Positions 1 through 64,000 of a DNA stretch of 64,000 nt are shown one piece after another; positions within the stretch are counted from its first letter, which is position 1, and each line of letters starts with the position of its first letter. Source of the stretch: Alphaproteobacteria bacterium. Lineage in GTDB: Bacteria > Pseudomonadota > Alphaproteobacteria > UBA828. Location of the stretch: the NCBI GenBank assembly GCA_963422645.2, contig CAXXVO010000007.1, positions 608,001 to 672,000 on the forward strand, given 5' to 3'. The position numbers and the translations under genes were made by a program. Below the pieces are notes generated by a model. That model worked only from the letters and a program-made list of their open reading frames with translations, was not told the origin of the DNA and did no database searches.

Positions 1-860
1 ACGCGACCAAGCACCGGGCGCTTGCGGTGGTGGGCGATGCGCTGGAGACGGTGCGGGAGCTGGACGCAGCACTCGGCGCCTGGAAGGTGGAGGGCGCCCA
101 CCTGGCCAAGGCTCAGGCACTCTTCAAGGAGTGGGACGCGCTCCTGGACGAGCACCAGGCGCAGACCAACGCGCCGGTTCCCTCTTACGCGCAGGTGGTG
201 GGTGTGGTGAACCGGGCTGCGGGCGAGGGCGACCACCTGATCGCCGCCGCCGGCGGGATTCCGGGCGAGGTCGCCAAGGGCTGGCGGGTCAAGCAGCGCA
301 ACACCTTCGACCTCGAGTTCGGCTTCTCCTGCATGGGCTACGAGGTCGCCGGCGGCTGGGGCAATGCCATGGCGACCGCGGGCTCATCCACGCCCATCGT
401 CATGGTGGGCGACGGCAGCTACCTGATGTTGAACGCCGAGCTCTATTCCTCGGTCCTCACGGGCCACAAGATGATCGTGGTGATCTGCGACAATGGCGGC
501 TACGCGGTCATCAACCGGCTGCAGGAGTTCAAGGGCACGCCCGGCTTCAACAACCTGTTCAAGGATTGCCGGCGGGCTACGACCGGCGACCCGCCGCTGG
601 TGGATTTTGCGCAGCACGCGGGGTCCATGGGGGCCCATGCGCGCCACTGCGCGAGCCTCGCCGACCTCGAGGCCGCACTGGAGTGGGCCAAGGGGACCGA
701 CCGGACGACGGTCCTCTCGATCACCACGGAAGCCTACACCTGGACGCCGGGCGATGCCGCCTGGGATGTCGGCGTGCCCGAGGTCTCGGAGCGCGAGACG
801 GTGCGGGCCGCCCGCGCCGATCACGAAGAGATCCGGGCGAAGCAGCGCGTGGGAGTGTGA
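1..860 (+). CDS. iolD: 3D-(3,5/4)-trihydroxycyclohexane-1,2-dione acylhydrolase (5'-partial)
   Basis: TPP-binding GDGSYLM...DNGGYAVINRLQ, EFGFSCMGYEVAGGWG and WDVGVPEVS C-terminus; lies directly upstream of iolE. Confidence 0.92.
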   Translation, partial: ATKHRALAVVGDALETVRELDAALGAWKVEGAHLAKAQALFKEWDALLDEHQAQTNAPVPSYAQVVGVVNRAAGEGDHLIAAAGGIPGEVAKGWRVKQRNTFDLEFGFSCMGYEVAGGWGNAMATAGSSTPIVMVGDGSYLMLNAELYSSVLTGHKMIVVICDNGGYAVINRLQEFKGTPGFNNLFKDCRRATTGDPPLVDFAQHAGSMGAHARHCASLADLEAALEWAKGTDRTTVLSITTEAYTWTPGDAAWDVGVPEVSERETVRAARADHEEIRAKQRVGV

Positions 861-863
861 GGG

Positions 864-1769
864 ATGCTGGAAGCGAAGCTGGGCATCGCGCCCATCGCCT
901 GGTGGAACGACGATCTGGTGGAGCTTTCCGACGACGTGAGCCTGGAGGAGTGTCTGCGCCAGGCCTCGGTGGCGGGGTTTAGCGGGATGGAGACCGGCCG
1001 GCGCTTTCCGATGGACATGGACGAGCTCGGGCCGATCCTGAAGCGCTACGGGATCTCGGTCTGCGGCGGCTGGCATTCGGGCCGTCTGCTGGAGGGCGAT
1101 ATCGAGGCGGAGAAGGAGCGCATCCGGCCGATGATGGACTTCTTCATCGCGGCCGAGGCGCCCTGCATCGTCTATGGCGAGATCGCGGGCGCCATCCAGG
1201 GCGAGCGCAGCGCCCCGCTCGCGACCAAGCCCCGCATCGCCGACGACGACCGGATGAGGGCGTACGGCCGCAACATGACCGCGTTTGCGGAGTGGTGCGC
1301 GGAGGAGGGCATGCCGATCGCCTATCACCACCACATGGGCGCCGTGATCGAGACCGAGGCGGAGCTCGACGGCCTGATGAGCCACAGCGGCGAGGCGCTT
1401 CGGCTGGCCTATGACACCGGCCACCTCGCGTTTGCGGGCGGCGACGGGCTGCGCGTCATCGAGCGCTACCGCCGCCGGCTCGGCCACATCCACACCAAGG
1501 ACGTGCGCCGGGGCGTGGTGGACGGCCTCGACCGCAGCCGGGAGAGCTTTTTGGACGCGGTCATCAAGGGGGCGTTCACGGTGCCGGGCGACGGCGACCT
1601 CGACTTCGAGACCATCGTCCACCGCCTCGCCGAGGTCGGCTACGAGGGCTGGTTCGTGGTCGAGGCGGAACAGGACCCGGTGCCAAACCCGCCGCTCGAG
1701 ATGGCCAAAAAAGGACACGCCGAACTCCGCCGCGTCATGGCCAAAGCCGGATACAAGGTCACCCAATGA
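864..1769 (+). CDS. iolE: myo-inosose-2 dehydratase
   Basis: KLGIAPIAWWNDDL, YHHHMG, DTGH, FTVPGDG and VVEAEQDP motifs. Confidence 0.93.
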   Translation: MLEAKLGIAPIAWWNDDLVELSDDVSLEECLRQASVAGFSGMETGRRFPMDMDELGPILKRYGISVCGGWHSGRLLEGDIEAEKERIRPMMDFFIAAEAPCIVYGEIAGAIQGERSAPLATKPRIADDDRMRAYGRNMTAFAEWCAEEGMPIAYHHHMGAVIETEAELDGLMSHSGEALRLAYDTGHLAFAGGDGLRVIERYRRRLGHIHTKDVRRGVVDGLDRSRESFLDAVIKGAFTVPGDGDLDFETIVHRLAEVGYEGWFVVEAEQDPVPNPPLEMAKKGHAELRRVMAKAGYKVTQ

Positions 1770-2581
1770 ATAGAATCGATGGAAAGGTCGCCGTCGTCAC
1801 CGGCGGCACCCAGGGAGTCGGCGCGGCCATCGCCCGGCTCTTCGCGAAGGCCGGGGCAGCCGGGATCGTCACCGTCGGCCGCGACGCGGCGAAGGGCCGC
1901 ACGGTGGCCGAAGAGATCACGAGAGAGAGCGGCGTGCCGGTAGAGGTGGTCGGCGCCGACCTCTGTGTCATGGAAGACGTGCGCCGGGTCATGGCCGAGA
2001 CGGACGCCCGCTTCGGCCGGGTCGACATCCTGGTCAATGCTGCGGGCATGTCCAACCGGGGCAACCTGCTCAACACTTCGCCCGAGCTCTTCGACACGCT
2101 CTTCGCCGCGAACGTTCGCGCCCCCTTCTTCCTGATGCAGGACGCGGCAAAGATCATGATTCGCGAGGGCATTGAAGGCGTGATGGTCAATATCGGCTCG
2201 ACCTCCGCGCGCGCGGGCCAACCCTTCCTTGCGCCCTATAGCGCGTCGAAGGGCGCGCTCGCCACGCTCACGCAGAACGCGGGCTTCGCGTTGATGCGCA
2301 ACCGCATCCGCGTGAACCAGCTCAACATCGGCTGGACCAACTCGGATAACGAACGCAGGCTCCAGGCCGAGGAATCGGGCGATCCCGACTTCATCGACAA
2401 GGCCGCAGCCACGCTGCCCTTCGAACGACTGCTGGAGCCCGCCGAGATCGCGCGCGCCGTGCTCTGGGTGGCCTCCGGCGACAGCGGCATGATGACCGGC
2501 TCGGTCATCCAGTTCGACCAGTCGGTCTGGGGCGCATACGACGGCCAGGCACCGGCACCGGGGGAAGCGCTGAGCGAATAG
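1766..2581 (+). CDS. SDR family oxidoreductase (inositol cluster)
   Basis: TGGTQGVG and YSASK motifs; start overlaps the iolE stop (ATGA). Confidence 0.88.
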   Translation: MNRIDGKVAVVTGGTQGVGAAIARLFAKAGAAGIVTVGRDAAKGRTVAEEITRESGVPVEVVGADLCVMEDVRRVMAETDARFGRVDILVNAAGMSNRGNLLNTSPELFDTLFAANVRAPFFLMQDAAKIMIREGIEGVMVNIGSTSARAGQPFLAPYSASKGALATLTQNAGFALMRNRIRVNQLNIGWTNSDNERRLQAEESGDPDFIDKAAATLPFERLLEPAEIARAVLWVASGDSGMMTGSVIQFDQSVWGAYDGQAPAPGEALSE

Positions 2582-2600
2582 GGCCGCCGGCCCGGCGGCC
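2582..2600. terminator. GC hairpin between convergent SDR and LysR genes
   Basis: GGCCGCCGG-C-CCGGCGGCC inverted repeat right after the stop; no clear U tract. Confidence 0.35.
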
Positions 2601-2666
2601 CAACAGCAGGGTGGGCCCACTGCCTCTTTCCCTAATCCAGAGGCAGAGCGATCAGATAGGAGAGGG

Positions 2667-3576
2667 TCAATCCTGCGTTGCGGCGAAGCGAACCAGGGCG
2701 TCCTGAAGGTGCTCCGCCATGGCCTGAGCAGCCAGCGTCGGTAGGCGCTCGGACGGCGCAATCAGGCAAAGCCGCAGGCGGGACAACCGGCCATCTTCGA
2801 GCGGCACCGCGACCAGCCGCCCGCGGTCCAACTCTTCCGTGAATCCCAGGCGCGTGTAAAACGCGATCCCGACGCCGCGCAGCAAGAGCCGCTTCAGAAC
2901 AGCCAGGGTGTTGGAGATCGCCAAGGGCTTGTGTGCGTTCTTGAACGCCTCCATCTCTTCTCCGAAGAAGAGCTGCATGGAGCCGGAATGATCCTGGTAC
3001 ATCAGCGGGTAAGCGCCGCACTCGTCCAGGGAAACGGTCTTGCGGGCCGCCAGCGTATGGTCTGGAGGCATGATCGCGCACATGGGGCAGGAAACGTCCT
3101 TGAGCACCGTAATCCCGCGACGCAAGGCCGGCGAGAAAGTCAGGCCGAGATCCGCGTTCCCCTGGGCAACCGAGTGCATGGTTTCGACGGGATCGCAGGC
3201 CATGACCCGGATCTGCACCGCCGGGTGGACGGCGATGAATTCGGCCAGCGCTTCCGGCAGGAATTGCACGTTCAGGCTGTCCAGCGTGGTGATGGTCACG
3301 TCGCCGCTGACGACGCCGCGCAGCTTGTCAATGTCGCCGCGCAGGCGGGCGAAATCATGCAGTGTGGTTTGCGCGTGGCGCAGGACCAGCTGACCGGCAT
3401 CGGTGAGCCGCATGCCGTCGGGCCGCCGCTCGAACAACGGGGTGCCGAGGTAATCCTCGAGCTTCAGAATCTGGCGATTGACGGCGGACGGCGAGATGTG
3501 AAGGCGTTCCGACGCGCGGCGGATCGATCCGTCCTCGGCGACCGCCTCGAAGTAGCGCAGCACCGCCGCGTGGCAT
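2667..3576 (-). CDS. LysR family transcriptional regulator (ATG at 3576 is out of frame by 1 nt; in-frame GTG at 3563)
   Basis: LRYFEAVAEDGSIRRASERLHISPSAVNRQILKLE HTH followed by a substrate-binding domain. Confidence 0.88.
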
Positions 3577-3588
3577 CGACGCTCGGCC

Positions 3589-4356
3589 TCAGTCTCCGCT
3601 CCACACGGGCGCGCGCTTCTCCCGGAAGGCCGCGACGCCTTCCTCCGCATCCCGGCTCTGCAGCGCGGCCGCGAGGCTCGGCAGGCGGGCGTTGCGGGCC
3701 TCCCGCATCGTCAGGTGCGCCGTGTCGGCGGCGGACCGCTTGATCGCCTTCAGGCTGAGTGGGGCGCAGGCGACGATATCGTCGATCCACGACTGGACGG
3801 CGCCGTCGAGCTCGTCCTCCGGCACGACCTGATTGACGAGGCTGCATTCGAGCGCTTCCGCCGCGCTGATGCGCCGGCCAGTCAGCAGCATGCCCATGGC
3901 ATGTGCCCGCGGGATCAGGCGGGGCAGGAGGATCATGCCGTCCAGCGGCAGGCGGCCGACCCGTGGCTCGGGCAGTCCGAAGGATGCGGTTTCGGCGGCG
4001 ACGATGAGGTCGCAGCCGAGCACCATCTCGAAGCCGCCGCCGAGCGCGAGGCCGTTGACCCTGGCGATGACGGGGACGGACAAGCGACCGCCGAGCGCGA
4101 TGCCGCCGAAGCCGTGGTCGCCGGTGCCGGCCCAGTAGGCGAGGCCGCCGGGGCCGTCTTCCTTCATGTCTGCACCGGCGCAGAAGGCGCGCCCGGTGCC
4201 GGTGAGCACGACGCAGCGGATCGCCGGGTCCCCTTCGATCGCGTTCCAAATGTCGTCGAGAGCGGCGTCGGCAGCGGAGTCGATGGCGTTCAAGCGCTCA
4301 GGACGGTTCAGCGTGACCCGGGCGACGCCGTCACAGACGCTAAAACCCACGCTCAC
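3589..4356 (-). CDS. enoyl-CoA hydratase/isomerase (crotonase)
   Basis: LNRPERLNAI, FCAGADMK, GGGFE and FGLPEPRVG motifs. Confidence 0.92.
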   Translation of the reverse strand: MSVGFSVCDGVARVTLNRPERLNAIDSAADAALDDIWNAIEGDPAIRCVVLTGTGRAFCAGADMKEDGPGGLAYWAGTGDHGFGGIALGGRLSVPVIARVNGLALGGGFEMVLGCDLIVAAETASFGLPEPRVGRLPLDGMILLPRLIPRAHAMGMLLTGRRISAAEALECSLVNQVVPEDELDGAVQSWIDDIVACAPLSLKAIKRSAADTAHLTMREARNARLPSLAAALQSRDAEEGVAAFREKRAPVWSGD

Positions 4357-5534
4357 GCCGCGTGCTCACTGGCGCGTGCCGGGGCCAGCACTTCGTCATT
4401 GTGCTCGCCCAGCGTCGGCGGGGCGCGGCGAACGGCGAAGGGCGCCGCCGACATCTCGATGGGGGAGGCCACGAGACGCACCGGCCCGCCGGCTGTTGGA
4501 TCGAGCTCCACGATCATGCGGTTGCAGGCGGTCTGCGGGTCGTCCAGGGCGTCCTCAAGCGTCACCACCGGGGCGCACAGGATGTCCACGCCCTCGAGCC
4601 GCGCCAACCAATGCGCGGTGGTGTTGCCGGCGAAGCCCTCACGGAAGATCGCCTGCAGCTCTGCCCGGTGAAGCGTCTGCTGCTCCAAGGTGTCGTAACG
4701 GGGATCGGGGGAGAGATCGTCGATCCCCAGTGCTTGGCAAATGTCGCGCAGGGGATTCTCCTTGAACGCGCCGACCATGACGATGGCGCCGTCGGTGGTC
4801 TCGAACACGCCGGAGAGCGGCATCGCGGCCCAGTTGAGCTCGCGCCCCCGCATCATCCACATCGCCGCTTCCTGCATCTGCATCGCCAGCATGGAGTTGT
4901 AGAGCGAGACCGAAACCTGCTGCCCCTCGCCGGTCTTCTCGCGCTGCAAGAGAGCGAGAAGGATCCCCTGCACGAGGTGCATGCCGGCGCTGTAGTCGGC
5001 GAGCGCGGTGGGGTAGACCGAGAGCGGCAGTTCCGGGTCCGCGCGGCGGTGCATCGCGCCGCTCATGGCCTGAGCGAGCACGTCCTGCCCGCCCTTGTGC
5101 ACGTAGGGGCCCTCCAGCCCGAATCCTGTGCCGACGGCGCAGATGATGCGCGGGTTGAGGCGGCGCAGGTCGTCGTGGCCGAAGCCCATGCGCTCCATCA
5201 CGCCCGGGCGAAAGTTGCTGACGACCACGTCTGCGCTCTCCACGAGACGCAATGCGGCCTGACGGTCCGCCTCCGACTTCAGGTTAAGGGCGACGCTGCG
5301 CTTGTTGCGGTTCAGGCTGGCGAAGACCGGGTTGTTGCCGCCGTCCGGGTCCTCGCCCACGCTCCAGCGCGACAGATCGCCGGCGCCGACCCGCTCGATC
5401 TTGATCACGTCTGCGCCATAGTCGCCCAGCATCTGGGTGCAGCACGGGCCCATCATCACCTGGGTGAAGTCGAGGACCCGCACGCCGTCGAGTGGCAGCG
5501 GACGGTCGCCGGCAACGCCTGCTTGGGCGGACAT
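4353..5534 (-). CDS. CaiB/BaiF family III CoA-transferase
   Basis: LDFTQVMMGP...LGDYGADVIKIE, NRNKRSV and NFRPGVMER motifs; start placed at MSAQAG. Confidence 0.92.
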   Translation of the reverse strand: MSAQAGVAGDRPLPLDGVRVLDFTQVMMGPCCTQMLGDYGADVIKIERVGAGDLSRWSVGEDPDGGNNPVFASLNRNKRSVALNLKSEADRQAALRLVESADVVVSNFRPGVMERMGFGHDDLRRLNPRIICAVGTGFGLEGPYVHKGGQDVLAQAMSGAMHRRADPELPLSVYPTALADYSAGMHLVQGILLALLQREKTGEGQQVSVSLYNSMLAMQMQEAAMWMMRGRELNWAAMPLSGVFETTDGAIVMVGAFKENPLRDICQALGIDDLSPDPRYDTLEQQTLHRAELQAIFREGFAGNTTAHWLARLEGVDILCAPVVTLEDALDDPQTACNRMIVELDPTAGGPVRLVASPIEMSAAPFAVRRAPPTLGEHNDEVLAPARASEHAA

Positions 5535-6895
5535 CAGGCGGCCTCCGTCACGAGCGCGTTCGGGGCCGGCCGGTCTCCGGGGTCCGCGCCCTGGGCCCGC
5601 ATCTGCCTCTGGATGCCGCGAACGTCGACATCGCGCACCAGGATGCCGCCGTCGAGCGCCTGGGCAGCGGCGATGCCGGCGGCCTCGCCCATGGCCATGC
5701 AGGGCGGGATCTCGCGGCTGATTTTTTGGGCCTGCGATGTCGCCGAGTAGTGGCGGCCTGCGACCAACAGCTGCTCCACGCCCATCGGCAGCAGCGCGCG
5801 GTAGGGGGTGTAATAGTCCCGCCCGCGGCAGACGCTGTCGTGGAAGTGCACCCGCTCCTTCACGTCCCGCTTGGTCACCACGTATTCGCCTTCGAGCAGG
5901 CGGGTCTGGCGCACGCCGGTCTGGGGGGCGAAGTCCACGAAGTAGGCGCGCTCGAATCCCGGCACCCGCGCACGGGCGAATTCCAGCACCGCCTGCATGC
6001 GGCGCCGGCCCTCGAACTCGGCCGCCGTGAGATCCGCCACCTTGAGGCCGTCGAAGCCGGACATGTGCGGGCAGTTGCACCAGACGATGCCCGGCAGCGG
6101 GGTCTTCAGCCACCAGTGTTGCCAGCAGCCCCCGATCAGGCGCCGTGCTCTGAGGTCGATCTCGGCAAACCGCTCGGGCTCCTCGAACTGGAAGCGCTCA
6201 GCCTCGTCCGTATCCACGCCGCCCATGCGCGAGACCGTGGTGACGATGTAGGAACCTTCGGCAAAGGACGCTCCGGCGCTGGCGGCCACGTCGAGGTCGC
6301 CGGTGGCATCGACGACGATGCTGCCACGAATGGCCTGCGCACCCTCCTTGGTCTCGACGATGACGCCGGCGGCGCGGCCGTCCTCGACGATCGTGGACTG
6401 GAACCAGCTGTGCAGCCTGAGCGTGACGCCGGCTTCGCGCACCATGTCGAGCGAGGCCTGCTTGAAGCCGTCCGGATCGAAGGATGCCGCGAAGATGACG
6501 GGATAGGGCTTCGTGTTGGCATAGAAGTCGTAGAGGCCCCACCGGGACCACTTGCGCCAGAGCGCATCGGTCGTGCGCACCGCCGGGTCGCGGTCGGCCT
6601 CCGGCGGGTAGACGCAGAGCTCCTTCGCGTGCATGCGCTCGACGATCTCCATGGCGAGGCCGCGCACGGAGATCTCCGTGTCGTTGTGCATGTCGTCCAG
6701 CACCAGCACCATGCCGCCGGAAGCGAGGCCGCCGAGATAGGGGTAGCGCTCGATCAGCGCCACCTGCGCGCCATTGCGCGCGGCCGAGACCGCCGCCGAT
6801 ATTCCGGCGGGCCCGCCGCCCACCACCACCACGTCGGCGGTGGCGACGACCGGTACGCGGGTTTCCGGCCGGGTCAAAATTTCGGGCGATGACAT
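5534..6895 (-). CDS. FAD-dependent oxidoreductase
   Basis: VVVGGGPAG Rossmann motif, DATGDLD, YRALLP and GEAAG motifs. Confidence 0.9.
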   Translation of the reverse strand: MSSPEILTRPETRVPVVATADVVVVGGGPAGISAAVSAARNGAQVALIERYPYLGGLASGGMVLVLDDMHNDTEISVRGLAMEIVERMHAKELCVYPPEADRDPAVRTTDALWRKWSRWGLYDFYANTKPYPVIFAASFDPDGFKQASLDMVREAGVTLRLHSWFQSTIVEDGRAAGVIVETKEGAQAIRGSIVVDATGDLDVAASAGASFAEGSYIVTTVSRMGGVDTDEAERFQFEEPERFAEIDLRARRLIGGCWQHWWLKTPLPGIVWCNCPHMSGFDGLKVADLTAAEFEGRRRMQAVLEFARARVPGFERAYFVDFAPQTGVRQTRLLEGEYVVTKRDVKERVHFHDSVCRGRDYYTPYRALLPMGVEQLLVAGRHYSATSQAQKISREIPPCMAMGEAAGIAAAQALDGGILVRDVDVRGIQRQMRAQGADPGDRPAPNALVTEAA

Positions 6896-6926
6896 GCTCT
6901 TGCCTCCAGGTGTCTTCGCGGCTGGT

Positions 6927-7766
6927 TCAGTAGACCGCGCCGGGTTTCCACTTCAGGACCTGCCGTTCGACGAGGGACGTGGTCACGAAGAAGGCCACCG
7001 CGAGCCCTGCGCCCAGGATCACCGTGGCGTAAAGCAGGGGGGCGCGGAAGTTGTAGGTGGCCTCGATGATGAGGGAGCCCAGGCCGTAGTTGGAGCCGAT
7101 CCATTCGCCGACGATGGCGCCGATAACGCAAGTCGTGGACGCGATCTTCAACGCCGCGAAGAGGAAGGGCAGCGAGCTCTGCAGCCGGATCTTGAACAGG
7201 ACTTCCCGGTCGTTGGCGGAGAGCACGCGCATCAGCTCGAGCATCTGCGGGCTGACGGCCTTGAGGCCACGCACCATGTTGACCAGGGTCGGGAAGAAGC
7301 AGATCAGGGCCGCGATGACGATCTTGGGCTCGTAGCCGTTGCCCAGCATCAGCACCAGGATCGGCGCGATGGCGATGATGGGGATCGTGTTGATGAAGAC
7401 CGCGATGGGATAGAACGCGCGCTCCGCGAGCCCGCTGTGCACGAACCAGACCGCCAGCAACACCGCGATGGTGTTGCCCAGCGCGAAGCCACACACCGCT
7501 TCCAGCAGGGTCGGCAGGAAGTTGATCCAGAGGATGTCGCCCTGCTCGGCAAACACCTGCAGGACCTGCCACGGGCTCGGTGCGATGTAGGTCGGCACCT
7601 CGAACCCGGTAACGATGAGGTGCCAGACGACCACCATGCCGACGGCGGCGATGACGGCCGGTGCGCGGCGGAAGCGCCGCCGCATCTTCGTTCTCTGGGA
7701 ACGCGCGGCCCCGGCCGCAGACGCCCGCGGCTTGGCGGCCTTCGCACCGACCTCTGTCGAGGTCAT
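6927..7766 (-). CDS. ABC transporter permease (SsuC/TauC-like)
   Basis: Hydrophobic helices, IGAIVGEWIGSNYGLG; within the operon. Confidence 0.9.
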   Translation of the reverse strand: MTSTEVGAKAAKPRASAAGAARSQRTKMRRRFRRAPAVIAAVGMVVVWHLIVTGFEVPTYIAPSPWQVLQVFAEQGDILWINFLPTLLEAVCGFALGNTIAVLLAVWFVHSGLAERAFYPIAVFINTIPIIAIAPILVLMLGNGYEPKIVIAALICFFPTLVNMVRGLKAVSPQMLELMRVLSANDREVLFKIRLQSSLPFLFAALKIASTTCVIGAIVGEWIGSNYGLGSLIIEATYNFRAPLLYATVILGAGLAVAFFVTTSLVERQVLKWKPGAVY

Positions 7767-8578
7767 CGCGGCACCTCCAACAGGCCGCGCAGGTGCGCGG
7801 TGACCTGCACGAACTCGAGCGTGTCGCGCATGCCGAGGACGCGCGGCGCGGTGAAGGAGATATCCACGTATTCGCGGACGCGGCCCGGCTGGGCCGAGAG
7901 CACCAGGCACTTCTGGCCGAGGAACGCGGCTTCCGGCACCGAATGGGTCACGAACATGATCGTGGTGCCTGTTTCTCTCCAGATACGCAGCAGCTCCTCG
8001 TTCAGCTTGTCGCGGTTGATCTCGTCGAGCGCGCCGAAGGGCTCGTCCATCAGCAGCACGCGGGGGCGGCAGACAAGCGCCCGGGCGATGGAGACGCGCT
8101 GACGCATACCGCCCGAGAGCTCGTGGGGCAGGGCATCCGTGCGTCCCTCCAAACCGACCAGCGCCAGCAGCTCCTCAGGCTCCGCATGCTGCTCGACGGC
8201 AACGCCGCGCCGGCCAACCTCCAACGGCAGGCGGACGTTGTCGATGACGCTGCGCCAGGGGAGCAGCGTCGCATCCTGAAAAACGAAGGCGAAGTCGCGG
8301 GCCCGGCGCGCCTGCTCCGGCGTGCGGCCGAAGACGCTGATCGCACCCGCGCTCACCGGTACCAGGTCGGCGATCGCCCTGAGCAACGTAGACTTGCCGC
8401 AGCCTGACGGCCCCAGCATGGTGACGAAGCCGGCTTCGAGCACGTCGAAGCCGACCTCGTCTAATGCCGTAATGCTGCCGGCGTCTCCGTCGAAACGGAC
8501 CGCCAGGTCGCGCACCGAGATCGCCGGGGCGGCGGAGGTCTCAGCGCCTGCCGTCGCCGCGGCGATGGCTGACGTCAT
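7763..8578 (-). CDS. ABC transporter ATP-binding protein (TauB/SsuB-like)
   Basis: GPSGCGKST, LSGGMRQR and LMDEPFGALD motifs. Confidence 0.93.
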   Translation of the reverse strand: MTSAIAAATAGAETSAAPAISVRDLAVRFDGDAGSITALDEVGFDVLEAGFVTMLGPSGCGKSTLLRAIADLVPVSAGAISVFGRTPEQARRARDFAFVFQDATLLPWRSVIDNVRLPLEVGRRGVAVEQHAEPEELLALVGLEGRTDALPHELSGGMRQRVSIARALVCRPRVLLMDEPFGALDEINRDKLNEELLRIWRETGTTIMFVTHSVPEAAFLGQKCLVLSAQPGRVREYVDISFTAPRVLGMRDTLEFVQVTAHLRGLLEVPR

Positions 8579-9621
8579 CCAACCTGCTTTCTCACTTCCT
8601 CCGTGGCGGCCAGGACATCCGAGGTCATGACGTCGTCTACAGTCGGTGTCGCCCCCTGGAACTGCTCCAGCTCGGCGTAGGTATCGATCTGGTCCTGCCA
8701 GTTCGCCCGATTCATGGTCGCCCAGCCTTCGCTTGCTGTGACATCGTTGAAGGCGAAAGTGAGCAATGGAGCGACCGCTTCCAGCTCGCTCGCGTGGTCC
8801 AGGTTCTGGTACTCGGCCACGAGGTGCTCGACGCCGGCCTCGGGGTTCTTGCGCACCTCGCCCCAGCCGCGCGCAGACCCGGTGAGGAAGCGAGCCAACA
8901 CGTCTCCGTGTTCCGCCAGCATCTCGTCGGTGGCGTAGTAGACGTTGGCGTAGAGTTGGATGCCCGCGTCCCACAGCATCATGTCGACGCGACCGTCGCC
9001 GATGACTCTCAGCGCAGCGGTGTTGGACAGCCAGCCGGTGACCGCGGCGGCTCGGCCGGTCATCAGCTGGTTCATGTCGCTCCCCATCTTGACGACCTCG
9101 ACCTGATCCTCGGCGATGCCGTTCTTCGCCAGCAGCGCCCTGAGCAGGATCACCGCCGTCGGCTGCGTGGCGATGGTCTGGCCGATCATGTCCTGAGGCG
9201 TGCGGATGGGATTGCTCTCGAGCGAGAAGTAGGTGAAGGGGTGCTTCTGATAGCCGGCGGCGAACGCCTTGACCGGGATGCCGGCGGAACGCGCCAGCAT
9301 CAGCGAAGGGCTGGAGGAGAGCTGGCCGCTCTCAGCCCGGCCGGCGGCGACCGAAGCCACGCCGTCCACGCCTGGCCCGCCCGGCGTGACCTCGAGCTCG
9401 ATGCCCAGCTCGTCGTAGATTCCAGTGCGCTTGGCCATGACCTCGCCCAGGATGCCGTTGCTGGCGAGCCAGCCCAGCTGCATGTTGACCTTCGCCGCAT
9501 CGGCGCCGAGGGCCTCGACGCTGATCATGGACGACATTGCGGCGACGCCGCCGAGGGCGGAGCCGTAGCGCAGCAGTTCGCGGCGGCTGATCCCGGATTG
9601 GTGGTGATTGTGCTCTGTCAT
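8575..9621 (-). CDS. ABC substrate-binding protein, NMT1/THI5-like, Tat-exported
   Basis: SRRELL twin-arginine signal; QLGWL...PGGP motif. Confidence 0.87.
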   Translation of the reverse strand: MTEHNHHQSGISRRELLRYGSALGGVAAMSSMISVEALGADAAKVNMQLGWLASNGILGEVMAKRTGIYDELGIELEVTPGGPGVDGVASVAAGRAESGQLSSSPSLMLARSAGIPVKAFAAGYQKHPFTYFSLESNPIRTPQDMIGQTIATQPTAVILLRALLAKNGIAEDQVEVVKMGSDMNQLMTGRAAAVTGWLSNTAALRVIGDGRVDMMLWDAGIQLYANVYYATDEMLAEHGDVLARFLTGSARGWGEVRKNPEAGVEHLVAEYQNLDHASELEAVAPLLTFAFNDVTASEGWATMNRANWQDQIDTYAELEQFQGATPTVDDVMTSDVLAATEEVRKQVG

Positions 9622-9900
9622 GGTCTGGCCTCCCAGGTGGTTGTCAGGCAGGTAGCGGATGGTGCGGGCCCGGCACCGCGTGCGCGCTTGGACTGCGAAT
9701 AGCGCGCCGGCGGCTCGTGTCGAAGCTGCATCGTCGGTTCTGGGCACCGCGCTACCAGCTCTTTCCGATGGACGTGATGCGGGAGGCGCGGCGGAGCGAT
9801 GCGAACCATCCCACTTGGATCATCCCCGATACCTCCCAACGTCGCAATCAACGGTAGCCAGCCGGCCTGTTCGAGGGAACTGCCAAATTCTGCTCCATGT

Positions 9901-9917
9901 GTTGCCCAAATTGCAAC
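9901..9917. promoter_or_regulatory. candidate LysR-binding dyad in the divergent promoter region
   Basis: GTTGC-N7-GCAAC containing T-N11-A, lying between divergent genes. Confidence 0.45.
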
Positions 9918-10048
9918 GCATGGAGCAGAACGGGCGACGTAATCAGGACACCGCGCGGAACGGATGCCGACCGGCGTGGTACCGTGTCGACTGGCTTCGA
10001 TTCAGAGGGGTCGAACGACGACGCCCAACGACAGCAGGGGGAGCGGTC

Positions 10049-11056
10049 ATGAGTCAGGCCAAAGCGGGCCGGGTGCATGTCGCGGCGTTCGAGGAAGTGC
10101 CGCAGATCGATATCGGGCCGCTGTTCCAGGACGACGAGCCGGCCCGTCGCCACGTGGGCGATGCCGTGCGGGGCGCCTGCATCGACGTCGGCTTCTTCTA
10201 CATCCGCAATCATGGCGTGCTGAAGGCGACCGTCGACGATCTGTTCGAGCAGATGGCGCTGTTCTACGCCCTGCCTAAAGTCGCAAAGAGCGAAATTCAC
10301 GCCAGCAAGTCCCGGTACTTTCGCGGCTATTCCGGGCTCTTTGAGGAGCGGCACGACGCGGCGGCCGACTATTACGAGCCGCACGAGGTCGTCGACTTCG
10401 GCCGCGAGAACCAGCCCGACGACCCGCCGGAATGCGCGAGCAGCCTGCTCTACGGCCCTAACCTCTGGCCGTCGGACCCGCCAGCGTTGCGCCAAGCCGT
10501 CGAGGCCTATTACGCGGCCATGCTTGAGGTCTCGAACGCGCTGCTCCGCGCCTTCGCGCTCGCCCTCGCTCTGCCCGAGGCCTATTTTGGCGACCAGTTC
10601 GACCGCGCCGCAGGCGCGCTCAGGCTCTTGCACTACCCGCCCCAGCCCTCCGGCGAGACGCGGCTCGGCGTCGGCGCGCACACTGACTACGAGATGTTCA
10701 CCATCCTGGCGCAGGATGCCAATCCCGGACTTCAGGTCTTGAACGGCGCGGGCCGCTGGATCGATATCCCGCCGGTCGCGGGAACCTTCGTGGTCAATAT
10801 CGGTGACCTCATGGCCCGCTGGACCAACGACCGCTTCACCTCGAACATCCACCGCGCCGCCAATCGGACCGGGCGGAACCGCTACTCGATCCCCTTCTTC
10901 ATGGGCGCGAACGTCAACACCGAGATCCGGTGCCTCGAGAGCTGCACCGGCCCGGACGACCCGCCCAGATACCCGCCTGTGCTGGCGGGGGCGCATATCG
11001 AGGCCCGCCTCGTCGAACTGCAGAAGGCCCTGATGGAAGCGAAGCGCGCCAGCTAA
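10049..11056 (+). CDS. 2OG-Fe(II) oxygenase, isopenicillin N synthase family
   Basis: GFFYIRNHG, HTD...H iron triad and RYSIPFF motif. Confidence 0.92.
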   Translation: MSQAKAGRVHVAAFEEVPQIDIGPLFQDDEPARRHVGDAVRGACIDVGFFYIRNHGVLKATVDDLFEQMALFYALPKVAKSEIHASKSRYFRGYSGLFEERHDAAADYYEPHEVVDFGRENQPDDPPECASSLLYGPNLWPSDPPALRQAVEAYYAAMLEVSNALLRAFALALALPEAYFGDQFDRAAGALRLLHYPPQPSGETRLGVGAHTDYEMFTILAQDANPGLQVLNGAGRWIDIPPVAGTFVVNIGDLMARWTNDRFTSNIHRAANRTGRNRYSIPFFMGANVNTEIRCLESCTGPDDPPRYPPVLAGAHIEARLVELQKALMEAKRAS

Positions 11057-11305
11057 CCGCGCCGGGCGGCCGGCGCATTGACATGGCCGCTGCCCAGAGT
11101 TTCAAATGACCGAGGCACCATGCGTGCAGATGCAGCAGGGCATGGAAGACAAGGCGGGCCCCTCACAGGGGTATTGCAGCGGTCGTTCGGCACAGGCCGT
11201 CACTGTCCGCACCGCGCGATTACCCCCCGGCGGACGGGCCGTCCGGGATCGCAGGAGGTGGCGCCGGGCCATCCCTCGACAGGCTGACGCAGCAAGGAGG
11301 CTCCG

Positions 11306-12475
11306 ATGAATAACGGCGATAGTTCGAAGAAGACCGAAGGCACTGGTCTCAAAGTCAACCGACGCACCCTCCTGAAGGGTGGTGCGGCGGCGGCCGGCGC
11401 TGCGGCGGCGGGTTCACTCACCATCTTCTCGCGCACCGCGCGCGCTGCCGACACGCTACGGGTGCTGTGTTGGCCGGGCTATGAAGAGAAGGACGTGATC
11501 CAGGAGTTCGAGGATACGCACGGCGTCAACGTCGAGTTCAAGATCTACATCGGCGGCGAGCAGATGCTCCAGTTCTTCAACCAGACACCGCGCGGGACCT
11601 ACGACAATGTCCTGGCGGACGCCGAATACATCCGCAAGCTTGCGGCCATCGATGCGGTCGAGCCCTACAACCCGGGAGAGGTGCCCGAGCTCGCCAACTA
11701 CCACCCGAAATTCAACGACATGCACCAGGTGCAGGCGGGCGATGGGATGGTCTGGGGCACGCCGACGCGCTTCAGCTTCTACGCCATCTCGTATAACTCG
11801 GATCACATGAGCTTCGAGGAGAGCGGCGACTGGAACTCGCTCTTCCTGCCCAAGTTCGAAGGCAAGATCGGCATCTTCGACTGGTACCTGCCGAACATGG
11901 GCAATGCCAGCCTCGCCGTTCATCCCAACAAGGAGAACCCCTACGACCTGACTGACGAGCAGCTCGGTGCGGTCCGCGACTGGCTGCTGAAGCTCAGGCC
12001 CCAGGTCAACATGTTCGGCTCCGGCGCCCAGGCCATCGTGCAGGCGATGATCAACGGCGATGTCGTCGCAGGGATGATCGGCGATCTCGACATCGACCTG
12101 AAACTCGCCGGCTACACGAACATGGAATCGACCATTCCAGTGCAGGGCGGCATCCGTTGGCAGGAAGTGGCCACCATGTGCAAGCAGAGCGAGAACAAGG
12201 AGCTCGCGCTGGAGTGGATCAAGTACATGAGCCAGGCGCACGTCCAGGCCAAGCTCGCTTACACCAAGGCGTTCAAGGCGCGCGGCCCCAACCTCAATAT
12301 CGCCGACTACTGGACTGAGGAGCAGAACAATCTGCTCGGCTACTACCCCGATCCCAACAACCCCAGCCAGATGTGGGTGGAGACGCTGATCGACCGCAGC
12401 GTTGGCCGCGACCTTCCCGTGCAGCAGGATGAGAAGGCGTGGATCGACATCTTCAACGAGTTCAAGACGGGCTAG
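11306..12475 (+). CDS. PotD/PotF-like ABC substrate-binding protein, Tat-exported
   Basis: NRRTLLK signal and LCWPGY motif; followed by PotABC-like genes. Confidence 0.85.
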   Translation: MNNGDSSKKTEGTGLKVNRRTLLKGGAAAAGAAAAGSLTIFSRTARAADTLRVLCWPGYEEKDVIQEFEDTHGVNVEFKIYIGGEQMLQFFNQTPRGTYDNVLADAEYIRKLAAIDAVEPYNPGEVPELANYHPKFNDMHQVQAGDGMVWGTPTRFSFYAISYNSDHMSFEESGDWNSLFLPKFEGKIGIFDWYLPNMGNASLAVHPNKENPYDLTDEQLGAVRDWLLKLRPQVNMFGSGAQAIVQAMINGDVVAGMIGDLDIDLKLAGYTNMESTIPVQGGIRWQEVATMCKQSENKELALEWIKYMSQAHVQAKLAYTKAFKARGPNLNIADYWTEEQNNLLGYYPDPNNPSQMWVETLIDRSVGRDLPVQQDEKAWIDIFNEFKTG

Positions 12476-12570
12476 ATTACCGCAGCTCGGCAAGCATCGA
12501 GGGAGGTGGGCGCCGGCGTTTCCGTGCGCCGGCCCCGCCCCACGCTCGGTCCACATGAGCCTGACAGACG

Positions 12571-13704
12571 ATGGTGCATGAGCGTGTGAGCGCGACAACG
12601 GGAGGCGCGGTCGCCGACCTGGAGGTGCGCGGCATCGCCAAGCGTTTTGGCTCGGTGGTCGCCATTGAACGGGTCGATATCGACGTTCAGCGGGGCGAGT
12701 TCGTCGCCATCATGGGGCCGAGCGGCTGCGGCAAGACGACGCTGCTCAGGATCATCGCCGGCTTGGAGAGAGCGGACGCAGGTACGCTGCTGCTGCGGGG
12801 CGAGGACATCAGCGACGTGCCGGTGCACAAGCGCAGCACTCGGCTGATCTGGCAGGACTATTCGCTCTTCCCCTTCCTCAACGTGCGCAAGAACATCGAG
12901 TTCGGGCTGACGCTCAGGCGCCACGACAAGAAGGCGGTGCGTGCCAAGGTCGACGCCGTGGCCGCGCAGGTGCATCTGGACCATCTTCTCTCGCGCCGCA
13001 TCGGCCAGTTGAGCGGCGGTGAGAAGCAGCGGGTCGCCATCGCCCGGGCGCTGGTCACAGAACCCGAAATCCTTCTCCTCGACGAGCCGCTCAGCTCGCT
13101 CGACGCGCACCTCAGGATCAAGGTGCAGAGCGAGCTCACGGTGCTGCAGCGGGAGCTTGGAATCTCCTTCATCTACGTCACCCACAACCAGAGCGAAGCC
13201 TTCGCGATGGCGGACCGGGTGGTGGTGATGAACAAGGGTGTGGTGGAGCAGACCGGCCGGCCTGCCGAGATCTACAATCGTCCGGAAACCCACTTCGTCG
13301 CCGAATTCGTGGGCGCCAACAATATCTTCGAAGGCAGGGTCGCGGACACGGCGGGAGGCACGGTGGCGGTCGACTGCAGCCACGGCAAGGTCCACATCGC
13401 CGGCCACGGCAACAGGGTCGACCAGGGTGCCGCCGTCGAGCTCGTCGTGCAGGCGGACAAGCTGCGCCGCCGCCAGGACGGCGAGGACGGCCTGAACGCG
13501 ATTCGGGCGGTCCTGAGGGGCCGCGAGTTCACCGGCTCGCAGGTGATCTACTACCTGGAGACCGCTCAAGGCGTCGAGGTCAAGATGGTCCTTCAGGAAC
13601 CCTTCACCGAGGGCGAAGGCACCGAGATCAACTCGGAAATGGAGCTCTGCTGGGAGCCCGAGGACACCGTCATCCTCGGGCACCCGGACGCGCGCCAGCC
13701 GTGA
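12571..13704 (+). CDS. PotA-like ABC ATP-binding protein
   Basis: GPSGCGKTT, LSGGEKQR and YVTHNQSEA motifs; TOBE-like C-terminus. Confidence 0.92.
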   Translation: MVHERVSATTGGAVADLEVRGIAKRFGSVVAIERVDIDVQRGEFVAIMGPSGCGKTTLLRIIAGLERADAGTLLLRGEDISDVPVHKRSTRLIWQDYSLFPFLNVRKNIEFGLTLRRHDKKAVRAKVDAVAAQVHLDHLLSRRIGQLSGGEKQRVAIARALVTEPEILLLDEPLSSLDAHLRIKVQSELTVLQRELGISFIYVTHNQSEAFAMADRVVVMNKGVVEQTGRPAEIYNRPETHFVAEFVGANNIFEGRVADTAGGTVAVDCSHGKVHIAGHGNRVDQGAAVELVVQADKLRRRQDGEDGLNAIRAVLRGREFTGSQVIYYLETAQGVEVKMVLQEPFTEGEGTEINSEMELCWEPEDTVILGHPDARQP

Positions 13705-13743
13705 GCACGGCTTACCCAACACTGTGCTGAGGACGGGGGTCTT

Positions 13744-14652
13744 GTGACCGAAGGCAGCGTCATCCCCCCTTCAAACAGGAGTCCTCTCAAGCTCACGTTC
13801 CTGGCGCCGCCGGTCGCCTACTATGCGATTTTCTTCATCGCGCCGCTGGCATTCCTGATCGTGCTCGGCTTCTGGATCGTGCGCGACTATCAGATCGTCT
13901 CCGAGTTTTCGGTCACCAATTACGTCGACATCTTCTCCCAGTTCTTCAGCCGTTCGCGCTTCGGCTTCGCCCTGATCCAGTCGATCTATGTCGCGGTGAC
14001 CACCAGCGTGTTCGCCGTCATCTTCTGCTACTTGCTGGCGATGGGGATCGTCTTCTGCGTGCCCGAGCGCTACCAGCGGCTCTTCCTGGTGCTCGCGATA
14101 CTCCCCTTCTGGAGCAGCTACGTCCTCAGGCTCTTCGCCTGGCAGCTGATACTGGCGCAAAAGGGCGTGCTCAACTACGCCCTCGGCGCGCTCGGCCTAG
14201 ACGACCCCCTGATCATCACGAACACGCAGATCGGTACGCGCATCGGCCTCATCCACTACCTTTCGCCGATCCTGATCATCATCCTCTACATCACGCTCAT
14301 CAACGTGAACCGGAACCTGATCGAGGCGGCGCGCGAGCTCGGCGCGACGCGCCTGCAGGCGTTCTGGCGCGTGATCGTGCCCCTCAGCCGGCTCGGGCTG
14401 ACATTCGCCTTCGGCTTCGGCGTTATCGTCAGCTTCGGCGACGTGCTCTCGGGTATGTTGGTCGGCGGCGGGATCGGCCAGTCCTGGCTGGGCTCTTATC
14501 CGCTCTACTCCAACATGATCATGGCCGACTACAACAGTTACACCAACCTGCCCCGCACCGCGGCGCTGGCCACGGTCATGGTCCTCATCATGGTGGTGAT
14601 GCTGGTGGTCGCCTACCGCATGGCCGACCGGGCCAGGCACCGGATGTCGTGA
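13744..14652 (+). CDS. PotB-like ABC permease
   Basis: LPFWSSYVLR and EAARELGA motifs. Confidence 0.9.
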   Translation: MTEGSVIPPSNRSPLKLTFLAPPVAYYAIFFIAPLAFLIVLGFWIVRDYQIVSEFSVTNYVDIFSQFFSRSRFGFALIQSIYVAVTTSVFAVIFCYLLAMGIVFCVPERYQRLFLVLAILPFWSSYVLRLFAWQLILAQKGVLNYALGALGLDDPLIITNTQIGTRIGLIHYLSPILIIILYITLINVNRNLIEAARELGATRLQAFWRVIVPLSRLGLTFAFGFGVIVSFGDVLSGMLVGGGIGQSWLGSYPLYSNMIMADYNSYTNLPRTAALATVMVLIMVVMLVVAYRMADRARHRMS

Positions 14653-15473
14653 CCGTGGGCCGCCTTGATTTCTATCTTCGCGAGAACGGCTACAAGCTCG
14701 CCGGGCGCGTCTACCTCTTTCTCGGCTTCATCTTCCTGCTGTTGCCGATCGCCTTCCTGATCCTCTTCTCGTTTCAGAAGAACGTCTATTCCTCGCTCCC
14801 CCTCCGGGGCTGGTCGCTCGAGTGGTACGACAAGCTGGTGAGGGACGGAGTCCTCTTCGACGCGCTGCTGAACAGCCTTTATGTCTCTCCGATCGCGGCG
14901 ACTGGGGCCTCGATCATCGGCTTCCTCGCGGCCTATGCCCTCAACCGCTTCGTCTTTCCCGGTCGCCTGCTGACGGCGACGATCCTGATCCTGCCGATCC
15001 TGATACCGCCGCTGATCCTCGGCGTCTCGCTGCTGGGCCTGCTCTCCCGGATCGGCCTGCACGGCCAGCTCTACAGCATCATCATCGCGCACACGCTGCT
15101 GCTGACGGCGCCCGCCATGGCGATCATCCAGCTTCGCCTCGCGCAGATGCCGTCCACGCTGGAGGAGGCCGCCTGGGACCTCGGCGCGAACGAGCTCCAG
15201 ACCATCTGGCGCGTGGTATTGCCCTGGGCGCTGCCCGGCATCGCCGGCGGCTGGCTGCTGGCCTTCACCTTCTCGTTCGACGAATTCATCATCGCCTGGT
15301 TCGTGTCGGGCTTCGACCAGACGCTGCCGGTCGCCGTCTACAATGTCATGATCGCCTCGCACGATCCCTCGCTCAACGCGATCGGAACGATCGTCTTCGG
15401 CCTGCTCCTGCTCACCCTGCTGGGCGCCGAGCTGCTGATCATTCCGCTATTCATGAGACGCCGCACGACGTAA
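14649..15473 (+). CDS. PotC-like ABC permease
   Basis: LEEAAWDLGA and FTFSFDEF motifs. Confidence 0.9.
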   Translation: MTVGRLDFYLRENGYKLAGRVYLFLGFIFLLLPIAFLILFSFQKNVYSSLPLRGWSLEWYDKLVRDGVLFDALLNSLYVSPIAATGASIIGFLAAYALNRFVFPGRLLTATILILPILIPPLILGVSLLGLLSRIGLHGQLYSIIIAHTLLLTAPAMAIIQLRLAQMPSTLEEAAWDLGANELQTIWRVVLPWALPGIAGGWLLAFTFSFDEFIIAWFVSGFDQTLPVAVYNVMIASHDPSLNAIGTIVFGLLLLTLLGAELLIIPLFMRRRTT

Positions 15474-15505
15474 CGCTGCACCGCGATTCAAGGAAGGAGA
15501 GCGCG

Positions 15506-16033
15506 ATGGACAAGACAGACTACATGAGACGGGCGATCGATCTCGCGCGGGAGAAGATGCTTGAGGGCACCGGCTACTGGCCCTACGGCTGCGTCATCGT
15601 GAAGGACGGCGAGGTCGTGGGCGAGGGCTGCAACGATATGGGCTTCTCGCTCGACCCGACAGGCCATGGCGAGATCGTGGCGATCCGCGATGCCTGCAAG
15701 CGGCTCGGCACGATGGATCTCACAGGTTGCGAGCTCTACACCAGTTGCGAGCCCTGCTCGCTCTGCTCCAGCGCGATCTGGCTAACCAACATCGCCAAGG
15801 TGTACTACGGCGCCTCGCTGGAGGACTGCCGCGGCCATGGCTCGGATTTCGACCCGCTGCGCCGCGACGTCGGCAAGCCCATTCACGAGAGGAGCATACC
15901 GGCAGAGCGCGTGCTCGGTGAGGAGGGGAGCGCCCTGCTTGCGGAGTGGGCCGCGCTCATCGAGAAGACTCCCGCCATGCAGGAGGAGCGCAGCCGCCAC
16001 GCTCCCATCGGCGAGCGGTCGGGCTCGGCGTAG
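15506..16033 (+). CDS. Zn-dependent nucleoside/guanine deaminase
   Basis: HGE...EPCSLC motif; RBS AAGGAG upstream. Confidence 0.9.
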   Translation: MDKTDYMRRAIDLAREKMLEGTGYWPYGCVIVKDGEVVGEGCNDMGFSLDPTGHGEIVAIRDACKRLGTMDLTGCELYTSCEPCSLCSSAIWLTNIAKVYYGASLEDCRGHGSDFDPLRRDVGKPIHERSIPAERVLGEEGSALLAEWAALIEKTPAMQEERSRHAPIGERSGSA

Positions 16034-16066
16034 GCGACGGTAGGGCCGGAACGCGGGAGAGCGACG

Positions 16067-16480
16067 GTGAGCCTCGATGCCTTGCGAAATCTGACCGACA
16101 TCGGCCTCTTCGTCTCGGACCTGGAGCGCGCCATCGCCTTCTACGGCGAGACCCTCGGTTTCGAGCTCAAGCGCCGTGACATCGGCTTCGCCGAGTTCCA
16201 CACTAACGGCGTGGGCCTCGCGCTCTGGGAGGTCTCAGACGTGACCCAGGCGCTCGAGCTCGCAGAGACGCCCCGCCAGGGACTCTCCGTTATGGTGGCG
16301 GTCCGTGTGGAGACGGCGGAAACCGTGGACGCGCTCCACGACACGTTGGCGGCCAAGGGCGTGCGCATCGTTCAGCCGCCGACCACGCATTCGTGGAATG
16401 CGCGCACCACCTACTTCAGCGATCCGGACGGCAACCTCTGGGAAATATATGCCTGGGTCGACGCCCCGCGCACGATCTGA
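16067..16480 (+). CDS. VOC/glyoxalase family protein
   Basis: VSDLERAIAFY and YFSDPDGNLWEI motifs. Confidence 0.88.
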   Translation: MSLDALRNLTDIGLFVSDLERAIAFYGETLGFELKRRDIGFAEFHTNGVGLALWEVSDVTQALELAETPRQGLSVMVAVRVETAETVDALHDTLAAKGVRIVQPPTTHSWNARTTYFSDPDGNLWEIYAWVDAPRTI

Positions 16481-17108
16481 GCCGCTGGCGACGAAAGCCT
16501 CCACGCGTCCCTGCGCTGGCCGAGGCGCATTCGACATTCCCCGGTAAAGCCCGGCATCCCGTCCGGCCCAAGATCAGAGACTCTCGGGCCAAATTCCTGA
16601 GATTCTGCCCTCGTGGGCGCCTCGATCCGGCCGATGAAGGCGAGCCGCGCAGGCACCGACGACCGGTGCGGAAACGCGGCGTGCGGCCGGGCTGGCGCCA
16701 TACCGTTCTGCCCTTCTCGGTGCGTCCGCTGCCGTCCGCGCATAACAATTTCCAATCGGCCCCATTCAAAAATCCGTCTGGTTACTATGGAAGCGCTGCC
16801 CACCTGACTCGTTAGCGCATTCGTTTCGGATGCAGCCGCCACGCACAGCGCAAGCGGAGTCGGGTCATGGCAGCGCCAACCGTCGTCGAATGGATCATCT
16901 GCCCGCGGGACGTACGCTTCTCCCGCTGCGGCGCGCTGCGGTTCCGCGCTTCCACTGAAGCCTCGGGCCCGCCGCCCTGGGTCCTGCAGGCCCGCTGCGT
17001 GCCGCTGCCGGAGCCCGACCGCGGGTTCCGGAATCCGGACCCGACCCCGACAGAGCGCCGTGCACGGCTCCCCGTGCGCGGCGTTTTCGTCTTCGGAGGA
17101 ACGCAATC

Positions 17109-19090
17109 ATGACCCATCGCCAAGCCTTCACGGCCACCGTTGGACACGCCGAACAAGAAGCGCGGGGCAGGCGCTGCTGCCCGGCGGGCCGCGTCCTCCG
17201 CGCGATACTGCGACTCACCGTCCCGGCCCTGGTTGCGGTGGCGATGCTCCTCGGCGCCGGCGCGCCGGTCCGTGCGTTCCCCGGACTCGACCAACCGAGT
17301 GTGAGCATCGCCGCAGAGCACGGTTCCTACGGCTTCGGGATCGACGATGTCATCTTCAAGCTAAGACGCGCGGGTCCGGCGGACGACGCGGTCTCGGTTC
17401 GGGTTTCGCTCGCCCAGGCCCACCTTTACCTGCCGACCGACCGGCTCAACGCGGTCGTGCGGTTCCGGGCGGGCAAGAGGGATGCGGAGTTCCGCATCCG
17501 GGCGCGGCAGTTCAACGGTCCGGCGACGCAATCGGGCGCGCTGAGCGCGACGCTGGTCGCCGCGTTCGGCTACACGGTGGGGCACCCGGACAGCGCGCGA
17601 ACCCGCCTGGTGGTCAAGAATCCGGCGATCACGGTCCGCCCGGAGCAGGCTTCCTACACCGTCGAACCCGACGACGGGGCGGTTAGGGTGACGTTCGTGG
17701 CCCGCACCGAGGGCGAGTTGCCCCGGCCCGGCAAGGCATTCTCCCTCGCGGTGTCCTCGAAAGCCGCATCCGACGAGACGGCAGCGCGCCGCGTAGCCAG
17801 GGGCGTGTCGCAAACGGTCGAATTCAAGCCGCGCGACTTCGTTTCCACGGACGGAAAGTGGGAAGCGAGCAGGACGGTCTCCTTCTCGACGGCCGAAACC
17901 GCCGAGGGCCTGGAAGTGATGTTCAAGCGCGCGGCGTCGACTCCGGAGCGAATCCGGCCGCGCAATTCCGACGGCAGCACCTGCACGGACGATGTCTGCA
18001 TGGTGCCGGTGTTCATGGCCCAAAGCGAGGAACCGACGCTCACCATCGCGGCCGGGCAGGAGAGCTACGGTTTCGGGATCGACACCGTGGTCTTCACCGT
18101 CACACGCAACGAAACCGCCGAAGGGGAGATCGGCGGCGCGGTGACACTCTCGCAGGACGAAAATTTCGTGACTAGCGTTTCCCGGACGAACTTCACCATT
18201 CCAGCAAACGAGACGAGCACGGACGTCGAGCTGTTCCGGTCGCTCTTCGACGGCGACGCAGCGCAGTCCGGCGATCTGACCGCGACCATCGAGGCAGGGG
18301 ATGGATACGCGGTCGGCACGCCCGGCTCGGCAACGACCCGGATTGTCGTGGCGGACCCGGCAGTCACGGTGCGGGCGGAGCGGGCCGCCTACCGCTTCGT
18401 CGAAGGCGGTGCCGAGGCAACCGTCGCGGTCGTCGCGCGCACCGCGCCCGGCGTGCCCCCGCCCGGCAGCAGGTTCCCGATACTGGTCTTTTCGGACCCC
18501 ACATCGGGCACGGCCACTGTTGGCGACGACTACGAAGAACTGCTGACCAATGTCGTCTTCGGCCCCGACGACTTCACCGCCACGGGCGGCGTTTGGGAGG
18601 CGCGCAAAGAGGTCTCGCTAACGATCGTCGACGACGACGTGACGGAAGCCGACGAGACCGTCGAGTTGCGGCTCCGGTCCACTCCTGATTTTACGCCGCA
18701 GAGGATCCGGCCGCGCAACGCCGACGGAAGCGCGTGCGCCGATGACGTCTGCACGGTACCGGTCACGATCGCCGCCAACGATGGACCGCCGGTGGCCCGG
18801 ATCGAGATCACACCGGTTCCACCGGCGGCAAGCGCCGACCACGGCCCCTACTACATCAAGGACGACTTCCTCGCCCTGCCGGACGACACGGTGCACGGAA
18901 GGGGCGCCACGCTGACCTTCACGCTCAACCTCGACACCGAGGTGACCGTGACCGGCACGCCCGAGCTGGTGCTCGATATCTTCGATCGCGAGCGCCGGGC
19001 GCGCTACACCGGTGGCTCGGGCTCGCGGCAACTGACCTTCACCTGGACGGTGGAGAAGGGCGACAACGACCCGGACGGGCTGGAGTTCAG
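17109..19090 (+). pseudogene. large surface protein (Calx-beta/autotransporter), N-terminal part, interrupted by IS110
   Basis: Signal-peptide-like segment and two internal repeats; frame is restored when 19091-22310 is removed. Confidence 0.85.
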
Positions 19091-19238
19091 ATGCCGTAAT
19101 GGGGCTCGGCACCAATCGGCACCGTTGAAGCCTGTCGCGATGGTAGCGAATCGGGTGTCGTTGCCCTTACACGCTCAGCGTGTTCACGGGGTCTTGCCGC
19201 AAGGCGCGCCCCAATTCCTCGAAGGAAAGGGCAACGAC

Positions 19239-20282
19239 ATGAACGTCTATATCGGGCTGGATGTATCGCTGGCAAGCACGTCAATCTGCGTCATCGGCGA
19301 GAAGGGGAAGATCGTTACCGAGGCGCAGGTAGCCAGCACGCCTGAAGCACTCGTTGCGTTCATGGGCAAGCTGGAGCACGAGATCGCCGCGATCGGTCTT
19401 GAGGCCGGTCCCTTGTCCCACTGGTTGCACAAGGGTCTGACCGGCGCCGGCTTCGAGGCCGTGCTGATGGAGACCCGGCGGGTGAAGGCCGCGCTGAAGG
19501 CGATGCCGATCAAGACGGATCGCCGGGATGCGGAGGGCATCGCACGGCTGCTGCAGATGGGCTGGTTCCGGCCGGTGCACTGCAAGTCGGTGTCATCGCA
19601 GGAGATGCGCGCGCTGCTGACCTCGCGCAAGTCGGTGCTGAACGCGCTCACCAATATGGAGCTGTCACTGCGCGGCGTGTTGCGCAACTTCGGCCTGAAG
19701 CTGGGCCAGGTCTCCAAGGGCCGCTACGAGGCCCGCGTCCGGGAATTGATCGCCGGCAACGCGATGCTGGAAGCCGCGGCCGAACCGATCTTGCGCGCGC
19801 GGGCGGCTCTGCGCCGCGAGCTGGCCGGCCTGGAGAAGCTGGTCCGTAATCTGGCCAGGGAAGATCCGGTGTGCCGGCTGCTCATGACCATGCCCGGCGT
19901 CGGCCACGTCATAGCGCTGACCTTCATGTCCGCGATCGACGATCCCGGGCGCTTCCGAAGATCGAAGGATGTCGGCCCCTGGGTGGGGCTGACGCCGGGA
20001 CGGGCCCAATCCGGCGAGCGAGATATCGTCGGCGCCATCACGAAGTGTGGCGACGCAGGTCTGCGCTCGGCGCTCTATCAGGCTGCCACGGTGATGCTGA
20101 ACCGCACCACCGGCCCGAACTGGTTGAAGGCCTGGGCGCAGCGTCTGACGAAGCTCCGGGGCAAGAAGCGTGCAACGGTTGCCTTGGCCCGGCGCATCGG
20201 CGTGGTGCTCCATCGGATGTGGCGGGACGGCGCCGGGTTCCGGTTTACGCGCGAGGAGGCGATGGCGCTGCAGACGGCATAG
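19239..20282 (+). CDS. IS110 family DEDD recombinase/transposase
   Basis: YIGLDVS, GLEAG, KTDRRDA, QSG catalytic serine and ALARR motifs. Confidence 0.95.
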   Translation: MNVYIGLDVSLASTSICVIGEKGKIVTEAQVASTPEALVAFMGKLEHEIAAIGLEAGPLSHWLHKGLTGAGFEAVLMETRRVKAALKAMPIKTDRRDAEGIARLLQMGWFRPVHCKSVSSQEMRALLTSRKSVLNALTNMELSLRGVLRNFGLKLGQVSKGRYEARVRELIAGNAMLEAAAEPILRARAALRRELAGLEKLVRNLAREDPVCRLLMTMPGVGHVIALTFMSAIDDPGRFRRSKDVGPWVGLTPGRAQSGERDIVGAITKCGDAGLRSALYQAATVMLNRTTGPNWLKAWAQRLTKLRGKKRATVALARRIGVVLHRMWRDGAGFRFTREEAMALQTA

Positions 20283-20344
20283 GCGCGGCTGCATCCCACC
20301 GACAGTCAATTAGGAGAGGAGGAAAGAGTCGCGCCTGAAGGTGG

Positions 20345-20530
20345 CGATCCACCGGTGTCCCCTCGCCGGGACGCGGTTCCCGAAGATGCGCGTTTTGAAC
20401 CCTGTTCGCCGAACCGCCCTGTTGCGGTCGAGCACGTAGATCAGATCGGCACTCGGGAATCGTCTTGGACCAGGCATGACGTTGGCGGCCGCTGCGCCGA
20501 CCACGGACGGAAGCGAGAGCCTGGCGGCGG
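20345..20530 (+). ncRNA. candidate bridge/seek RNA of the IS1111 element (second copy at about 21927-22112)
   Basis: Four short segments match the target and donor flanks (see findings); boundaries are approximate. Confidence 0.6.
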
Positions 20531-20728
20531 ACACATCCGGGATCGTAGTTCCTTCTCTGTGCCGCGCCGGGCGAGTCAGTTAGCAGCTTTTGCCAAGGTA
20601 ACCACCTATGTTGACCATGCCTGGGACGACGATCGGCCGCAGGCGATGGTTCTTCATGTTCAAGAGACCGTGCCAAGCCGGAAGATCGTGAATATCTGTG
20701 TTTGACATCAACTGCCCCATTACGGAAG

Positions 20729-22310
20729 CGAATCGGGTGTCGTTGCCCTTACACGCTCAGCGTGTTCACGGGGTCTTGCCGCAAGGCGCGCCCCAATTCC
20801 TCGAAGGAAAGGGCAACGACATGAACGTCTATATCGGGCTGGATGTATCGCTGGCAAGCACGTCAATCTGCGTCATCGGCGAGAAGGGGAAGATCGTTAC
20901 CGAGGCGCAGGTAGCCAGCACGCCTGAAGCACTCGTTGCGTTCATGGGCAAGCTGGAGCACGAGATCGCCGCGATCGGTCTTGAGGCCGGTCCCTTGTCC
21001 CACTGGTTGCACAAGGGTCTGACCGGCGCCGGCTTCGAGGCCGTGCTGATGGAGACCCGGCGGGTGAAGGCCGCGCTGAAGGCGATGCCGATCAAGACGG
21101 ATCGCCGGGATGCGGAGGGCATCGCACGGCTGCTGCAGATGGGCTGGTTCCGGCCGGTGCACTGCAAGTCGGTGTCATCGCAGGAGATGCGCGCGCTGCT
21201 GACCTCGCGCAAGTCGGTGCTGAACGCGCTCACCAATATGGAGCTGTCACTGCGCGGCGTGTTGCGCAACTTCGGCCTGAAGCTGGGCCAGGTCTCCAAG
21301 GGCCGCTACGAGGCCCGCGTCCGGGAATTGATCGCCGGCAACGCGATGCTGGAAGCCGCGGCCGAACCGATCTTGCGCGCGCGGGCGGCTCTGCGCCGCG
21401 AGCTGGCCGGCCTGGAGAAGCTGGTCCGTAATCTGGCCAGGGAAGATCCGGTGTGCCGGCTGCTCATGACCATGCCCGGCGTCGGCCACGTCATAGCGCT
21501 GACCTTCATGTCCGCGATCGACGATCCCGGGCGCTTCCGAAGATCGAAGGATGTCGGCCCCTGGGTGGGGCTGACGCCGGGACGGGCCCAATCCGGCGAG
21601 CGAGATATCGTCGGCGCCATCACGAAGTGTGGCGACGCAGGTCTGCGCTCGGCGCTCTATCAGGCTGCCACGGTGATGCTGAACCGCACCACCGGCCCGA
21701 ACTGGTTGAAGGCCTGGGCGCAGCGTCTGACGAAGCTCCGGGGCAAGAAGCGTGCAACGGTTGCCTTGGCCCGGCGCATCGGCGTGGTGCTCCATCGGAT
21801 GTGGCGGGACGGCGCCGGGTTCCGGTTTACGCGCGAGGAGGCGATGGCGCTGCAGACGGCATAGGCGCGGCTGCATCCCACCGACAGTCAATTAGGAGAG
21901 GAGGAAAGAGTCGCGCCTGAAGGTGGCGATCCACCGGTGTCCCCTCGCCGGGACGCGGTTCCCGAAGATGCGCGTTTTGAACCCTGTTCGCCGAACCGCC
22001 CTGTTGCGGTCGAGCACGTAGATCAGATCGGCACTCGGGAATCGTCTTGGACCAGGCATGACGTTGGCGGCCGCTGCGCCGACCACGGACGGAAGCGAGA
22101 GCCTGGCGGCGGACACATCCGGGATCGTAGTTCCTTCTCTGTGCCGCGCCGGGCGAGTCAGTTAGCAGCTTTTGCCAAGGTAACCACCTATGTTGACCAT
22201 GCCTGGGACGACGATCGGCCGCAGGCGATGGTTCTTCATGTTCAAGAGACCGTGCCAAGCCGGAAGATCGTGAATATCTGTGTTTGACATCAACTGCCCC
22301 ATTACGGAAG
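20729..22310 (+). mobile_element. second tandem IS110 copy lacking the first 56 bp of the left end
   Basis: 1582-bp direct repeat of 19147-20728. Confidence 0.9.
20821..21864 (+). CDS. IS110 family recombinase/transposase (copy 2)
   Basis: Protein identical to 19239-20282. Confidence 0.95.
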   Translation: MNVYIGLDVSLASTSICVIGEKGKIVTEAQVASTPEALVAFMGKLEHEIAAIGLEAGPLSHWLHKGLTGAGFEAVLMETRRVKAALKAMPIKTDRRDAEGIARLLQMGWFRPVHCKSVSSQEMRALLTSRKSVLNALTNMELSLRGVLRNFGLKLGQVSKGRYEARVRELIAGNAMLEAAAEPILRARAALRRELAGLEKLVRNLAREDPVCRLLMTMPGVGHVIALTFMSAIDDPGRFRRSKDVGPWVGLTPGRAQSGERDIVGAITKCGDAGLRSALYQAATVMLNRTTGPNWLKAWAQRLTKLRGKKRATVALARRIGVVLHRMWRDGAGFRFTREEAMALQTA

Positions 22311-24621
22311 GTTCCTCGACCTCAACGGCGGCACCATCCGCGACACCCAGGGCAATAACTTCGTGCCTGAGACCATCCCGGCGCAGCAATTCACCAAGCA
22401 CCGGGTGCGCGGCGGGTTGCACGCCATGCGGCTCGAGGTGTCCGGCTCGGCGCGCGAGGGCGAGCCCTTCGAGATCCGGGTAGTCCGCAACGGCGGCTTC
22501 GAGGAGGTGGCGGTGGCCGGGGTTGGCGTGGCCGACAGTGCCCTGCCGCACGAAAAGCCTTCGTTCCACTACGCGGTGAACGGGCCCGGCCGTTACCAGT
22601 TCGACTTCGATCACGGGGCGGCGAACGAGCCCGGCGTGCGGGTCTCGACGCGCACCGTGACGCCGATCGGGGACGGCGTTGCCGACGCGTCGCGCACACT
22701 GACGATACGGCTGACCGGGACCGACGCGGGCTTCCATCTGACGCCCCCCCTTGGCGACTATCGGGCCTGGTACCTGGCCGAAGGGCCGCTGGAGGTCACG
22801 GTGCCGGTGATCGACACCGGGCTGTCGCTGGGCGAGGCGGGTTTCCGGGTCCACGGGGCCTCGGTACGCGAGGCACCGGGTGCGAAGCTCGCCTTCAAGG
22901 TCAGCCTGTCGCCCCACAGCGAAGCACCGGTGACGGTGGACTACCGGACCGGAGAAGACCCGCCCAACGGGTCCAAGGCGGTCGCGGGGGAAGACTATGT
23001 GGCCACGAGCGGCACGCTGACCTTCGAGGCCGGCGAGACCCTGAAGACCGTCGAGGTGGAGGTGCTCGCCGACGATCATGACGAGGGCTTCGAGACCATG
23101 CGGCTTTTCCTGTCGAACGCGCAGGGCGCGCGCATCGATGGTGCTTCGGGGCTCGGCGTCATCAAGAATACCGGACCGATCCCGAAGGCTTGGCTGGGGC
23201 GCTTCGGGCGCACGGTGGCCGAGCAGGTGCTAGGCGCGGTCGAGAGCCGGGTGCGGGCAACGCGGCAGCCCGGCATCGAGATGACGCTCGCCGGCCAACG
23301 GGTCGGTGGCCAAGCACCGCAGGAAGCTTCACCCGCGCAACGCGATTCAGCCTGGCAAGAGCACGCCGGCCCCACGTCCCTGGCGTCGCGCGGCGTGACG
23401 CAGGGCGACCTGCTGAGCGGCACCTCCTTCGCAGTCACCGCGGAAACCGGGCAGCACGGGTATGCCACCCTCTGGGGACGCGCCGCCGTTTCCCGCTTCG
23501 ACGGCCGCGAGGGCGACCTCACGCTCGACGGCGAGGTCTCGAGCGCCATGATCGGCGTCGACTGGGCCCGTGAGAACTGGACCGCCGGTCTGATCGTCTC
23601 GCGCAGCGCCGGCGATGGCGGCTACGTCGGCCACAGCAAGGGCCGGGTGGAAGCCACGTTGACGGGCCTCTATCCTTGGGGGCGCCTTGCGCTCTCCGAG
23701 CGGGTGGACGCATGGGGCGCCGCCGGTTACGGCACGGGCGAGCTTTCCGTGACGCCGAAGAAGCCGGGGACGGACGAGGACGGCGCCACGATCCGCACCG
23801 ATCTGGACCTGCGCATGGCGGCGGCCGGGCTACGCGGAAGCCTGCTGGACGGCACCGAGGACGGCCTCACTCTGGCCGCCAAGACCGACGCGCTGATCGT
23901 GCAGACCGCGTCCGACGCGGGCCGCGGGACGGACGGCGGCAACCTGGCTGCAGCCCGGGCCACGGTAACCCGGCTGCGTCTCGGCCTAGAAGGGTCGCAG
24001 CCGATACCGCTCGAGGGCGGTGCGAGCCTGACTCCCTCCGTCGAGATCGGCGTGCGTCATGACGGCGGCGATGCCGAGACCGGGTTCGGCATCAACCTCG
24101 GCGGCGGGTTCGCCTGGTCCGATCCGGAGAGCGGGCTGGTCGCGGAGCTGCGCGGACATGCGCTTCTCACTCACGAAACAGAGGGCTTCCGCGAGCGCGG
24201 CGTTTCCGCCTCGCTCACCTGGGACCCGAAGCCGTCCTCGGCGCTCGGCCCGACGGCGACGCTGACCCAGACGGTCGGCGACCCGGCCTCTGGCGGTGCT
24301 GATGCGTTGCTGGCGCAGGGGGCGCTGACGGGCCTCGCGGCGCAGTCCGGCTCAGAGTTGGACGGTGAGGGCGACCTGCAGCATCGCCGGCTGGAAGCAA
24401 GGTTCGGCTATGGCTTCCCGGCCTGGGGCGGCCGCTTCGCGTCGGTTCCCGAGGTCGGCCTCGGCCTCTCCGACACCGGCCGGGAGTACATCCTGGGCTG
24501 GCGATTGGCGAGCGACGGGCCCGGCGCGCTCCAGCTGTCGACAGAGGCGCGTCGAATCGAGAGCAAGGGCAGCGGCCCGGTGGAGCACCGCATCGGCGCC
24601 CGCCTCTCGGCCCGGTGGTAG
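22311..24621 (+). pseudogene. Calx-beta plus autotransporter beta-barrel, C-terminal part of the interrupted gene
   Basis: VTVDYRT...AGEDYVATSGTLTFEAGET Calx-beta motif; AWLGRFGRTVA...GVRHDGGDAETG barrel; terminal W. Confidence 0.85.
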
Positions 24622-24622
24622 C

Positions 24623-24646
24623 CGGAAGACGGCGCGTCGTCTTCTG
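24623..24646 (+). terminator. hairpin after the autotransporter stop
   Basis: CGGAAGACG...CGTCTTCTG stem. Confidence 0.4.
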
Positions 24647-24842
24647 ACGTGCTCCGGAGAGAGGCGCGGGCTGTGAACGAGGTGAGAGATGCGGGCGAGA
24701 GCGTTTCCGTTTCACACGGAAACACGCACCTTCGGTGCTAAGTAGCTGATTCGATTGCGATGGTCTTCCGTTTCTATTGACACCGGGCGCGGAATTCAAG
24801 CCGATTCCGCACCTCGCTGCAACAGATCGGAGACGCGCAATC

Positions 24843-25096
24843 ATGCCAGCCATCCGCCTCACCCAGCGAAGAGTCGACGCTCTTCGGCCCCGCCCCAAGG
24901 TGCGTGATATCCGGGACGCCGAACTGAAGGGGTACGGCGTCCGGGTCATGCCCTCCGGCGCCAGGCGCTACTTCATCCACAGCCAGCACAGGGGCAAGCG
25001 GGTCTGGAAGATCATAGGCGACGCGGCGACGATCACCGAGCCCGAGGCGCGGGCCAGGGCCAGGTCGATGCTCGCCGCGCTGCGCGACGGCCGGGA
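24843..25096 (+). pseudogene. tyrosine-integrase Arm DNA-binding domain (DUF4102-like) stub
   Basis: LTQRRVDALRP...RDAELKGYGVRVMPSGAR...IG...EARARA; truncated and joined to intron RT sequence. Confidence 0.75.
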
Positions 25097-25548
25097 GACC
25101 TGCACAACCGCGTGCACTCGGGAGCGTACCGGGCGACGCCATCACGGCGGGTGAACATCCCGAAGCCGGATGGCGGCACACGACCGCTCGGCGTCGCGGC
25201 CATCGAGGACAAGATCGTCCAGAAGGCGGTGACGGAGATAATCCTGACGCCGATTTACGATGCGGAGTTGCTGGGGTTCAGCTACGGGTTCCGGCCCGGG
25301 CGGAGGGCGCTCGACGCGCTCGACGCGCTTGCGGTTGGGATCGGAAGGCGCAAGATCGACTGGGTGGTCGATTGTGACATCCGGGCGTTCTTCGACACTG
25401 TGTCCCGAGATTGGCTGGTCCGGTTTCTGGAGCACAAGATCGGGGACAAGCGGATCATCAGGCTGATCATCAAGTGGTTGAACGCCGGCGTCATGGAAGC
25501 TGGCGAGTGGCGGGACGATCTGCGGGGGACGCCGCAAGGCTCGGTGAT
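25097..25548 (+). pseudogene. ltrA: group II intron RT/maturase, N-terminal fragment (RT1-RT4)
   Basis: IPKPDGGTRPLG, EDKIVQ, SYGFRPGR, DIRAFFD and GTPQGSV motifs. Confidence 0.9.
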
Positions 25549-25614
25549 GACGCCCTGAACGCAAAAGGTAACTTCCGCTTCGAACGTCAGATTGTGGAAT
25601 GGCGAGACCGTCCC

Positions 25615-25644
25615 TTGACTGACTTGCGCCGCAAACGGTAATAT
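25615..25644 (+). promoter_or_regulatory. sigma70-like promoter of the recombinase element
   Basis: TTGACT-N18-TAATAT just upstream of the first ORF. Confidence 0.6.
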
Positions 25645-25655
25645 TCTTATGGCAA

Positions 25656-25985
25656 ATGATCCGGTCAACAAGATCCCAGAAGGTCGAGCGGCTCAATGCC
25701 GCCTACACGCTGCTCGCCCAGGGCGCCACGGCGAGCGAAGCCGTGGCACGGCTGTCGCAGCGCTTCGGGCTGTCGCAGCGTCAGTCCTATCGCTACGTCC
25801 AGGACGCGCGCGCCATGGGCCAGCCGGCCGAGCCGACCGAAGAGCTGATCCCGATCACCATCAAGATTCCAGGCACTCTGGCGGAGACCTTGCGAGCCCA
25901 CGCCAGGAGCAGCGGCCACTCCATCGGGGAGATCGTCGCGCGGGCGCTGAGACGCTTTTTATCGGACGCGGATCGGCATGGCTGA
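25656..25985 (+). CDS. small DNA-binding protein (HTH-like N-terminus, ribbon-helix-helix-like C-terminus)
   Basis: FGLSQRQSYRYV and ITIKIPGTLAETLR...SIGEIVARAL; overlaps the next ORF. Confidence 0.7.
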   Translation: MIRSTRSQKVERLNAAYTLLAQGATASEAVARLSQRFGLSQRQSYRYVQDARAMGQPAEPTEELIPITIKIPGTLAETLRAHARSSGHSIGEIVARALRRFLSDADRHG

Positions 25986-26184
25986 ACGTCGCTTGGGCGC
26001 TCGGCCCACGGTTCACCTCGCTTATGCCTTCGATCGTCTGCTCGACGCCAAACTCCACAACGCCTACGCGATCCTGGTGCCCGATCAAACTCACAAAATC
26101 CCGGTCCGAGCGCAGGACATAGGAGACGACCATGAAGATCGCAGCCATTTACGCGCGGGTCTCCGGCGAGCGGCAGAGAGATGA
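25978..26184 (+). CDS. small hypothetical protein, possible directionality factor
   Basis: 68 aa; overlaps both the upstream ORF and the recombinase start; function inferred from position only. Confidence 0.5.
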   Translation: MAERRLGARPTVHLAYAFDRLLDAKLHNAYAILVPDQTHKIPVRAQDIGDDHEDRSHLRAGLRRAAER

Positions 26185-27802
26185 CAACACGATAGCGAGC
26201 CAGACCGAGGCCCTGATCGCCTACGCCGAGGACCACGGTTACAGCGTCGCGCCCGACATGATCATTGAAGATGACGGCTATACCGGCGCCGTTCTCGAAC
26301 GCCCGGGGCTCGAGCGGGTCAGGGATCTCGCCGCGGAAGGGCGCATCGACACGGTGCTGGTCCATGCCCCGGACCGTATGAGCCGGCGCTATGCCTACCA
26401 GGTTCTGATCATCGAGGAGCTGGCCCGTCAGGGCGTCGAGACCGTGTTCTTGAGAGCGCCGTCGATGGAAACCCCGGAAGATCATCTGCTCGTCCAGTTC
26501 CAGGGCATGATTGCGGAATACGAGCGCGCGCAAATCCTGGAGCGTTCCCGGCGCGGCAAGCGACATCGGGCGCGACGCGGCGAAATCGCCGTCCTCGGCG
26601 GCGCGCCCTATGGCTACCGCTACCACAAGAAAACCCCGGACAGCGATGCGTTCTACGAAATCGTCGAGCCGCAGGCGTCGGTGGTTCGCGAGGTTTACCG
26701 CTGCTACACCTGCGATCACATGAGCATCGGCGCGATCACCTGCAGGCTCAATGAGCGCGCGGTACCCACCTCCACCGGGCGCTCGCGCTGGGAACGCTCG
26801 ACGGTGTGGGCGATGCTCCGCAATCCGGCGTACAAGGGGAAAGCCTGTTTCGGCAAGACCCGCCAGATGCCGCGTAAATGTGTGACACGTCCTCTGCGCC
26901 TGCGCCGCGGCGTGGCCAGCGGCACGACCGGCGGTCACGAAAAACCGCGTGAGGAGTGGATCGAGATCCCGGTGCCGGCGATCGTCAGCGAAGAGACCTT
27001 CGCCCTGGCCGAAGAGCGGCTGGAGATGAACAAGATCCACGCGCCGCGTCGCACGAAGACGCCCAGCGTGCTCCAGGGACTGGTCTCGTGCGGCAAATGC
27101 GGCTACGCGCTGTCTCGCACATCGGCCCAGACGAGTGCCCGCAAGATCTCCTATTATCGCTGCCTGGGTTCTGACTCTTGGCGCCATCTCAACGGACCGG
27201 TGTGCGACAGTCGGCCGGTGCGCCAGGACTTGCTCGATGACGTCGTCTGGGGCGAAGTGGTCCGCCTGCTCGAGGATCCAGCACTGATCGGCGCCGAGAT
27301 CGACCGGCGACTACAGGCGGCCCGCGCTTCCGATCCAAACCAGCAGCGCGAGAACGACCTGCGGCACCGTCTGATCCGGGTCCGAAAAAGCATCGACCGC
27401 CTGGTCAACGCCTATCAGGAGGAGTTGATTACAATCGATGAACTGCGCGACAGAACGTCCGAGCTCCGTCGTCAGGATCAGGCTCTGAATCGCGAACTGC
27501 AATCCGCCGTCGATCGGGCGAAGGATCGCGAGACCTATCTCCGGCTCGCCGAGACGCTGACCGGCTTTCTGGCGCGGCTGCACTCGTCCGCCGAAACCCT
27601 GGACATCGCCGAACGGCAGCGCATCGTCCGGCTCATCGTGAAGGAGGTGTTGGTCACCGAGGACAAAATCACCATTCGCCATTCAATCCCAATCTCGGGA
27701 TCGCCAGGCGGCGGTCCAGACCCGTCGAAACCCGGCAACCACAGCACCGAAGGCGAAGGTTGCCTTTTGCGTTCAGGGCGTCATTTCACCGATCCTGGCT
27801 AA
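26132..27802 (+). CDS. large serine recombinase (resolvase, recombinase, Zn ribbon and coiled-coil domains)
   Basis: YARVS, DDGYTG, DRMSR, PYGY and CGKCG...YYRC motifs; RBS AGGAG; stop lies outside the element. Confidence 0.95.
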   Translation: MKIAAIYARVSGERQRDDNTIASQTEALIAYAEDHGYSVAPDMIIEDDGYTGAVLERPGLERVRDLAAEGRIDTVLVHAPDRMSRRYAYQVLIIEELARQGVETVFLRAPSMETPEDHLLVQFQGMIAEYERAQILERSRRGKRHRARRGEIAVLGGAPYGYRYHKKTPDSDAFYEIVEPQASVVREVYRCYTCDHMSIGAITCRLNERAVPTSTGRSRWERSTVWAMLRNPAYKGKACFGKTRQMPRKCVTRPLRLRRGVASGTTGGHEKPREEWIEIPVPAIVSEETFALAEERLEMNKIHAPRRTKTPSVLQGLVSCGKCGYALSRTSAQTSARKISYYRCLGSDSWRHLNGPVCDSRPVRQDLLDDVVWGEVVRLLEDPALIGAEIDRRLQAARASDPNQQRENDLRHRLIRVRKSIDRLVNAYQEELITIDELRDRTSELRRQDQALNRELQSAVDRAKDRETYLRLAETLTGFLARLHSSAETLDIAERQRIVRLIVKEVLVTEDKITIRHSIPISGSPGGGPDPSKPGNHSTEGEGCLLRSGRHFTDPG

Positions 27803-28487
27803 CATCTACCTGCACTATGTCCTTGATCTCTGGTTCCAGCGGAAGTGGCGCAACCACGAGGTCGGAGGCGACACGATTATCGTGCGCTACGCCGACGACT
27901 TCGTGGTGGGCTTCCAGCACAAGCGGGATGCGGAGCGTTTTCTGAACGCCATGAAGGAGCGGTTCGGAGGTTTCGGACTGGACCTGCACCCCGACAAGAC
28001 CCGGCTCATCGAGTTCGGGCGGTTTGCCAGTGAGCGCCGCCGGGAACGAGGACAGGGTAAGCCGGAGGCCTTCGACTTTCTGGGCTTCACGCACTACTGC
28101 GCGGAGACCGGACAGGGACGGTTCCAGCTGGGGCGCAAGCCGGAGGCGAAGCGGATGGCACGCACTCTGAAACGGCTCAAGGAGGCGCTACGCAGGCGGA
28201 TGCATCACAAAGCTGTGGTCACGGCAAAATGGCTGGGAAAGGTGGTCGACGGATGGCTGAACTATTACGCCGTTCCAACCAGCTTCCTATCTCTAAGCCG
28301 ATTTGCCGATCGCCTGACGCGGCTGTGGCTGCGATGCTTGCGCCGCAGATCGCAGAAGGACCGCTTCTCATTGGCCAGCCTCATGGCCCTCAGAGGGGCA
28401 CACTGGCCCAAGCTCGAAATCCGACACCCGTGGCCGAGCCAACGACTCGCCGTCAGCACAACCCAAGGGAGGAGCCGGATGCCTTAG
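27785..28487 (+). pseudogene. ltrA: group II intron RT/maturase, C-terminal fragment (YADD, domain X, no endonuclease)
   Basis: SPILANIYLH, RYADDF, LHPDKT, FDFLGF and GWLNYY motifs. Confidence 0.9.
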
Positions 28488-28543
28488 CGGGTATGTCCGG
28501 ATCCGTGCGGGGGGTCCCCAGCAATGGGGATCCCTACCGCGAT
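28472..28543 (+). ncRNA. group II intron domains V and VI
   Basis: GAGCCGGATG...TGTCCGGATC DV with AGC triad; DVI stem ending CCCTACCGCGAT. Confidence 0.85.
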
Positions 28544-28751
28544 CAACAGCCGGCGGCCGGCCGCGGCCATCCTTCAAGTGACAGCGCTGGCAGGCGCGCG
28601 CGTTGAAGAGGGGTCCGAGACCGTCCGACGACGTGGTCGAGCTCGGCGCCGAGACCCAGATCTTCCTGAAGATCCCGTTGCCGACCCTGAAGTCGCGTTC
28701 GCGCTTGAAAGGCATGTTGGCGGAGGGATGCGAGAACGCGTTCCGGTTCAC
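28544..28751 (-). pseudogene. di-heme oxidoreductase (DHOR/DUF1111-like) N-terminal fragment
   Basis: AFSHPSAN...GNGIFRKIWV...DGLGPLFNARACQRCHLKDGRG; cut at the intron 3' end. Confidence 0.8.
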
Positions 28752-29586
28752 CGCGACGTCCGAGCGCGACGTGCTCTCACACTATGCGGATCTGGCGCAC
28801 GCCGTGTACGAGGATTCGCTGATCGCAGCCCGCGATCTACAAGGCGCGGTGAACCGGTTCATCGCCGACCCGATCGAGGCAAATATGTCGGCGGCGCGGG
28901 ATACCTGGCGGGCGGCGCGCGTCCCCTACCAGCAGAGCGAGGTCTACCGCTTCGGCAACGCCGTCGCCGACGACTGGGAAGGCAAGGTGAACGCCTGGCC
29001 GCTCGACGAAGGCCTCATCGACTACGTGGCGGCGAGCTACGGCGCGGAGTCGGAGGAGAATCCCGGCTATCGCGCCAACATCGTCGCCAGCCCGAGCTTC
29101 ACCTTCTCGGGCGAATTGATCGACGCGGGGAGCATCACCAAGGAGCTGCTCGCGGACACGTTGCATGAGCTTGGCGGCGTCGAGGCCAACGTGGCGACCG
29201 GCTACCATGCCGTCGAGTTTCTGCTCTGGGGCCAGGACCTGAACGGCACCTGCACCGGCGCGGGTGCGAGGCCTGCCAGCGACTTCGATCCGGCCAACTG
29301 CTCATGGGGCAACTGCGAGCGCCGCGCCGCCTACCTGCAGACGGCCACCGATCTGCTGATCGATGACCTCGAGTGGATGACCGCCCAGTGGGCACCGGGC
29401 GGCGAGGCCTACGACTAGCAAATCGGCGAGGGGAATGCGGCAGGCAACGCGAGGGTGCAGGCCGCGATCGATGCGCTGACCGCGCAGACGAGCGCGATCG
29501 AGGGCGCGGTCGCGGCGCTCAACCTCGCTTTGATCGACTTCGAGGGCTCGGACAGCCTCGACGACCCCGAGGCCGTCTTCGAGTAA
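28752..29586 (+). pseudogene. imelysin (IrpA-like) pseudogene
   Basis: VNAWPLDEGLIDYV, TGYHAVEFLLWGQD and EGSDSLDDPEAVF; no signal peptide; in-frame TAG at 29416-29418; probable internal deletion. Confidence 0.85.
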
Positions 29587-29748
29587 GCGCCTTCCCGGCG
29601 GTCTGCCGCGCCAAACGACGCAGCAGACCGGGGCCGCCCCGCTCGACCCCCCGCGGGGCGGCCCTCGAGCCGGCGCATTGGCCGGCGCCGGGGTGCGCGC
29701 ATCTTGGTTCGGTAGCGACCCACCCTCACCAGCACGGAGAGGCGAGCC

Positions 29749-30200
29749 ATGTGCGAACCTTGCGTCGTTCCGCCCAAGCAGAGCGGGAGCCAGCGCCACA
29801 AGCTGTGGGAGATCCGGCCGGACCTGCGTTGCACCATTATCGGCACCTGCCTCAGCTATGCCGATCTGCTCAAGATCGGCCGCAAGGCCGGCTTCGCGCC
29901 GAGCGAAACGGCCACCGAATACGAGATGCATAACTATTTCGTGCACCGCGCCGAGGAGCCGGACCGGCTCGCCCAGCTGATGCACAAGGCGCTGGACGCC
30001 AAGTACCGGGCCGGCATTCACGCCTGCCAGCAGGCGCAGTGCGTGGCAGATCTGGAGGAATTCTGGTCGGACGCTCTCGCCAAGGGCGATATCCCCGGGC
30101 CTACTGGGCGTTGATGACGCACCCCCTGACCTCGGAAGCGCTGCTGGTCCGCGCCTTCTGCCACACGGATGCGCTCTCGCACTTTATCGCTCACGGCAGC
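29749..30200 (+). pseudogene. DUF2325-type protein N-terminal fragment, frameshifted
   Basis: KLWEI...CTIIGTCLS...GDIPG then (A)YWALMTHP in another frame at about 30100; truncated; end approximate. Confidence 0.6.
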
Positions 30201-30330
30201 CGGCCTGTGGCCGGCGCCTCCGCGAGGGCGCACCGCAAAAGCGGCGGCCCGCGGTCGCGGCCTGTCGCGCGGCCGTCGAAGACGGACGCGCTCTAGTTCT
30301 CAGTCATCCTGACGTTTGACCGCCTCGTGC

Positions 30331-31167
30331 TCAGGCGCCGGGCTTGCGGGCGTGGACGATGTAATTCACCGCGAGATTGGAGCTCGTCGTCCAGCCGCCG
30401 GCAAGCGGGTTGTAGACCATGCCCCGCATGTCGGCGACAGTCAGCCCGTGGCGGCGCAGCAGGCGCACCATCTCGGCCGGGCGCACGAAGCGCGACCAGT
30501 CGTGGCTGCCGGCCGGTAGCCAGCCCAGAATCCGCTCGGCCGCGACGATGGCCAGCGCATAGGCCGCAAGCGTGCGGTTGAGCGTCGCCACGACGAGCGA
30601 CCCGCCTGGCTTGACCAGGCTCGTGCAGGCGTCGGCGAAGACGTCGAGATCGGCCACGTGCTCGACGATTTCGAGCGCCAGCACGGCGTCGAACAGCTCG
30701 CCGTCTGCGGCCAGTGCCTCGGCCGTGGCGTGGCGGTAGTCGATGGCGAGCTCTTGCTCCTCGGCGTGGTGGCGGGCGGCGCGGATATTGGGCTCCGCCG
30801 CGTCGATGGCGACTACGTCGGCGCCCAGCCGACACAGGGGCTCGGCCATCAGGCCGCCGCCGCAGCCGACATCGAGGAGTCTCAGGCCGGCGAGGGGCTT
30901 GAGCGATGTTGCTGCGTCGGTGCGCGCGCAGGCAGCGGCTTCGGCGACCACCGCGTCCCGCACATAGGCGATGCGCACCGGGTTCAGCGCGTGGAGCGCG
31001 CGGAAGGCACCGTGACGGTCCCACCACCGCTCCGCAAGCGCGGCGAAGCGCTCGATCTCTTCCGGGTCGACGCTGGGGTCCAAAGCAGGCTCGGCCGCGG
31101 CGGCGCGGGGCGCTTCTGCACCCTCTGCGGTATCCGGCGATCGCCCTTCGCGTCTGTCCCCGGCCAT
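30331..31167 (-). CDS. ubiG: ubiquinone biosynthesis O-methyltransferase
   Basis: EIERFAALAERWWD...LHALNPVR, LDVGCGGGL and EIVEHV motifs; start uncertain. Confidence 0.93.
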   Translation of the reverse strand: MAGDRREGRSPDTAEGAEAPRAAAAEPALDPSVDPEEIERFAALAERWWDRHGAFRALHALNPVRIAYVRDAVVAEAAACARTDAATSLKPLAGLRLLDVGCGGGLMAEPLCRLGADVVAIDAAEPNIRAARHHAEEQELAIDYRHATAEALAADGELFDAVLALEIVEHVADLDVFADACTSLVKPGGSLVVATLNRTLAAYALAIVAAERILGWLPAGSHDWSRFVRPAEMVRLLRRHGLTVADMRGMVYNPLAGGWTTSSNLAVNYIVHARKPGA

Positions 31168-31283
31168 CGATGCGCTCCTCTCCGGCACGGCCGCCAGCTT
31201 GCACGGTCGCGACCGAGTCAGTATGTAGGGGCGTCTCCACGACCGGCAAGCGTCGCCTCTCCGGCGCGGACGCGTCCCATCCA

Positions 31284-32507
31284 ATGGCTCTAATCGTTCA
31301 CAAATACGGCGGCACGTCGCTGGCTGACCTCGACCGCATCAACGCCGTCGCCGACCGGGTGAAGGCCTCATTCGATGGCGGCGATGAAATAGCGGTGGTG
31401 GTCTCGGCGATGGCCGGCACCACCGACCAGCTGGTTTCCTGGGTGCGCGCCGCGGCGCCGCTCCACGATGCGCGGGAATACGACACCGTCGCCGCGGCGG
31501 GCGAGCAGATCACCGCCGGCCTGCTGGCGCTTGCGCTGCAACACCGCGGCATCACGGCGCGCTCGTGGCTCGGCTGGCAGATCCCTATTCATACCGATGG
31601 CGGCCATGGGCGCGCGCGGATCGAGGGGATCGAAACCGCAGAGCTGCACCGGCGTATCGAGCGCCGCGAGGTGCCGGTGGTGGCGGGCTTCCAGGGCCTG
31701 GGTCCGCTCGGACGGATCACGACCCTGGGCCGGGGCGGCACCGATACTTCGGCAGTCGCCCTTGCTGCGGCGCTGGGCGCGGACCGGTGCGATATCTTCA
31801 CGGACGTGGAAGGCGTGTTTACTGCCGATCCGCGCATCGTTGCGACGGCGCACAAGCTGACTAAGATTACTTACGAAGAGATGCTGGAGCTCGCCTCAGT
31901 CGGCGCCAAGGTCTTGCAGACTCGCGCCGTCGAGATGGCGATGAAGCACCAGGTGCCGCTTCAGGTCGCCTCCAGCTTCGCCAACACCCCCGGAACATTC
32001 GTGGTCGATGAGGACGATATCGTGGAACAGGAGCGGGTCAGCGGGATCGCCTATAGCAGGGACGAGGCCAAGATCACGGTGATGGGCGTCGATGACCGAC
32101 CCGGCGTTGCGGCGAGCATCTTCGGGCCCTTGGCGGACCGCAGTGTCAATGTCGACATGATCGTGCAGAACATCTCCGCCGACGGCACCACGGACCTGAC
32201 CTTCACGGTCGCGGAGGCCGATCTTGACCGCTCGATCGCGATTCTCGAGGAAACGAGGAGCGTCGTCGCCTTCGATCGGCTGGTATCGGATCAGGGCGTG
32301 GTCAAGGTCTCGGTGATCGGGGTCGGCATGCGCAGCCACGCCGGGGTGGCGCAGACGATGTTCGCGGCGCTGGCCGAGAAGGGCATCAACATCCAGGTGA
32401 TCTCGACCTCGGAGATCAAGATCAGCGTGCTGGTCTCGGAGGACTATACGGAGCTTGCCGTGCGCGCCCTTCACGCGGCCTACGGACTGGACGACCGTGA
32501 GCCCTAG
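31284..32507 (+). CDS. lysC: aspartate kinase
   Basis: KYGGTS, VVSAM, TLGRGGTD motifs, two ACT domains, ISTSEIKIS. Confidence 0.95.
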   Translation: MALIVHKYGGTSLADLDRINAVADRVKASFDGGDEIAVVVSAMAGTTDQLVSWVRAAAPLHDAREYDTVAAAGEQITAGLLALALQHRGITARSWLGWQIPIHTDGGHGRARIEGIETAELHRRIERREVPVVAGFQGLGPLGRITTLGRGGTDTSAVALAAALGADRCDIFTDVEGVFTADPRIVATAHKLTKITYEEMLELASVGAKVLQTRAVEMAMKHQVPLQVASSFANTPGTFVVDEDDIVEQERVSGIAYSRDEAKITVMGVDDRPGVAASIFGPLADRSVNVDMIVQNISADGTTDLTFTVAEADLDRSIAILEETRSVVAFDRLVSDQGVVKVSVIGVGMRSHAGVAQTMFAALAEKGINIQVISTSEIKISVLVSEDYTELAVRALHAAYGLDDREP

Positions 32508-32533
32508 AGCGGGCACCGTCCCGCGCGCGGTCC

Positions 32534-33625
32534 ATGACTGAGGCGCGCGAGAGCGCACTCCAGCGGCTCGATGCCTACTGGGCGCGGGGGCGGGCGTTCC
32601 TCGGCACCCGCTATGCGATCATGGGCGGGGCGATGTCGTGGGTCTCCGAACGGAACCTGGTGGCCGCCATCTCCAACGCCGGCGGCTTCGGCGTTGTGGC
32701 CTGCGGGTCACTCTCCCCGGATCAGCTTGCGGTGGAGATCGACGGCGTCTACGAGCGCTGCGACAAGCCCTTCGGGGTCAACATCATCGTCATGCACCCG
32801 GAGCTCGATGCGCTCGTCGCGACCTGCGTGGAGCGCAGCGTCGGCCATGTCGTGCTGGCCGGTGGGCTGCCGCCAAAGCGGACCATCGAGACGCTGAAGC
32901 AAGCCGGCACCCGGGTCGTCGCCTTCGCATCGACGCTGCCGCTCGCCCGCAGGCTCGCCAAGCAGGGCGTCGACGCACTTATAATCGAAGGCATGGAGGC
33001 GGGCGGGCACATCGGGCCTGTGTCCACCAACGTGCTCGCCCAGGAGGTTCTGCCCCATTTCGACGCCGTGCCGGTCTTCGTCGGAGGCGGCATCGGGCGG
33101 GGCGATGCGGCCGCGCTCTATCTGGCGATGGGAGCCGCCGGCTGTCAGCTGGGCACCCGCTTCGTCTGTGCGACGGAATCGATCGCCCATCCGCGTTTCA
33201 AGCAGGCGATGATTCGTGCGAATGCGCGCGATGCGCTGCTCTCGGTGCAGGTGGACCCGGATTTTCCCGTGATTCCGGTGCGCGCCGTCGCCAACAAGGC
33301 GACCGAGCATTTCGAGGCGTTTCAGCGGGAGACCATCGCGCGCTATCGCCAGGGCGACATGGAACTCGGCGAGGCACGGCTTGCCATCGAGCATTTCTGG
33401 GCCGGCGCGCTGCGGCGTGCCGCGATCGAGGGCAACGTCGAGGACGGCTCGCTCATGGCCGGCCAAAGCGTCGGCATGGTAACTTCGGAGCAGTCGACGG
33501 GCGAGATTATAGCTGAACTGGTGGATCAAGCAGCGAATGCGATTGCACTCAGCGTTGAACGCGGTGCGGCGGGTATTGCCGACGGTAGTCGACCGGCACA
33601 TCGACCACTGCCCGCCAGCGCATGA
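32534..33625 (+). CDS. nitronate monooxygenase/FabK-like flavin oxidoreductase
   Basis: GGAMSWVS, EAGGHIG, QLGTRF and MAGQSVG motifs. Confidence 0.9.
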   Translation: MTEARESALQRLDAYWARGRAFLGTRYAIMGGAMSWVSERNLVAAISNAGGFGVVACGSLSPDQLAVEIDGVYERCDKPFGVNIIVMHPELDALVATCVERSVGHVVLAGGLPPKRTIETLKQAGTRVVAFASTLPLARRLAKQGVDALIIEGMEAGGHIGPVSTNVLAQEVLPHFDAVPVFVGGGIGRGDAAALYLAMGAAGCQLGTRFVCATESIAHPRFKQAMIRANARDALLSVQVDPDFPVIPVRAVANKATEHFEAFQRETIARYRQGDMELGEARLAIEHFWAGALRRAAIEGNVEDGSLMAGQSVGMVTSEQSTGEIIAELVDQAANAIALSVERGAAGIADGSRPAHRPLPASA

Positions 33626-33876
33626 CAGTGGTCTTACAGTGCGTAAGTCCATGTTTGCGCTGTATGACAGCCGATGATAACATCCTCAGCTTAGCTGATG
33701 GTACCGGGGGACGGCTGATCGAGTCGCAGTCTCTTCCAGCCGGGGAAATAACTGGCAAATCGAGGCGGCGACGCGGACACAAGACGGAGCGGATCGTAAG
33801 GTCGCAAGCGGGTGCCTGAGCGCGCAACGCCGACTGGGAGGGAGGCGTGCGTGCTCGCGGTTGCAGGACGCGAGTT

Positions 33877-35484
33877 ATGAAGGAACCTCTGCGGGTGCCG
33901 TTCGAGGCAACCGAGCCTGATCTGGCCGGGCCGCGACTCGTTCACGAGACGGGACGCGAAGACCCGAAAGCCCTCCCGAGCTTCTGCGAAGAGCTGCGGG
34001 AAGCGCGAAACAGGGGCGGCTACAGCATAGCCGACGCCGCTCATGTGCTGCGCATACAGAAGCACTACCTCGAAGCGCTCGAGGAAGGTCGCTTCGACCA
34101 AATCCCCGGTACGACCTACGCGATCGGGTTCTTGCGCAGCTATTCGGGCTTCCTCGGGCTCGATCCGGACGACATCGTCGATGCCTTCAAGCGCGAGCAA
34201 GGTCTTGAACGGAGCGAGCAACGGCTTGCCTTTCCGTCACCCAGCGATACCAGCCCCAAGCCGAAGTTCTGGCTCATTCTCCTCGTCCTGGTGATGGCGG
34301 GCCTCGCCTACGGCGGCTGGCAGTACCAGTCGACCGGAGGCCAGATTGCGACCGACCTGGTGGACGATGTCTCGACCCGGCTGACCGAAGCCGTAGGCAT
34401 GGGTGAGGCCGTCGCGCCGGAGGACGCCGCCGCCACGAGCCAGACGGCCGCCTCCACGGCAGCGGCTCCGACCGACGCCGCGCCCGCAACGGAGACCACC
34501 GCCGGGGCCGCGGTGGAGACTCCTGCCGCGCCGGCCGCAGCGGTTGTCGAGGAAGAGGCAGCCTCCGCACCGCCCGAGCCCGCGCCGGCGGTGGCACGGC
34601 AGGAAGAGCCCGCACAAGCAGACCCGGCACCGGCGGAGCCCGCCGCGACGGATGTCGCCGAGTCAGGACTTATCCCGTCGGCCGAGGTCTGGGACGAGTC
34701 CGGTCCGGCCGAAGCGACGGAGGTTGCAGCACTTGAGGGATCGCAGGCCGAGGACTCGGCGGTCCAACAGCCGCCTGCAAGGGTCGAAGCGGCCACCGAA
34801 GCCGCGCCTGCGGAGCCAGAGCCGGCAGCGCCGGCCGAGCCCCTTCCGGTAGCCGACGCGGTTGCGCCCAGCGAGCCGGCTGTCGCGCCTGCGGAGACGC
34901 CCGATTCGAGTTCGCCAATCGCGGCCCCGCTCGATCTCGCAGTCGTCGCCACCGGCGGGACGAGCAGCGCCACCGCCGCCAACGAGGAGGCGAGCGCGGT
35001 TGACGAGGCCCAGCCGGGCGGGTCCACCAGCAGTGCCGATACCCTTCCTGCGGATAGCGCTAGCGATACCCCAGCCGTGACCGCTGCACCGGAGCCGGCG
35101 ATCGACCCCGAGCCAGAGCAGACCGCCGCGGTCTCAGAACCGGCGGCGGCGGAGCCCGAGTTGCCGGTGGAGGCCGCCTATGTTCCAAAGGTCTACGGGC
35201 GGAGCAACCTCGATGCCCGCGTGGTCATCACGGCGGTTGACGACAGTTGGGTTCAGGTCCAGGGACCGGACAACGAGCTCCTGCTGACGCGGATCCTCCA
35301 TCCGGGCGATACCTACCGTGTGCCCGACCGGCCCGGCCTTGTCATGGTGACCGGGAACGCCGGCGGTCTCGAGATTCAGGTCGACGATGCTGCGGCGCCC
35401 GCGCTCGGCCCGCTCGGCGTGGTCATGCGAAATATCGCGCTCGACCCGGATCGCCTCCTGGCCGGCAACGCCACCGGCGGATAG
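33877..35484 (+). CDS. rodZ: cytoskeleton protein RodZ (HTH, TM, Ala/Pro/Glu linker, DUF4115)
   Basis: LRIQKHYLEALEEG...YAIGFLRSY, one TM helix, SWVQV...GNAGGL. Confidence 0.85.
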   Translation: MKEPLRVPFEATEPDLAGPRLVHETGREDPKALPSFCEELREARNRGGYSIADAAHVLRIQKHYLEALEEGRFDQIPGTTYAIGFLRSYSGFLGLDPDDIVDAFKREQGLERSEQRLAFPSPSDTSPKPKFWLILLVLVMAGLAYGGWQYQSTGGQIATDLVDDVSTRLTEAVGMGEAVAPEDAAATSQTAASTAAAPTDAAPATETTAGAAVETPAAPAAAVVEEEAASAPPEPAPAVARQEEPAQADPAPAEPAATDVAESGLIPSAEVWDESGPAEATEVAALEGSQAEDSAVQQPPARVEAATEAAPAEPEPAAPAEPLPVADAVAPSEPAVAPAETPDSSSPIAAPLDLAVVATGGTSSATAANEEASAVDEAQPGGSTSSADTLPADSASDTPAVTAAPEPAIDPEPEQTAAVSEPAAAEPELPVEAAYVPKVYGRSNLDARVVITAVDDSWVQVQGPDNELLLTRILHPGDTYRVPDRPGLVMVTGNAGGLEIQVDDAAAPALGPLGVVMRNIALDPDRLLAGNATGG

Positions 35485-35586
35485 GCGCGCGCGGCGGAAG
35501 CCGCCGCTTGCCGAGACAACCGAAACGAGTCACTAAACCCGCCGTCACGCTGGTCGAAGCACCGGCACCGTTCGGGAACCCAGACA

Positions 35587-36848
35587 GTGCGTAGAATTCA
35601 GCCGGTTCGTGGAACGCACGACCTCGCGGCCGACGCGATGCGCCGCCACCGCCACGTTATCGAGCATGCCCGCACACTTGCCGCCCGCTACGGGTTCGCC
35701 GAGGTGGCGACGCCGATCTTCGAGTTCAGCGACGTGTTTCGCCGCACGCTGGGCGATACCTCGGACATCGTGACCAAGGAGATGTACACCTTCACTGATC
35801 GCGGAGGCTCCGAGCTCACGCTCAGGCCCGAGAACACGGCGGGCGTCGCGCGCGCGGTGATCGGCGGCACCTTGGGCGAGCGCCGGCCGTTCAAGTGCTT
35901 CTATGCCGGGCCGATGTTTCGCTACGAGAGGCCGCAGAGGGGCCGGCTGCGCCAGTTTCATCAGATTGGGGTCGAGTTGATCGGCGCTCCCGAGCCGCTC
36001 GCCGACATCGAGGTGATCGCGCTCGGCGCGCACCTGCTCGAGACGCTGGGCGTACTCGATCAGGTCACGCTGGAGATCAACACGCTTGCCGATGATGCCA
36101 GCCGCAGCGCCTACCGTGGGGCGCTCGTCGCCCACCTTGAGGCCCACGAAGACGCCTTGTCCGAGGAGAGCAGGCAGCGGCTCCGGCGCAACCCGCTGCG
36201 CGTCCTCGATTCCAAGGACGAAGGCGACCGGGCGGTGCTGGCCGACGCGCCCGCAATCGACGCGCATTTGAGCCCGGAGGCGGCGGCGTTCTTCGACACC
36301 GTGTGCGAAGGGCTCAGCGGGCTGGGAATTGCCTTCACCCGCAACGCTCGTCTCGTACGCGGCCTCGACTATTACTGCCACACGGCCTTCGAGTTCACGA
36401 CCGAGGCGCTCGGGGCCCAGGGCGCCGTGCTCGCCGGCGGCCGTTACGACGGCCTGGTAGAGACCATGGGCGGACCGGCCACACCCGGCGTCGGCTGGGC
36501 CGGCGGGGTCGAGCGGCTTGCCGCCCTGGTGGAAGAGGTGGTGGGCGACGTGGCGGCGGCACCCCGGCCCGTCGCCATCGTGCCCCTCGGCGCGCGGGCC
36601 GAGGCTGCTGCGCTCGGGCTCGCACAGCGCTTGCGGTACGATGGCTTTGCGGTGGAACTGACTTATCGCGGCTCACTCTCGAAGCGGCTGAAGCGAGCCG
36701 ATCAGGCGCGCGCAGCGGCGGCGGTCATCCTGGGCGATGACGAGATGGAGCGTGGCGTGGCGACGATCCGCGACCTCGACAGCGGCGACCAGGTCGAGGC
36801 GCCGGAAGCCGAGCTCGGCACGCACCTCGCCCGCTACGCGCCCGGCCG

Positions 36849-36852
<4 letters not shown>
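35587..36852 (+). CDS. hisS: histidine--tRNA ligase
   Basis: [25 protein letters not shown] and GGRYD motifs. Confidence 0.96.
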
Positions 36853-37933
<1,081 letters not shown>

Positions 37934-37937
<4 letters not shown>

Positions 37938-38863
37938 TCGGCGCGTCGGCGAGCCGGGCGGCGGCGCTCGGCACCGCAACGGCAGAGCTGCGCGCGGCCG
38001 GCATCGATGCGCCGCGCCGCGATGCCCGCCTTCTGATGCAGCATGCGCTGGGACTCTCGCCCGAATCCTTGCTCGCGGACGACCGGCTGCCGCTCGGCGA
38101 GGACGAGGCCGGGCGGCTGACGGCGCTTGTCCACAGGCGCGCAGCGCGCGAGCCGATCGCCTATCTCACCGGCAGGCGCGAGTTCTGGAGCCTCGAGCTC
38201 GCCGTCGACCGGTCCGCGCTGGTGCCGCGGCCGGAGAGCGAGACCCTGGTCGAGGCGGTGCTGGACCGCGCCCCGCGCCTCCCCGCGCACCCGCGGCTGC
38301 TGGATCTCGGCACGGGCACGGGCTGCCTGCTGGTCGCGCTCCTGAGCGAGCTTCCCGGCGCGGTCGGGCTCGGTATCGATGTCAGCGCCGCTGCCGTCTC
38401 GCTGGCGCGGGCCAACGCGCGCCGCCACGGTCTCGGCGAGCGGGCTTCCTTCGCCGTTGCCGACTGGGGCGCAGCGCTCGCCGCTCGCTTCGATGTCGTG
38501 GTGAGCAATCCGCCTTATGTGGCGACGCCCGAGTTGGTATCGCTCGCGCCGGAGATCGCCCGCCACGAGCCGCGGACGGCGCTTGCCGGCGGGGCAGACG
38601 GGTACGAATGCTACCGGCGACTCGCGCCGCAAATTGCGCGACTCCTGGCATCGGGAGGACTGGCCGCAATCGAGCTTGGTGCGGGGATGGCGGATGAAGT
38701 CCGGTCGTTGTTTGCCGCTTCCGGACTCTTAGAGATCGGTCGTCGTCGCGACCTTTCCGGAATTGAGCGCTGCGCGCTCTTTGCCCGCGGTACCGATGTC
38801 GGAATCTGGTCCGAAGGGAGAAATTTCTTGCCCGCAAAACACGCCGGCTTGCAAAAAAGGTAA
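37934..38863 (+). CDS. prmC: release factor glutamine methyltransferase (3' end clipped by IS66)
   Basis: [14 protein letters not shown] and NPPY motifs; stop supplied by the IS66 end. Confidence 0.94.
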
Positions 38864-40747
38864 CTGCCCAGGTTCTTGCTGTGAAAATTCTCTGGGATTC
38901 GGCACAACGCTACCCACGCGACGCCCGTGTGCTCCTCTGGGGTCGCCGGGTTTCACAGCTCACGATGCCCCTCTTGCGGACTGCGACCGGTAAGCTACCC
39001 CGATGTGGCCCGAAGTCCGCCCGCGCGACGGGCACCGATTTTCATTCTATGGGGTGGTCCAGCACGGCGTCGACCATGATCGTTTATGAGAATGGCTCCG
39101 CTGTTGGAGAACCCGTGCCAGGTGAGCTTACGCGCACTTGACGGTGGCGATGAGCCGATCCGATGGGCTGGTCAGGGCTTCGATGATATTCCAGCCCTGC
39201 TTTCTGGCGGTGGTGATGACGCTGCGCAGGATGGCGAAGTTCTCGGCCCCCTGCGCGGACCGGAAGCCCCCGGAGATCTTCTGGCGCAGCTTCATCATCC
39301 GAAGGTCGCGCTCGGCCTCGTTGTTCGTGAACCCGACCTCGAGGTCGATCAGGAACCGGAGCACCGCGCATTTGTGGTCGCGCAGCCTCAAGGCCAGATT
39401 GTGACCGATCCTTCGCTTCCGGCGCTTCTTCCTCTTGCCAGGCGAGAACGGTGGTTGGCTCTCGTGAAAGGCCAGCGCATCGGCGATGATCTCGTCGTAT
39501 CGGCGCTCGATCAGCGCCACAAGCCTCGCCGGAACGGCGATATCCTTGTCCAGCGCGATGCGGGCGGCGCGATTGGCTCGGCGCAGGAGCTGCTGCATCC
39601 GCCGGGCCCAAGCCTCCCCTTCGATGTCCACCAGCGCCTGCAACTCCCGCAGGTGATGGGCGTTGCACAGGCCGTGCTCCACCCCTTCCATCGCGAAGTA
39701 CGGCTTCCAGTGATCGTGCACGACGATGCCGGAGACACCCGAGAGCAGGGCGCCGCGCTTGCCGCTGACCCGGTACGCCGCCAGCAGCGGCGTGCAGATC
39801 ACATGAAGCCACTGCGTCTGACCGCCGATCCGCAAGCCGGTCTCGTCCATGTGTTTCACCCGCGCCGTGCCCGCCGCCAGGTCCTGTATGTGCAAGGCCG
39901 CGTCCCGCAGCCGCTCGGCCGCCCTCTCGCTCATCGTCGCCAACGTCGCAGCCGTCACCGGCGCGCCGAAGAGCTCGGCCATCACCTGCGACAGCCGATC
40001 CTCCGGCAGGAAGTGAGCGTGCTGAAGGTAGACCGCCACCCCGGCAATGCGCGGGCCGTACTGCACCGGCGCCGACACCCCGTCGGGGAACGCCGCCCGG
40101 GTCACCGTCCCGCAATGCCCGCAGCACTTGGCATGCGCCCGGTGCTCGGTCACCTCCAGGGGGCTCGGCTCGGGCAGATCGAACACCTGGCGGGCGACGG
40201 GCGTTCCCGCCCTGGCCGCGTCCGAAAGCGGCGAACCGCATCCCTTGCAGGAAGCCGGGACGTGATCCTTCACCCGATCCGGGTGATCGGCGCGGCGCAG
40301 CGTCTTGCCCTTGTGGCCGGGCTGGCCACCGGGCTTGCGGCCCGATTTGCCGCGCAGGCTTCGGGTTCGCCGCTTCGAATTCGGCTTCCTCAGCCCATCG
40401 CTCGAAGGCGGCTTGCCGCTGTTGCCGCTGTTGAGGCCGAGACGGCGCTCCAACTCCTCGATGCGCTCGACGAGACGCGCGACTTGCTCTTCCAGCCGCG
40501 CGTTCTGCTGCCGAAGCCAGGCATTTTCCTCCCGAAGCCGGGCGTTCTCCTCCTCCAGGCGGGCGATCTTCTGCGCGGGCGTTTCGGGCGCTGCTCCCGT
40601 CGAAGGGCCGCGCGGCGACTCGGGATTGCTCATGTCGTTGTTGAGTCATTTCCCGAAATTCCCGTCAAGCCCTTTCCACCAACTCCGAACGAGAAACGCC
40701 TCAATCCACTGGCCCAAAATGACAAATCAGACGACCTGGGCAGTTAC
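38860..40747 (-). mobile_element. IS66 family (single-ORF, ISBst12-like) element, copy 1
   Basis: 14-bp IR GTAACTGCCCAGGT; 8-bp TSD CAAAAAAG (38852-38859 and 40748-40755). Confidence 0.95.
39128..40633 (-). CDS. tnpC: IS66 transposase TnpC
   Basis: Coiled coil, NSGKPPSSD, Zn finger, DETG, CNAHHLREL and TNNEAERDLR motifs. Confidence 0.95.
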   Translation of the reverse strand: MSNPESPRGPSTGAAPETPAQKIARLEEENARLREENAWLRQQNARLEEQVARLVERIEELERRLGLNSGNSGKPPSSDGLRKPNSKRRTRSLRGKSGRKPGGQPGHKGKTLRRADHPDRVKDHVPASCKGCGSPLSDAARAGTPVARQVFDLPEPSPLEVTEHRAHAKCCGHCGTVTRAAFPDGVSAPVQYGPRIAGVAVYLQHAHFLPEDRLSQVMAELFGAPVTAATLATMSERAAERLRDAALHIQDLAAGTARVKHMDETGLRIGGQTQWLHVICTPLLAAYRVSGKRGALLSGVSGIVVHDHWKPYFAMEGVEHGLCNAHHLRELQALVDIEGEAWARRMQQLLRRANRAARIALDKDIAVPARLVALIERRYDEIIADALAFHESQPPFSPGKRKKRRKRRIGHNLALRLRDHKCAVLRFLIDLEVGFTNNEAERDLRMMKLRQKISGGFRSAQGAENFAILRSVITTARKQGWNIIEALTSPSDRLIATVKCA

Positions 40748-40920
40748 CAAAAAAGAGGTTGCAAACCGCGCGATGTTGGTTAGGGTTCGCGGGACTCGCG
40801 ATCCTTGACCGGTTAACGGTCTCGCGGAGTTCCTCAGCGAAAGAAGCTGGCAAGCGTGCCCGGACGCAACGCAGTCGGAGCGCGGCTCGTGGACGCCGGT
40901 TAGGTGAGAAGGCGATTGGT

Positions 40921-41367
40921 ATGAAAGGTCCAAACAACAAGCGCCCGCGCGGGTATAGAGGGAACGGACGGCGCCCCGGTTTTCAAGGGCGTGGTTCGAC
41001 CTTCGAGAGCAACGGCCCCGAAGGAAAGATTCGCGGAACCGCGTTCCAGGTCATAGAGAAATACCAGGCCTTGGCGCAGGACGCGCTCTCGGCCGGGGAC
41101 CGAATCGGCGCAGAAAATTTCTTCCAGCACGCCGAACATTACTATCGCGTGGTTGCCGCCAATGGCTGGGACCAGCGGGGGCAACGCCCGCAGGGTCAAC
41201 AGCACCAGCAGAACCAGCAGCCCCAGCCACAGCAGCGGGTTGAGCCCGAGCAAAAGCCGGGTGGGGAGCAGGAGCCGGCCGCCAACGCCGAACCTAAGAC
41301 CCAGGTGGCGAGGGCCGACGAGCCGGCGGCAGACACGGCCGAGGAGCACGCGCCCCGGGCTTCCTGA
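40921..41367 (+). CDS. DUF4167 domain protein
   Basis: FESNGPEGKIRGTA...EKY...AENFFQHAEHYYR; usual position between prmC and clpB. Confidence 0.9.
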   Translation: MKGPNNKRPRGYRGNGRRPGFQGRGSTFESNGPEGKIRGTAFQVIEKYQALAQDALSAGDRIGAENFFQHAEHYYRVVAANGWDQRGQRPQGQQHQQNQQPQPQQRVEPEQKPGGEQEPAANAEPKTQVARADEPAADTAEEHAPRAS

Positions 41368-41616
41368 CCGGGCTTTTCCAACCCGGCCCGATCCCTTTCG
41401 CGTTTTCTCGCTTTTTCCCGGTTGCCGCTCTCGGAGAGCGCGGTTGGCGTCCGCTGTCTGCCTCGTCGTCGCCTCCGCCATTGCCGACGGCCGCCGCTTG
41501 TCCTGCGGAAATCCCGCCTCGTCTCGGCGCATCCCATAGTTCTTTTATGGTGCGCCCACGCGCGATGCCGTAGGACCGGAATGCCCGGCGCGTGAGGGAT
41601 GCGAAGCCGCCACGCC

Positions 41617-41646
41617 CTTGCCGCACCGGTGCCGGACCCCAATATA
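41617..41646 (+). promoter_or_regulatory. RpoH (sigma32)-like promoter of clpB
   Basis: CTTGcc-N16-CCAATAT resembles the alphaproteobacterial heat-shock consensus. Confidence 0.6.
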
Positions 41647-41754
41647 GGGAACGGTTGCCAAGCGACCCGGCATCCGGCTGCGGGCCTCCCCTGAGGTCAT
41701 GAGAGTGCGACCGCGTTCGGCTCTCGTCAGCGGATGGCCAACGAGGGATGACAC

Positions 41755-44358
41755 ATGGATTTCGACAAGTTTACCGAGCGCTCGCGCGGTTTCGTGCAGG
41801 CCGCCCAGGGCCTTGCCGCCGCGCGCGGGCACCAGCGCTTCGCGCCTGAACATCTGCTCAAGGTCCTGCTCGATGACGGAGAGGGCCTCGCTGCCAATCT
41901 CATCCGCGCCGCCGGGGGCCGGCCCGAAGAGGCGCTGGAGAAGACCGAGGCGGCGCTCGATGCGCTGCCCAGGGTCGAAGGCGACGGCGCTGGCCAGATC
42001 TACCTCGCGCCCGAGACCGCGCGGCTCTTCGATTCCGCTCTCGACATCGCGAAGAAGGCCGGCGACAGCTACGTCACCGCCGAGCGCCTGCTGCTCGCGC
42101 TTGCGCTCGCCAAGGGGACGCGCGCAGCGCGCATCCTGGCCGATGCCGGCGTCAGCCCGCAGACGCTGAACGCCGCCATCAACGACCTGCGCAAGGGGAG
42201 AACGGCAGACAGCGCCTCGGCAGAATCAGGCTACGACGCGCTCAGGAAGTACGCGCGCGACCTGACCGAGGCGGCACGTGGCGGCACGGTCGATCCGGTG
42301 ATCGGCCGGGATGAGGAAATCCGCCGCATCATGCAGGTGCTCTCGCGGCGCACGAAGAACAACCCGGTCATCATCGGCGAGCCCGGCGTCGGCAAGACGG
42401 CGATCGTCGAAGGCCTCGCTCAGCGGATCGTCAACGGCGACGTGCCCGAATCCCTGCAGGACAAGCGGCTTCTGGCTCTCGATCTCGGGGCCATGGTGGC
42501 GGGGGCAAAGTTTCGCGGCGAATTCGAAGAGCGCCTGAAGGCGGTGCTGACCGAGGTCAACGCGGCGGCCGGCGAGATCGTGATGTTCATCGACGAGCTG
42601 CACACGCTGGTCGGCGCAGGGGCTGCCGAAGGCGCGATGGATGCCTCCAACCTGCTCAAGCCCGCCCTCGCCAGGGGAGAGCTGCATTGCGTCGGCGCGA
42701 CCACCCTGGACGAATACCGCAAGCGCGTGGAGAAGGACGCGGCGCTGGCGCGGCGCTTCCAGCCCGTCTACGTGTCGGAGCCCACCGTCGAGGACACGGT
42801 ATCCATCCTGCGCGGCCTCAAGGAGAAGTACGAGGTCCATCACGGCGTCGCCATCACCGACAACGCCATCGTCGCGGCGGCCACGCTCTCCAACCGCTAC
42901 ATCACCGATCGCTTCCTGCCCGACAAGGCGATCGACCTGGTCGACGAGGCGGCGAGCAGGCTCAGGATGGAGATCGATTCCAAGCCCGAGGAGCTGGACG
43001 AGCTCGACCGGCGCATCATCCAGCTCAAGATCGAGCGGGAGGCGCTCAAGAAGGAGACGGACGAGCGCTCACGCGACCGGCTCGAAGCGCTTGGCGAAGA
43101 GCTCGCCGCGCTGGAGAAGCGCTCGGCCGACCAGACCGCGGTCTGGCTCGCCGAGAAGGAGCGGCTCTCCGGCGGGCAACGGATCAAGGAGAAGCTCGAT
43201 GGCGCCCGGAGCGCGCTCGAGGTCGCGCAGCGGAATGGGGATCTAGCGCGGGCGGGCGAGCTTGCCTACGGGGTCATTCCCGAGCTCGAACGGGAACTCG
43301 GCGCCCTGGAATCCGCCACGCACGAGCGGCTCCTCGACGAGGCGGTGAAGCCGTCCCACATCGCCGGCGTGGTCTCGCGCTGGACCGGCATCCCGGTGGA
43401 CAAGATGCTGGAGGGCGAGCGCGAGAAGCTGCTCCACATGGAGCGCTCGCTGTGTGAGCGCGTGGTTGGGCAGGAGGAGGCGGTGGTCGCCGTCAGCAAC
43501 GCCGTGCGCCGCGCCCGCGCCGGCCTGCAGGACGCGGACCGCCCGACCGGCTCGTTCCTCTTCCTCGGCCCCACCGGCGTGGGCAAGACCGAGCTGGTCA
43601 AGACGCTGGCGGCGTTCCTCTTCGACGACGAGGCGGCGATGATCCGCATCGACATGTCGGAGTACATGGAGAAGCACGCCGTCGCCCGCCTGATCGGCGC
43701 CCCGCCCGGCTATGTCGGCTACGACGAGGGCGGCACACTTGCCGAGGCGGTGCGCCGCCGCCCCTATCAGGTGATCCTCTTCGACGAGATCGAGAAGGCC
43801 CATGGCGACGTCTTCAACCTGCTGCTGCAGGTGCTGGACGACGGACGCCTCACCGATGGACACGGGCGCACGGTCGATTTCCGCAACACCGTGATCACCA
43901 TGACCTCCAACCTAGGCGGCGAGATCATGGCGGCGCAGCCGGAGGGGGAAGAATCGAGCGCGGTGCGCGAGCCGGTGATGGAGCTGATGCGGGCGCATTT
44001 TCGGCCCGAATTCCTCAACCGGCTGGACGAGATCATCCTGTTCCACCGGCTGGGCCGTGTGCACATGGGGGCCATCGTGGATATCCAGATCGGCCACCTC
44101 GCCCGCCGGCTGAGCGATCGCAAGATCACGCTGGAGCTGGACGATGCGGCGCGTGCCTGGCTCGGCGAGGCCGGCTACGACGCGGCCTACGGGGCGCGGC
44201 CGCTTAAGCGCGTCATCCAGCGCAGCCTGCAGAATCCGCTCGCCCAGCTCATCGTCGCCGGCCGGCTCGGCGACGGTGAGACGGTGCGTGTCTCGGCTGG
44301 CGCGGACGGCCTGGTCATCGACGGGCACGACAGCGGCGCGCTCGCCAGCGCGGCCTAA
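41755..44358 (+). CDS. clpB: chaperone ClpB
   Basis: Two AAA+ modules ([16 protein letters not shown]) and an M-domain; 867 aa. Confidence 0.97.
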
Positions 44359-44714
44359 ACCGAGTTTTCACCACGGTCGCGGCCTGTCGCGAGCCCGTCG
44401 ACGACGGTCTCGGGCTAACCCGGGATTCCGGCTGCGCTCACGGTGCGCTTCACCCGCTGCCCCGGACCATGGTGCGATGCACCGGGCGGAGCGCGTGCTT
44501 CAGGTTCGCACCACGATGGTGTGACACAAATGCCGCGGCGGAGACCATGTGCACCGGCCCAACATCGCATGACGCTCGGGTACAGGATCCGAGGCGAGGC
44601 CTCTCCGTGAACGCGACCTGGTGCGTGTTACGGCCTTTCAGGCGGGGGTGACGTGGAATGCCACTCATCCCACTTGTCCCGCTCAATCCCGGCGAATCCC
44701 GCCAAAAAATTGTC

Positions 44715-46602
44715 GTAACTGCCCAGGTTCTTGCTGTGAAAATTCTCTGGGATTCGGCACAACGCTACCCACGCGACGCCCGTGTGCTCCTCTGGGGTCG
44801 CCGGGTTTCACAGCTCACGATGCCCCTCTTGCGGACTGCGACCGGTAAGCTACCCCGATGTGGCCCGAAGTCCGCCCGCGCGACGGGCACCGATTTTCAT
44901 TCTATGGGGTGGTCCAGCACGGCGTCGACCATGATCGTTTATGAGAATGGCTCCGCTGTTGGAGAACCCGTGCCAGGTGAGCTTACGCGCACTTGACGGT
45001 GGCGATGAGCCGATCCGATGGGCTGGTCAGGGCTTCGATGATATTCCAGCCCTGCTTTCTGGCGGTGGTGATGACGCTGCGCAGGATGGCGAAGTTCTCG
45101 GCCCCCTGCGCGGACCGGAAGCCCCCGGAGATCTTCTGGCGCAGCTTCATCATCCGAAGGTCGCGCTCGGCCTCGTTGTTCGTGAACCCGACCTCGAGGT
45201 CGATCAGGAACCGGAGCACCGCGCATTTGTGGTCGCGCAGCCTCAAGGCCAGATTGTGACCGATCCTTCGCTTCCGGCGCTTCTTCCTCTTGCCAGGCGA
45301 GAACGGTGGTTGGCTCTCGTGAAAGGCCAGCGCATCGGCGATGATCTCGTCGTATCGGCGCTCGATCAGCGCCACAAGCCTCGCCGGAACGGCGATATCC
45401 TTGTCCAGCGCGATGCGGGCGGCGCGATTGGCTCGGCGCAGGAGCTGCTGCATCCGCCGGGCCCAAGCCTCCCCTTCGATGTCCACCAGCGCCTGCAACT
45501 CCCGCAGGTGATGGGCGTTGCACAGGCCGTGCTCCACCCCTTCCATCGCGAAGTACGGCTTCCAGTGATCGTGCACGACGATGCCGGAGACACCCGAGAG
45601 CAGGGCGCCGCGCTTGCCGCTGACCCGGTACGCCGCCAGCAGCGGCGTGCAGATCACATGAAGCCACTGCGTCTGACCGCCGATCCGCAAGCCGGTCTCG
45701 TCCATGTGTTTCACCCGCGCCGTGCCCGCCGCCAGGTCCTGTATGTGCAAGGCCGCGTCCCGCAGCCGCTCGGCCGCCCTCTCGCTCATCGTCGCCAACG
45801 TCGCAGCCGTCACCGGCGCGCCGAAGAGCTCGGCCATCACCTGCGACAGCCGATCCTCCGGCAGGAAGTGAGCGTGCTGAAGGTAGACCGCCACCCCGGC
45901 AATGCGCGGGCCGTACTGCACCGGCGCCGACACCCCGTCGGGGAACGCCGCCCGGGTCACCGTCCCGCAATGCCCGCAGCACTTGGCATGCGCCCGGTGC
46001 TCGGTCACCTCCAGGGGGCTCGGCTCGGGCAGATCGAACACCTGGCGGGCGACGGGCGTTCCCGCCCTGGCCGCGTCCGAAAGCGGCGAACCGCATCCCT
46101 TGCAGGAAGCCGGGACGTGATCCTTCACCCGATCCGGGTGATCGGCGCGGCGCAGCGTCTTGCCCTTGTGGCCGGGCTGGCCACCGGGCTTGCGGCCCGA
46201 TTTGCCGCGCAGGCTTCGGGTTCGCCGCTTCGAATTCGGCTTCCTCAGCCCATCGCTCGAAGGCGGCTTGCCGCTGTTGCCGCTGTTGAGGCCGAGACGG
46301 CGCTCCAACTCCTCGATGCGCTCGACGAGACGCGCGACTTGCTCTTCCAGCCGCGCGTTCTGCTGCCGAAGCCAGGCATTTTCCTCCCGAAGCCGGGCGT
46401 TCTCCTCCTCCAGGCGGGCGATCTTCTGCGCGGGCGTTTCGGGCGCTGCTCCCGTCGAAGGGCCGCGCGGCGACTCGGGATTGCTCATGTCGTTGTTGAG
46501 TCATTTCCCGAAATTCCCGTCAAGCCCTTTCCACCAACTCCGAACGAGAAACGCCTCAATCCACTGGCCCAAAATGACAAATCAGACGACCTGGGCAGTT
46601 AC
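44715..46602 (-). mobile_element. IS66 family element, copy 2 (apparently identical, same orientation)
   Basis: Same IRs and length (1888 bp); own 8-bp TSD AAATTGTC (44707-44714 and 46603-46610). Confidence 0.95.
44983..46488 (-). CDS. tnpC: IS66 transposase TnpC (copy 2)
   Basis: Protein identical to 39128-40633. Confidence 0.95.
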   Translation of the reverse strand: MSNPESPRGPSTGAAPETPAQKIARLEEENARLREENAWLRQQNARLEEQVARLVERIEELERRLGLNSGNSGKPPSSDGLRKPNSKRRTRSLRGKSGRKPGGQPGHKGKTLRRADHPDRVKDHVPASCKGCGSPLSDAARAGTPVARQVFDLPEPSPLEVTEHRAHAKCCGHCGTVTRAAFPDGVSAPVQYGPRIAGVAVYLQHAHFLPEDRLSQVMAELFGAPVTAATLATMSERAAERLRDAALHIQDLAAGTARVKHMDETGLRIGGQTQWLHVICTPLLAAYRVSGKRGALLSGVSGIVVHDHWKPYFAMEGVEHGLCNAHHLRELQALVDIEGEAWARRMQQLLRRANRAARIALDKDIAVPARLVALIERRYDEIIADALAFHESQPPFSPGKRKKRRKRRIGHNLALRLRDHKCAVLRFLIDLEVGFTNNEAERDLRMMKLRQKISGGFRSAQGAENFAILRSVITTARKQGWNIIEALTSPSDRLIATVKCA

Positions 46603-46773
46603 AAATTGTCGTACCTGTCCCGCGGGGTATTGCAGCGAAGGCGCGAGACCCCTGTTGCCGCGCACAAGCCTCCGCGGGCTGGCGCGACCATGCTTTCGCG
46701 CCCGCGATTCGTTTCCGCGCGACGCGCGGCACGCGGGCAGGGTAGAGGCCGCGACCTTGGCGGGATATCCGGG

Positions 46774-47338
46774 TCAGGGTACGGGCGGCCTCACGCCCCA
46801 GAGGGCGCTCTCGGGCACCCATCCCTCCTCGCCGGCGAGCTCGATCCGGCACCAGCCGTCCTCGCAGCCGAGCAGATCGGCGACCACCCCGGCTTCGGCC
46901 CGGAGCACTGCCGGCGAGCCGGTCAAGGGGCGTTCGCGGATGGTCTGCACCCCGTCCGTGATGACGACCGTGCGGTGGGTGGACAGCAGCGACTTGTGCA
47001 TCCAGCCCTTGGTGCCCTCATGGTCGAGCACCCAACGCCATTGATCGAATTGCGCGATCACCAGCAGCGGCAGGCCCGGGCGCGTGTAGACCCAGTCGAT
47101 GGGATAGCGCCGGCCGGGGCCGACCCGGAGGTTGGCGCGCTCCGCCTTGAGCGAGACGAAGCGCGTGCCCTCCTGGGCTTCGGCCGCAGGCGGCGCAGCC
47201 GCCCAAGCCGTGGCGACGAGAGCCGCCAGCACCGCCGAAAGAGCAACCGCGCGCACGGCCGCGAGCCCGCGTACCGCGGCGCGCGTGCCAGGCGCGAGCG
47301 GCGATGCACCGCGGCGGCGGCTTCGATAAGCGCTCATG
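46774..47338 (-). CDS. SH3 domain-containing secreted protein
   Basis: Signal peptide, RFVSLKA..ANLRVGPG..YPIDWVY, GWV..SALWGV; start uncertain. Confidence 0.87.
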
Positions 47339-47444
47339 GCGGGCACCGAAGCCCGCGCTGCGGTTTGAGTCCCCATGGGGCGTTTGCTAAACAGGCTACC
47401 GATTGCGGTCGGATCGAGCCCGACGAGCCGCGCGCGGAGGGTCG

Positions 47445-48434
47445 ATGAGGCCTGACAGAAAGCTCAAGGTGATCGTGACGCGACGTCTCCCCCGGGAGAT
47501 CGAGGCGCGCATGATGGAGCTTTTCAACACCCGACTCAATGAGGATGATCGGCCGCTCGATCGCGAGGCCTTGGCGCTCGCCATGGCCGAGGGGGATGTG
47601 CTTGTGCCGACGGTGACGGACACCATCGACGCCGACCTCATCGGCCACGCCGGCCCGGACCTCAAGCTGATCGCGAGCTTCGGTACCGGCGTCGATCACA
47701 TTGACCTCGCTGCGGTCAAGGAGCACGGCATCTTGGTGACCAACACACCGGGCGTACTGACCGAAGACACGGCGGACATGACCATGGCGCTGATCCTCGC
47801 GGTGCCGCGCCGGCTCTCCGAAGGCGAGCGGCTGCTGCGGGGCGGCGACTGGCAGGGCTGGGCGCCCACCACCATGCTGGGCCACCGGATTTGGGGCAAG
47901 CGCCTCGGCATCATCGGCATGGGGCGGATCGGACAGGCTGTCGCCCGCCGGGCGCGGGGGTTCGGCCTCTCCATCCACTACCACAACCGCAATCGCCTCG
48001 ACGATGAGACCGAGGCCGAGCTCGAGGCGACGTGGTGGCAAAGCCTGGACCAGATGCTGGCGCACATGGATTTCATTTCCATTCATTGCCCGAGCACGCC
48101 GGCGACCTATCATCTGCTCTCGGCGCGCCGCCTCGGCCTGCTGCGCCCGCAAGCCTATGTCATCAACACCTCGCGAGGCCATGCCATCGACGAGGCGGCG
48201 CTGGTGCGTCTGCTTGAGGCCGGCAAGATCGCCGGCGCCGGGCTCGACGTCTACGAGCACGAGCCGCTGGTGATGCCCAAGCTGCTCACCCTCGACAACG
48301 TGGTGGCGCTCCCCCATATCGGCTCGGCCACGATCGAGGGGCGACTCGACATGGGCGAGAAGGTGCTGATCAACATTCAGACGTTTGCCGACGGGCATAA
48401 GCCGCCCGATCGGGTCATCGATCCGGGACACTGA
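47445..48434 (+). CDS. D-glycerate/2-hydroxyacid dehydrogenase
   Basis: GIIGMGRIG, INTSRG, LDVYEHEP and PHIGSAT motifs. Confidence 0.93.
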   Translation: MRPDRKLKVIVTRRLPREIEARMMELFNTRLNEDDRPLDREALALAMAEGDVLVPTVTDTIDADLIGHAGPDLKLIASFGTGVDHIDLAAVKEHGILVTNTPGVLTEDTADMTMALILAVPRRLSEGERLLRGGDWQGWAPTTMLGHRIWGKRLGIIGMGRIGQAVARRARGFGLSIHYHNRNRLDDETEAELEATWWQSLDQMLAHMDFISIHCPSTPATYHLLSARRLGLLRPQAYVINTSRGHAIDEAALVRLLEAGKIAGAGLDVYEHEPLVMPKLLTLDNVVALPHIGSATIEGRLDMGEKVLINIQTFADGHKPPDRVIDPGH

Positions 48435-48464
48435 CCGGGGACTGAGGCGGGGGAGGACGCGGCG

Positions 48465-49217
48465 ATGCTGTTCGATGGACGCGTGGCGATCGTTACCGGC
48501 GGCGGCTCGGGCATCGGGCAGGCGACGGTGCTGGCGCTCGCCGCCGAGGGCGCGGCGGTGCTGGTCTCCGATATCGACGAGGCGGGCGGTGAGGCCGCGG
48601 CCGCGGCGGTCCGCGACGCCGGCGGCACGGCCGCCTTCTTGGCCGTGGACGTGGCCGAGGCGAAACAGGTCGAGGCCCTCGTCGACCGGGCGCTCAGCGA
48701 CTTCGGCCGGCTCGACCTCGCCTACAACAACGCCGGCATCGAGGGCCCGCAAGCGCTGCTGGCCGAGCAGGACATGGCCGCGGTTCAGCACGTCTTCTCG
48801 GTCATGATCGAAGGCGTCTACCTCTGCATGCAGGCGGAGATTCCGGCGATGCTGGAGTCGGGCGGCGGCTCCATCGTCAATGCCGGCTCTATGTGGGGGC
48901 TCGCGGCCTTCCCGCTCTGGTCGCCCTACATGACCGCGAAGCACGCGGTCTCGGGCATGACCAGGGCGGCGGCGCTCGATTACGCCAAGGACGGCATTCG
49001 GGTGAACGCGGTGGCGCCGGGGCCGATTCTGACTCCGCTGCTGCTGCGCGGCTGGGACAACGACCCCGCCAACGCTTCCGGCCGTGTGCCGATGGGCCGG
49101 ATCGGCCGGCCCGAGGAGGTCGCGGACGCGGTCGTTTGGCTGCTTTCGGACAAGGCGAGCTTCGTCACCGGCCACGTGCTGCCGGTGGACGGCGGCATGC
49201 TGGCGGAGAAGGGTTGA
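48465..49217 (+). CDS. SDR family oxidoreductase
   Basis: TGGGSGIG, NNAG and YMTAK motifs. Confidence 0.92.
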   Translation: MLFDGRVAIVTGGGSGIGQATVLALAAEGAAVLVSDIDEAGGEAAAAAVRDAGGTAAFLAVDVAEAKQVEALVDRALSDFGRLDLAYNNAGIEGPQALLAEQDMAAVQHVFSVMIEGVYLCMQAEIPAMLESGGGSIVNAGSMWGLAAFPLWSPYMTAKHAVSGMTRAAALDYAKDGIRVNAVAPGPILTPLLLRGWDNDPANASGRVPMGRIGRPEEVADAVVWLLSDKASFVTGHVLPVDGGMLAEKG

Positions 49218-49231
49218 ACCGCAGACCCTTC

Positions 49232-50689
49232 TCAATCTCGCCAGAAGCGGGGGACGAAGAGCACCAGAACCGTGAAGAGCTCGAGCCGTCCGAGCAGCAT
49301 GGCGGCCGACAGCAGCCATTTCGCCGGCTCCGGCAGGGGTTGGAAGGTACCGGAGGGGCCGATGATCTCGCCGAGGCCGGGGCCGACGTTGGCGATCGCC
49401 GTGGCCGCGCCGCTGACGCTGGTCACATAGTCGAGTCCCATGAGCGCCAGTCCCATCGCGATCAGCCCGAAGCTCACCACGAACAGGAAGAAGAACCCCA
49501 TCACCGCTGGCGATACGCCTGCCGGAATCGGCCGCCTGTTGAACTTGCTGATGAAGACGCCGTGGGGCTGGATGAGCTGGCGAATCTGCGAGAGAGACGT
49601 GGACGCCAGAACCTGAATTCGGAAGACCTTTACACCGCCCGTGGTCGAGCCGGTACAGCCGCCGATGAACATGAGGAGCGTGAACACGGGAAGCGCGAAG
49701 GTGCCCCAGGCGGAGAAGTCGGCGGTGGAGTAGCCTGTGCCGGTCAGTATCGAGATGCCGTTGAAGGCCGCCTCGCGAAACGCATCGGTCGGCGCGGCGC
49801 CGTTGGCCGCCATCAGCCAGCCCGCAAGCGAAAGCAGCGCGAACAGAACCAAGCCGAAGAACCAGCGCACCTGCGTGTCGCGCGCGAGCGCTCCCCAGCC
49901 GCCGCGCGCGGCCTGCAAGTAGAGCACGAAAGGAAGCGAGCCCAGCACCATGTAGATAGTGGCGATGCCCTCGATGGCGTCGTTGTTGAAGTGGCCGAAC
50001 GAGGAGTCCGAGGTCGAAAAACCACCGGTGGCGATGGTCGTCATCGCGTGGCACACCGCCTCGAAGGGTGTCATGCCGGCGGCCCAGTAGGCGATTCCGT
50101 TGCTGACCGTGAGCCCGAGGTAAACCATGCCGATGGCGCCGGCGAGTTGGGCCGCGCGGGGCAGCACCTTCTCGGAGCTGTCCGACGATTCGGTGTGGAA
50201 GAGCTGCATGCCACCGATCTGGAGCATCGGCAGGATCGCGATGGCCGTGACGATGATGCCGATGCCGCCGAGCCATTGCAGGAGCGCACGCCACAGCAGA
50301 ATTCCGGTCGGCGCCTGGTCGAGCCCGACGATGACCGTGGACCCGGTCGTGGTGAGCCCGGACATCGCCTCGAAATAACCGTCGGTGTAGCTCAGGTTGA
50401 GGTCCGAAAAGGCGAAGGGAAGGGCCGCGAAGGCCGCGACGACGACCCAGCTCAGGGTGGTGAGAACGAAGGCCTGACGCAATGTCAGCCGCGGCTCCCG
50501 CATCCTGTTGGAGAGCACCAGGCAGGTGCCGATGAAGAGCGTGAAGGCGCCTGCTGCGAGAAAGACCCGCCAGTGGGGATCGCCCGTCACCGCATCGGCG
50601 ATGGCGGGCAGCAACATCGCGAGCGAGAGCGTGATCAGCAGAATGCCAACCACGAAGAGAACCGGCCGGAAGTCCCTGACGGAGCCCAT
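49232..50689 (-). CDS. trkH: Trk potassium uptake membrane protein
   Basis: FEAMSGLTTTG, TGGFS, GSTTGG and GRLE motifs. Confidence 0.94.
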   Translation of the reverse strand: MGSVRDFRPVLFVVGILLITLSLAMLLPAIADAVTGDPHWRVFLAAGAFTLFIGTCLVLSNRMREPRLTLRQAFVLTTLSWVVVAAFAALPFAFSDLNLSYTDGYFEAMSGLTTTGSTVIVGLDQAPTGILLWRALLQWLGGIGIIVTAIAILPMLQIGGMQLFHTESSDSSEKVLPRAAQLAGAIGMVYLGLTVSNGIAYWAAGMTPFEAVCHAMTTIATGGFSTSDSSFGHFNNDAIEGIATIYMVLGSLPFVLYLQAARGGWGALARDTQVRWFFGLVLFALLSLAGWLMAANGAAPTDAFREAAFNGISILTGTGYSTADFSAWGTFALPVFTLLMFIGGCTGSTTGGVKVFRIQVLASTSLSQIRQLIQPHGVFISKFNRRPIPAGVSPAVMGFFFLFVVSFGLIAMGLALMGLDYVTSVSGAATAIANVGPGLGEIIGPSGTFQPLPEPAKWLLSAAMLLGRLELFTVLVLFVPRFWRD

Positions 50690-50743
50690 CGGGCGGCTCG
50701 TGAGCCTTGGCAGCTGCCCGGCGGTGCGGCCGGGCCGGGCGTT

Positions 50744-51394
50744 CTAGCGCGGTACCGAGGCCGCCGGGTTCCCGATCATGCTGAGAAACTCGCGGCGGGT
50801 CTTCGGATCCGTGCGAAATGAGCCGAGCATCCGGCTCGTCACCATGAGAACTCCCTCCTTGGACACGCCCCGGGTCGTCATGCAGTGGTGCGCCGCCTCG
50901 ACCACGACCCCGACGCCGCGCGGCTGCAAAATCGTCTCGATAGCGTCGGCGATCTCGGCGGTGAGCTTTTCCTGAATCTGCAGACGCCGGGCGTACACGT
51001 CGACCACGCGCGCGAGCTTGCTGATCCCGATCACTCGGTGGTCCGGCAAATAGCCAATGTGGGCGCGGCCGACGATCGGCGCCACATGGTGCTCGCAGTG
51101 CGAACGGAAGTCGATGTCGCGGAGAACGACCATCTCGTCGTAGCCGTTGGTCTCCTCGAAGGTGCGGCGCAAGATCGCATAGGGGTCCTGGCCATAGCCC
51201 CTGAAGTATTCCTCGTAGGCGCGCGCGACACGCTTGGGCGTATCGAGCAGCCCCTCGCGCTCAGGGTCGTCGCCGGCCCAGCGGAGCAGCACGCGCACCG
51301 CCTGCTCGGCCTCGTCCCTCGTCGGTCGCGCGACCGCGCCTTCGGTCGTGTCGTCATTGGCGCCGGCAAGCGGCGCGGGCTGGCTGTCGTCCAC
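50744..51394 (-). CDS. folE: GTP cyclohydrolase I
   Basis: [19 protein letters not shown] and HHCMTTRGV motifs. Confidence 0.95.
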
Positions 51395-51505
51395 AGGCAG
51401 TCTCCTTCTCCGGCCCTGGGCCGGCTGTACGGTACTACGAGAGCGCAGCGAGGCGGTCTCGGCGTCGTTCGGTCATTTGATCAGCGCGCCGGCAGCTGCA
51501 CGGCC

Positions 51506-51898
51506 TCAATTAAGCTGCACGGGCGCATCCGGCGAGTCGAGCGAGAATGCGGGAATATCCACATCGAAGCGCTCGCCGTCCAGTGTTTCCATCTCATAGG
51601 TGCCGACCATGATCCCGGTCGAGGTGTTGAGCGGGCAGCCGCTCGTGTACTCGAACGCCTCCCCAGGCCGTAGCACCGGTTGCTCGCCGACGACTCCGGG
51701 CCCGCGCACCTCCTGGATGCGGCCAAGGCCGTCGGTGATCTGCCAGTAACGGTTCAGAAGCTGCACCACGTCAGCGCCGTTGTTCTGAATTCGGATGTGA
51801 TAGGCGAACACGAATTGGCTGTCGTCGGGCTCGGACTGCTCCTCCAAATAGAACGGCTTGACCGTAATCTCAATCGCGCGCGTTTCTTTTTGGTACAT
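51506..51898 (-). CDS. apaG: ApaG protein
   Basis: [18 protein letters not shown] and FEYTSG motifs. Confidence 0.94.
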
Positions 51899-52202
51899 CC
51901 ACATCCTCCAAGACAACCGGCTGGCACTATCGGCCTCGTGCAATCGTTTGTCCAGAACAGCACCGGAGTCCGGATCACACACCTCTCTGAGGCATCAGTC
52001 ATGGCTGACTTTCGCCGATGTCAGAGAAACGCCGGCAACAACCGGATGCGACAGGAGGTGGGTTCGTGCGGCTGGATACCTCCGCCGGATACCGCCTTGC
52101 GTCGGGGCCTCCCGCGCCCGACCATGGCTGCAACGATTGCTGCCCATCGGGCCACGATGCGGCCGGGGCAGCAACGCCACTTGCAACAAGGGAGCAGGTG
52201 CC

Positions 52203-52967
52203 ATGGGACTCGCAAGACGTGACCTCCTGATCGGTCTCGCCGGGCTGCCGCTCGCGGCGGTCCTCGCCGACCGGCGGCTCGCCCGCGCCGCCGCCGCCAG
52301 CCTCGAGACCGTCACCATCACCACCGCCGGCGGCCGCCAGGTGACAGCCGCACTCGGTGTGCCCGCCGCGCTGCCGGCGTCAGCGGTGATGCTGATTCAC
52401 GAATGGTGGGGGCTGAACGATCAGATCAAGTCTGTGGCCGCCGCGCTTAGCGACGTCGGCTATCTGGCGCTCGCTATCGATCTCTACGACGGCCAGGTGA
52501 CCGACGATCCGCAGATCGCACGCGGGCTGGTCGGTGCGGTGGATGCCGAGGCTGCGACCGACACCTGCGCCTCATGGGTCAACTGGCTCCAGGGCCACGA
52601 CAATGGCACCGGCAAGGTGGGCACCGTGGGCTGGTGCTTCGGCGGCGGCTGGTCTCTCAACGCCTCACTCGCGGCGCCGGTCGATGCCACCGTCATTTAC
52701 TACGGTAACGTGAAGAAAGGGCGGAAGCGCCTCGCGGTGCTGGCCGGGCCGGTGCTAGGCCACTTCGCCACCCGCGACAATTGGATCAACCAAGCCATGG
52801 TGGAGGGCTTCGAGGCGGAGTTGGCCGCGGCCGGCAAGAACGCCGAGAACCACTGGTACGAGGCCGACCACGGCTTCGCCAACCCCACCAGCGCCCGCTA
52901 TGACGAGGAAGATGCCGCCCTCGCCTGGCAGCGGACTCTGGCCTTCTTCGAGGCCCACCTCACCTAA
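52203..52967 (+). CDS. dienelactone hydrolase family protein, Tat signal
   Basis: ARRDLL, HEWWGLN, GWCFGG and HGFANP motifs. Confidence 0.92.
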   Translation: MGLARRDLLIGLAGLPLAAVLADRRLARAAAASLETVTITTAGGRQVTAALGVPAALPASAVMLIHEWWGLNDQIKSVAAALSDVGYLALAIDLYDGQVTDDPQIARGLVGAVDAEAATDTCASWVNWLQGHDNGTGKVGTVGWCFGGGWSLNASLAAPVDATVIYYGNVKKGRKRLAVLAGPVLGHFATRDNWINQAMVEGFEAELAAAGKNAENHWYEADHGFANPTSARYDEEDAALAWQRTLAFFEAHLT

Positions 52968-52982
52968 GAGGAAGGGCGGCGG

Positions 52983-54857
52983 CTAGGCGCCCCTCAGCCT
53001 CGGGCGAGATTCGAAGGCGCGCTCGTCGCGCGGCTGCTCGTCGAAGAGCTCGGCGAGTTTTTCGGTCATGGTGCCACCGAGCTGCTCCGCGTCGGTGAGC
53101 GTAACGGCGCGGCGATAGTAGCGCGTCACGTCGTGCCCGATGCCGACGGCCAGCAACTGGACCGGCGAGAAGGTCTCGATCCAGTCGATGGCCGAGCGCA
53201 GGTGCCGCTCCAGATAGTTGCGCGCGTTGACCGAGAGCGTGCTGTCGTCGACCGGCGCGCCATCGGAGATGACCATCAGGATGCGCCGCTCCTCGGATCT
53301 GCCAAGCAGCCGCTCGTGGGCCCAAAGCAGCGCTTCACCGTCGATATTCTCCTTGAGCAGACCCTCGCGCAGCATGAGGCCGAGGCTCTTGCGCGCACGG
53401 CGCCAAGGCTCGTCGGCGTTCTTGTAAATGATGTGGCGGAGGTCGTTGAGGCGCCCCGGATTGCGGGCGCGCCCTTCGGCCAGCCAACGCTCGCGCGACT
53501 GGCCGCCCTTCCACGCGCGGGTGGTGAAACCCAGGATCTCCACCTTGACGCCGCAACGCTCCAGAGTCCGCGCCAGGATGTCGCCGCTCATGGCGGCGAC
53601 CATGATCGGCCGCCCGCGCATGGAGCCGGAGTTATCAATGAGCAGCGTCACCACCGTATCCCGGAACGAGGTCTCCTTCTCCATCTTGTAGGAGAGCGGA
53701 TGGAGAGGGTTGGTGACGACGCGGGAGAGCCTCGCGGTATCCAGCAGGCCTTCCTCCAGGTCGAACTCCCACGAGCGGGTTTGGCGCGCGAGCAGGCGGC
53801 GCTGCAGCCGGTTCGCGAGCCGGCTGATCACCCCATGAAGCTGGGAAAGTTGTTGATCGAGCTGGGTGCGCAGCCGCGCTAGCTCCTCGGCATCGCAGAG
53901 ATCCGAGGCGTTGACGATCTCGTCGAACTGCGTGGTGTACGCCTTGTAGGCCGGCTCCTTGCTTCCCGGTCCGGCGCCGGGTTGGAAGCGCCGGCGGCCG
54001 GCCTCCTCGTCGTCTTCCTCGCCCTCGCTCATGGAGGCATCGGCATCCTCGTCGGCTGCCTCTTGCGCGTCGGCATCGGCGTCTGCGTCGGCATCCGCCT
54101 CCCGGTCGCTGTCCGAATCCATCTCGTCGCCGCGCTCGGCATCGCCGGGCTGGCTCGCATCGTCATCGTCGGTCTGCTCGGGGCTCGACTGGTCTTCGGC
54201 GTCGTCCGGGTCTTCCGCGTCCTCGTCGGGCAGGTCCAGCTCCTTGATAAGGCGGCGGGAGAGATTAGAGAACTGGTCCTGGTCGTCGATCGCACGCAAG
54301 AGCTGCGACGTGTGCCGCGCGCCCTTGGTCTCGAACCAGGGCCGCCAGAGATCGGCCATGTGGCGGGCGGATTGCGGCAGGTGCCGGCCGGTGAGCCTCT
54401 CCCGCATGAGCATGGCGAGGGCTTCGGCGATCGGCACCTCCTCGGGCATCGTGCAGTTGCCGTAGCCCTTGCGGCGGCAACGCTGCTCCAGGGCCGAATC
54501 GAGATTTGCCGCGACGCCTGCCAGCTTGCTTGCGCCCAGCGCCTCGACCCGTGTCTGCTCGATCGCGTCGTAGATCGCGCGCGCGGTCTTGCCGCGCGGC
54601 TGCTCGCGCACATGGGCGCCCTGGTCGTGATAGCGGAGCCGGAGCGCCAGCGCATCGGCCGAGCCGCGCACGAGCTCCACATCGAGCGCGTTGAGATCGC
54701 GCGCGGGGAAGGGCAACTGAACCTGATCGCCTGCGACCTGCGGCTGATCCGCACCGAAGGAGACCTGAAGTTCTTCGCCCGCCTCGCCCGCGATGGCCCG
54801 CAGCGCCGAGCCGACGGCGCGCTGGAAGGTCTCGACGGGGGTTTCCTCCTGGGGCAC
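52983..54857 (-). CDS. cobT: cobaltochelatase subunit CobT
   Basis: Acidic linker; vWA domain [20 protein letters not shown] and ISDGAPVDD. Confidence 0.95.
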
Positions 54858-54872
54858 GCGGCGTGCTCCGGC

Positions 54873-55874
54873 TCAGGAGGTCGGCTGCAGCGGCGCCGAC
54901 GATTCGGGAAGCTCCATGCCGAGGCAGCGCTGGAAGTATTCGGCGATGATCGGCCGCTCCATCTCGTCGCACTTGTTCACGAAGGTGGTGCGGAAGGCGT
55001 AGCCCACGTCCCCGAAGATCTCGGCGTTCTCGGCCCAGTGGATGACCGTGCGCGGCGACATGACGGTGGAGATGTCGCCGGCCATGAAGCCTGAGCGGGA
55101 AAGATCCGCCACCTCGACCATCGCGTGGATCAGCTTGAGCTTCTCCTCGGTCTCGTAGGAGGGCACCTTCGACAGCACGATCTTCACCTCCTCGTCGTGG
55201 TGGAGGTAGTTCAGCGTCGCGACGAGGTTCCAGCGGTCCATCTGGCCCTGGTTGATTTGCTGCGTGCCGTGATAGAGGCCCGTCGTGTCGCCGAGGCCGA
55301 CGGTATTGGTGGTGGAGAAGATGCGGAATGCGGGATGCGGCCGCACCACCCGGTTCTGATCGAGCAGGGTGAGCTTGCCGTCGACCTCGAGGATGCGCTG
55401 GATCACGAACATCACGTCCGGCCGGCCGGCATCGTACTCGTCGAAGACCAGCGCCGTCGGATGCTGCAGCGCCCAGGGCAGCAGGCCTTCGCGAAACTCG
55501 GTCACCTGCACCCCGTCGCGGATGACGATCGCGTCCTTGCCGATCAGGTCGATACGGCTGATGTGACTGTCAAGGTTGATGCGAATGCAGGGCCAGTTGA
55601 GGCGCGCCGCCACCTGCTCGATGTGGGTGGATTTTCCGGTGCCGTGATAGCCCTGGATCATCACCCGGCGGTTGTGCGCAAAGCCTGCGAGGATGGTGAG
55701 CGTGGTGTCGCGGTCGAAGCGGTAGGCGGTGTCGATGTCCGGCACATGGTCCGTGGGATCCGAAAACGCCGGCACCTCCATGTCGGTATCGATACCGAAA
55801 GTCTGGCTGACGGAAACCTGGATGTCCGGCACTCCGTCATTGGTGACAGCCGCCCCTGCCTCGTTCATCTGCAT
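54873..55874 (-). CDS. cobS: cobaltochelatase subunit CobS
   Basis: [19 protein letters not shown] and QGQMDRW motifs. Confidence 0.95.
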
Positions 55875-55949
55875 TGCGCGCTTCCCTCTGCACAAATAAG
55901 GCCGCCATCGGCGGCCCTCCTGTGCCAGTCCGATCGACAACGCCTTCGT

Positions 55950-56531
55950 CTATGAGCACTCCTTCTTCAGGTAGTTATAGGCGTGATTGATGTGTTTCAA
56001 AAGCTCCTCGGATTCGCGTGAGCCTCCGTTGGCATCGGGGTGGTGCCGCTTGACCAGCGACTTGTAGCGCCGCTTGAGCGTGTCGATGTCGAGGGGTGGC
56101 GTGAGGTCGAATAGAGCGAGCGCTTCGAGCCTGGCCTCGGAGATCGTTTCCGTGCCTGTCCGCCTTCTTCCGTTCGGCGCTTCCTCGCCATTCAGCCACT
56201 CGCGCGCGAAGGTGCGGAAGGCTGCCTCCAGGTCCTCCCGCCGTGGCCCGCCTGGGCCTTGGCAGAACGGCCAGGTGGGGCGGTGCCCGGTCACGTCGTC
56301 CTGTTGAAAGCGTTCGATGTCGTGCTGGCTCCAGCCCGCGAAGTAATTCCACGAGCGGTTGTAGTCGCGCACATGGTTGAGGCAGAACCAGCGCCAGGAG
56401 CGAAGGTCGTGGGGCGCACGCGGGGCGCGATGGTCGGCGTCGCGGTCGCAGTCGGGATGTTCGCACACGCGGACGGGCGGCTCTTCCGCCTCGCGGTGCA
56501 TATCCTTCTCCGCTGCATGGCGCCATTCCAT
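55950..56531 (-). CDS. J-domain protein
   Basis: WFCLNHVRDYN..WNYF; C-terminal HPD J domain. Confidence 0.9.
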   Translation of the reverse strand: MEWRHAAEKDMHREAEEPPVRVCEHPDCDRDADHRAPRAPHDLRSWRWFCLNHVRDYNRSWNYFAGWSQHDIERFQQDDVTGHRPTWPFCQGPGGPRREDLEAAFRTFAREWLNGEEAPNGRRRTGTETISEARLEALALFDLTPPLDIDTLKRRYKSLVKRHHPDANGGSRESEELLKHINHAYNYLKKECS

Positions 56532-56627
56532 GAGAGCACTATGCCGCCCCCTCTGGGGCGGGGCAAGGCGGCGGGCGGGGACGAATTCGTGACAAAGACC
56601 GCTCAATTCCACGGCCGCATGGTTCTT

Positions 56628-58238
56628 CTAATTGTGGTCGCGACGAATCATGTCGGCCGCCTTCTCGCCGATCATTATGGTGGGCGCATTGGTGTTGCCG
56701 GAGGGGATGGCAGGCATGATCGAGGCGTCGGCGACGCGCAAGCCCGCGATGCCGTGGACCCGGAGCCGCTCGTCGACGACACTCATCGCGTCGCTCCCCA
56801 TCTTGCAGGTGCCGACCGGGTGATAGACCGTGCCCGCCGTCTCGCGCACGTAGCGTGCCAGCGCTTCGTCGCTCTCGACGTCCGCACCCGGCCGCTGTTC
56901 GGACTCGACGCACGAGGCGAAAGGCTCGGTCCCCTGGATGCGGCGCAGGATACGCACGCCTCGGACAAGGCTCATCACGTCCTCATCGTGGGCGAGGTAG
57001 TTGGGCTGAATGGCGACCCGCCGCCTACCGTCCGTGTCCCGCTCCAGGGTGACCCGGCCACGGCTCTTGGGCCGGATGGCACAGACCGAGCTGGTGCCGC
57101 CGGGGTAGGGATGCGGACGCCATCCGCCATCCGGCAGCAGCTCGAAGCTGAGCGGCCGAAAGGTGATCTGGATATCGGGCCGGCCTCCCTGCTCCCTGGA
57201 ATCGAGGAAGCCGCAGACCTCGCATGATGTGAGCGACAGCGCGCCGGTGCGGAAGATGCCGTAGCGCAGCACCTCCGCCGCAAGCCGCGGGCGGCTGCGC
57301 AGCAAGCGGTTGAGCGTCGGCACCCCTTTCTTGAGCTGCGGCTGCACAAAGACAAACAGGTGGTCGTGGAGGTTCTCGCCGACCCCCGGCAGGTGGTGGG
57401 CAGGCGCAATGCCGAGCGTCTTGAGCACGGCTGCATCGCCGATTCCCGATTGCAGCAGGATCTGGGGCGAGGCCACGGTGCCTGCGCAGAGCACGACCTC
57501 TCGCTCTGCGCGGGCGGTGACGGTGACGCCGGACTTGTCGGTAAAGACGACGCCGGTGGCGACGCGCTCCTCGACGACGATGCGGTCCACCAGCGCCTCG
57601 GTCACGACGTGCAGGTTCTCCCGTGCCGCTGCCGGCCGCAGATAGCCCACGGCCGTGGTCATGCGCCGGCCATTCCTGATCGTGCCCTGGACCATCGCGA
57701 TGCCGTGCTGATCGCCGGTGTTGAGGTCGTCCAGACGGGGAATGCCGCTCTGTACTGCGGCGTCGACGAAGAGTCGGGAGGCCGGGCTGCTGGGTCTGGT
57801 GTCGCTCACGCCGATGGGGCCGCCGATGCCGTGGCTCTCGCTCTCCCCGTGCTGCTGATCTTCGGCCTTGCGGAAGTAGGGCAACACATCCGCCCAGCCC
57901 CAACCTTCGTTGCCGGCGTCGCGCCAGGCGTCGTAATCCTCGGCCTGGCCGCGGATATAGAGCATGCCGTTGATCGCGCTGGTGCCGCCGAGCACCCTGC
58001 CGGAGGGGAATGGCATGCGCCGGCCGCCGAGGCCAGGCACGGGCTCGGATTGCCGCCGCCAGTTGAGCTTCGGGTGGGTGAGCAGGCGAGTGAAACCTGC
58101 AGGGATGTGGATAAAGGGGTTGGTGTCTTTCGGACCCGCTTCGAGGAGCAGCACGCTGTTGCGCGGGTCCTCCGCGAGGCGGGCGGCGACCGCCGCTCCG
58201 CCGGAGCCGGAACCGATGACAATGTAGTCCGCCTGCAT
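56628..58238 (-). CDS. GMC family oxidoreductase
   Basis: IGSGSGG, GGTSAINGMLYIRG, YHPVGTCKMG and GNTNAP motifs. Confidence 0.93.
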   Translation of the reverse strand: MQADYIVIGSGSGGAAVAARLAEDPRNSVLLLEAGPKDTNPFIHIPAGFTRLLTHPKLNWRRQSEPVPGLGGRRMPFPSGRVLGGTSAINGMLYIRGQAEDYDAWRDAGNEGWGWADVLPYFRKAEDQQHGESESHGIGGPIGVSDTRPSSPASRLFVDAAVQSGIPRLDDLNTGDQHGIAMVQGTIRNGRRMTTAVGYLRPAAARENLHVVTEALVDRIVVEERVATGVVFTDKSGVTVTARAEREVVLCAGTVASPQILLQSGIGDAAVLKTLGIAPAHHLPGVGENLHDHLFVFVQPQLKKGVPTLNRLLRSRPRLAAEVLRYGIFRTGALSLTSCEVCGFLDSREQGGRPDIQITFRPLSFELLPDGGWRPHPYPGGTSSVCAIRPKSRGRVTLERDTDGRRRVAIQPNYLAHDEDVMSLVRGVRILRRIQGTEPFASCVESEQRPGADVESDEALARYVRETAGTVYHPVGTCKMGSDAMSVVDERLRVHGIAGLRVADASIMPAIPSGNTNAPTIMIGEKAADMIRRDHN

Positions 58239-58249
58239 TGTCTGATGCG

Positions 58250-58999
58250 TCAGGCGAGCGCCGCCGCGAGCGCCGTCGCGTCCTCGACGATGAGGTCGGG
58301 CTGGTGCGGGGTCTCGCCGAAGGGGCGGCTGCGCCGGTCGATGAAGACCGTGCGCATGCCGTAGGCCTTTGCACCGATACAATCGAAGGCGTGATTGGCG
58401 ACCAGCGCGCAGGCCGTGCGGTCGGCGCCGATAATCTCGGCGGCTTTGTCATAGGTCCGCCAATGGGGCTTGAAGGCCCCGGCCTCCTGCACCGAGATCA
58501 CATGATCGAAGCGGATGCCGACGTGCGGCATCGCAGCTTCCAGCATGTCGCGATCGCCGTTAGAGAGGATCGCAAGCGCGTAGCCCGCTGCGCGCAGCCC
58601 CTCCAGCGCAGCAGATACTTCGGGGAAGGGCTTGAGCGTCTCGATGTGGCTGACGAGCCGCATCACTTCCTCCTGCGTGTAGGGGAAGCCGCAGCGGTCC
58701 ATCACGAAGGCAAGCGCCCGGTGGCTGATCTCGCGATAGGAGGTGTGGCCCCGATCGCATAGAGAATCAATCATCGAGTTCTCGAAGTGAGTGCGCCGCC
58801 ACCAGGTGACAAAGCGGTGCGGCGCGCCGTCCCAGCCCTTCTCCTTCAGGTACGGGGTCGCGACCTCCGTCAGCCCTGCCTGCATGTCGACGACCGTGCC
58901 ATAGAGGTCGAAGACCAGGACCTTCGTCTCGCGCCTGAGAATCGCCGCCCGCTCGTGGGCGGTGCCGGAATCAGTCAACGAAGTGCGCCGCGGCTCCAT
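58250..58999 (-). CDS. haloacid dehalogenase type II
   Basis: FDLYGT, LSNG, FKP and ANHAFD motifs. Confidence 0.9.
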   Translation of the reverse strand: MEPRRTSLTDSGTAHERAAILRRETKVLVFDLYGTVVDMQAGLTEVATPYLKEKGWDGAPHRFVTWWRRTHFENSMIDSLCDRGHTSYREISHRALAFVMDRCGFPYTQEEVMRLVSHIETLKPFPEVSAALEGLRAAGYALAILSNGDRDMLEAAMPHVGIRFDHVISVQEAGAFKPHWRTYDKAAEIIGADRTACALVANHAFDCIGAKAYGMRTVFIDRRSRPFGETPHQPDLIVEDATALAAALA

Positions 59000-59015
59000 G
59001 TATCGCAATCGGGCC

Positions 59016-60284
59016 CTAAGCCTTGACGCAGCGGACCGGCAGCGATTCCAGACCACGCAGCACGATGCTGTTGCGGAACCGCGGGTTCTCGCCGCGCAGG
59101 CTGATTTGGGAAAAGCGCTCCAGCAGCACCTCGAGAACAATTCGGCCTTCCAGGCGCGCAAGCGGGGCGCCGATGCAGTGGTGGATGCCGCGCCCGAACG
59201 AGAGGTGGGAGCGGTCACCACGGCCAACATCCAGCCGGTCTGGTTCTTCGAACACGTCCGGGTCTCGGTTAGCCGCGCCAAGCAGGACGACGATGTTGTT
59301 GCGTTTCTTCAAGGGGAACCCGTTCACCTCGCAGTCCTCCAGCACGCGGCGGAAATCCGTCTGCACCGGCGAATCGAAGCGGAGCAGCTCATCGACCGCC
59401 GACGGGATCAGGCTCGGGTCCTCCCTGAGCCGCTGCAGCTGATCGGGATAGCGCAGCAAGGCCAGCACGCCGTTGCCGATCAAGTTGGTGGTGGTCTCAT
59501 TGCCGGCAATGAGTAGCAAGCGCAGCATGTTAAGCATCTCGCGCTCGGTGAGCCGGTCGCCTTCCTCCTCCGCCTGCGCTAGCGCACTCACGATGTCGTC
59601 CTTCGGTGCTGCTCGTCGCTCCTCGATGATCGGCCGGAAGTATTCGTTAAGCGACTGGTTGGCCGTTTCGGCAAGCGCGCGCTCTCGAGCGTCGATCGAC
59701 GGCTCCAGGGTACGCGCACGCTGGTCCGACCAGACCTTGAACTGGGCCCGGTCCTCCGGCGGCACGCCGAGCATCTCGGCAATAACGATCACGGGCAGCG
59801 GTTGGGCTACCGCCTGCATCAGGTCGAAACCAGCGGGGTCGTCAATCTCGTCCAACAGGGCTCCGAGCAGCGTGCGAATGTGGGGCTCAAGCGCGTTTAC
59901 CGCCTTGGGCGTAAAGGCCTTGTTGACCAGCGCCCTGAGCCGCTTGTGGTCCGGCGGGTCGAGGAAGAGCATGGTGAACTCTTCGTCCGCAGGCAGGTTG
60001 GCGCGCTGCCGCCGCGAGAGATTGCCCTTGCGCGGGTCGTTACCGAAGCGCCGATGGTCACGCAAGATCGTGTCGATGTCCGCATGCCGGGTGAAGAGCC
60101 AGGCATTCATCAGCCCGCTGCGGTGTACGGGGTCCCTTTCCCGCAGAGCTGCGTAGACGGGATAAGGGTCTTGGGCTGTCTGCCTCGACAGCGGGTTGTA
60201 CACCACGCCGCTCTGCCAGCGTTCGCGCGCGAGCATCGCGCCTACCACGACGGACCGTATCGCTTGGCGCATCGAGAACATCAT
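59016..60284 (-). CDS. cytochrome P450
   Basis: AGNETT, ELLR and FGRGIHHCIGA heme-ligand motifs. Confidence 0.95.
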   Translation of the reverse strand: MMFSMRQAIRSVVVGAMLARERWQSGVVYNPLSRQTAQDPYPVYAALRERDPVHRSGLMNAWLFTRHADIDTILRDHRRFGNDPRKGNLSRRQRANLPADEEFTMLFLDPPDHKRLRALVNKAFTPKAVNALEPHIRTLLGALLDEIDDPAGFDLMQAVAQPLPVIVIAEMLGVPPEDRAQFKVWSDQRARTLEPSIDARERALAETANQSLNEYFRPIIEERRAAPKDDIVSALAQAEEEGDRLTEREMLNMLRLLLIAGNETTTNLIGNGVLALLRYPDQLQRLREDPSLIPSAVDELLRFDSPVQTDFRRVLEDCEVNGFPLKKRNNIVVLLGAANRDPDVFEEPDRLDVGRGDRSHLSFGRGIHHCIGAPLARLEGRIVLEVLLERFSQISLRGENPRFRNSIVLRGLESLPVRCVKA

Positions 60285-60553
60285 TGCCTCCTTGCGGACG
60301 CGCTTTCCCTGTTCACACGCGTCTCGCGGCCACCTCAGACACGAGAGAGAATAGCGCGGCATCGAGTGAGAGCGCCAACAATGCCGCGGCGACCTTGAAC
60401 TCCGTCGCCACCACGCATGATTCTGTAGTCTCGATAGGCTCTTCGGACCTGTGCCGAAAAGACGCTATGGGCTCAACGATGAGCGGTAGACTGGCAAGAA
60501 CTGGCCAGAAACCGGACCATCGATGGCCTTGATGGCGCATGACAGACCAATTT

Positions 60554-63111
60554 CAGAACTCCTGACATGGTGCAATTTCAAATGGCGGAAAGAGCCGGGG
60601 GCTGGAAGACGAATCGGAGTTGCGTTCCCGGATAGAGGTGCGATTCGGCGGTGAGATTTTCGCAGAGATGAGCGAGAGCGCGGTTGAATCGCGGGTTGGC
60701 CATGGAGTGGAAGCGGAGGATGAGTATCTGTCGTTCGGGTCGCGGGATCATGTCGGCCGGAAGCTGGTAGACCGCCTTGAGGAAAGTGCGGCCCTCCTCG
60801 GCATCGCGCATGAACAGCGGTGCGATCATGGGCAGCATCGCACTCTCGGCGCGGTATGCGATCATGCGGATCAGGTCGGTGAAGCGCTTGCGTCGATCTC
60901 GAGACGAACGATGTCCGCCTCGTCCATCACGGTCTTGGCCGACACCTTCTTCGGCAAGGCTCTCTTCCCGGCCCGGATCTCCTTGAGGATACGGTCGAAC
61001 TCGCCGATCCATTCCCTGATGTCCGGCAGGTCCGGATCGCTCGGCTTCCGGTCGCGCAGTTCGCCGTAGCGAATGCGAAGCTTGTCGAGCGCCTTCTTCA
61101 CGATCTTCCGGCTTTTCTCCAGAGCCTTGATCTGAGGATTTGCCATCGGGCGGTCGGGGTCTGCGGCTTCTGCGGCATAGCTGCACCGATGGTCGAGGGC
61201 GTATTCCTGGCGCATGTATTTGAAGTAGTTCTCCTGCCGCCATCGCGCGAACATCCGGGCGGCGACGGCGCCGGTCGACAGGTCGGTGCGCGTGGTCACG
61301 ATCGAGGTCTGGTGGCCGTTGTCGCATAGCCTGCGAACTTCGCGCACTGTCAGAGAGTCACCGCCCCCGGTGCTGAGCGCGAGCGGCTTTTCGGCCAGCT
61401 TCCAGGTCATCGGCTTGCCTGCCTTCTGCCGGCCGCTCGGATCGACAACGGTGACGAAGTCCTGCTGTGGCCAGGGGGCGTAGCGACCCTTGCGATAGGT
61501 CATGATGTCGAAGCCGGCGATCGACCAGCGCTGGAAGGCAGCCGGGCTCCAGGCGCCGCGATCGAACACCACGGTCGGCCGCGGCCCGGCGCCGACCTCG
61601 TCGCGGATTTTCGGGAGAACCGCGTTCTCAAGCATCGACAGCAGGTCGTCATTGGCTTCGGCGGTGACGAAGAACCAGGGCTGCGCCTGCGCGTCGTTCA
61701 CCCAGGTATCGGAGGTCGCCGGCATGCACAGCCGACGCTGCGGCGACCAGGTCTTCGGGATCTTGTACTTGCGGCCATGATAGGGCCGGACATGGCCGTC
61801 GACATAGAGATAGCCCAGCGCCTCGGGGCGCGCCCAACGCCGGGCCAGCGCATCGGCGAAGTGGCGCGCCTTGCCCATGGCGCCGATTTCCGCGAGCTTG
61901 CGGCGCAAGGTCTTCACCTCCGGCGCGCGGTCGAGGCCGAGCAGCAGGCCGAGTTCGCCCGGCGCATGGGCTTTGAGCTGCTCCGGCGTGCGTATCCGCA
62001 GCAGCGCCATGAAGGTGAGCAACAACAGCACGCTGCACAGACCGAAGAAGCCCTTCTTGAGATGGCCGTAGGCTTGCTCGCCGGCCGCGAACAGGCCCTG
62101 ATCCAGCACCGCCGGCAGCGCCAGCAGCACACCGGCTCCCGGCACCGCTTCCGCCGCCTGCACCTGCATCGGCGCCTCCGTCAGGCGGCCGGCCATCGCC
62201 AGAGTCCGTTCCTCAATCCGCTTGACGGCAACACCGGCGCTGCACTGCGCATCCGCCGCCGAACGCAGCGACGGTCCCGGCCCGGTCTCCAGGATGCCCT
62301 GTGGGAGCGACAACGATACCGGCGCTTCCGTTCGCTGAGCGCCCGGCGCCGGTGCAGCTGCAACCGAACCCTGCGCCGGCCCGGCACCCTTGCCTCCTCG
62401 CGCCGTCCGCTTGCCCGGCCGCACCAGCTTGCCGGTCTTGATCGCCGCCCTGACGCACCCTTCCGAGACCCCGACGGCACGCCCTGTTGCCGACACGCTC
62501 GCACCTGCGTCGAGCAGCTCCTGTGCCAGGGTGAGCTCGGCCCCGGCCAGCTTGTATCCTTTTCTTGGACGCGGCTTCGCGATGAGCGCCTCCAGCCCAC
62601 CGTCGAGATACTTGTCACGATTGCGCCGGACGGTCTGCCCGCTGACACCCATCGCCCTTGCCAGAGCTTCGGCTGAGACCAGACGCTGTGCAGTGAGCAT
62701 CGCCATTGCGTGGCGTTTCCCGAGGGCATCGTCTTCGGCATAGGTGAAGATCGGGCCCGCGCTGTTGAAAAAGACGACCCTTCCGTCCTCTTCGACCATT
62801 GCGAGCGTCTCGGAGATGACGATGGCGTTTTCCGGCCACAGCGGAAACTGAAGCTGCATCGGCTATGTTCCTGAACCGCGTTGTGCCCCTTTGCCGCGCA
62901 TTGTAAGCGAGTTCGGCTGCTCACTACGAGGCCCCTTTACAGCGCCCATATCATTGACATTAGTTGGAATACCCTGCTATTCTGACCGCTTCTTTCTGCC
63001 GCTCGTCCCGCATCTTTTCGCCTCAACACTTGACATTACGAAGGTCGGCCGGCGGTTCCCAAAACATTCTCAATGATTCAATCACTTACCAGCGTAATGT
63101 CAGGAGTTCTG
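60554..63111 (-). mobile_element. insertion sequence of unassigned family (2558 bp)
   Basis: 15-bp IR CAGAACTCCTGACAT; 5-bp TSD AATTT (60549-60553 and 63112-63116). Confidence 0.88.
60578..62859 (-). pseudogene. large putative DDE transposase with N-terminal HTHs, frameshift at about 60893
   Basis: YVDGH...VFDRG...RWRQENYFKY; ORF 60871-62859 continues as RKRFTDLIRMIAYRAES in another frame to 60578. Confidence 0.8.
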
Positions 63112-63492
63112 AATTTCGGTCAGACGCAAGATATGCTCATCAGCGACTATCAGTCCTTGTGAGGCAATCCGTCGACGAACGAGAGCCAAATACGCTTTGT
63201 CGGTACAAGCTCCGGCAATCATCGCGCGGGAAGCCCGTGCCGCATACCACAAACGATATGGTAACGATAGGTAGCATTATTTTAGTGCTGCGCAACAAAT
63301 CTCCGCCGTGACATCGTTTTTCATGAAACAGGCTAGGCTGTCGAAATCATAGACTCACCAACCGGCTATGGCGCACCCCGAGGCTCTTGCTGTGTCGTCA
63401 GCGTCAGTCACGTGACAGCGCGAAAGTTTTGCTAACAGAACGTCCTCGTTGCCGGAATTCTGGATGCATTGAGTTGTTATCCTGGAAATATC

Positions 63493-63506
63493 GTAACTAC
63501 CCAGGT
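63493..63506 (+). repeat. IS66-like terminal inverted repeat
   Basis: GTAACTACCCAGGT is 13/14 identical to the IS66 IR in this window. Confidence 0.6.
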
Positions 63507-63634
63507 ACCCCAATCCTGAGTTGAGGACGGTGATTATGGCGGCGGCCGCGGTCTGGTTCTGCCACCGCGATTGGTTCTTGACCTCATAGAGTTGCGGGAC
63601 TATGGACTGCTCTCTCGCGTGACGGGAGCGGTCC

Positions 63635-64000
63635 ATGGGGTATTTCGGCTCGAAGGCGACAGCAGGTCTGTGCCAAGCGCTGATTGCGCTGATGCCGCCG
63701 CACTCCGTCTACATCGAAAGCCACCTTGGGGGCGGGGCGCTGACGAAGCGCAAGCCGCCGGCCGTGCGTTCGATCGGCATCGACCGCGATGCGCAGGCGC
63801 TCGAGGCCTTCGTCTGCGACTACCCGGTCGATCTGGTTCACGGCTGTGCCCATGACTTCCTGGCCTCGTTCCCGTTCCTGGGCCCGGAGCTGGTTTACAG
63901 CGATCCGCCCTATCTGCACGCGACCCGCCGCTCGGCGCAGCGCTACCGCTTCGAGTACGAGGAGGCCGGCCACGTCGCGCTTCTCGAACTGCTCAAGGCT
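63635..64000 (+). CDS. DNA adenine methyltransferase (Dam/D12 class), 3'-partial
   Basis: Manual translation MGYFGSK...YIESHLGGGA...GIDRD...VYSDPPY; runs off the window, so it is absent from the ORF track. Confidence 0.88.
   Translation, partial: MGYFGSKATAGLCQALIALMPPHSVYIESHLGGGALTKRKPPAVRSIGIDRDAQALEAFVCDYPVDLVHGCAHDFLASFPFLGPELVYSDPPYLHATRRSAQRYRFEYEEAGHVALLELLKA

Follow-up and report, generated by a model that had tools for sequence, protein, structure and literature searches.

The window analysed here, a stretch of 64,000 nucleotides from an alphaproteobacterial contig, contains an IS110-family insertion sequence of the IS1111 type, denoted IS-A, in which a transposase gene is followed by a long non-coding region with a predicted bridge RNA (seekRNA) gene (Table 1). 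The transposase shows the domain architecture of the family, namely an N-terminal DEDD RuvC-like domain (DEDD_Tnp_IS110, PF01548, residues 5-150) and a C-terminal Tnp domain (Transposase_20, PF02371, residues 212-295). Moreover, it scores 248 bits against the NCBIfam model NF033542, 'IS110 family RNA-guided transposase' (cut-off 140), and matches the IS621 and ISCro4 transposase chains in the PDB with E-values of about 1e-12.

The boundaries of IS-A are common to the 55 relatives with located ends. The left junction (19090/19091) reads ...GGAGTTCAG followed by ATGCCGTAAT, and the right junction (22310/22311) reads ...CCATTACGGAAG followed by GTTCCTCG; the core dinucleotide AG is present at both junctions in IS-A, in two further elements of the same genome (IS-B and IS-C, see below) and in these 55 relatives. 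Insertion is site- and orientation-specific at this shared core and leaves no target duplication, as is expected of IS1111-type elements, and the subterminal inverted repeats, at 12 bp, fall within the range of 7-17 bp by which the IS1111 group was delimited. A preliminary description of the locus had deduced an empty target and a circle junction for IS-A; both are correct deductions because the two junctions are located, and neither form was directly observed. No uninterrupted orthologue or empty site was found across the left flank in 20 relatives, four of which gave nothing but short partial matches, and a search of metagenome_contigs for the circle junction (RE-AG-LE, with two IUPAC letters) returned 0 hits. 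Non-coding sequence amounts to 446 nt downstream of the transposase gene (20283-20728) versus 148 nt upstream (19091-19238), in agreement with the earlier placing of the RNA downstream of the open reading frame. An identical full-length copy lies elsewhere in the genome (C16:189297-190932), and the three IS-A copies are 100% identical. These identical copies, the intact open reading frame and the full-length match to the RNA model described below suggest, by homology, that the element is intact and programmable, as had been proposed.

In the window, the 56-nt left end occurs once (19091-19146) and is followed by two identical units of 1582 nt (19147-20728 and 20729-22310). Because this unit is duplicated, the RNA region is found twice (20340-20550 and 21922-22132).

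Table 1. Features of IS-A and its surroundings (window coordinates; LTG and RTG, left- and right-target guides; LDG and RDG, left- and right-donor guides).
Feature	Position	Strand	Remarks
Left target flank AGTTC + core AG	19084-19090	+	4/5 LTG positions and core match
IS-A complete unit	19091-20728	+	IS110-family element of IS1111 type, 1638 bp including right-hand AG core
Left subterminal inverted repeat CCGTAATGGGGC	19094-19105	+	12 bp, 3 nt from end
Transposase / bridge recombinase gene	19239-20282	+	347 aa; Pfam, NCBIfam and PDB matches
Predicted bridge/seek RNA, structured core	about 20355-20535	+	Covariance-model match 20340-20550; core limits approximate
P1 closing stem, 5' strand	20360-20370	+	Pairs with 20520-20530; 80.5% of cells paired, 2/9 pairs compensatory
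P2 stem below target-binding loop, 5' strand	20373-20390	+	Partner 20447-20463; helix 3: 93.0% of cells paired, 5/12 compensatory
RTG TTTGAAC + CC opposite core	20394-20402	+	Complementary to target top strand G+GTTCAAA
P3 distal hairpin of target-binding arm	20404-20435	+	20404-20413 with 20427-20435; 93.5% of cells paired, 7/8 compensatory
LTG AGATC + core AG	20438-20444	+	Top-strand sense, hence pairs with bottom strand
RDG GGCAT	20473-20477	+	Complement of the left end's first letters ATGCC
P4 hairpin between donor guides	20481-20504	+	99.7% of cells paired, 2/8 compensatory
LDG ACGGA + core AG	20507-20513	+	Same sense as the right end's last letters
TTGACA, candidate -35 box	20702-20707	+	Then 17 nt, then GAAG/AT; promoter would be complete only across joined ends
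Right subterminal inverted repeat GCCCCATTACGG	20714-20725	+	12 bp, 3 nt from end
Second 1582-nt unit	20729-22310	+	Without first 56 nt of left end; second transposase gene and second RNA gene
Second predicted bridge/seek RNA core	21937-22117	+	Model match 21922-22132
Right target flank GTTCCTC	22311-22317	+	4/7 RTG positions match

The preliminary description had read the 3' non-coding region as a bridge RNA with four guide segments, and these lie on the + strand exactly where it placed them: GAACC (20397-20401), GTAGATCAG (20436-20444), GGCAT (20473-20477) and ACGGAAG (20507-20513), with GTAGATCAG identical at 7/9 positions to the left flank GGAGTTCAG at 19082-19090. The limits of the two target guides have shifted. 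AGATC-AG stands as the left guide, but the preceding letters GT, originally counted in, belong to the conserved scaffold; GAACC lies within the right guide, which is longer and consists of TTTGAAC plus CC. The preferred target, earlier given as approximately TAGATC-AG-GTTC, is accordingly refined, and the best target of IS-A is predicted to be AGATC-AG-GTTCAAA. The order of the two guides, TTTGAAC(CC) ahead of AGATC-AG, is that of IS1111-type RNAs. The expectation that other insertion sites resemble the guides is borne out by the C16 copy, which is inserted between ...AGATC-AG and GTTCAAATG and thus agrees with the left guide at 5/5 and with the right guide at 7/7 positions; a truncated copy at C5:45722 has the left flank AGACC-AG (4/5 left-guide positions). 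The window's own site fits the guides in part only (4/5 left, 4/7 right), and opposite the core IS-A has CC versus CT in 19/23 relatives. No free AGATC-AG-GTTCAAA site with at most one mismatch remains in the genome.

Single segments of 5-9 nt are short, and ACGGAAG alone turns up in 627 of 20000 shuffles. Furthermore, open reading frames on both strands overlap the RNA region. Such observations would accord with a reading in which the matches are due to chance and the 3' region is conserved as a 3' UTR, as protein-binding DNA or as a small open reading frame (e.g., 20355-20705 on the + strand). When the 446-nt non-coding region was shuffled by mononucleotides 20000 times, all four segments in order were recovered once; this test was set up post hoc. 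The comparison with the sister element IS-B, which is present in six copies in the same genome and is 85% identical to IS-A over the first 1444 nt, argues against chance: the two RNAs differ at 13 of the 15 target-guide positions versus 25 of the 166 other positions (Fisher p = 1.8e-8). In IS-B, the guide GGGCCCACT is complementary at every position (9/9) to that element's own AG+TGGGCCC, and ACAGAAG is identical to the element's right end TTACAGAAG; IS-B targets that carry one AG and no insertion were also found, such as C5:89523.

The same relationship holds across the family. Ends were located in 55 of 80 related loci, the other 25 being left out because their two ends could not both be placed with the end patterns (contig edges or diverged ends); together with six copies from the genome itself, this gave 61 elements. 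Five of these were lost to a failed anchor pattern and six to a flank that was too short, so that 50 of the 61 had a located guide set and both flanks, representing 33 distinct guide sets. Over these sets, guides match their own flanks at a mean of 4.03 of 5 positions on the left and 5.82 of 7 on the right, versus 1.32 and 3.83 for the flanks of other elements, and in 10000 permutations of guides against flanks the observed total was never reached (0/10000), which likewise counts against chance. On the left, positions -1 to -5 match in 32, 30, 25, 20 and 26 of the 33 sets, and positions -6 to -9 in 5-7 of 33. Guides and targets thus change together among relatives, a mark of natural programmability, and the family alignment yields the rules of the clade: the left side is specified by five letters and the AG, the right side by 7-8 letters and the complement of the core, and the donor guides are situated at a three-way junction.

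The covariance-model search that had been suggested for the region was carried out with a model built here from the relatives (R1), which spans 20340-20550 and finds 11 places in the genome, namely three IS-A, six IS-B and two IS-C. IS-C is a third element that was outside the training set of R1 and scores 52.8 bits. At the homologous model positions it carries TCAAAA-AG, GGCCCCCC, CCCATCT and AGAGA-AG, which match its own left and right flanks, GGGTTCAAAAAG and GGGGGTCC, and its own ends, ATGGGG...ATAGAGAAG. The three elements IS-A, IS-B and IS-C, each with its own four-segment guide set, occupy three classes of targets: gene sites, a repeated element and an IS4/IS5-family transposase gene. 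The out-of-sample fit of IS-C is a further point against fortuitous matches, and gaps one or two letters long are dispersed across the alignment, a pattern with which a conserved reading frame is not compatible. Together with compensatory changes in 16 of the 39 pairs of the structure described next, these results strongly disfavour the chance reading, which we regard as extremely improbable.

When the guide columns are kept unpaired, a single architecture accommodates all 49 sequences and each of the four sub-clades. It comprises 39 pairs, with 91.2% of cells paired versus 29.5-39.9% when the partners are slid, and its covariation score is 0.228 versus 0.154 in shuffles, with 0 of 500 shuffles reaching the observed value. 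P1 is the weakest helix, and similarity between IS-A and IS-B in the RNA region stops near 20535. The target guides lie on both strands of an internal loop in the P2 arm, and the donor guides stand on either side of a hairpin in the multi-branch (three-way) junction. A conserved secondary structure with guides in unpaired loops, as in seekRNAs, is thus present in the IS-A RNA; the earlier supposition that the segments lie in internal loops is right for the target guides, and all guides are unpaired, but the donor guides occupy the multi-branch junction instead. The adopted structure is the one with guide columns held unpaired; unconstrained RNAalifold gave just 23 pairs. For both strands, folds of the single sequence do not surpass those of shuffled sequences (z = -0.38 and +0.27), and they were not used as evidence because the guides pair with one another when the fold is unconstrained. 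An Rfam scan of 18900-22500 (E up to 10) returned 0 matches among 4227 families, a set that may or may not include a bridge-RNA family.

The consensus structure also bears on the strand from which the RNA would be made. In principle, both strands allow the guide matches to be read, and the single-sequence folds are of similar energy (-88.5 kcal/mol for the - strand versus -92.8 kcal/mol for the + strand, neither beyond shuffles), as might be expected if the RNA were antisense to the + reading. Wobble pairs, however, favour the + strand (91.2% of cells paired versus 85.9% on the - strand). Moreover, it is on the + strand that the core letters stand at the 3' ends of the guides and the top-strand match comes first, like in the IS1111 seekRNAs mapped by RNA-seq (PMC11187229). 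Transcription of the RNA from the - strand is therefore highly improbable.

The donor guides co-vary with the ends of the element. The left-donor guide is identical to the right end in 46 of the 49 relatives, over four sequence variants. In 36 of the 49, the right-donor guide is perfectly complementary to the left end, and in four more it is wobble-compatible; IS-C extends the pattern with CCCATCT and AGAGAAG. Donor segments that match the joined ends of the element are thus found in most of the relatives, as in seekRNAs. The right-donor guide is short (4-5 nt), and its outermost letter is unpaired in 9/49 relatives. This brevity, the lack of core pairing by this guide in IS-A and the position of the donor segments outside any simple internal loop are features to be expected if the target half alone (about 20373-20463) were a short seekRNA, with the protein reading the ends via the inverted repeats and GGCAT and ACGGAAG being kept for processing or protein binding. 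A precedent exists in ISEc11, for which transposition was reported to need no more than a short RNA (70-100 nt) carrying the target matches (PMC11187229), and a function of the donor half in IS1111-type elements is therefore a proposed one. The changes of the left-donor guide along with the right end, in four variants plus a fifth in IS-C, nevertheless speak against the short form, as does the replacement of GGCAT by GTAT in three relatives with the left end ATACC and by CCCATCT in IS-C (left end ATGGG). In addition, both modules share the same layout, that is, a 5' guide, a hairpin, CACG, six letters and AG. We consider a short seekRNA, with guide function confined to the target half, to be quite improbable.

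No sigma-70-type promoter or intrinsic terminator was detected inside the element in a scan of 19000-20800. All 49 distinct relatives carry TTGAC in the terminal 34 nt of their right end, and across the joined ends of IS-A the candidate -10 box matches at 3/6 positions; the TTGACA motif may function in a promoter formed by joining of the ends. Part of the stretch was found in 20 of the 24 sequencing-run rows listed; no run on record as RNA contained the stretch, the four such runs having 0.07-0.08 of its words. Runs X1, X4 and X6 consisted of assembled contigs only and X21 gave no reads, and no joints, starts or ends were obtained. In X1 and X6, loose ends match the sequences on either side of the C16 copy of IS-A, which is not independent support because these runs may be the source of the assembly. 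Run X4 carries a variant that departs after 20546.

The contrast between IS-A and IS-B, the permutation test over 33 guide sets, the 16 compensatory pairs and the fit of IS-C support the original reading of the region as a bridge RNA with four guides. We conclude that 20355-20535 on the + strand is, with high probability, the bridge RNA (seekRNA) gene of the IS1111-type IS110-family element at 19091-20728 and that the RNA folds and acts as follows. The closing stem P1 would open into the three-way junction, from which the P2 arm with its internal loop extends. The 5' strand of the loop, TTTGAAC+CC, would base-pair with the target's top strand on the right-hand side of the AG core, and the 3' strand, AGATC+AG, with the bottom strand across the core and on its left-hand side. 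GGCAT and ACGGA+AG, which flank P4 in the junction, would pair likewise with the excised circle where its ends are joined (...TTACGGA-AG-ATGCC...). If the element behaves like IS621 and those IS1111 elements that have been examined experimentally, recombinase dimers bound to the two RNA modules would bring together the circle junction and the target and swap strands at AG, with insertion in one orientation and without target duplication as the predicted outcome. The RNA would be co-transcribed with the transposase gene and, after circle formation, could be transcribed from the promoter assembled across the joined ends.

This anatomy parallels that of known IS1111-type systems. The seekRNAs of ISEc11, ISPa11, ISKpn4 and ISPst6 (Siddiquee et al. 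2024, PMC11187229) are encoded in the long 3' non-coding region downstream of the transposase gene, the top-strand match precedes (5') the bottom-strand match, which is the reverse of the IS110 type, and the elements possess subterminal inverted repeats, all as in IS-A. The longer form of these RNAs, of about 145-170 nt, would correspond to the IS-A core of roughly 180 nt, and natural retargeting among close relatives is seen both there and in the IS-A clade. Unlike that study, which leaves the role of the long form open, the IS-A clade documents the donor-end matches by co-variation. As far as they can be compared, the sequences of the clade are unrelated to those elements; the sole relative of a studied type that was compared is IS4321, with 25% protein identity, on which R1 gave no match (plasmid locus L106, filters off; best 4.3 bits, E = 0.2). 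The IS1111-group bridge RNAs ISCARN28, ISAzs32 and ISPa11, predicted by covariance models (Durrant et al. 2024), are like that of IS-A in being located at the right end and in having loops complementary to target and donor over 8-14 nt, with donor letters in a multi-loop.

The comparison with IS621 and ISCro4 (Durrant et al. 2024, PMC11208160; Hiraizumi et al. 2026, PMC13626964) reveals shared principles along with differences of layout. Shared with IS-A are a recombinase with DEDD/RuvC and Tnp domains, a dinucleotide core at both boundaries and a bispecific RNA with target and donor modules, in each of which one guide has the sense of the left half and the core and the other is the complement of the right half. 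In contrast, the core is AG in IS-A and CT in IS621/ISCro4, the RNA is encoded at the right rather than the left end, the guide order within each module is reversed, and IS-A has long (12 bp) subterminal inverted repeats. The donor guides lie in a three-way junction in IS-A whereas those of IS621/ISCro4 lie in an internal loop; the former arrangement was likewise noted for many IS1111 orthologues, whose donor-binding letters are in a multi-loop (PMC11208160).

The tandem arrangement in the window cannot be fitted to the guides. The join, ...TTACGGAAG followed by CGAATC, uses an AG inside the left end, and because its surroundings match no guide (1/5 left and about 0/7 right, by eye), a guided origin was rejected; the tandem junction was sought in metagenome_contigs, with 0 hits. 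The head-to-tail dimer could be a product of the recombinase acting at a non-guided AG, for example by unequal exchange between sister chromosomes or through an aberrant 1582-bp circle that re-entered by homologous recombination, an origin that we regard as improbable. If it were correct, dimers with two RNA genes would arise from a guide-independent side reaction of IS1111-type bridge recombinases, and this reaction, along with CC in place of CT and the 4/5 and 4/7 fit of the window's site, would be informative on the natural fidelity of such systems.

RNA-guided recombinase systems of this kind are known, and IS-A is a new and well-supported case. Durrant et al. (2024, PMC11208160) report a predicted RNA in 93.0% of IS1111 elements, and the present clade, or an ISfinder entry identical to IS-A, may or may not be among them. 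The findings leave the knowledge of the mechanism unchanged and add a well-documented natural example to the RNA-guided IS110/IS1111 recombinases, in which the 85%-identical pair IS-A and IS-B illustrates retargeting via changes at 13/15 guide letters. Furthermore, tests of IS1111-type systems, which have received less attention than IS621, could start from these elements.

The transposase of IS-A, a 1638-bp element (19091-20728, forward strand), contains the Pfam domains DEDD_Tnp_IS110 and Transposase_20, scores 248 bits against the NCBIfam model NF033542 'IS110 family RNA-guided transposase' (cut-off 140) and recovers the IS621 and ISCro4 transposases from the PDB with E ~1e-12. Its non-coding regions of 148 nt (5′) and 446 nt (3′), its subterminal inverted repeats and the presence of AG, the core dinucleotide, at both the left and the right junction all fit the IS1111 type as described in two studies (PMC11187229, PMC11208160). 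Upon re-reading of positions 18600-20900 and 21860-22460, the coordinates of the preliminary description, which had proposed a bridge RNA with four guide segments, were all borne out.

Features of IS-A in the window and of its sister element IS-B in the same genome (C-numbers denote contigs)
Feature	Position	Basis
Left junction, ...GGAGTTCAG/ATGCCGTAAT	19090/19091	read from sequence
Left subterminal inverted repeat CCGTAATGGGGC, 12 bp	19094-19105	
IS110-family transposase ORF	19239-20282	Pfam, NCBIfam, PDB matches
P1, closing stem	20360-20370 with 20520-20530	consensus fold, IS-A coordinates
P2, arm	20373-20390 with 20447-20463	consensus fold, IS-A coordinates
Internal loop, 5′ strand (contains right-target guide)	20391-20403	consensus fold
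Right-target guide GAACC	20397-20401	read from sequence
P3, distal hairpin	20404-20413 with 20427-20435	consensus fold, IS-A coordinates
Internal loop, 3′ strand (contains left-target guide)	20436-20446	consensus fold
Left-target guide GTAGATCAG	20436-20444	read from sequence
Right-donor guide GGCAT, in single-stranded junction flanking P4	20473-20477	read from sequence; consensus fold
P4, second hairpin	20481-20489 with 20496-20504	consensus fold, IS-A coordinates
Left-donor guide ACGGAAG, in single-stranded junction flanking P4	20507-20513	read from sequence; consensus fold
Right subterminal inverted repeat GCCCCATTACGG, 12 bp	20714-20725	
Right junction, ...CCATTACGGAAG/GTTCCTCG	22310/22311	read from sequence
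IS-B copies	C18:202920, C11:61109, C8:523877, C8:526953(-), C8:417734, C3:192895(-)	
Unoccupied IS-B targets, n=4, single AG each	C5:89523, C5:90772(-), C7:230782, C3:172848	

Evidence that the target segments are guides comes from IS-B, whose six copies share 85% identity with IS-A in their first 1444 nt. In the RNA region, differences between IS-A and IS-B are almost confined to the two target segments, with the remaining stretch conserved (13 of 15 target-guide positions vs 25 of 166 others within 20355-20535; Fisher p = 1.8e-8). The right-target segment reads TTTTGAACCC in IS-A and TGGGCCCACT in IS-B, where GGGCCCACT is the exact reverse complement (9/9) of the element's own core and right flank, AG+TGGGCCC; the left-target segment GTAGATCAG is replaced by GCTGTGGAG. 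The left-donor segment changes from ACGGAAG to ACAGAAG, mirroring a one-letter difference between the right ends, and GGCAT is shared, as is the left end ATGCC. Similarity is lost at ~20535, which marks where the conserved module stops on its 3′ side, and is regained only over the terminal ~35 nt of the right end. The IS-B copies (flanks ...GATTGGAG/IS/TGGGCCCCTGGGG; right end ...CCCCATTACAGAAG) lie in a repeated element that is palindromic in part (...TGACCCC.GATTGGAG/TGGGCCCCTGGGG.CGGACA); in those at C8:417734 and C3:192895 the right end diverges ~20 nt ahead of the expected end. The empty targets, such as that at C5:89523, which reads GATTGGAG/TGGGCCCC, retain a single AG and thus prove both the IS-B boundaries and the absence of duplication.

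With respect to IS-A, the guides predict the target AGATC-AG-GTTCAAA, and its other insertion sites agree with them, as the preliminary description would require. A second full copy, 100% identical (C16:189297-190932; flanks ...GCGTAGATCAGATCAGATCAG/IS/GTTCAAATGCGC), occupies exactly the predicted target (5/5 left, 7/7 right), and a truncated copy broken off after 269 nt (C5:45722-45990; left flank ...GATAGACCAG) matches 4/5 on the left. In the window the target is AGTTC-AG-GTTCCTC, with 4/5 left and 4/7 right letters in agreement, and the window insertion is therefore at a second-best site. The genome contains no free target with at most one mismatch and 13 sites with two. There is also a lone right-end fragment (C9:177375-177448, reverse strand) that has 85% identity to this end of IS-A and terminates in ...CCCCATTACGGAAG. 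IS-A splits a single long gene encoding a Calx-beta repeat protein (17109-19090 and 22311-24621), and at the deduced empty site the two parts share one unbroken frame. From the host side, this frame also meets no stop codon within the left end and continues into the transposase gene as a single ORF (17109-20282), which may be due to chance in DNA of 67% G+C. Run X4, from another study but with the same species label, contains an IS-A variant with 8 single-letter differences (compared with 18950-20760) that diverges from IS-A past 20546, with 18950-19132 lacking cover; the strain in question seems to have a related element but to lack the window insertion.

An out-of-sample case was provided by R1, a covariance model built from A1, our alignment of the family's RNA regions. 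Run over the whole genome, R1 identified 11 places: three IS-A copies (179.8 bits), six IS-B copies (174.3 bits) and two places at 52.8 bits each (C14:10160-10366 and C16:13318-13524; E = 1.4e-10), each a short way 3′ of a third, more distant transposase gene (64% identical in DNA) outside the training set. The latter belong to IS-C, a third IS1111-type element with two copies (C14:8965-10422 and, at an offset of +3158, C16), both inserted in IS4/IS5-family transposase genes (Pfam DUF4096), with junctions ...GGGTTCAAAAAG/ATGGGGTATTCGG and ...CCCGAATAGAGAAG/GGGGGTCCGG. At the model position, its left-target guide TCAAAA-AG equals its own left flank; the right-target guide GGCCCCCC is complementary to the core G together with GGGGG and then, with one letter skipped, to CC; the right-donor guide CCCATCT is the complement of AG+ATGGG; and the left-donor guide AGAGA-AG equals its own right end. 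Thus, all four IS-C guide segments are retuned to their own partners, and one RNA model matches IS-A, IS-B and IS-C. ISEc21 is reported to target, similarly, a conserved part of another element's transposase gene (Siddiquee et al., PMC11187229). Loci L013, L104 and L105 are listed with IS-C.

Furthermore, the relationship holds across the family. A transposase scan of genome_contigs yielded 80 loci (67-93% protein identity), in 55 of which both ends were located, the other 25 being left out because of contig edges or diverged ends; with 6 own-genome copies, this gave 61 elements with 49 distinct non-coding regions. Guides were read at fixed scaffold anchors; once 5 elements with a failed anchor and 6 with a short flank had been omitted, 50 remained, representing 33 distinct guide sets. 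On average, 4.03 of the five letters preceding the core agree with the left flank of the same element (1.32 with the flanks of other elements). For the right guide, the best-matching 7-letter stretch scores a mean of 5.82/7 on the element's own right flank (3.83 on others'); none of 10000 permutations reached the observed own-flank total. Positions -1 to -5 of the left flank agree in 32, 30, 25, 20 and 26 of the 33 guide sets and positions -6 to -9 in only 5-7, the RNA letters there being conserved scaffold. Hence, of the nine-letter left-target segment originally proposed, five letters plus AG stand as the guide, and the outer letters are scaffold. Opposite the core, the RNA reads CT in 19 of 23 guide sets and CC in IS-A. 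On the donor side, the left guide equals the last seven right-end letters in 46/49 relatives, with four variants (ACGGAAG, ACCGAAG, ACAGAAG, ACGAAAG), and the right guide is exactly complementary to the initial five letters of the left end in 36/49, wobble-compatible in 4 more and with its outermost letter unpaired in 9.

Single-sequence folds of either strand were no better than shuffles, and unconstrained RNAalifold recovered only part of the structure. With the four guide segments held unpaired, a consensus was obtained whose architecture is identical in 12 diverse single folds, the 49-sequence set and four separate sub-clades. The target guides lie in an internal loop, as anticipated; the donor guides lie instead in the junction around P4. 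Standard pairs occupy 91.2% of 1849 cells in A1, compared with 29.5-39.9% when partners are slid by 1-3 columns, and both sides change in 16/39 pairs (P3 7/8, P2 5/12, P4 2/8, P1 2/9). The covariation score of 0.228 (0.154 in shuffles) was reached by 0/500 shuffles; among the helices, P1 is the weakest, at 80.5% paired. The share of paired cells falls to 85.9% if the opposite strand is read, a modest difference that agrees with the strand deduced from guide geometry. The 3′ strands of both modules (20434-20446 and 20502-20515) share a layout of CACG, six letters and AG (target, GCACG-UAGAUC-AG; donor, CCACG-GACGGA-AG), which suggests two copies of one putative recombinase-binding module.

As for expression, a promoter and terminator scan within the integrated element found none. 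A perfect TTGACA (20702-20707) lies 17 nt ahead of GAAG/AT, which would be complete only across joined ends, and all 49 distinct relatives contain TTGAC in the final 34 nt of their right ends; the candidate -10 is weak, and we infer a possible junction-spanning promoter from the literature. The IS-A circle junction had 0 matches in metagenome_contigs, and no empty IS-A site was seen among 20 relatives. Four sequencing runs on record as RNA gave only 0.07-0.08 of sampled words. Other runs compared with the region yielded assembled contigs alone, or no reads, and showed no joints.

The window has a single 56-nt left end (19091-19146) and, after it, a pair of identical units of 1582 nt (19147-20728 and 20729-22310), so that the candidate RNA region is present twice. 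The units join as ...TTACGGAAG/CGAATCGG at 20728/20729, the right end being fused to an AG (19145-19146) inside the left end. A recombinase side reaction could have produced this join; the sequence surrounding the internal AG is unlike the guides. The tandem may also have arisen by unequal exchange between sister chromosomes, by re-entry of an aberrant circle through homologous recombination or by insertion followed by loss of the 56-nt repeat. The tandem junction had 0 matches in metagenome_contigs, and the arrangement may be an assembly error.

IS1111-type seekRNAs are reported to carry the top-strand match first, counting from the 5′ end, and the bottom-strand match second, an order opposite to that in the IS110 type (PMC11187229), and many IS1111 orthologues to have donor-binding letters in a multi-loop (PMC11208160); in guide order and in donor letters within a junction, the predicted IS-A RNA agrees with these accounts. 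For ISEc11, a short target-binding RNA is reported to suffice (PMC11187229); in IS-A, co-variation suggests a function for the donor half. An Rfam search found no matching family, and R1 did not match IS4321 (25% protein identity) and thus revealed no RNA homology to an experimentally studied seekRNA. Comparative evidence independent of the first reading supports the candidate with its four guides as an IS1111-type bridge/seek RNA. Given that bridge RNAs are already predicted for 93.0% of IS1111 elements (PMC11208160), this would not surprise a specialist, and the IS-A clade may already be listed among those published predictions. The value of the present analysis lies in the guide rules for the IS-A clade and in a clean natural retargeting series, IS-A, IS-B and IS-C, within one genome.

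Follow-up and report, generated by a model that had tools for sequence, protein, structure and literature searches.

The window, by which we mean the whole stretch of 64,000 nucleotides that was analysed, contains a reverse transcriptase (RT) gene with RVT_1 and GIIM domains that is split in two by a compact unit bounded by inverted repeats. The features of this locus are the following.

24843 to 25151, plus strand: N-terminal arm-binding fragment of a tyrosine integrase (Arm-DNA-bind_3, E 1.7e-8), lying outside the element
25112 to 25546, plus strand: left half of the RT, truncated at its 5' end and ending in ..GTPQGSV; it matches RVT_1 profile positions 1-124
25547 to 27784: mobile unit of 2238 bp with three genes and without cargo, from direct reading, repeat search and profile search
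25547 to 25578, plus strand: left terminal inverted repeat, read as one putative arm of attP
25615 to 25644, plus strand: promoter-like site resembling sigma-70 sites (TTGACT-18-TAATAT), upstream of ORF1, from a promoter scan
25656 to 25985, plus strand: ORF1, 109 aa, whose match to RHH_1 is weak, the E value of 6e-4 being slightly under the cut-off
25978 to 26184, plus strand: ORF2, 68 aa in the window copy; most relatives have one of about 90-100 aa
26090 to 26098, plus strand: CTCACAAAA, a site that is empty in the window copy; copies C, D and E (see below) have an IS110-family insertion at it
26132 to 27802, plus strand: large serine recombinase (LSR), 556 aa, with Resolvase, Recombinase and Zn_ribbon_recom domains
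27753 to 27784, minus strand: right terminal inverted repeat, read as the other putative arm of attP
27785 to 28487, plus strand: right half of the RT, (I)SPILANIYLH..RYADD.. and a maturase domain (RVT_1 126-204; GIIM, E 1.3e-4)
28469 to 28506, plus strand: domain-V-like stretch, a weak match to the group II D5 model (E 0.084; its 19.3 bits do not reach the gathering score)

The terminal inverted repeats, as given by a repeat search, are 32 nt long and 91% complementary, their outer 22 nt including the AT are perfect, and the core dinucleotide AT stands at 25547-48 at the left end and at 27783-84 at the right end. The sequence-only reading had described a unit with inverted repeats and AT at both ends that contains a promoter, two small ORFs and a large serine recombinase; its ends were borne out by these repeats and its contents by ORF reading, profile search and the promoter scan. 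The left repeat is made up of the AT core, a 10-nt tip, GACGCCCTGA, and then an inner motif, ACGCAAAAGGTAAC, which is conserved at 10 nt from the tip across the loci whose ends were located. The motif CGCAAANGGTAA occurs 3 times in the 64 kb of the window compared to 0.33 expected, and the promoter scan of the region gave 2 sites compared to 0.5 expected. The third copy of the end motif, CGCAAACGGTAA, at 25630-25641, overlaps the -10 region of the promoter-like site and may be an autoregulatory operator. In 58 aligned left ends the block GCAAA.GGTAATAT is at least 90% conserved. Contigs from RNA libraries (X17) cover parts of the element, which is not proof of transcription.

Relatives were collected by a homologue search that gave at least 561 pattern matches, at least 519 of them encoding a relative, and the best 80 of these at least 519 loci, which are not a random sample, were analysed. 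By tblastn, ORF1 and ORF2 each had a match in 78 of the 80 loci. ORF1 has an HTH-like N-terminal segment (..FGLSRRQAYRYL..) and a ribbon-helix-helix at its C-terminus, and its homologues carry the RefSeq annotation CopG-family RHH. In ORF2 the conserved core, as seen in an alignment, is the first 40 or so residues, MAERR..YxFDRLLxxKLxQVYxILVP, and no match to ORF2 was found in Pfam, NCBIfam or PHROG. Its third-codon-position entropy, taken over the part outside the overlap with the LSR gene, is 1.50 compared to 0.92 and 0.93, and this raised value indicates that ORF2 is coding. The pairing of element proteins with motifs is one that we infer: ORF1 is probably a regulator or an accessory DNA-binding protein and would act as a repressor at the third motif copy in the promoter, and ORF2 is a candidate recombination directionality factor. 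The LSR gene runs through the right inverted repeat and has its stop codon 18 nt beyond the element, in the flank; across the loci the length of the LSR ORF, 523-635 aa, is set by the flank, the shortest ones including those truncated by the contig. Its domains are Resolvase PF00239 (7.5e-32, residues 4-151), Recombinase PF07508 (3.4e-20) and Zn_ribbon_recom PF13408 (4.4e-10). In 30 sequences R9, S11, D81, R82, S84, R85, C320, C344 and C358 are invariant and C323 is at least 90% conserved; thus the serine nucleophile and the conserved Arg and Asp of the catalytic domain are present, as are the four cysteines of the zinc ribbon. The LSR profile also aligns with SPbeta SprA/YokA over residues 57-509, a stretch that includes the place where large serine recombinases have a coiled-coil motif inserted in the zinc-ribbon domain.

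The RVT_1/GIIM gene is split between PQGSV and ISPILAN, and the RVT_1 (126-204) and GIIM domains of the right half span 27786-28484. The earlier proposal that removal of the element with one AT kept gives GTPQGSV-I-SPILANIYLH agreed with direct reading. Contigs of an unrelated sequencing run (X7) join 25546 to 27783 exactly, with 2 letters in common, and represent the empty allele of the window. Together with five copies of about 100% identity in the same genome, these contigs argue that the unit is not a chance repeat. That the host is a retroelement held only in part. The RT and maturase domains (RVT_1, GIIM) expected of a group II intron are present in the window, but an intact intron is not, as this RT is a 5'-truncated remnant that adjoins the integrase arm-binding fragment: the 5' part has been replaced by the integrase fragment, and the ribozyme, with D1-D4 upstream and D5-D6 downstream, was not detected. 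The domain-V-like stretch may be all that remains of the intron ribozyme, and Rfam gave no other ribozyme match at E<=1 in 23500-30000. Thus, the term retroelement fits the window copy only as a remnant.

The best 80 of the at least 519 loci come from Proteobacteria, Acidobacteriota, Binatia and others, with LSR identities of 61-88%. The sequence-only reading had proposed a count of the flanks of homologues, and when this was carried out on these loci the RT motif was found exactly at the junction in 126 of 140 readable flanks (90%), compared to 11 of 8255 random positions (0.13%) in the same loci. By tblastn, 113 of the 140 flanks matched the RT halves of the window and 104 of these 113 abutted the junction exactly. 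A motif or a tblastn match was found in 131 of the 140 flanks, and 9 were without RT signal. Both RT halves were present at 37 loci, 20 with the element forward and 17 reverse, and with the window there are 38 such sites (21 forward). The target is about 40 bp long, and the junction lies at one nucleotide position common to all 38 two-sided sites. An Actinomycetota example, found in a plasmid search, is a Rhodococcus plasmid whose element has an LSR that is 49% identical and has the same site and the same layout. We give practically no credence to the explanation that the element is linked with RT genes only through chance or the choice of loci, the LSR being relaxed in its specificity and RT genes being common neighbours in IS-rich regions: that the loci are the best 80 of at least 519 and that off-target copies exist would favour it, but the single junction position, the motif frequency so far above that at random positions, the same site being used at 49% LSR identity and the occupation of only 1 of 105 IS66 copies all go against it. 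The RTs at the related loci are, as judged from their domains and ribozymes, real group II introns. Ribozyme matches in Rfam were obtained in 12 of 15 loci (group II classes D1D4-2, -4, -6 and -7), and among the right halves scanned, which were the 44 out of 61 with an ORF of at least 150 aa, RVT_1 was found in all 44 and GIIM in 34. LSRs of about 40% identity on Nitrobacter hamburgensis plasmid 3 and P. putida pWW53 were considered as RT-targeting and rejected, as the record annotation has no adjoining RT; at the Nitrobacter locus no terminal inverted repeat of the element's kind was found. The lack of RT neighbours in these relatives places the end of the RT-targeting clade between 40% and 49% LSR identity.

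The five copies in the window's genome are not confined to RT genes. Copy A has RT on both sides and is the only one of the five that does; copy B is in a Xan_ur_permease gene, copy C has Na_Pi_cotrans on one side, copy D has Amidase on the left and an unrelated right flank, and copy E is in an IS66 transposase gene with junction dinucleotides that differ. Thus, three or four of the five copies are in genes other than RT genes. The RT as the att site therefore stands as the preferred target, as shown by the 126 of 140 flanks, but not as the exclusive one, since B, D, E and one flank of C are elsewhere. When genome positions were scored for mimicry of the RT site with a weight matrix made from 37 RT sites, sites B and E were in the top 1e-4 of positions in one orientation and site D was unlike the RT consensus (genome fraction 0.09-0.2).

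Copies C, D and E are larger than the window copy. Cargo was considered for these copies and rejected, the extra DNA being one, two or three tandem copies of an IS110-family element of 1765 bp, which inserts after ACAAAA throughout this genome. The LSR matches the phage integrase group PHROG 95 (1e-97), and it reaches no NCBIfam equivalog, the nearest models being those of the cassette-chromosome recombinases, all far under their cut-offs (CcrB, 120 bits compared to a cut-off of 900). These matches are what could be expected if the unit were not an autonomous insertion sequence but what decay has left of a prophage, an island or some other larger integrative element whose LSR had at one time inserted it into an RT gene. 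We regard this as very improbable, because almost all loci with both ends located have a unit of 2216-2303 bp and none of them gave a longer form with cargo, because both small ORFs are retained at nearly all loci and the layout recurs on the Rhodococcus plasmid, because one genome (G041) has at least 10 copies, mostly identical, and because the larger versions in the window's genome are due only to the nested IS110-family element. In its size of less than about 2.5 kb, its mobility functions without other genes, its inverted ends and its several copies per genome, the unit has the general properties of an insertion sequence.

In five host genomes with 92 RVT_1 matches, a tally by hand gave 30 full-length matches, 25 left halves, counted as those ending at profile positions 120-132, and 27 right halves, counted as those starting at 100-124. 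About half of the RVT_1 matches in these five carrier genomes are therefore split at the target site. In one genome (G043) none of 3 RTs is intact, and no intact RT was found in the window's genome. Such numbers would also fit a domesticated anti-retroelement system, in which the hosts would retain the element for their own defence because it disables group II introns. This we consider improbable. Among 20 other genomes of the same genus the element is patchy, with a 94%-identical truncated copy in one and a distant, 43%-identical LSR in another; it occurs in multiple near-identical copies with inverted ends and no fixed chromosomal locus for it was found; and its insertions in permease, amidase and other host genes are costs.

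Empty alleles, a search for which had been proposed from the sequence, were found in G041, at L034 and, as described above, in contigs of run X7. G041 has 7 empty intron copies, in each of which the AT stands once. Of the ten verified occupied copies in this genome, eight are in the same two intron families as the empty copies and have AT at both junctions, and the other two have chimeric flanks, one of them reading AT/GT. At L034 there is an empty twin that agrees with one flank of the occupied copy at 100% identity and with the other at 99.87%; the occupied copy has GT/GT compared to AT in the empty twin, which a simple segregation model does not predict. In IS66, 104 empty copies read ..GAAG-TT-CTCGG and the one occupied copy reads ..GAAG-CT-[element]-TT-CTCGG. 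The predicted crossover at 2 bp without duplication is confirmed by this comparison, and conservative 2-bp exchange is seen at the IS66, G041 and X7 junctions. The IS66 copy shows what appears to be a conservative insertion with a mismatched core dinucleotide. The core is not fixed as AT but follows the Ile, Val, Ala or Leu codon of the RT, and in 14 of the 38 two-sided sites the dinucleotides at the two ends are unequal. Some of the mismatched pairs have chimeric flanks and may have come about by recombination between copies rather than by mismatched insertion. The LSR probably tolerates one mismatch in the core.

A second route by which copies could multiply is hitchhiking, in which the composite intron is spliced and retrohomed with RT supplied in trans, so that most copies would be composite copies. 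In 4 of the 5 host genomes, and specifically in G041 and at L034, intact RT copies stand beside occupied copies of the same intron, which means that RT is available in trans, and two G041 copies (L114 and L115) share a 2-bp variant in element length, the intron family and the orientation. On the other hand, six genomic copies in G041 (seven listed entries, two of which are one copy) carry the identical element; they are spread over two intron families, and both orientations occur. A composite cannot give such a distribution, which points to insertion by the recombinase as the main route; moreover, the window's genome has its five copies without an intact RT, with three or four of them outside RT genes. 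In G041, empty introns differ from occupied ones by only 0-1 SNP in their flanks, too few to separate the two routes. On balance we consider it unlikely that hitchhiking is the main means of spread.

The interpretation that we prefer, and in which we have high confidence, is that the unit is an autonomous element of insertion sequence size that is moved by its LSR and whose attB is the DNA encoding the PQG block of group II intron RTs. Directly supported are the anatomy, the near-identical copies, the identity of the site, the empty versus occupied sites, the two orientations and the conservative junctions. The element would be excised as a circle in which the two inverted ends become the arms of a symmetric attP. 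This circular intermediate is a presumed one, and its junction was not among the assembled contigs, which is uninformative either way as contigs drop rare forms. The LSR would then recombine attP with attB, that is, the DNA encoding G-T-P-Q-G-x-x / (I/V)-S-P-x-L-x-N of a group II intron RT, with strand exchange at a 2-bp core formed by bases one and two of the Ile/Val codon. Such an insertion would be conservative, with no loss and no duplication and with one core dinucleotide at each junction, and it would split the RT/maturase of the intron. Either orientation would be expected, given symmetric arms and a usual core (AT) that is its own reverse complement. A mismatched insertion would leave the dinucleotide of the element at one junction and that of the target at the other. 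When position counts of the site were compared by eye with the listed tips, the element tip was found to match, over its inner 6-7 nt (CACNCC.), the inner part of both target half-sites when these are read outward from the core, which is the look expected of an attP/attB pair bound by one protein.

The element LSR shares with the serine integrases of phages and islands (phiC31, Bxb1, TP901-1, A118, SPbeta SprA and CcrA/B/C of SCCmec) the order of catalytic, recombinase and zinc ribbon domains, and the two systems share imperfectly palindromic att sites, a 2-bp core, conservative exchange and an attB that is often in a conserved gene. Unlike those systems, the element is 2.2 kb without cargo, the arms of its attP are its own terminal inverted repeats, its attB encodes a protein motif of another mobile element that is present in many copies per genome, it reaches at least 10 copies per genome, its core varies with the target codon, and one of its insertions has a mismatched core. 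In phiC31 and Bxb1, recombination is normally blocked when the cores do not match. In Tn4451 and Tn5397, which have serine transposases of the TnpX/TndX type, the core is GA; their elements and those of the multi-targeting clade carry cargo, mostly have DUF4368 and use short degenerate targets with a fixed core. The LSRs of this kind treated by Durrant et al. work as transposases by way of a circular intermediate and insert at many sites, with a TT core in one example (bioRxiv 10.1101/2021.11.05.467528). Unlike these, the element LSR has no DUF4368 in Pfam and has a long, specific target of about 40 bp encoded by the RT, and it is thus not TndX/TnpX-like in the sense of DUF4368 and relaxed short targets. 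Members of the IS607 family, many of which also carry tnpB, resemble the element in that a serine recombinase moves them and no target-site duplication is made. IS607 is reported to have no terminal inverted repeats and to have its DNA-binding domain N-terminal to the catalytic domain (PMC6188088). In contrast, the element LSR has its catalytic domain at the N-terminus and large C-terminal domains and the element has inverted ends of 22-32 bp, and its score with the IS607 model NF033518 is 34.7 bits compared to a cut-off of 110, which places it outside that family. Other elements that target mobile elements are the res hunters Tn5053/Tn402, IS1111/IS110 members in repeated elements, group II introns in IS elements and terminators, and twintrons, and what these have in common with our element is a safe landing site in a conserved, multicopy and dispensable sequence of another mobile element. 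We know of no described case in which a serine recombinase uses the RT-coding sequence of group II introns as its attB, and to our knowledge IS607 is the only insertion sequence family with a serine recombinase. A description of the family was not found in a full-text literature search, and the family seems not to have been described before.

From the sequences compared here, the element is apparently a parasite of another mobile element that occupies one exact spot in intron RT genes in many bacterial phyla. We think it rather likely, with less confidence than in the reading of the unit itself, that the broader proposal also holds, namely that these minimal serine-recombinase insertion sequences form an undescribed family that extends across phyla, that they are hyperparasites which attach at the DNA encoding the PQG..SP block of group II intron RTs and knock out a large fraction of the introns of a genome, and that their LSR tolerates a core mismatch. 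Such tolerance, if true, would contradict the accepted rule for large serine integrases and would explain how one element can accommodate different codons (Ile, Val, Ala or Leu) at its crossover point. In genome engineering the family could supply dozens of natural attP/attB pairs with sequence variation on both sides, and perhaps also an LSR that accepts non-identical cores. The RefSeq pattern of RT domain protein / CopG RHH / recombinase family protein / RT or GIIM protein, seen in the records of pUSDA76, a plasmid of Bradyrhizobium elkanii USDA 76, and of pRZP1, can be read as one nested element. With this family there is a serine-recombinase insertion sequence for which the natural target is long and known precisely. 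It is also a mobile element that has its niche in the catalytic gene of a second mobile element, and this bears on what limits the spread of group II introns in bacteria and on why so many intron RTs are annotated as fragments.

The sequence-only reading had described a unit with inverted ends, an AT at either end, a promoter, two small ORFs and a large serine recombinase (LSR) gene, and reading of 24300-29300 of the window together with a repeat finder confirmed it:

25547-27784: the element, 2238 bp
Ends of 25547-27784: terminal inverted repeats, 32 nt each, 91% complementary, the outer 22 nt including AT perfect
25615-25644: promoter-like site TTGACT-18-TAATAT, inside the unit
25656-25985: ORF1, weak RHH_1 match
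25978-26184: ORF2, inside the unit
26132-27802: LSR, 556 aa, with Resolvase, Recombinase and Zn_ribbon_recom domains

The left flank corresponds to positions 1-124 of the reverse transcriptase (RT) profile RVT_1 and the right flank to positions 126-204 followed by the maturase domain GIIM, and when the unit was removed and a single AT retained, the predicted frame GTPQGSV-I-SPILANIYLH was obtained across the junction. The flanks agree with the retroelement host that had been claimed, but the RT of the window was already a fragment without a detectable ribozyme domain. It begins at RVT_1 position 1 directly after an integrase arm-binding fragment, the Rfam search detected no intron ribozyme domain around the element, and the sole ribozyme trace in the window is a D5-like match at 28469-28506 (E 0.084). 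The integrase fragment, at 24843-25151, is the N-terminal arm-binding part of a tyrosine integrase and merges straight into the 5'-truncated RT; remnants of mobile elements form a patchwork in this part of the window. For most members of the family no stop codon closes the LSR frame within the element (window 27753-27802; loci L012-L090), and the frame crosses the right inverted repeat into the flank, giving proteins of 523-635 aa, contig-truncated ones included. Because the frame runs on into the flank, the C-terminal tail varies by insertion site, and it would change again in the circular form.

When one genome per prokaryotic species was scanned, at least 561 candidate stretches were found and at least 519 stretches encode a relative; the best 80 of these at least 519 (61-88% identity) were kept. 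These 80 loci are from Alpha- and Gammaproteobacteria, Acidobacteriota, Binatia, Gemmatimonadota and others, and where both ends were located the unit length is nearly always 2216-2303 bp. By tblastn, 113 of their 140 readable flanks match the RT halves of the window, and the match ends or starts exactly at the junction in 104 of the 113. An RT motif, [PGSA]QGxx directly before or x[SA]PxxxN directly after, stands at the junction in 126/140 flanks as against 11/8255 random positions of the same loci, which bears out the expectation that homologues would lie between RT halves. Either the motif or a tblastn match is present in 131 of the 140 flanks and neither in 9. Both RT halves were found at 37 loci, 20 forward and 17 reverse, and a few loci have two left or two right halves, as expected from recombination between oppositely oriented copies. 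One nucleotide position is common to all 38 two-sided sites (window included), and the two crossover bases are those that open the Ile/Val/Ala/Leu codon lying between PQGxx and SP. The hosts of the family elements are real group II introns; of the 61 right-half flanks, 44 have an ORF of 150 aa or more, and among these all 44 match RVT_1 and 34 match GIIM, and Rfam group II matches (four D1-D4 classes and/or D5-D6) occur at 12 of the 15 loci searched. In pUSDA76 of Bradyrhizobium elkanii USDA 76 an intron lies within an IS66 element, and the RHH and recombinase genes divide the RT of that intron; in pRZP1 of Rhodococcus sp. ZPP an LSR of 49% identity is inserted at GTPQGAP / VSPVLANLFL; these RefSeq records name the genes just 'recombinase family protein' and 'CopG family'. 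LSRs of about 40% identity are in contexts other than RT. A contig of sequencing run X17, a metatranscriptome (RNA) library, has a loose end at window 27783; on it the right end of an element with 93-99% similarity borders on ..GTPQGGI in reverse complement, which is another RT insertion in an environmental sample and not proof of transcription.

Empty alleles, a search for which had been proposed, are present in G041, at L034 and in contigs of run X7. The single chromosome of carrier genome G041 has seven intact RT genes of two intron families, reading ..GTG-AT-CTCACC.. or ..GTG-AT-CAGCCC.., and ten verified element copies, of which eight lie in these families, in either orientation and with an AT at each junction; the remaining two have flanks from different RTs, and one reads AT and GT. 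At locus L034 the occupied intron (L034:2956-6420) has an intact twin just upstream of it (L034:1-1224), which matches one flank at 100% identity (461 nt) and the other at 99.87% (762 nt). In the X7 contigs, which come from a different study, window 25546 is fused to 27783 with two letters shared, and this is the empty allele of the window's own site; a second X7 allele has GC instead of AT. In five genomes picked as element carriers, so that the share of split RTs is not a population estimate, there are 92 RVT_1 matches: 30 full-length, 25 left halves ending at profile positions 120-132, 27 right halves starting at 100-124, 4 partial matches spanning the site and 6 other fragments. G041 has 8 full-length matches vs 11 left and 11 right halves, and carrier G043 has 0 full-length and 3 of each half. 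In G041 (L014-L018, L114-L119) the element copies are closely spaced, separated by RT half-fragments, and have chimeric flanks, e.g., left of intron RT family F3 with right of F1 (notably L014_R, L016_L, L017_R), which indicates that this genome was rearranged by recombination between element copies. An eleventh split RT there (L117) has a gap of 3.9 kb.

Several hosts carry occupied introns side by side with copies of the same introns whose RT is intact, so that RT can be supplied in trans, and the element could then spread mainly by hitchhiking on an intron mobilised in this way. We consider this improbable, however, as an identical element is found at six places in the G041 genome, in both orientations and distributed over two intron families, which indicates repeated insertion by the recombinase. 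One G041 pair with the same 2-bp variant, intron family and orientation is compatible with either route, and flank differences between empty and occupied introns there are too few to discriminate.

The recombinase to which we attribute insertion keeps the catalytic residues and four zinc-ribbon cysteines of large serine recombinases, and its profile aligns with SPbeta SprA (residues 57-509). Once joined, the element ends would be perfectly palindromic about the core, as in an attP, and the element tip (CAC.CC..), read outward from the core, resembles by eye the inner part of both target half-sites, which fits one protein dimer on both attP and attB. Since the AT core is palindromic and the arms are symmetric, either orientation is expected, and both were observed. 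The window's own genome (G000; 5.9 Mb, 23 contigs) has five copies of about 100% identity:

Copy A: the window copy
Copy B: inside a Xan_ur_permease gene, which it interrupts
Copy C: flanked on one side by part of a Na_Pi_cotrans gene and on the other by a second RT left half, reverse-complemented, whose end reads ..TPQGSV
Copy D: located after an Amidase gene
Copy E: interrupts an IS66 transposase just where its DDE domain ends

The view of an IS-sized recombinase element that targets RT genes is upheld by the RT junctions across the family, but copies B, D and E are in other genes. With both RT halves as query, tblastn found no intact RT of the window type in G000, the matches being the window copy, the half beside copy C and one small fragment only. 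An RT-site weight matrix scores 50.8 at the rejoined window site and at most 10.6 elsewhere in G000; the copy B and E sites fall within the top 1e-4 of positions, and both read ..QGA(V/E) x .. on the strand mimicking the RT left half. With no RT target remaining in G000, the element has moved into look-alike sites. The left flank of copy D (C10:50615-50914) is the amidase site, CGCG-CT-GACGCTCCCCTGCGG in five orthologues (L127-L131), whereas the right flank has no relation to it and the rest of the amidase region, downstream, is found where contig C23 ends; the cause is either a rearrangement of the locus or a break in the assembly. The native amidase site shares CT-GACGC (seven bases) with the element end, holds an inverted PQG-like CCGCAGGGG, and may be the source of the CT core in copies B, D and E.

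The proposed crossover at a 2-bp core is borne out by the IS66 element hosting copy E, which occurs throughout G000 (e.g., C22:9117/9114, C18:59469/59472) and of which 104 empty copies read GAAG-TT-CTCGG vs one occupied copy, GAAG-CT-[element]-TT-CTCGG. From this comparison, CT came with the element and TT stayed from the target. The exchange is conservative; the cut would be staggered by 2 nt, a one-base mismatch would be tolerated and the heteroduplex would be resolved by replication. Copy B, with junctions CT and CC (element orientation), is a probable further case of mismatched-core insertion and not a firmer one, because its orthologues disagree: the one whose local context is the same carries what corresponds to CC, and four others what corresponds to CT. 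Junction dinucleotides are unequal in 14/38 sites, AT usually being one of them, and some of these sites, with flanks from different RTs, may be recombinants. The L034 pair, GT/GT when occupied and AT in the empty twin, is not accounted for by simple segregation of a mismatched core. The LSR may have an unusual tolerance for mismatched cores.

G000 is extremely rich in insertion sequences. Its 1765-bp IS110-family element encodes a 426-aa protein (DEDD_Tnp_IS110, Transposase_20) and is present as 48 full-length copies, 100% identical, and one interrupted copy (e.g., C10:44761-50062, C8:727931-731464, C19:33969-35733, C11:48116-56954). It is always preceded by ..ACAAAA, the empty target is at window 26090-26098, and its 3' end (..CACGGCAAA) re-creates the target, hence arrays in which as many as five copies follow head to tail. 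It is nested between ORF2 and the start of the LSR gene as two (copy C), three (D) and one (E) tandem copies, which alone explain the greater length of these copies, and it parts the recombinase gene from the ORF1 promoter.

An inner end motif, ACGCAAAAGGTAAC, sits 10 nt from the tip and is common to the family loci with both ends located. Its third copy, CGCAAANGGTAA at window 25630-25641, overlaps the -10 of the ORF1 promoter, is conserved in 58 aligned relatives, and may serve as an operator through which the end-binding protein, whichever it is, regulates its own promoter. Of the 80 loci, 78 have ORF1 and 78 have ORF2. ORF2 has the codon periodicity of a real gene and no family match in Pfam, NCBIfam or PHROG; our guess is that it is a candidate directionality factor.

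Among 20 other genomes of the same genus there is one truncated copy (94% identical) and one LSR (43% identical); the element is patchy in the genus and was probably acquired horizontally. The near-identity of the five G000 copies and their loose ends in contigs of several runs indicate recent activity. The nearest described kinds are large serine integrases, TnpX/TndX serine transposases and the IS607 family. By domain content the element belongs to the LSR superfamily, but it is outside IS607 (model score 34.7 vs a cut-off of 110, and inverted ends) and not a member of the DUF4368 multi-targeting LSR clade. In the main text of open-access papers and bioRxiv preprints no LSR insertion sequence targeting intron RT genes was found described. 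Our data support the view that the unit is a minimal LSR insertion sequence that uses as its attB a conserved motif in the RT-coding sequence of group II introns, and that it represents a widespread and active family of RT-targeting LSR insertion sequences.

Follow-up and report, generated by a model that had tools for sequence, protein, structure and literature searches.

An insertion-sequence-like element in group II intron-type reverse transcriptase genes whose recombinase reading frame crosses the element's own end

What does a recombinase gene encode when the crossover site of the element that carries it lies within the gene itself? The question is raised by a large serine recombinase (LSR) gene in a 64,000-nucleotide stretch of DNA from an Alphaproteobacteria bacterium, the whole of which is referred to here as the window. 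A preliminary description of the window, made from its letters, had placed the crossover (att) site inside the recombinase ORF. The ORF, at 26132-27802, does cross the right terminal repeat of an element that interrupts a reverse transcriptase (RT) gene.

The element, its target and its copies

Positions 25549-27782 are probably an intact copy of a 2.2-kb IS-like element that is moved by its LSR and has AT at each side. The interrupted gene has RVT_1 and GIIM (group II intron maturase) domains (ORF translation, Pfam) and is split between ...GTPQGSV and ISPILANIYL...; its two halves, 25112-25546 and 27783-28487, are in the same frame across the empty site. An Rfam search of 23500-30000 at E <= 0.1 returns no RNA family, hence no match to a group II intron ribozyme domain. 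The boundaries of the element are fixed by an RNA contig from a public run (X17) that carries the empty RT site: it skips from 25546 to 27783 with a 2-nt ambiguity. The 2-nt core is identical at both ends of the window copy (AT/AT), and the empty site holds it as a single copy. The terminal inverted repeats, 25547-25578 and 27753-27784, are 32 nt long and 91% complementary. Positions 27763-27802, on which the preliminary description was centred, take in the inner portion of the right terminal repeat together with the adjoining 18 nt of the interrupted gene. The features of the locus are as follows.

25112..25546, + strand: 5' part of the interrupted group II intron-type RT gene, ending ...GTPQGSV (Pfam RVT_1, E 2e-15)
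25547..25548, no strand: left AT crossover dinucleotide (AT flanks both arms; empty site in RNA contig)
25549..25578, no strand: left terminal inverted repeat (P' arm), with the conserved motif ACGCAAAAGGTAAC (repeat and motif search)
25549..25641, + strand: segment for the conserved 30-aa recombinase tail and its TAA, readable only with the right end joined
25615..25644, + strand: sigma-70-like promoter predicted for ORF1 (TTGACT, 18 nt, TAATAT), within the tail codons (promoter scan, alignment)
25656..25985, + strand: ORF1, 109 aa, C-terminal half ribbon-helix-helix (CopG-type), probable regulator (Pfam RHH_1)
25978..26184, + strand: ORF2, 68 aa, overlapping ORF1 at one end and the recombinase gene at the other, present in most of the relatives listed
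26098..26099, no strand: insertion point of an IS110-family element in three sister copies, inside ORF2 and upstream of the recombinase start; the window copy is uninterrupted
26132..27802, + strand: LSR ORF in the integrated state, 556 aa (Pfam Resolvase, Recombinase, Zn_ribbon_recom)
27753..27782, no strand: right terminal inverted repeat (P arm), translated ...GEGCLLRSGR (repeat search)
27783..27784, no strand: right AT crossover dinucleotide (AT flanks both arms; empty site)
27783..28487, + strand: 3' part of the RT gene (ISPILANIYL..., maturase domain; Pfam RVT_1, GIIM)

The element belongs to a widespread family. A scan of one genome per species gave 521 relatives, and 79 loci with an LSR 57-88% identical to that of the window were kept. 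Their hosts include Alpha- and Gammaproteobacteria, Acidobacteriota, Binatia, Gemmatimonadota, a spirochaete MAG and others, and a single genome often contains many copies. The motif ACGCAAAAGGTAAC, conserved throughout, allowed both ends to be located in 63 loci, and the elements so delimited are 2216-2303 bp long. The family is very abundant, the database homologues of the LSR amounting to at least 7998 clusters at E <= 1e-50. The family is annotated merely as "recombinase family protein" in database records, including that of a plasmid copy in the cultured soybean symbiont Bradyrhizobium elkanii USDA 76, which sits in an RT gene within an IS66 transposase gene.

The recurrent flanks of the family encode the RT motif GTPQGG(V)/(I)SPLLAN, the slash marking the split. 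The likely mode of insertion is a 2-nt staggered exchange within the stretch that encodes the motif GTPQGGV/ISPLLAN of group II intron RT genes. Insertion is observed in either orientation, as had been predicted. By a simple flank pattern applied to 54 non-redundant flank pairs, the RT 5' part lies at the left (forward) in 24 and at the right (reverse) in 15, RT 3' sequence lies on both sides in 4 and RT 5' sequence on both sides in one, and 10 are unclassified. The predicted attP, described earlier as a perfect palindrome around a symmetric AT core, stands for the window, where the inner 20 nt of each arm and the AT core would join into a perfect 42-bp palindrome. It does not extend to the family as a whole, in which the core is AT/AT in only 23 of the 54 relatives; the others have GT, GC, AC, AG or unequal left and right pairs.

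Five near-identical copies (A-E) lie at different sites of this genome, which indicates recent movement. Neither copy A, which is the window copy in the RT gene, nor copy B, on contig 6, is interrupted. In the three others a 1768-bp IS110-family element has inserted after element position 550, within ORF2 and a short way upstream of the LSR gene, as a tandem of 2 units in C and of 3 in D and as one unit in E. In copy C the RT 5' part is at the right, in the opposite orientation, and an unrelated gene is at the left. Copies B, D and E are in other genes, and the sites of at least B and E loosely resemble the RT site. The left core of B, D and E is always CT, and their right cores are CC, CA and TT, each one position off CT. 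The pattern would be expected if the 2-nt staggered exchange could accommodate one mismatch: with each move the strand attached to the left arm would take the donor core along, and the target would serve as template for the right core. The unequal cores seen among the relatives fit the same reading.

The two small ORFs upstream of the recombinase gene are shared with other members of the family. ORF1 matches Pfam RHH_1 with E 6e-4, just below the curated cut-off. Nearly all of the listed relatives have it in the corresponding position, and two plasmid records annotate it as CopG family. ORF2 has no Pfam or NCBIfam match; its N-terminal half is conserved (MAERR...FDRLL..KL.Q.Y..LVPD).

A recombinase gene divided between the two ends

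The recognised domains of the LSR follow in the order Resolvase (PF00239, 7.5e-32), Recombinase (PF07508, 3.4e-20) and Zn_ribbon_recom (PF13408, 4.4e-10). Its best NCBIfam matches, CcrB, CcrC and XisF, are all far under their cut-offs. The 556-aa ORF has no stop of its own inside the element. It ends ...CLLRSGRH FTDPG, about 20 nt into the RT gene, and the last 18 nt (27785-27802), that is about six codons and the stop, are derived from that gene, in agreement with the preliminary description.

This is the rule in the family. Among 62 elements (61 relatives at 57-88% identity from many phyla and the window), none has an internal stop, and in 61 the frame is in phase 1 at the boundary. For 52 of the 62, the first stop of the integrated ORF comes 5 to 377 nt out in unrelated flank, and the other 10 have no stop in the flank examined (400 nt, or less at contig ends). 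In the five copies of the window's genome, the integrated LSR ORFs end after 6 to 509 flank-encoded residues. Two actinobacterial relatives on plasmids, one of Rhodococcus and one of Streptomyces, which are about 49-50% identical and have the repeat variant ACGCAATGGGCAAC, also keep phase 1 without an internal stop, and they use the same RT target in both orientations.

The continuation of the frame lies at the other end of the element. Read in the phase of the recombinase, the left end encodes DALNAKGNFRFERQIVEWRDRPLTDLRRKR, 30 codons in all, followed by TAA at 25639-25641. In the predicted circles, the stop falls 95 nt into the left end in 42 elements, at 98 in 13, at 92 in two, at 77 in two, and at 80, 59 and 12 nt in one element each. 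The element with the stop at 12 nt, L035, has its right end in the usual frame, and the early stop is due to a discrepancy of frame within the LSR gene. A conserved tail of about 30 aa, ending 92-98 nt into the left end, is thus predicted for 57 of the 62 elements. The B. elkanii USDA 76 copy has a typical tail, and the Rhodococcus and Streptomyces relatives have tails of 30 and 34 codons of which the first half is recognisable.

The frame is open at both ends to an extent that exceeds chance. Of 47 distinct left ends, 44 stay open for at least 25 codons in the tail frame, as against 10 and 1 in the other forward frames, and of 48 distinct right ends only one has a stop within the last 120 nt in the recombinase frame, as against 20 and 36 in the other frames. 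A conserved in-frame start is absent from the left ends (a start-type codon occurs within codons 1-15 in 11 of 47), so the only consistent route of translation would be from the LSR gene across the joint.

The end of the tail coincides with a promoter-like sequence. A promoter scan places TTGACT-18 nt-TAATAT at 25615-25644 with 9 of 12 matches, and promoter-like sites number 2 where shuffles lead one to expect 0.4. The pattern TTGAYT...GGTAAT is kept in the alignment of the 47 left ends. The stop TAA is made of the first three bases of the -10-like TAATAT, an overlap that had been noticed before, and it ends 14 nt before the ATG of ORF1 at 25656. At the level of sequence, the tail codons are shown to double as the predicted promoter of ORF1.

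Taken as a whole, the locus is best explained, and in our judgement probably so, by an LSR gene that is split by its own site and thereby reports the state of the element. The gene is divided by its crossover site. Encoded at the right are the catalytic, recombinase and zinc-ribbon domains, a putative coiled coil and a variable linker; a conserved basic stretch of 30 last codons with the stop is encoded at the left end, overlapping the predicted ORF1 promoter. Because the crossover site separates this C-terminal module from the remainder, the integrated and the joined states encode different proteins. The full-length protein would be encoded only by the excised circle or by the upstream member of a tandem pair. 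In integrated copies, where the gene is cut at the crossover site, the C-terminus of the LSR would be dictated by the flanking DNA, and the enzyme would have all known domains followed by the disordered linker and an extension of arbitrary sequence. Such an arrangement would report the state of the element to its own enzyme. The full-length form would most likely serve or favour integration of the circle, and the scrambled form may keep excision rare or alter its direction. Since the element moves, the enzyme of an integrated copy must still excise, and the tail cannot then be essential for all activity.

What the tail is for is a separate matter. That directionality is its specific purpose is a tentative proposal, which we regard as possible rather than probable. 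In one rather unlikely form of it, the LSR made from the circle, with its tethered basic tail, is proficient in integration, and the tail-less, flank-extended form of the integrated copy only excises, and does so rarely.

Alternatively, though we think it improbable, the tail may serve the stability or expression of the protein rather than direction, either as a degradation or stabilising signal or by coupling the translation of ORF1 on transcripts that run round the circle. The short distance of 14 nt between the stop and the ORF1 ATG is in keeping with coupling, and extensions of 2 to 509 residues encoded by the flank are tolerated or, at the least, escape counter-selection. There is also a precedent in the integration-dependent immunity of mycobacteriophage BPs, in which a degradation tag at the C-terminus is lost on integration. 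That the tail is conserved as protein, as described below, speaks against a purely translational role; no computed result separates stability or expression from directionality.

Conservation of the tail as protein

The tail follows the pattern x-A-x-N-A-K-G-N-F-x-F-[ED]-R-x-[IV]-x-G-W-R-x(4)-L-D-L-R-[RL]-K-[RK]. It overlaps two DNA signals, the inverted repeat in codons 1-10 and the promoter in codons 22-30. Its conservation is therefore in part at the level of DNA, and a test of coding must look beyond the repeat and the promoter.

The overlap gives substance to the view that the read-through is incidental. The LSR would then end functionally at ...IRHSIP, and the left end would be conserved through DNA-level constraints alone, imposed by sites for recombinase binding, by the promoter and by a second ACGCAAA-GGTAA-like motif that lies 70 nt further in. 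Towards its end, the tail does resemble the repeat motif, and two motif matches 70 nt apart are present in L039 and L053. Furthermore, the linker that precedes the tail is variable and predicted to be disordered, and the repeat-encoded codons (1-10) are without a coding signature, with pN/pS of 0.76-0.93 in all frames. The latter is as expected if DNA recognition dominates in that part.

The coding test, made on 33 distinct 30-codon tails by pairwise pN/pS in each frame, runs counter to this view. The values are raw pairwise proportions from non-independent pairs near saturation (pS about 0.6), and they give a direction rather than a calibrated omega. Over codons 11-30, pN/pS is 0.50 in the tail frame, 1.12 and 1.29 in the other forward frames, and 1.01, 0.55 and 1.22 in the reverse frames; the reverse frame at 0.55 shares its wobble positions with the tail frame and contains stops in 8 of the 33 tails. 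The stretch bounded by the repeat and the promoter, codons 11-21, has a value of 0.51 in the tail frame and of 1.00 and 1.19 in the two remaining forward frames. For two blocks of the LSR core, this rough measure yields 0.32 and 0.33.

The individual positions agree with the averages. Entropy at codon positions 1, 2 and 3 of the tail is 0.86, 0.70 and 1.28, the third position varying most. The residues F11, R13, R19, D25 and R27 are invariant, and the arginines are retained through switches between CGN and AGA codons (for R27, CGT in 17, AGA in 10, CGC in 5 and CGA in 1). Insertions and deletions come in multiples of three, with stops at 92, 95 or 98, and there is no stop before the boundary in any of the 62 elements, though the length and sequence of the linker vary freely. 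An incidental read-through is accordingly quite unlikely. By its substitution pattern, the predicted joined-state tail is shown to be maintained by selection and conserved as a protein, which bears out the suggestion that the integrated and joined states encode different C-termini. The split anatomy of the gene is itself very probably under selection.

In a word-based search, the 44 C-terminal residues of P0001, the full-length homologue described below, match P0001 alone. A profile of the tail, run against 1.84 billion representatives, gives 397 matches at E <= 0.001. Nearly all of the best 150 of these end within one residue of the C-terminal end, and those so placed are, with one exception, proteins of less than 260 aa. 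The 16 matches that were inspected are ruled out as recombinases; they are gene-finder fusions of flank-derived sequence to the tail, and no family with an unsplit gene came to light among the matches inspected. The best score of a Protein Atlas look-up of the tail, 0.76, is under the level of a lead.

Joined ends and comparison with known systems

Joined ends exist in natural DNA. Four metagenome contigs match the pattern right arm-core-left arm, and three of them are of this element family. At least two of the three hold tandem copies. The contig L096 runs from RT flank through a whole element and the joint into a second, diverged copy, and its first copy has a contiguous 609-aa LSR ORF that ends in the tail (P0001). 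L094 is a tandem joint too, and L093 ends in the joint. Among the best 120 of at least 7998 homologues, two (P0001 and P0251) carry the tail, and 111 have the repeat-encoded YLLRSG followed by 2-309 unrelated residues. No right-to-left joint is seen in four public runs, searched as Logan contigs, which drop rare forms.

An AlphaFold2 model of the L096 homologue has long helices at residues 365-502 (pLDDT about 70-94), a candidate for the coiled-coil insertion that follows the zinc ribbon in LSRs. The linker, residues 522-589, is modelled as disordered. The tail, covered by only 2 rows of the alignment, is modelled as a short strand at 590-595 with pLDDT about 57, and pLDDT is below 50 beyond it.

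That the joined ORFs are assembly artefacts, and that the element never forms a circle or tandem, is hardly credible: repeated elements with palindromic ends do confuse assemblers, and the junction appears in only 3 contigs and 2 proteins and in no contig of the four runs, but a junction requires words that span both arms and the core and that are absent from integrated copies, L096 holds flank, element, junction and a diverged second copy in one contig, the empty RT site with its 2-nt ambiguity exists, and the five near-identical copies have moved recently.

Several known systems share one or another feature with the split LSR gene. The clostridial transposons Tn4451/Tn4453 (TnpX) and Tn5397 (TndX) are moved by LSRs, have a circular form and use a 2-nt exchange. 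The present element is like Tn4451 and Tn5397 in being moved by an LSR with a 2-nt core. It differs from them in its size of 2.2 kb, the lack of cargo, the inverted repeats of about 30 nt and the use of one coding motif of intron RT genes as target. In Tn4451, as Lyras and Rood are said to have reported in 2000, the circle joint creates a promoter that alters recombinase expression, whereas here the joint completes a coding sequence. Among serine recombinases, this promoter is the closest parallel to a joint with an effect on recombinase expression.

The closest parallel in gene anatomy is that of the SSV-type 'suicidal' tyrosine integrases (SSV1, SSV2, pTN3, pT26-2). As set out in the part of a review that deals with them, the site lies inside their own gene, integration splits the gene, and the whole protein is encoded only by the free circular form; the same part restricts them to archaea and considers the split enzyme possibly inactive (PMC8371274). 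Both systems have the att site within the recombinase ORF, and in both integration separates the gene into two parts. To judge from that account, the archaeal tyrosine recombinases are split in the body of the gene. In contrast, the present enzyme is a bacterial LSR with hosts in several phyla, and the split removes only a 30-aa C-terminal module behind a flexible linker and leaves the recognised domains intact.

State-dependent output of a recombinase through joined ends is also described for ICEclc (Pcir) and ICEKp1 (P3'end), where, according to the relevant passages of the source, the circle joins the ends and integrase expression differs from that of the integrated state (PMC13023037). As those passages present them, these are tyrosine integrases of large conjugative elements under a transcriptional switch, and, unlike here, the same protein is made in both states. 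Like members of the IS607 family, the present element is IS-sized and moved by a serine recombinase; IS607 enzymes, in the portion of the literature consulted, are small and have the DNA-binding domain first (PMC4058570). Membership of that family was considered and rejected, as NCBIfam NF033518 scores 34.8 bits against a cut-off of 110 and matches the catalytic domain only.

Full-text searches of the literature outside subscription journals and ISfinder return no description of an LSR element that targets intron RT genes, or of a serine recombinase that is split by its own site and completed by circularisation. The terms "reverse transcriptase", "group II" and "inverted repeat" are all absent from an LSR discovery preprint (10.1101/2021.11.05.467528). 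A split LSR would bear on the statement, in the part of the review concerned with such enzymes, that self-splitting recombinases occur only in archaea (PMC8371274).

Living as it does at the expense of another mobile element, and at one conserved motif, the family is of use in annotation and in studies of conflict between mobile elements. Large serine recombinases are major tools of genome engineering, and their one-way behaviour normally relies on a separate directionality protein. If the proposed role of the tail is true, such a separate factor would be unnecessary, and the palindromic site would explain both orientations of insertion. It would also be the first case in bacteria, and the first for a serine recombinase, in which the direction of the reaction is encoded in the topology of the gene. 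A C-terminus that changes with the state of the element would be a compact, self-contained sensor of "in" versus "out".

Target choice and the interrupted RT gene

Copies of the element inserted outside RT genes bear on how the large serine recombinase (LSR) selects its target. Three of the copies in the source genome, G000, are of this kind: copies B (C6:198685-200918), D, and E. In all three the left core, the dinucleotide at which crossover occurs, reads CT; the right core departs from this at a single base. The product of the gene that hosts copy B reads as permease-like (...AVQGAV / SADGVGNLFSGLMGT...). Because the DNA at the copy B insertion site is similar to the RT target, what the enzyme recognises appears to be a DNA pattern rather than RT genes in themselves.

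In the window, the interrupted RT ORF begins at 25112, inside the usual RT domain; the intron to which it belongs may therefore be just a fragment. A search around this gene for group II intron RNA domains gave no Rfam match (window 23500-30000, E ≤ 0.1).

Small reading frames and the recombinase tail

A short palindrome (TATGTCATATGAC-like) lies across the start of ORF1, which encodes the ribbon-helix-helix protein, in most relatives (window 25645-25665 and aligned left ends). This palindrome may be an operator for that protein, and it hints that the mRNA has a very short leader or none at all. ORF2 (window 25978-26184, about 70 aa), which was compared with relatives, overlaps the genes on both sides; its conserved N-terminal half has no family match in Pfam or NCBIfam. 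Candidate roles for the ORF2 product are those of an accessory factor or a directionality factor.

In an alignment of whole recombinases and tail pieces (MAFFT), the 30-aa tail pieces were placed against residues ~233-260 of P0001, a database LSR that carries the tail. This segment comes after the conserved NPAYKG motif in the recombinase domain, and its likeness to the tail is of the type A.KG..F...R......RPL.LRR. The AlphaFold2 model likewise shows this segment as disordered (residues 242-270), and the likeness may be a chance similarity of basic segments.

Nested IS110 arrays and mismatched flanks

Three sister copies contain IS110-family units.

Element copies of G000 with IS110-family units
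C19:32282-36283 (L011), one unit
C8:727381-733151 (L012, copy C), two units
C10:43074-50612 (L013), three units

The units are identical, 1768 bp each, arranged head-to-tail, and encode a 426-aa DEDD transposase. In all three copies the insertion point is exactly the same, equivalent to window 26098/26099, within ORF2 at a point upstream of where the recombinase gene starts. The nesting thus has three levels: an IS110 array in an LSR element in an intron RT gene. Such arrays suggest that units were inserted repeatedly, with the target restored each time.

In copy C an RT 5' part borders one end of the element and an unrelated gene borders the other. Similarly mismatched flanks occur at L033, L045, L083, L089, and L035; RT 3' sequence lies on both flanks in four relatives and RT 5' sequence on both in one. 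Recombination between copies, producing inversions or deletions, or the flipping of a copy at its site would be expected to give such flanks.
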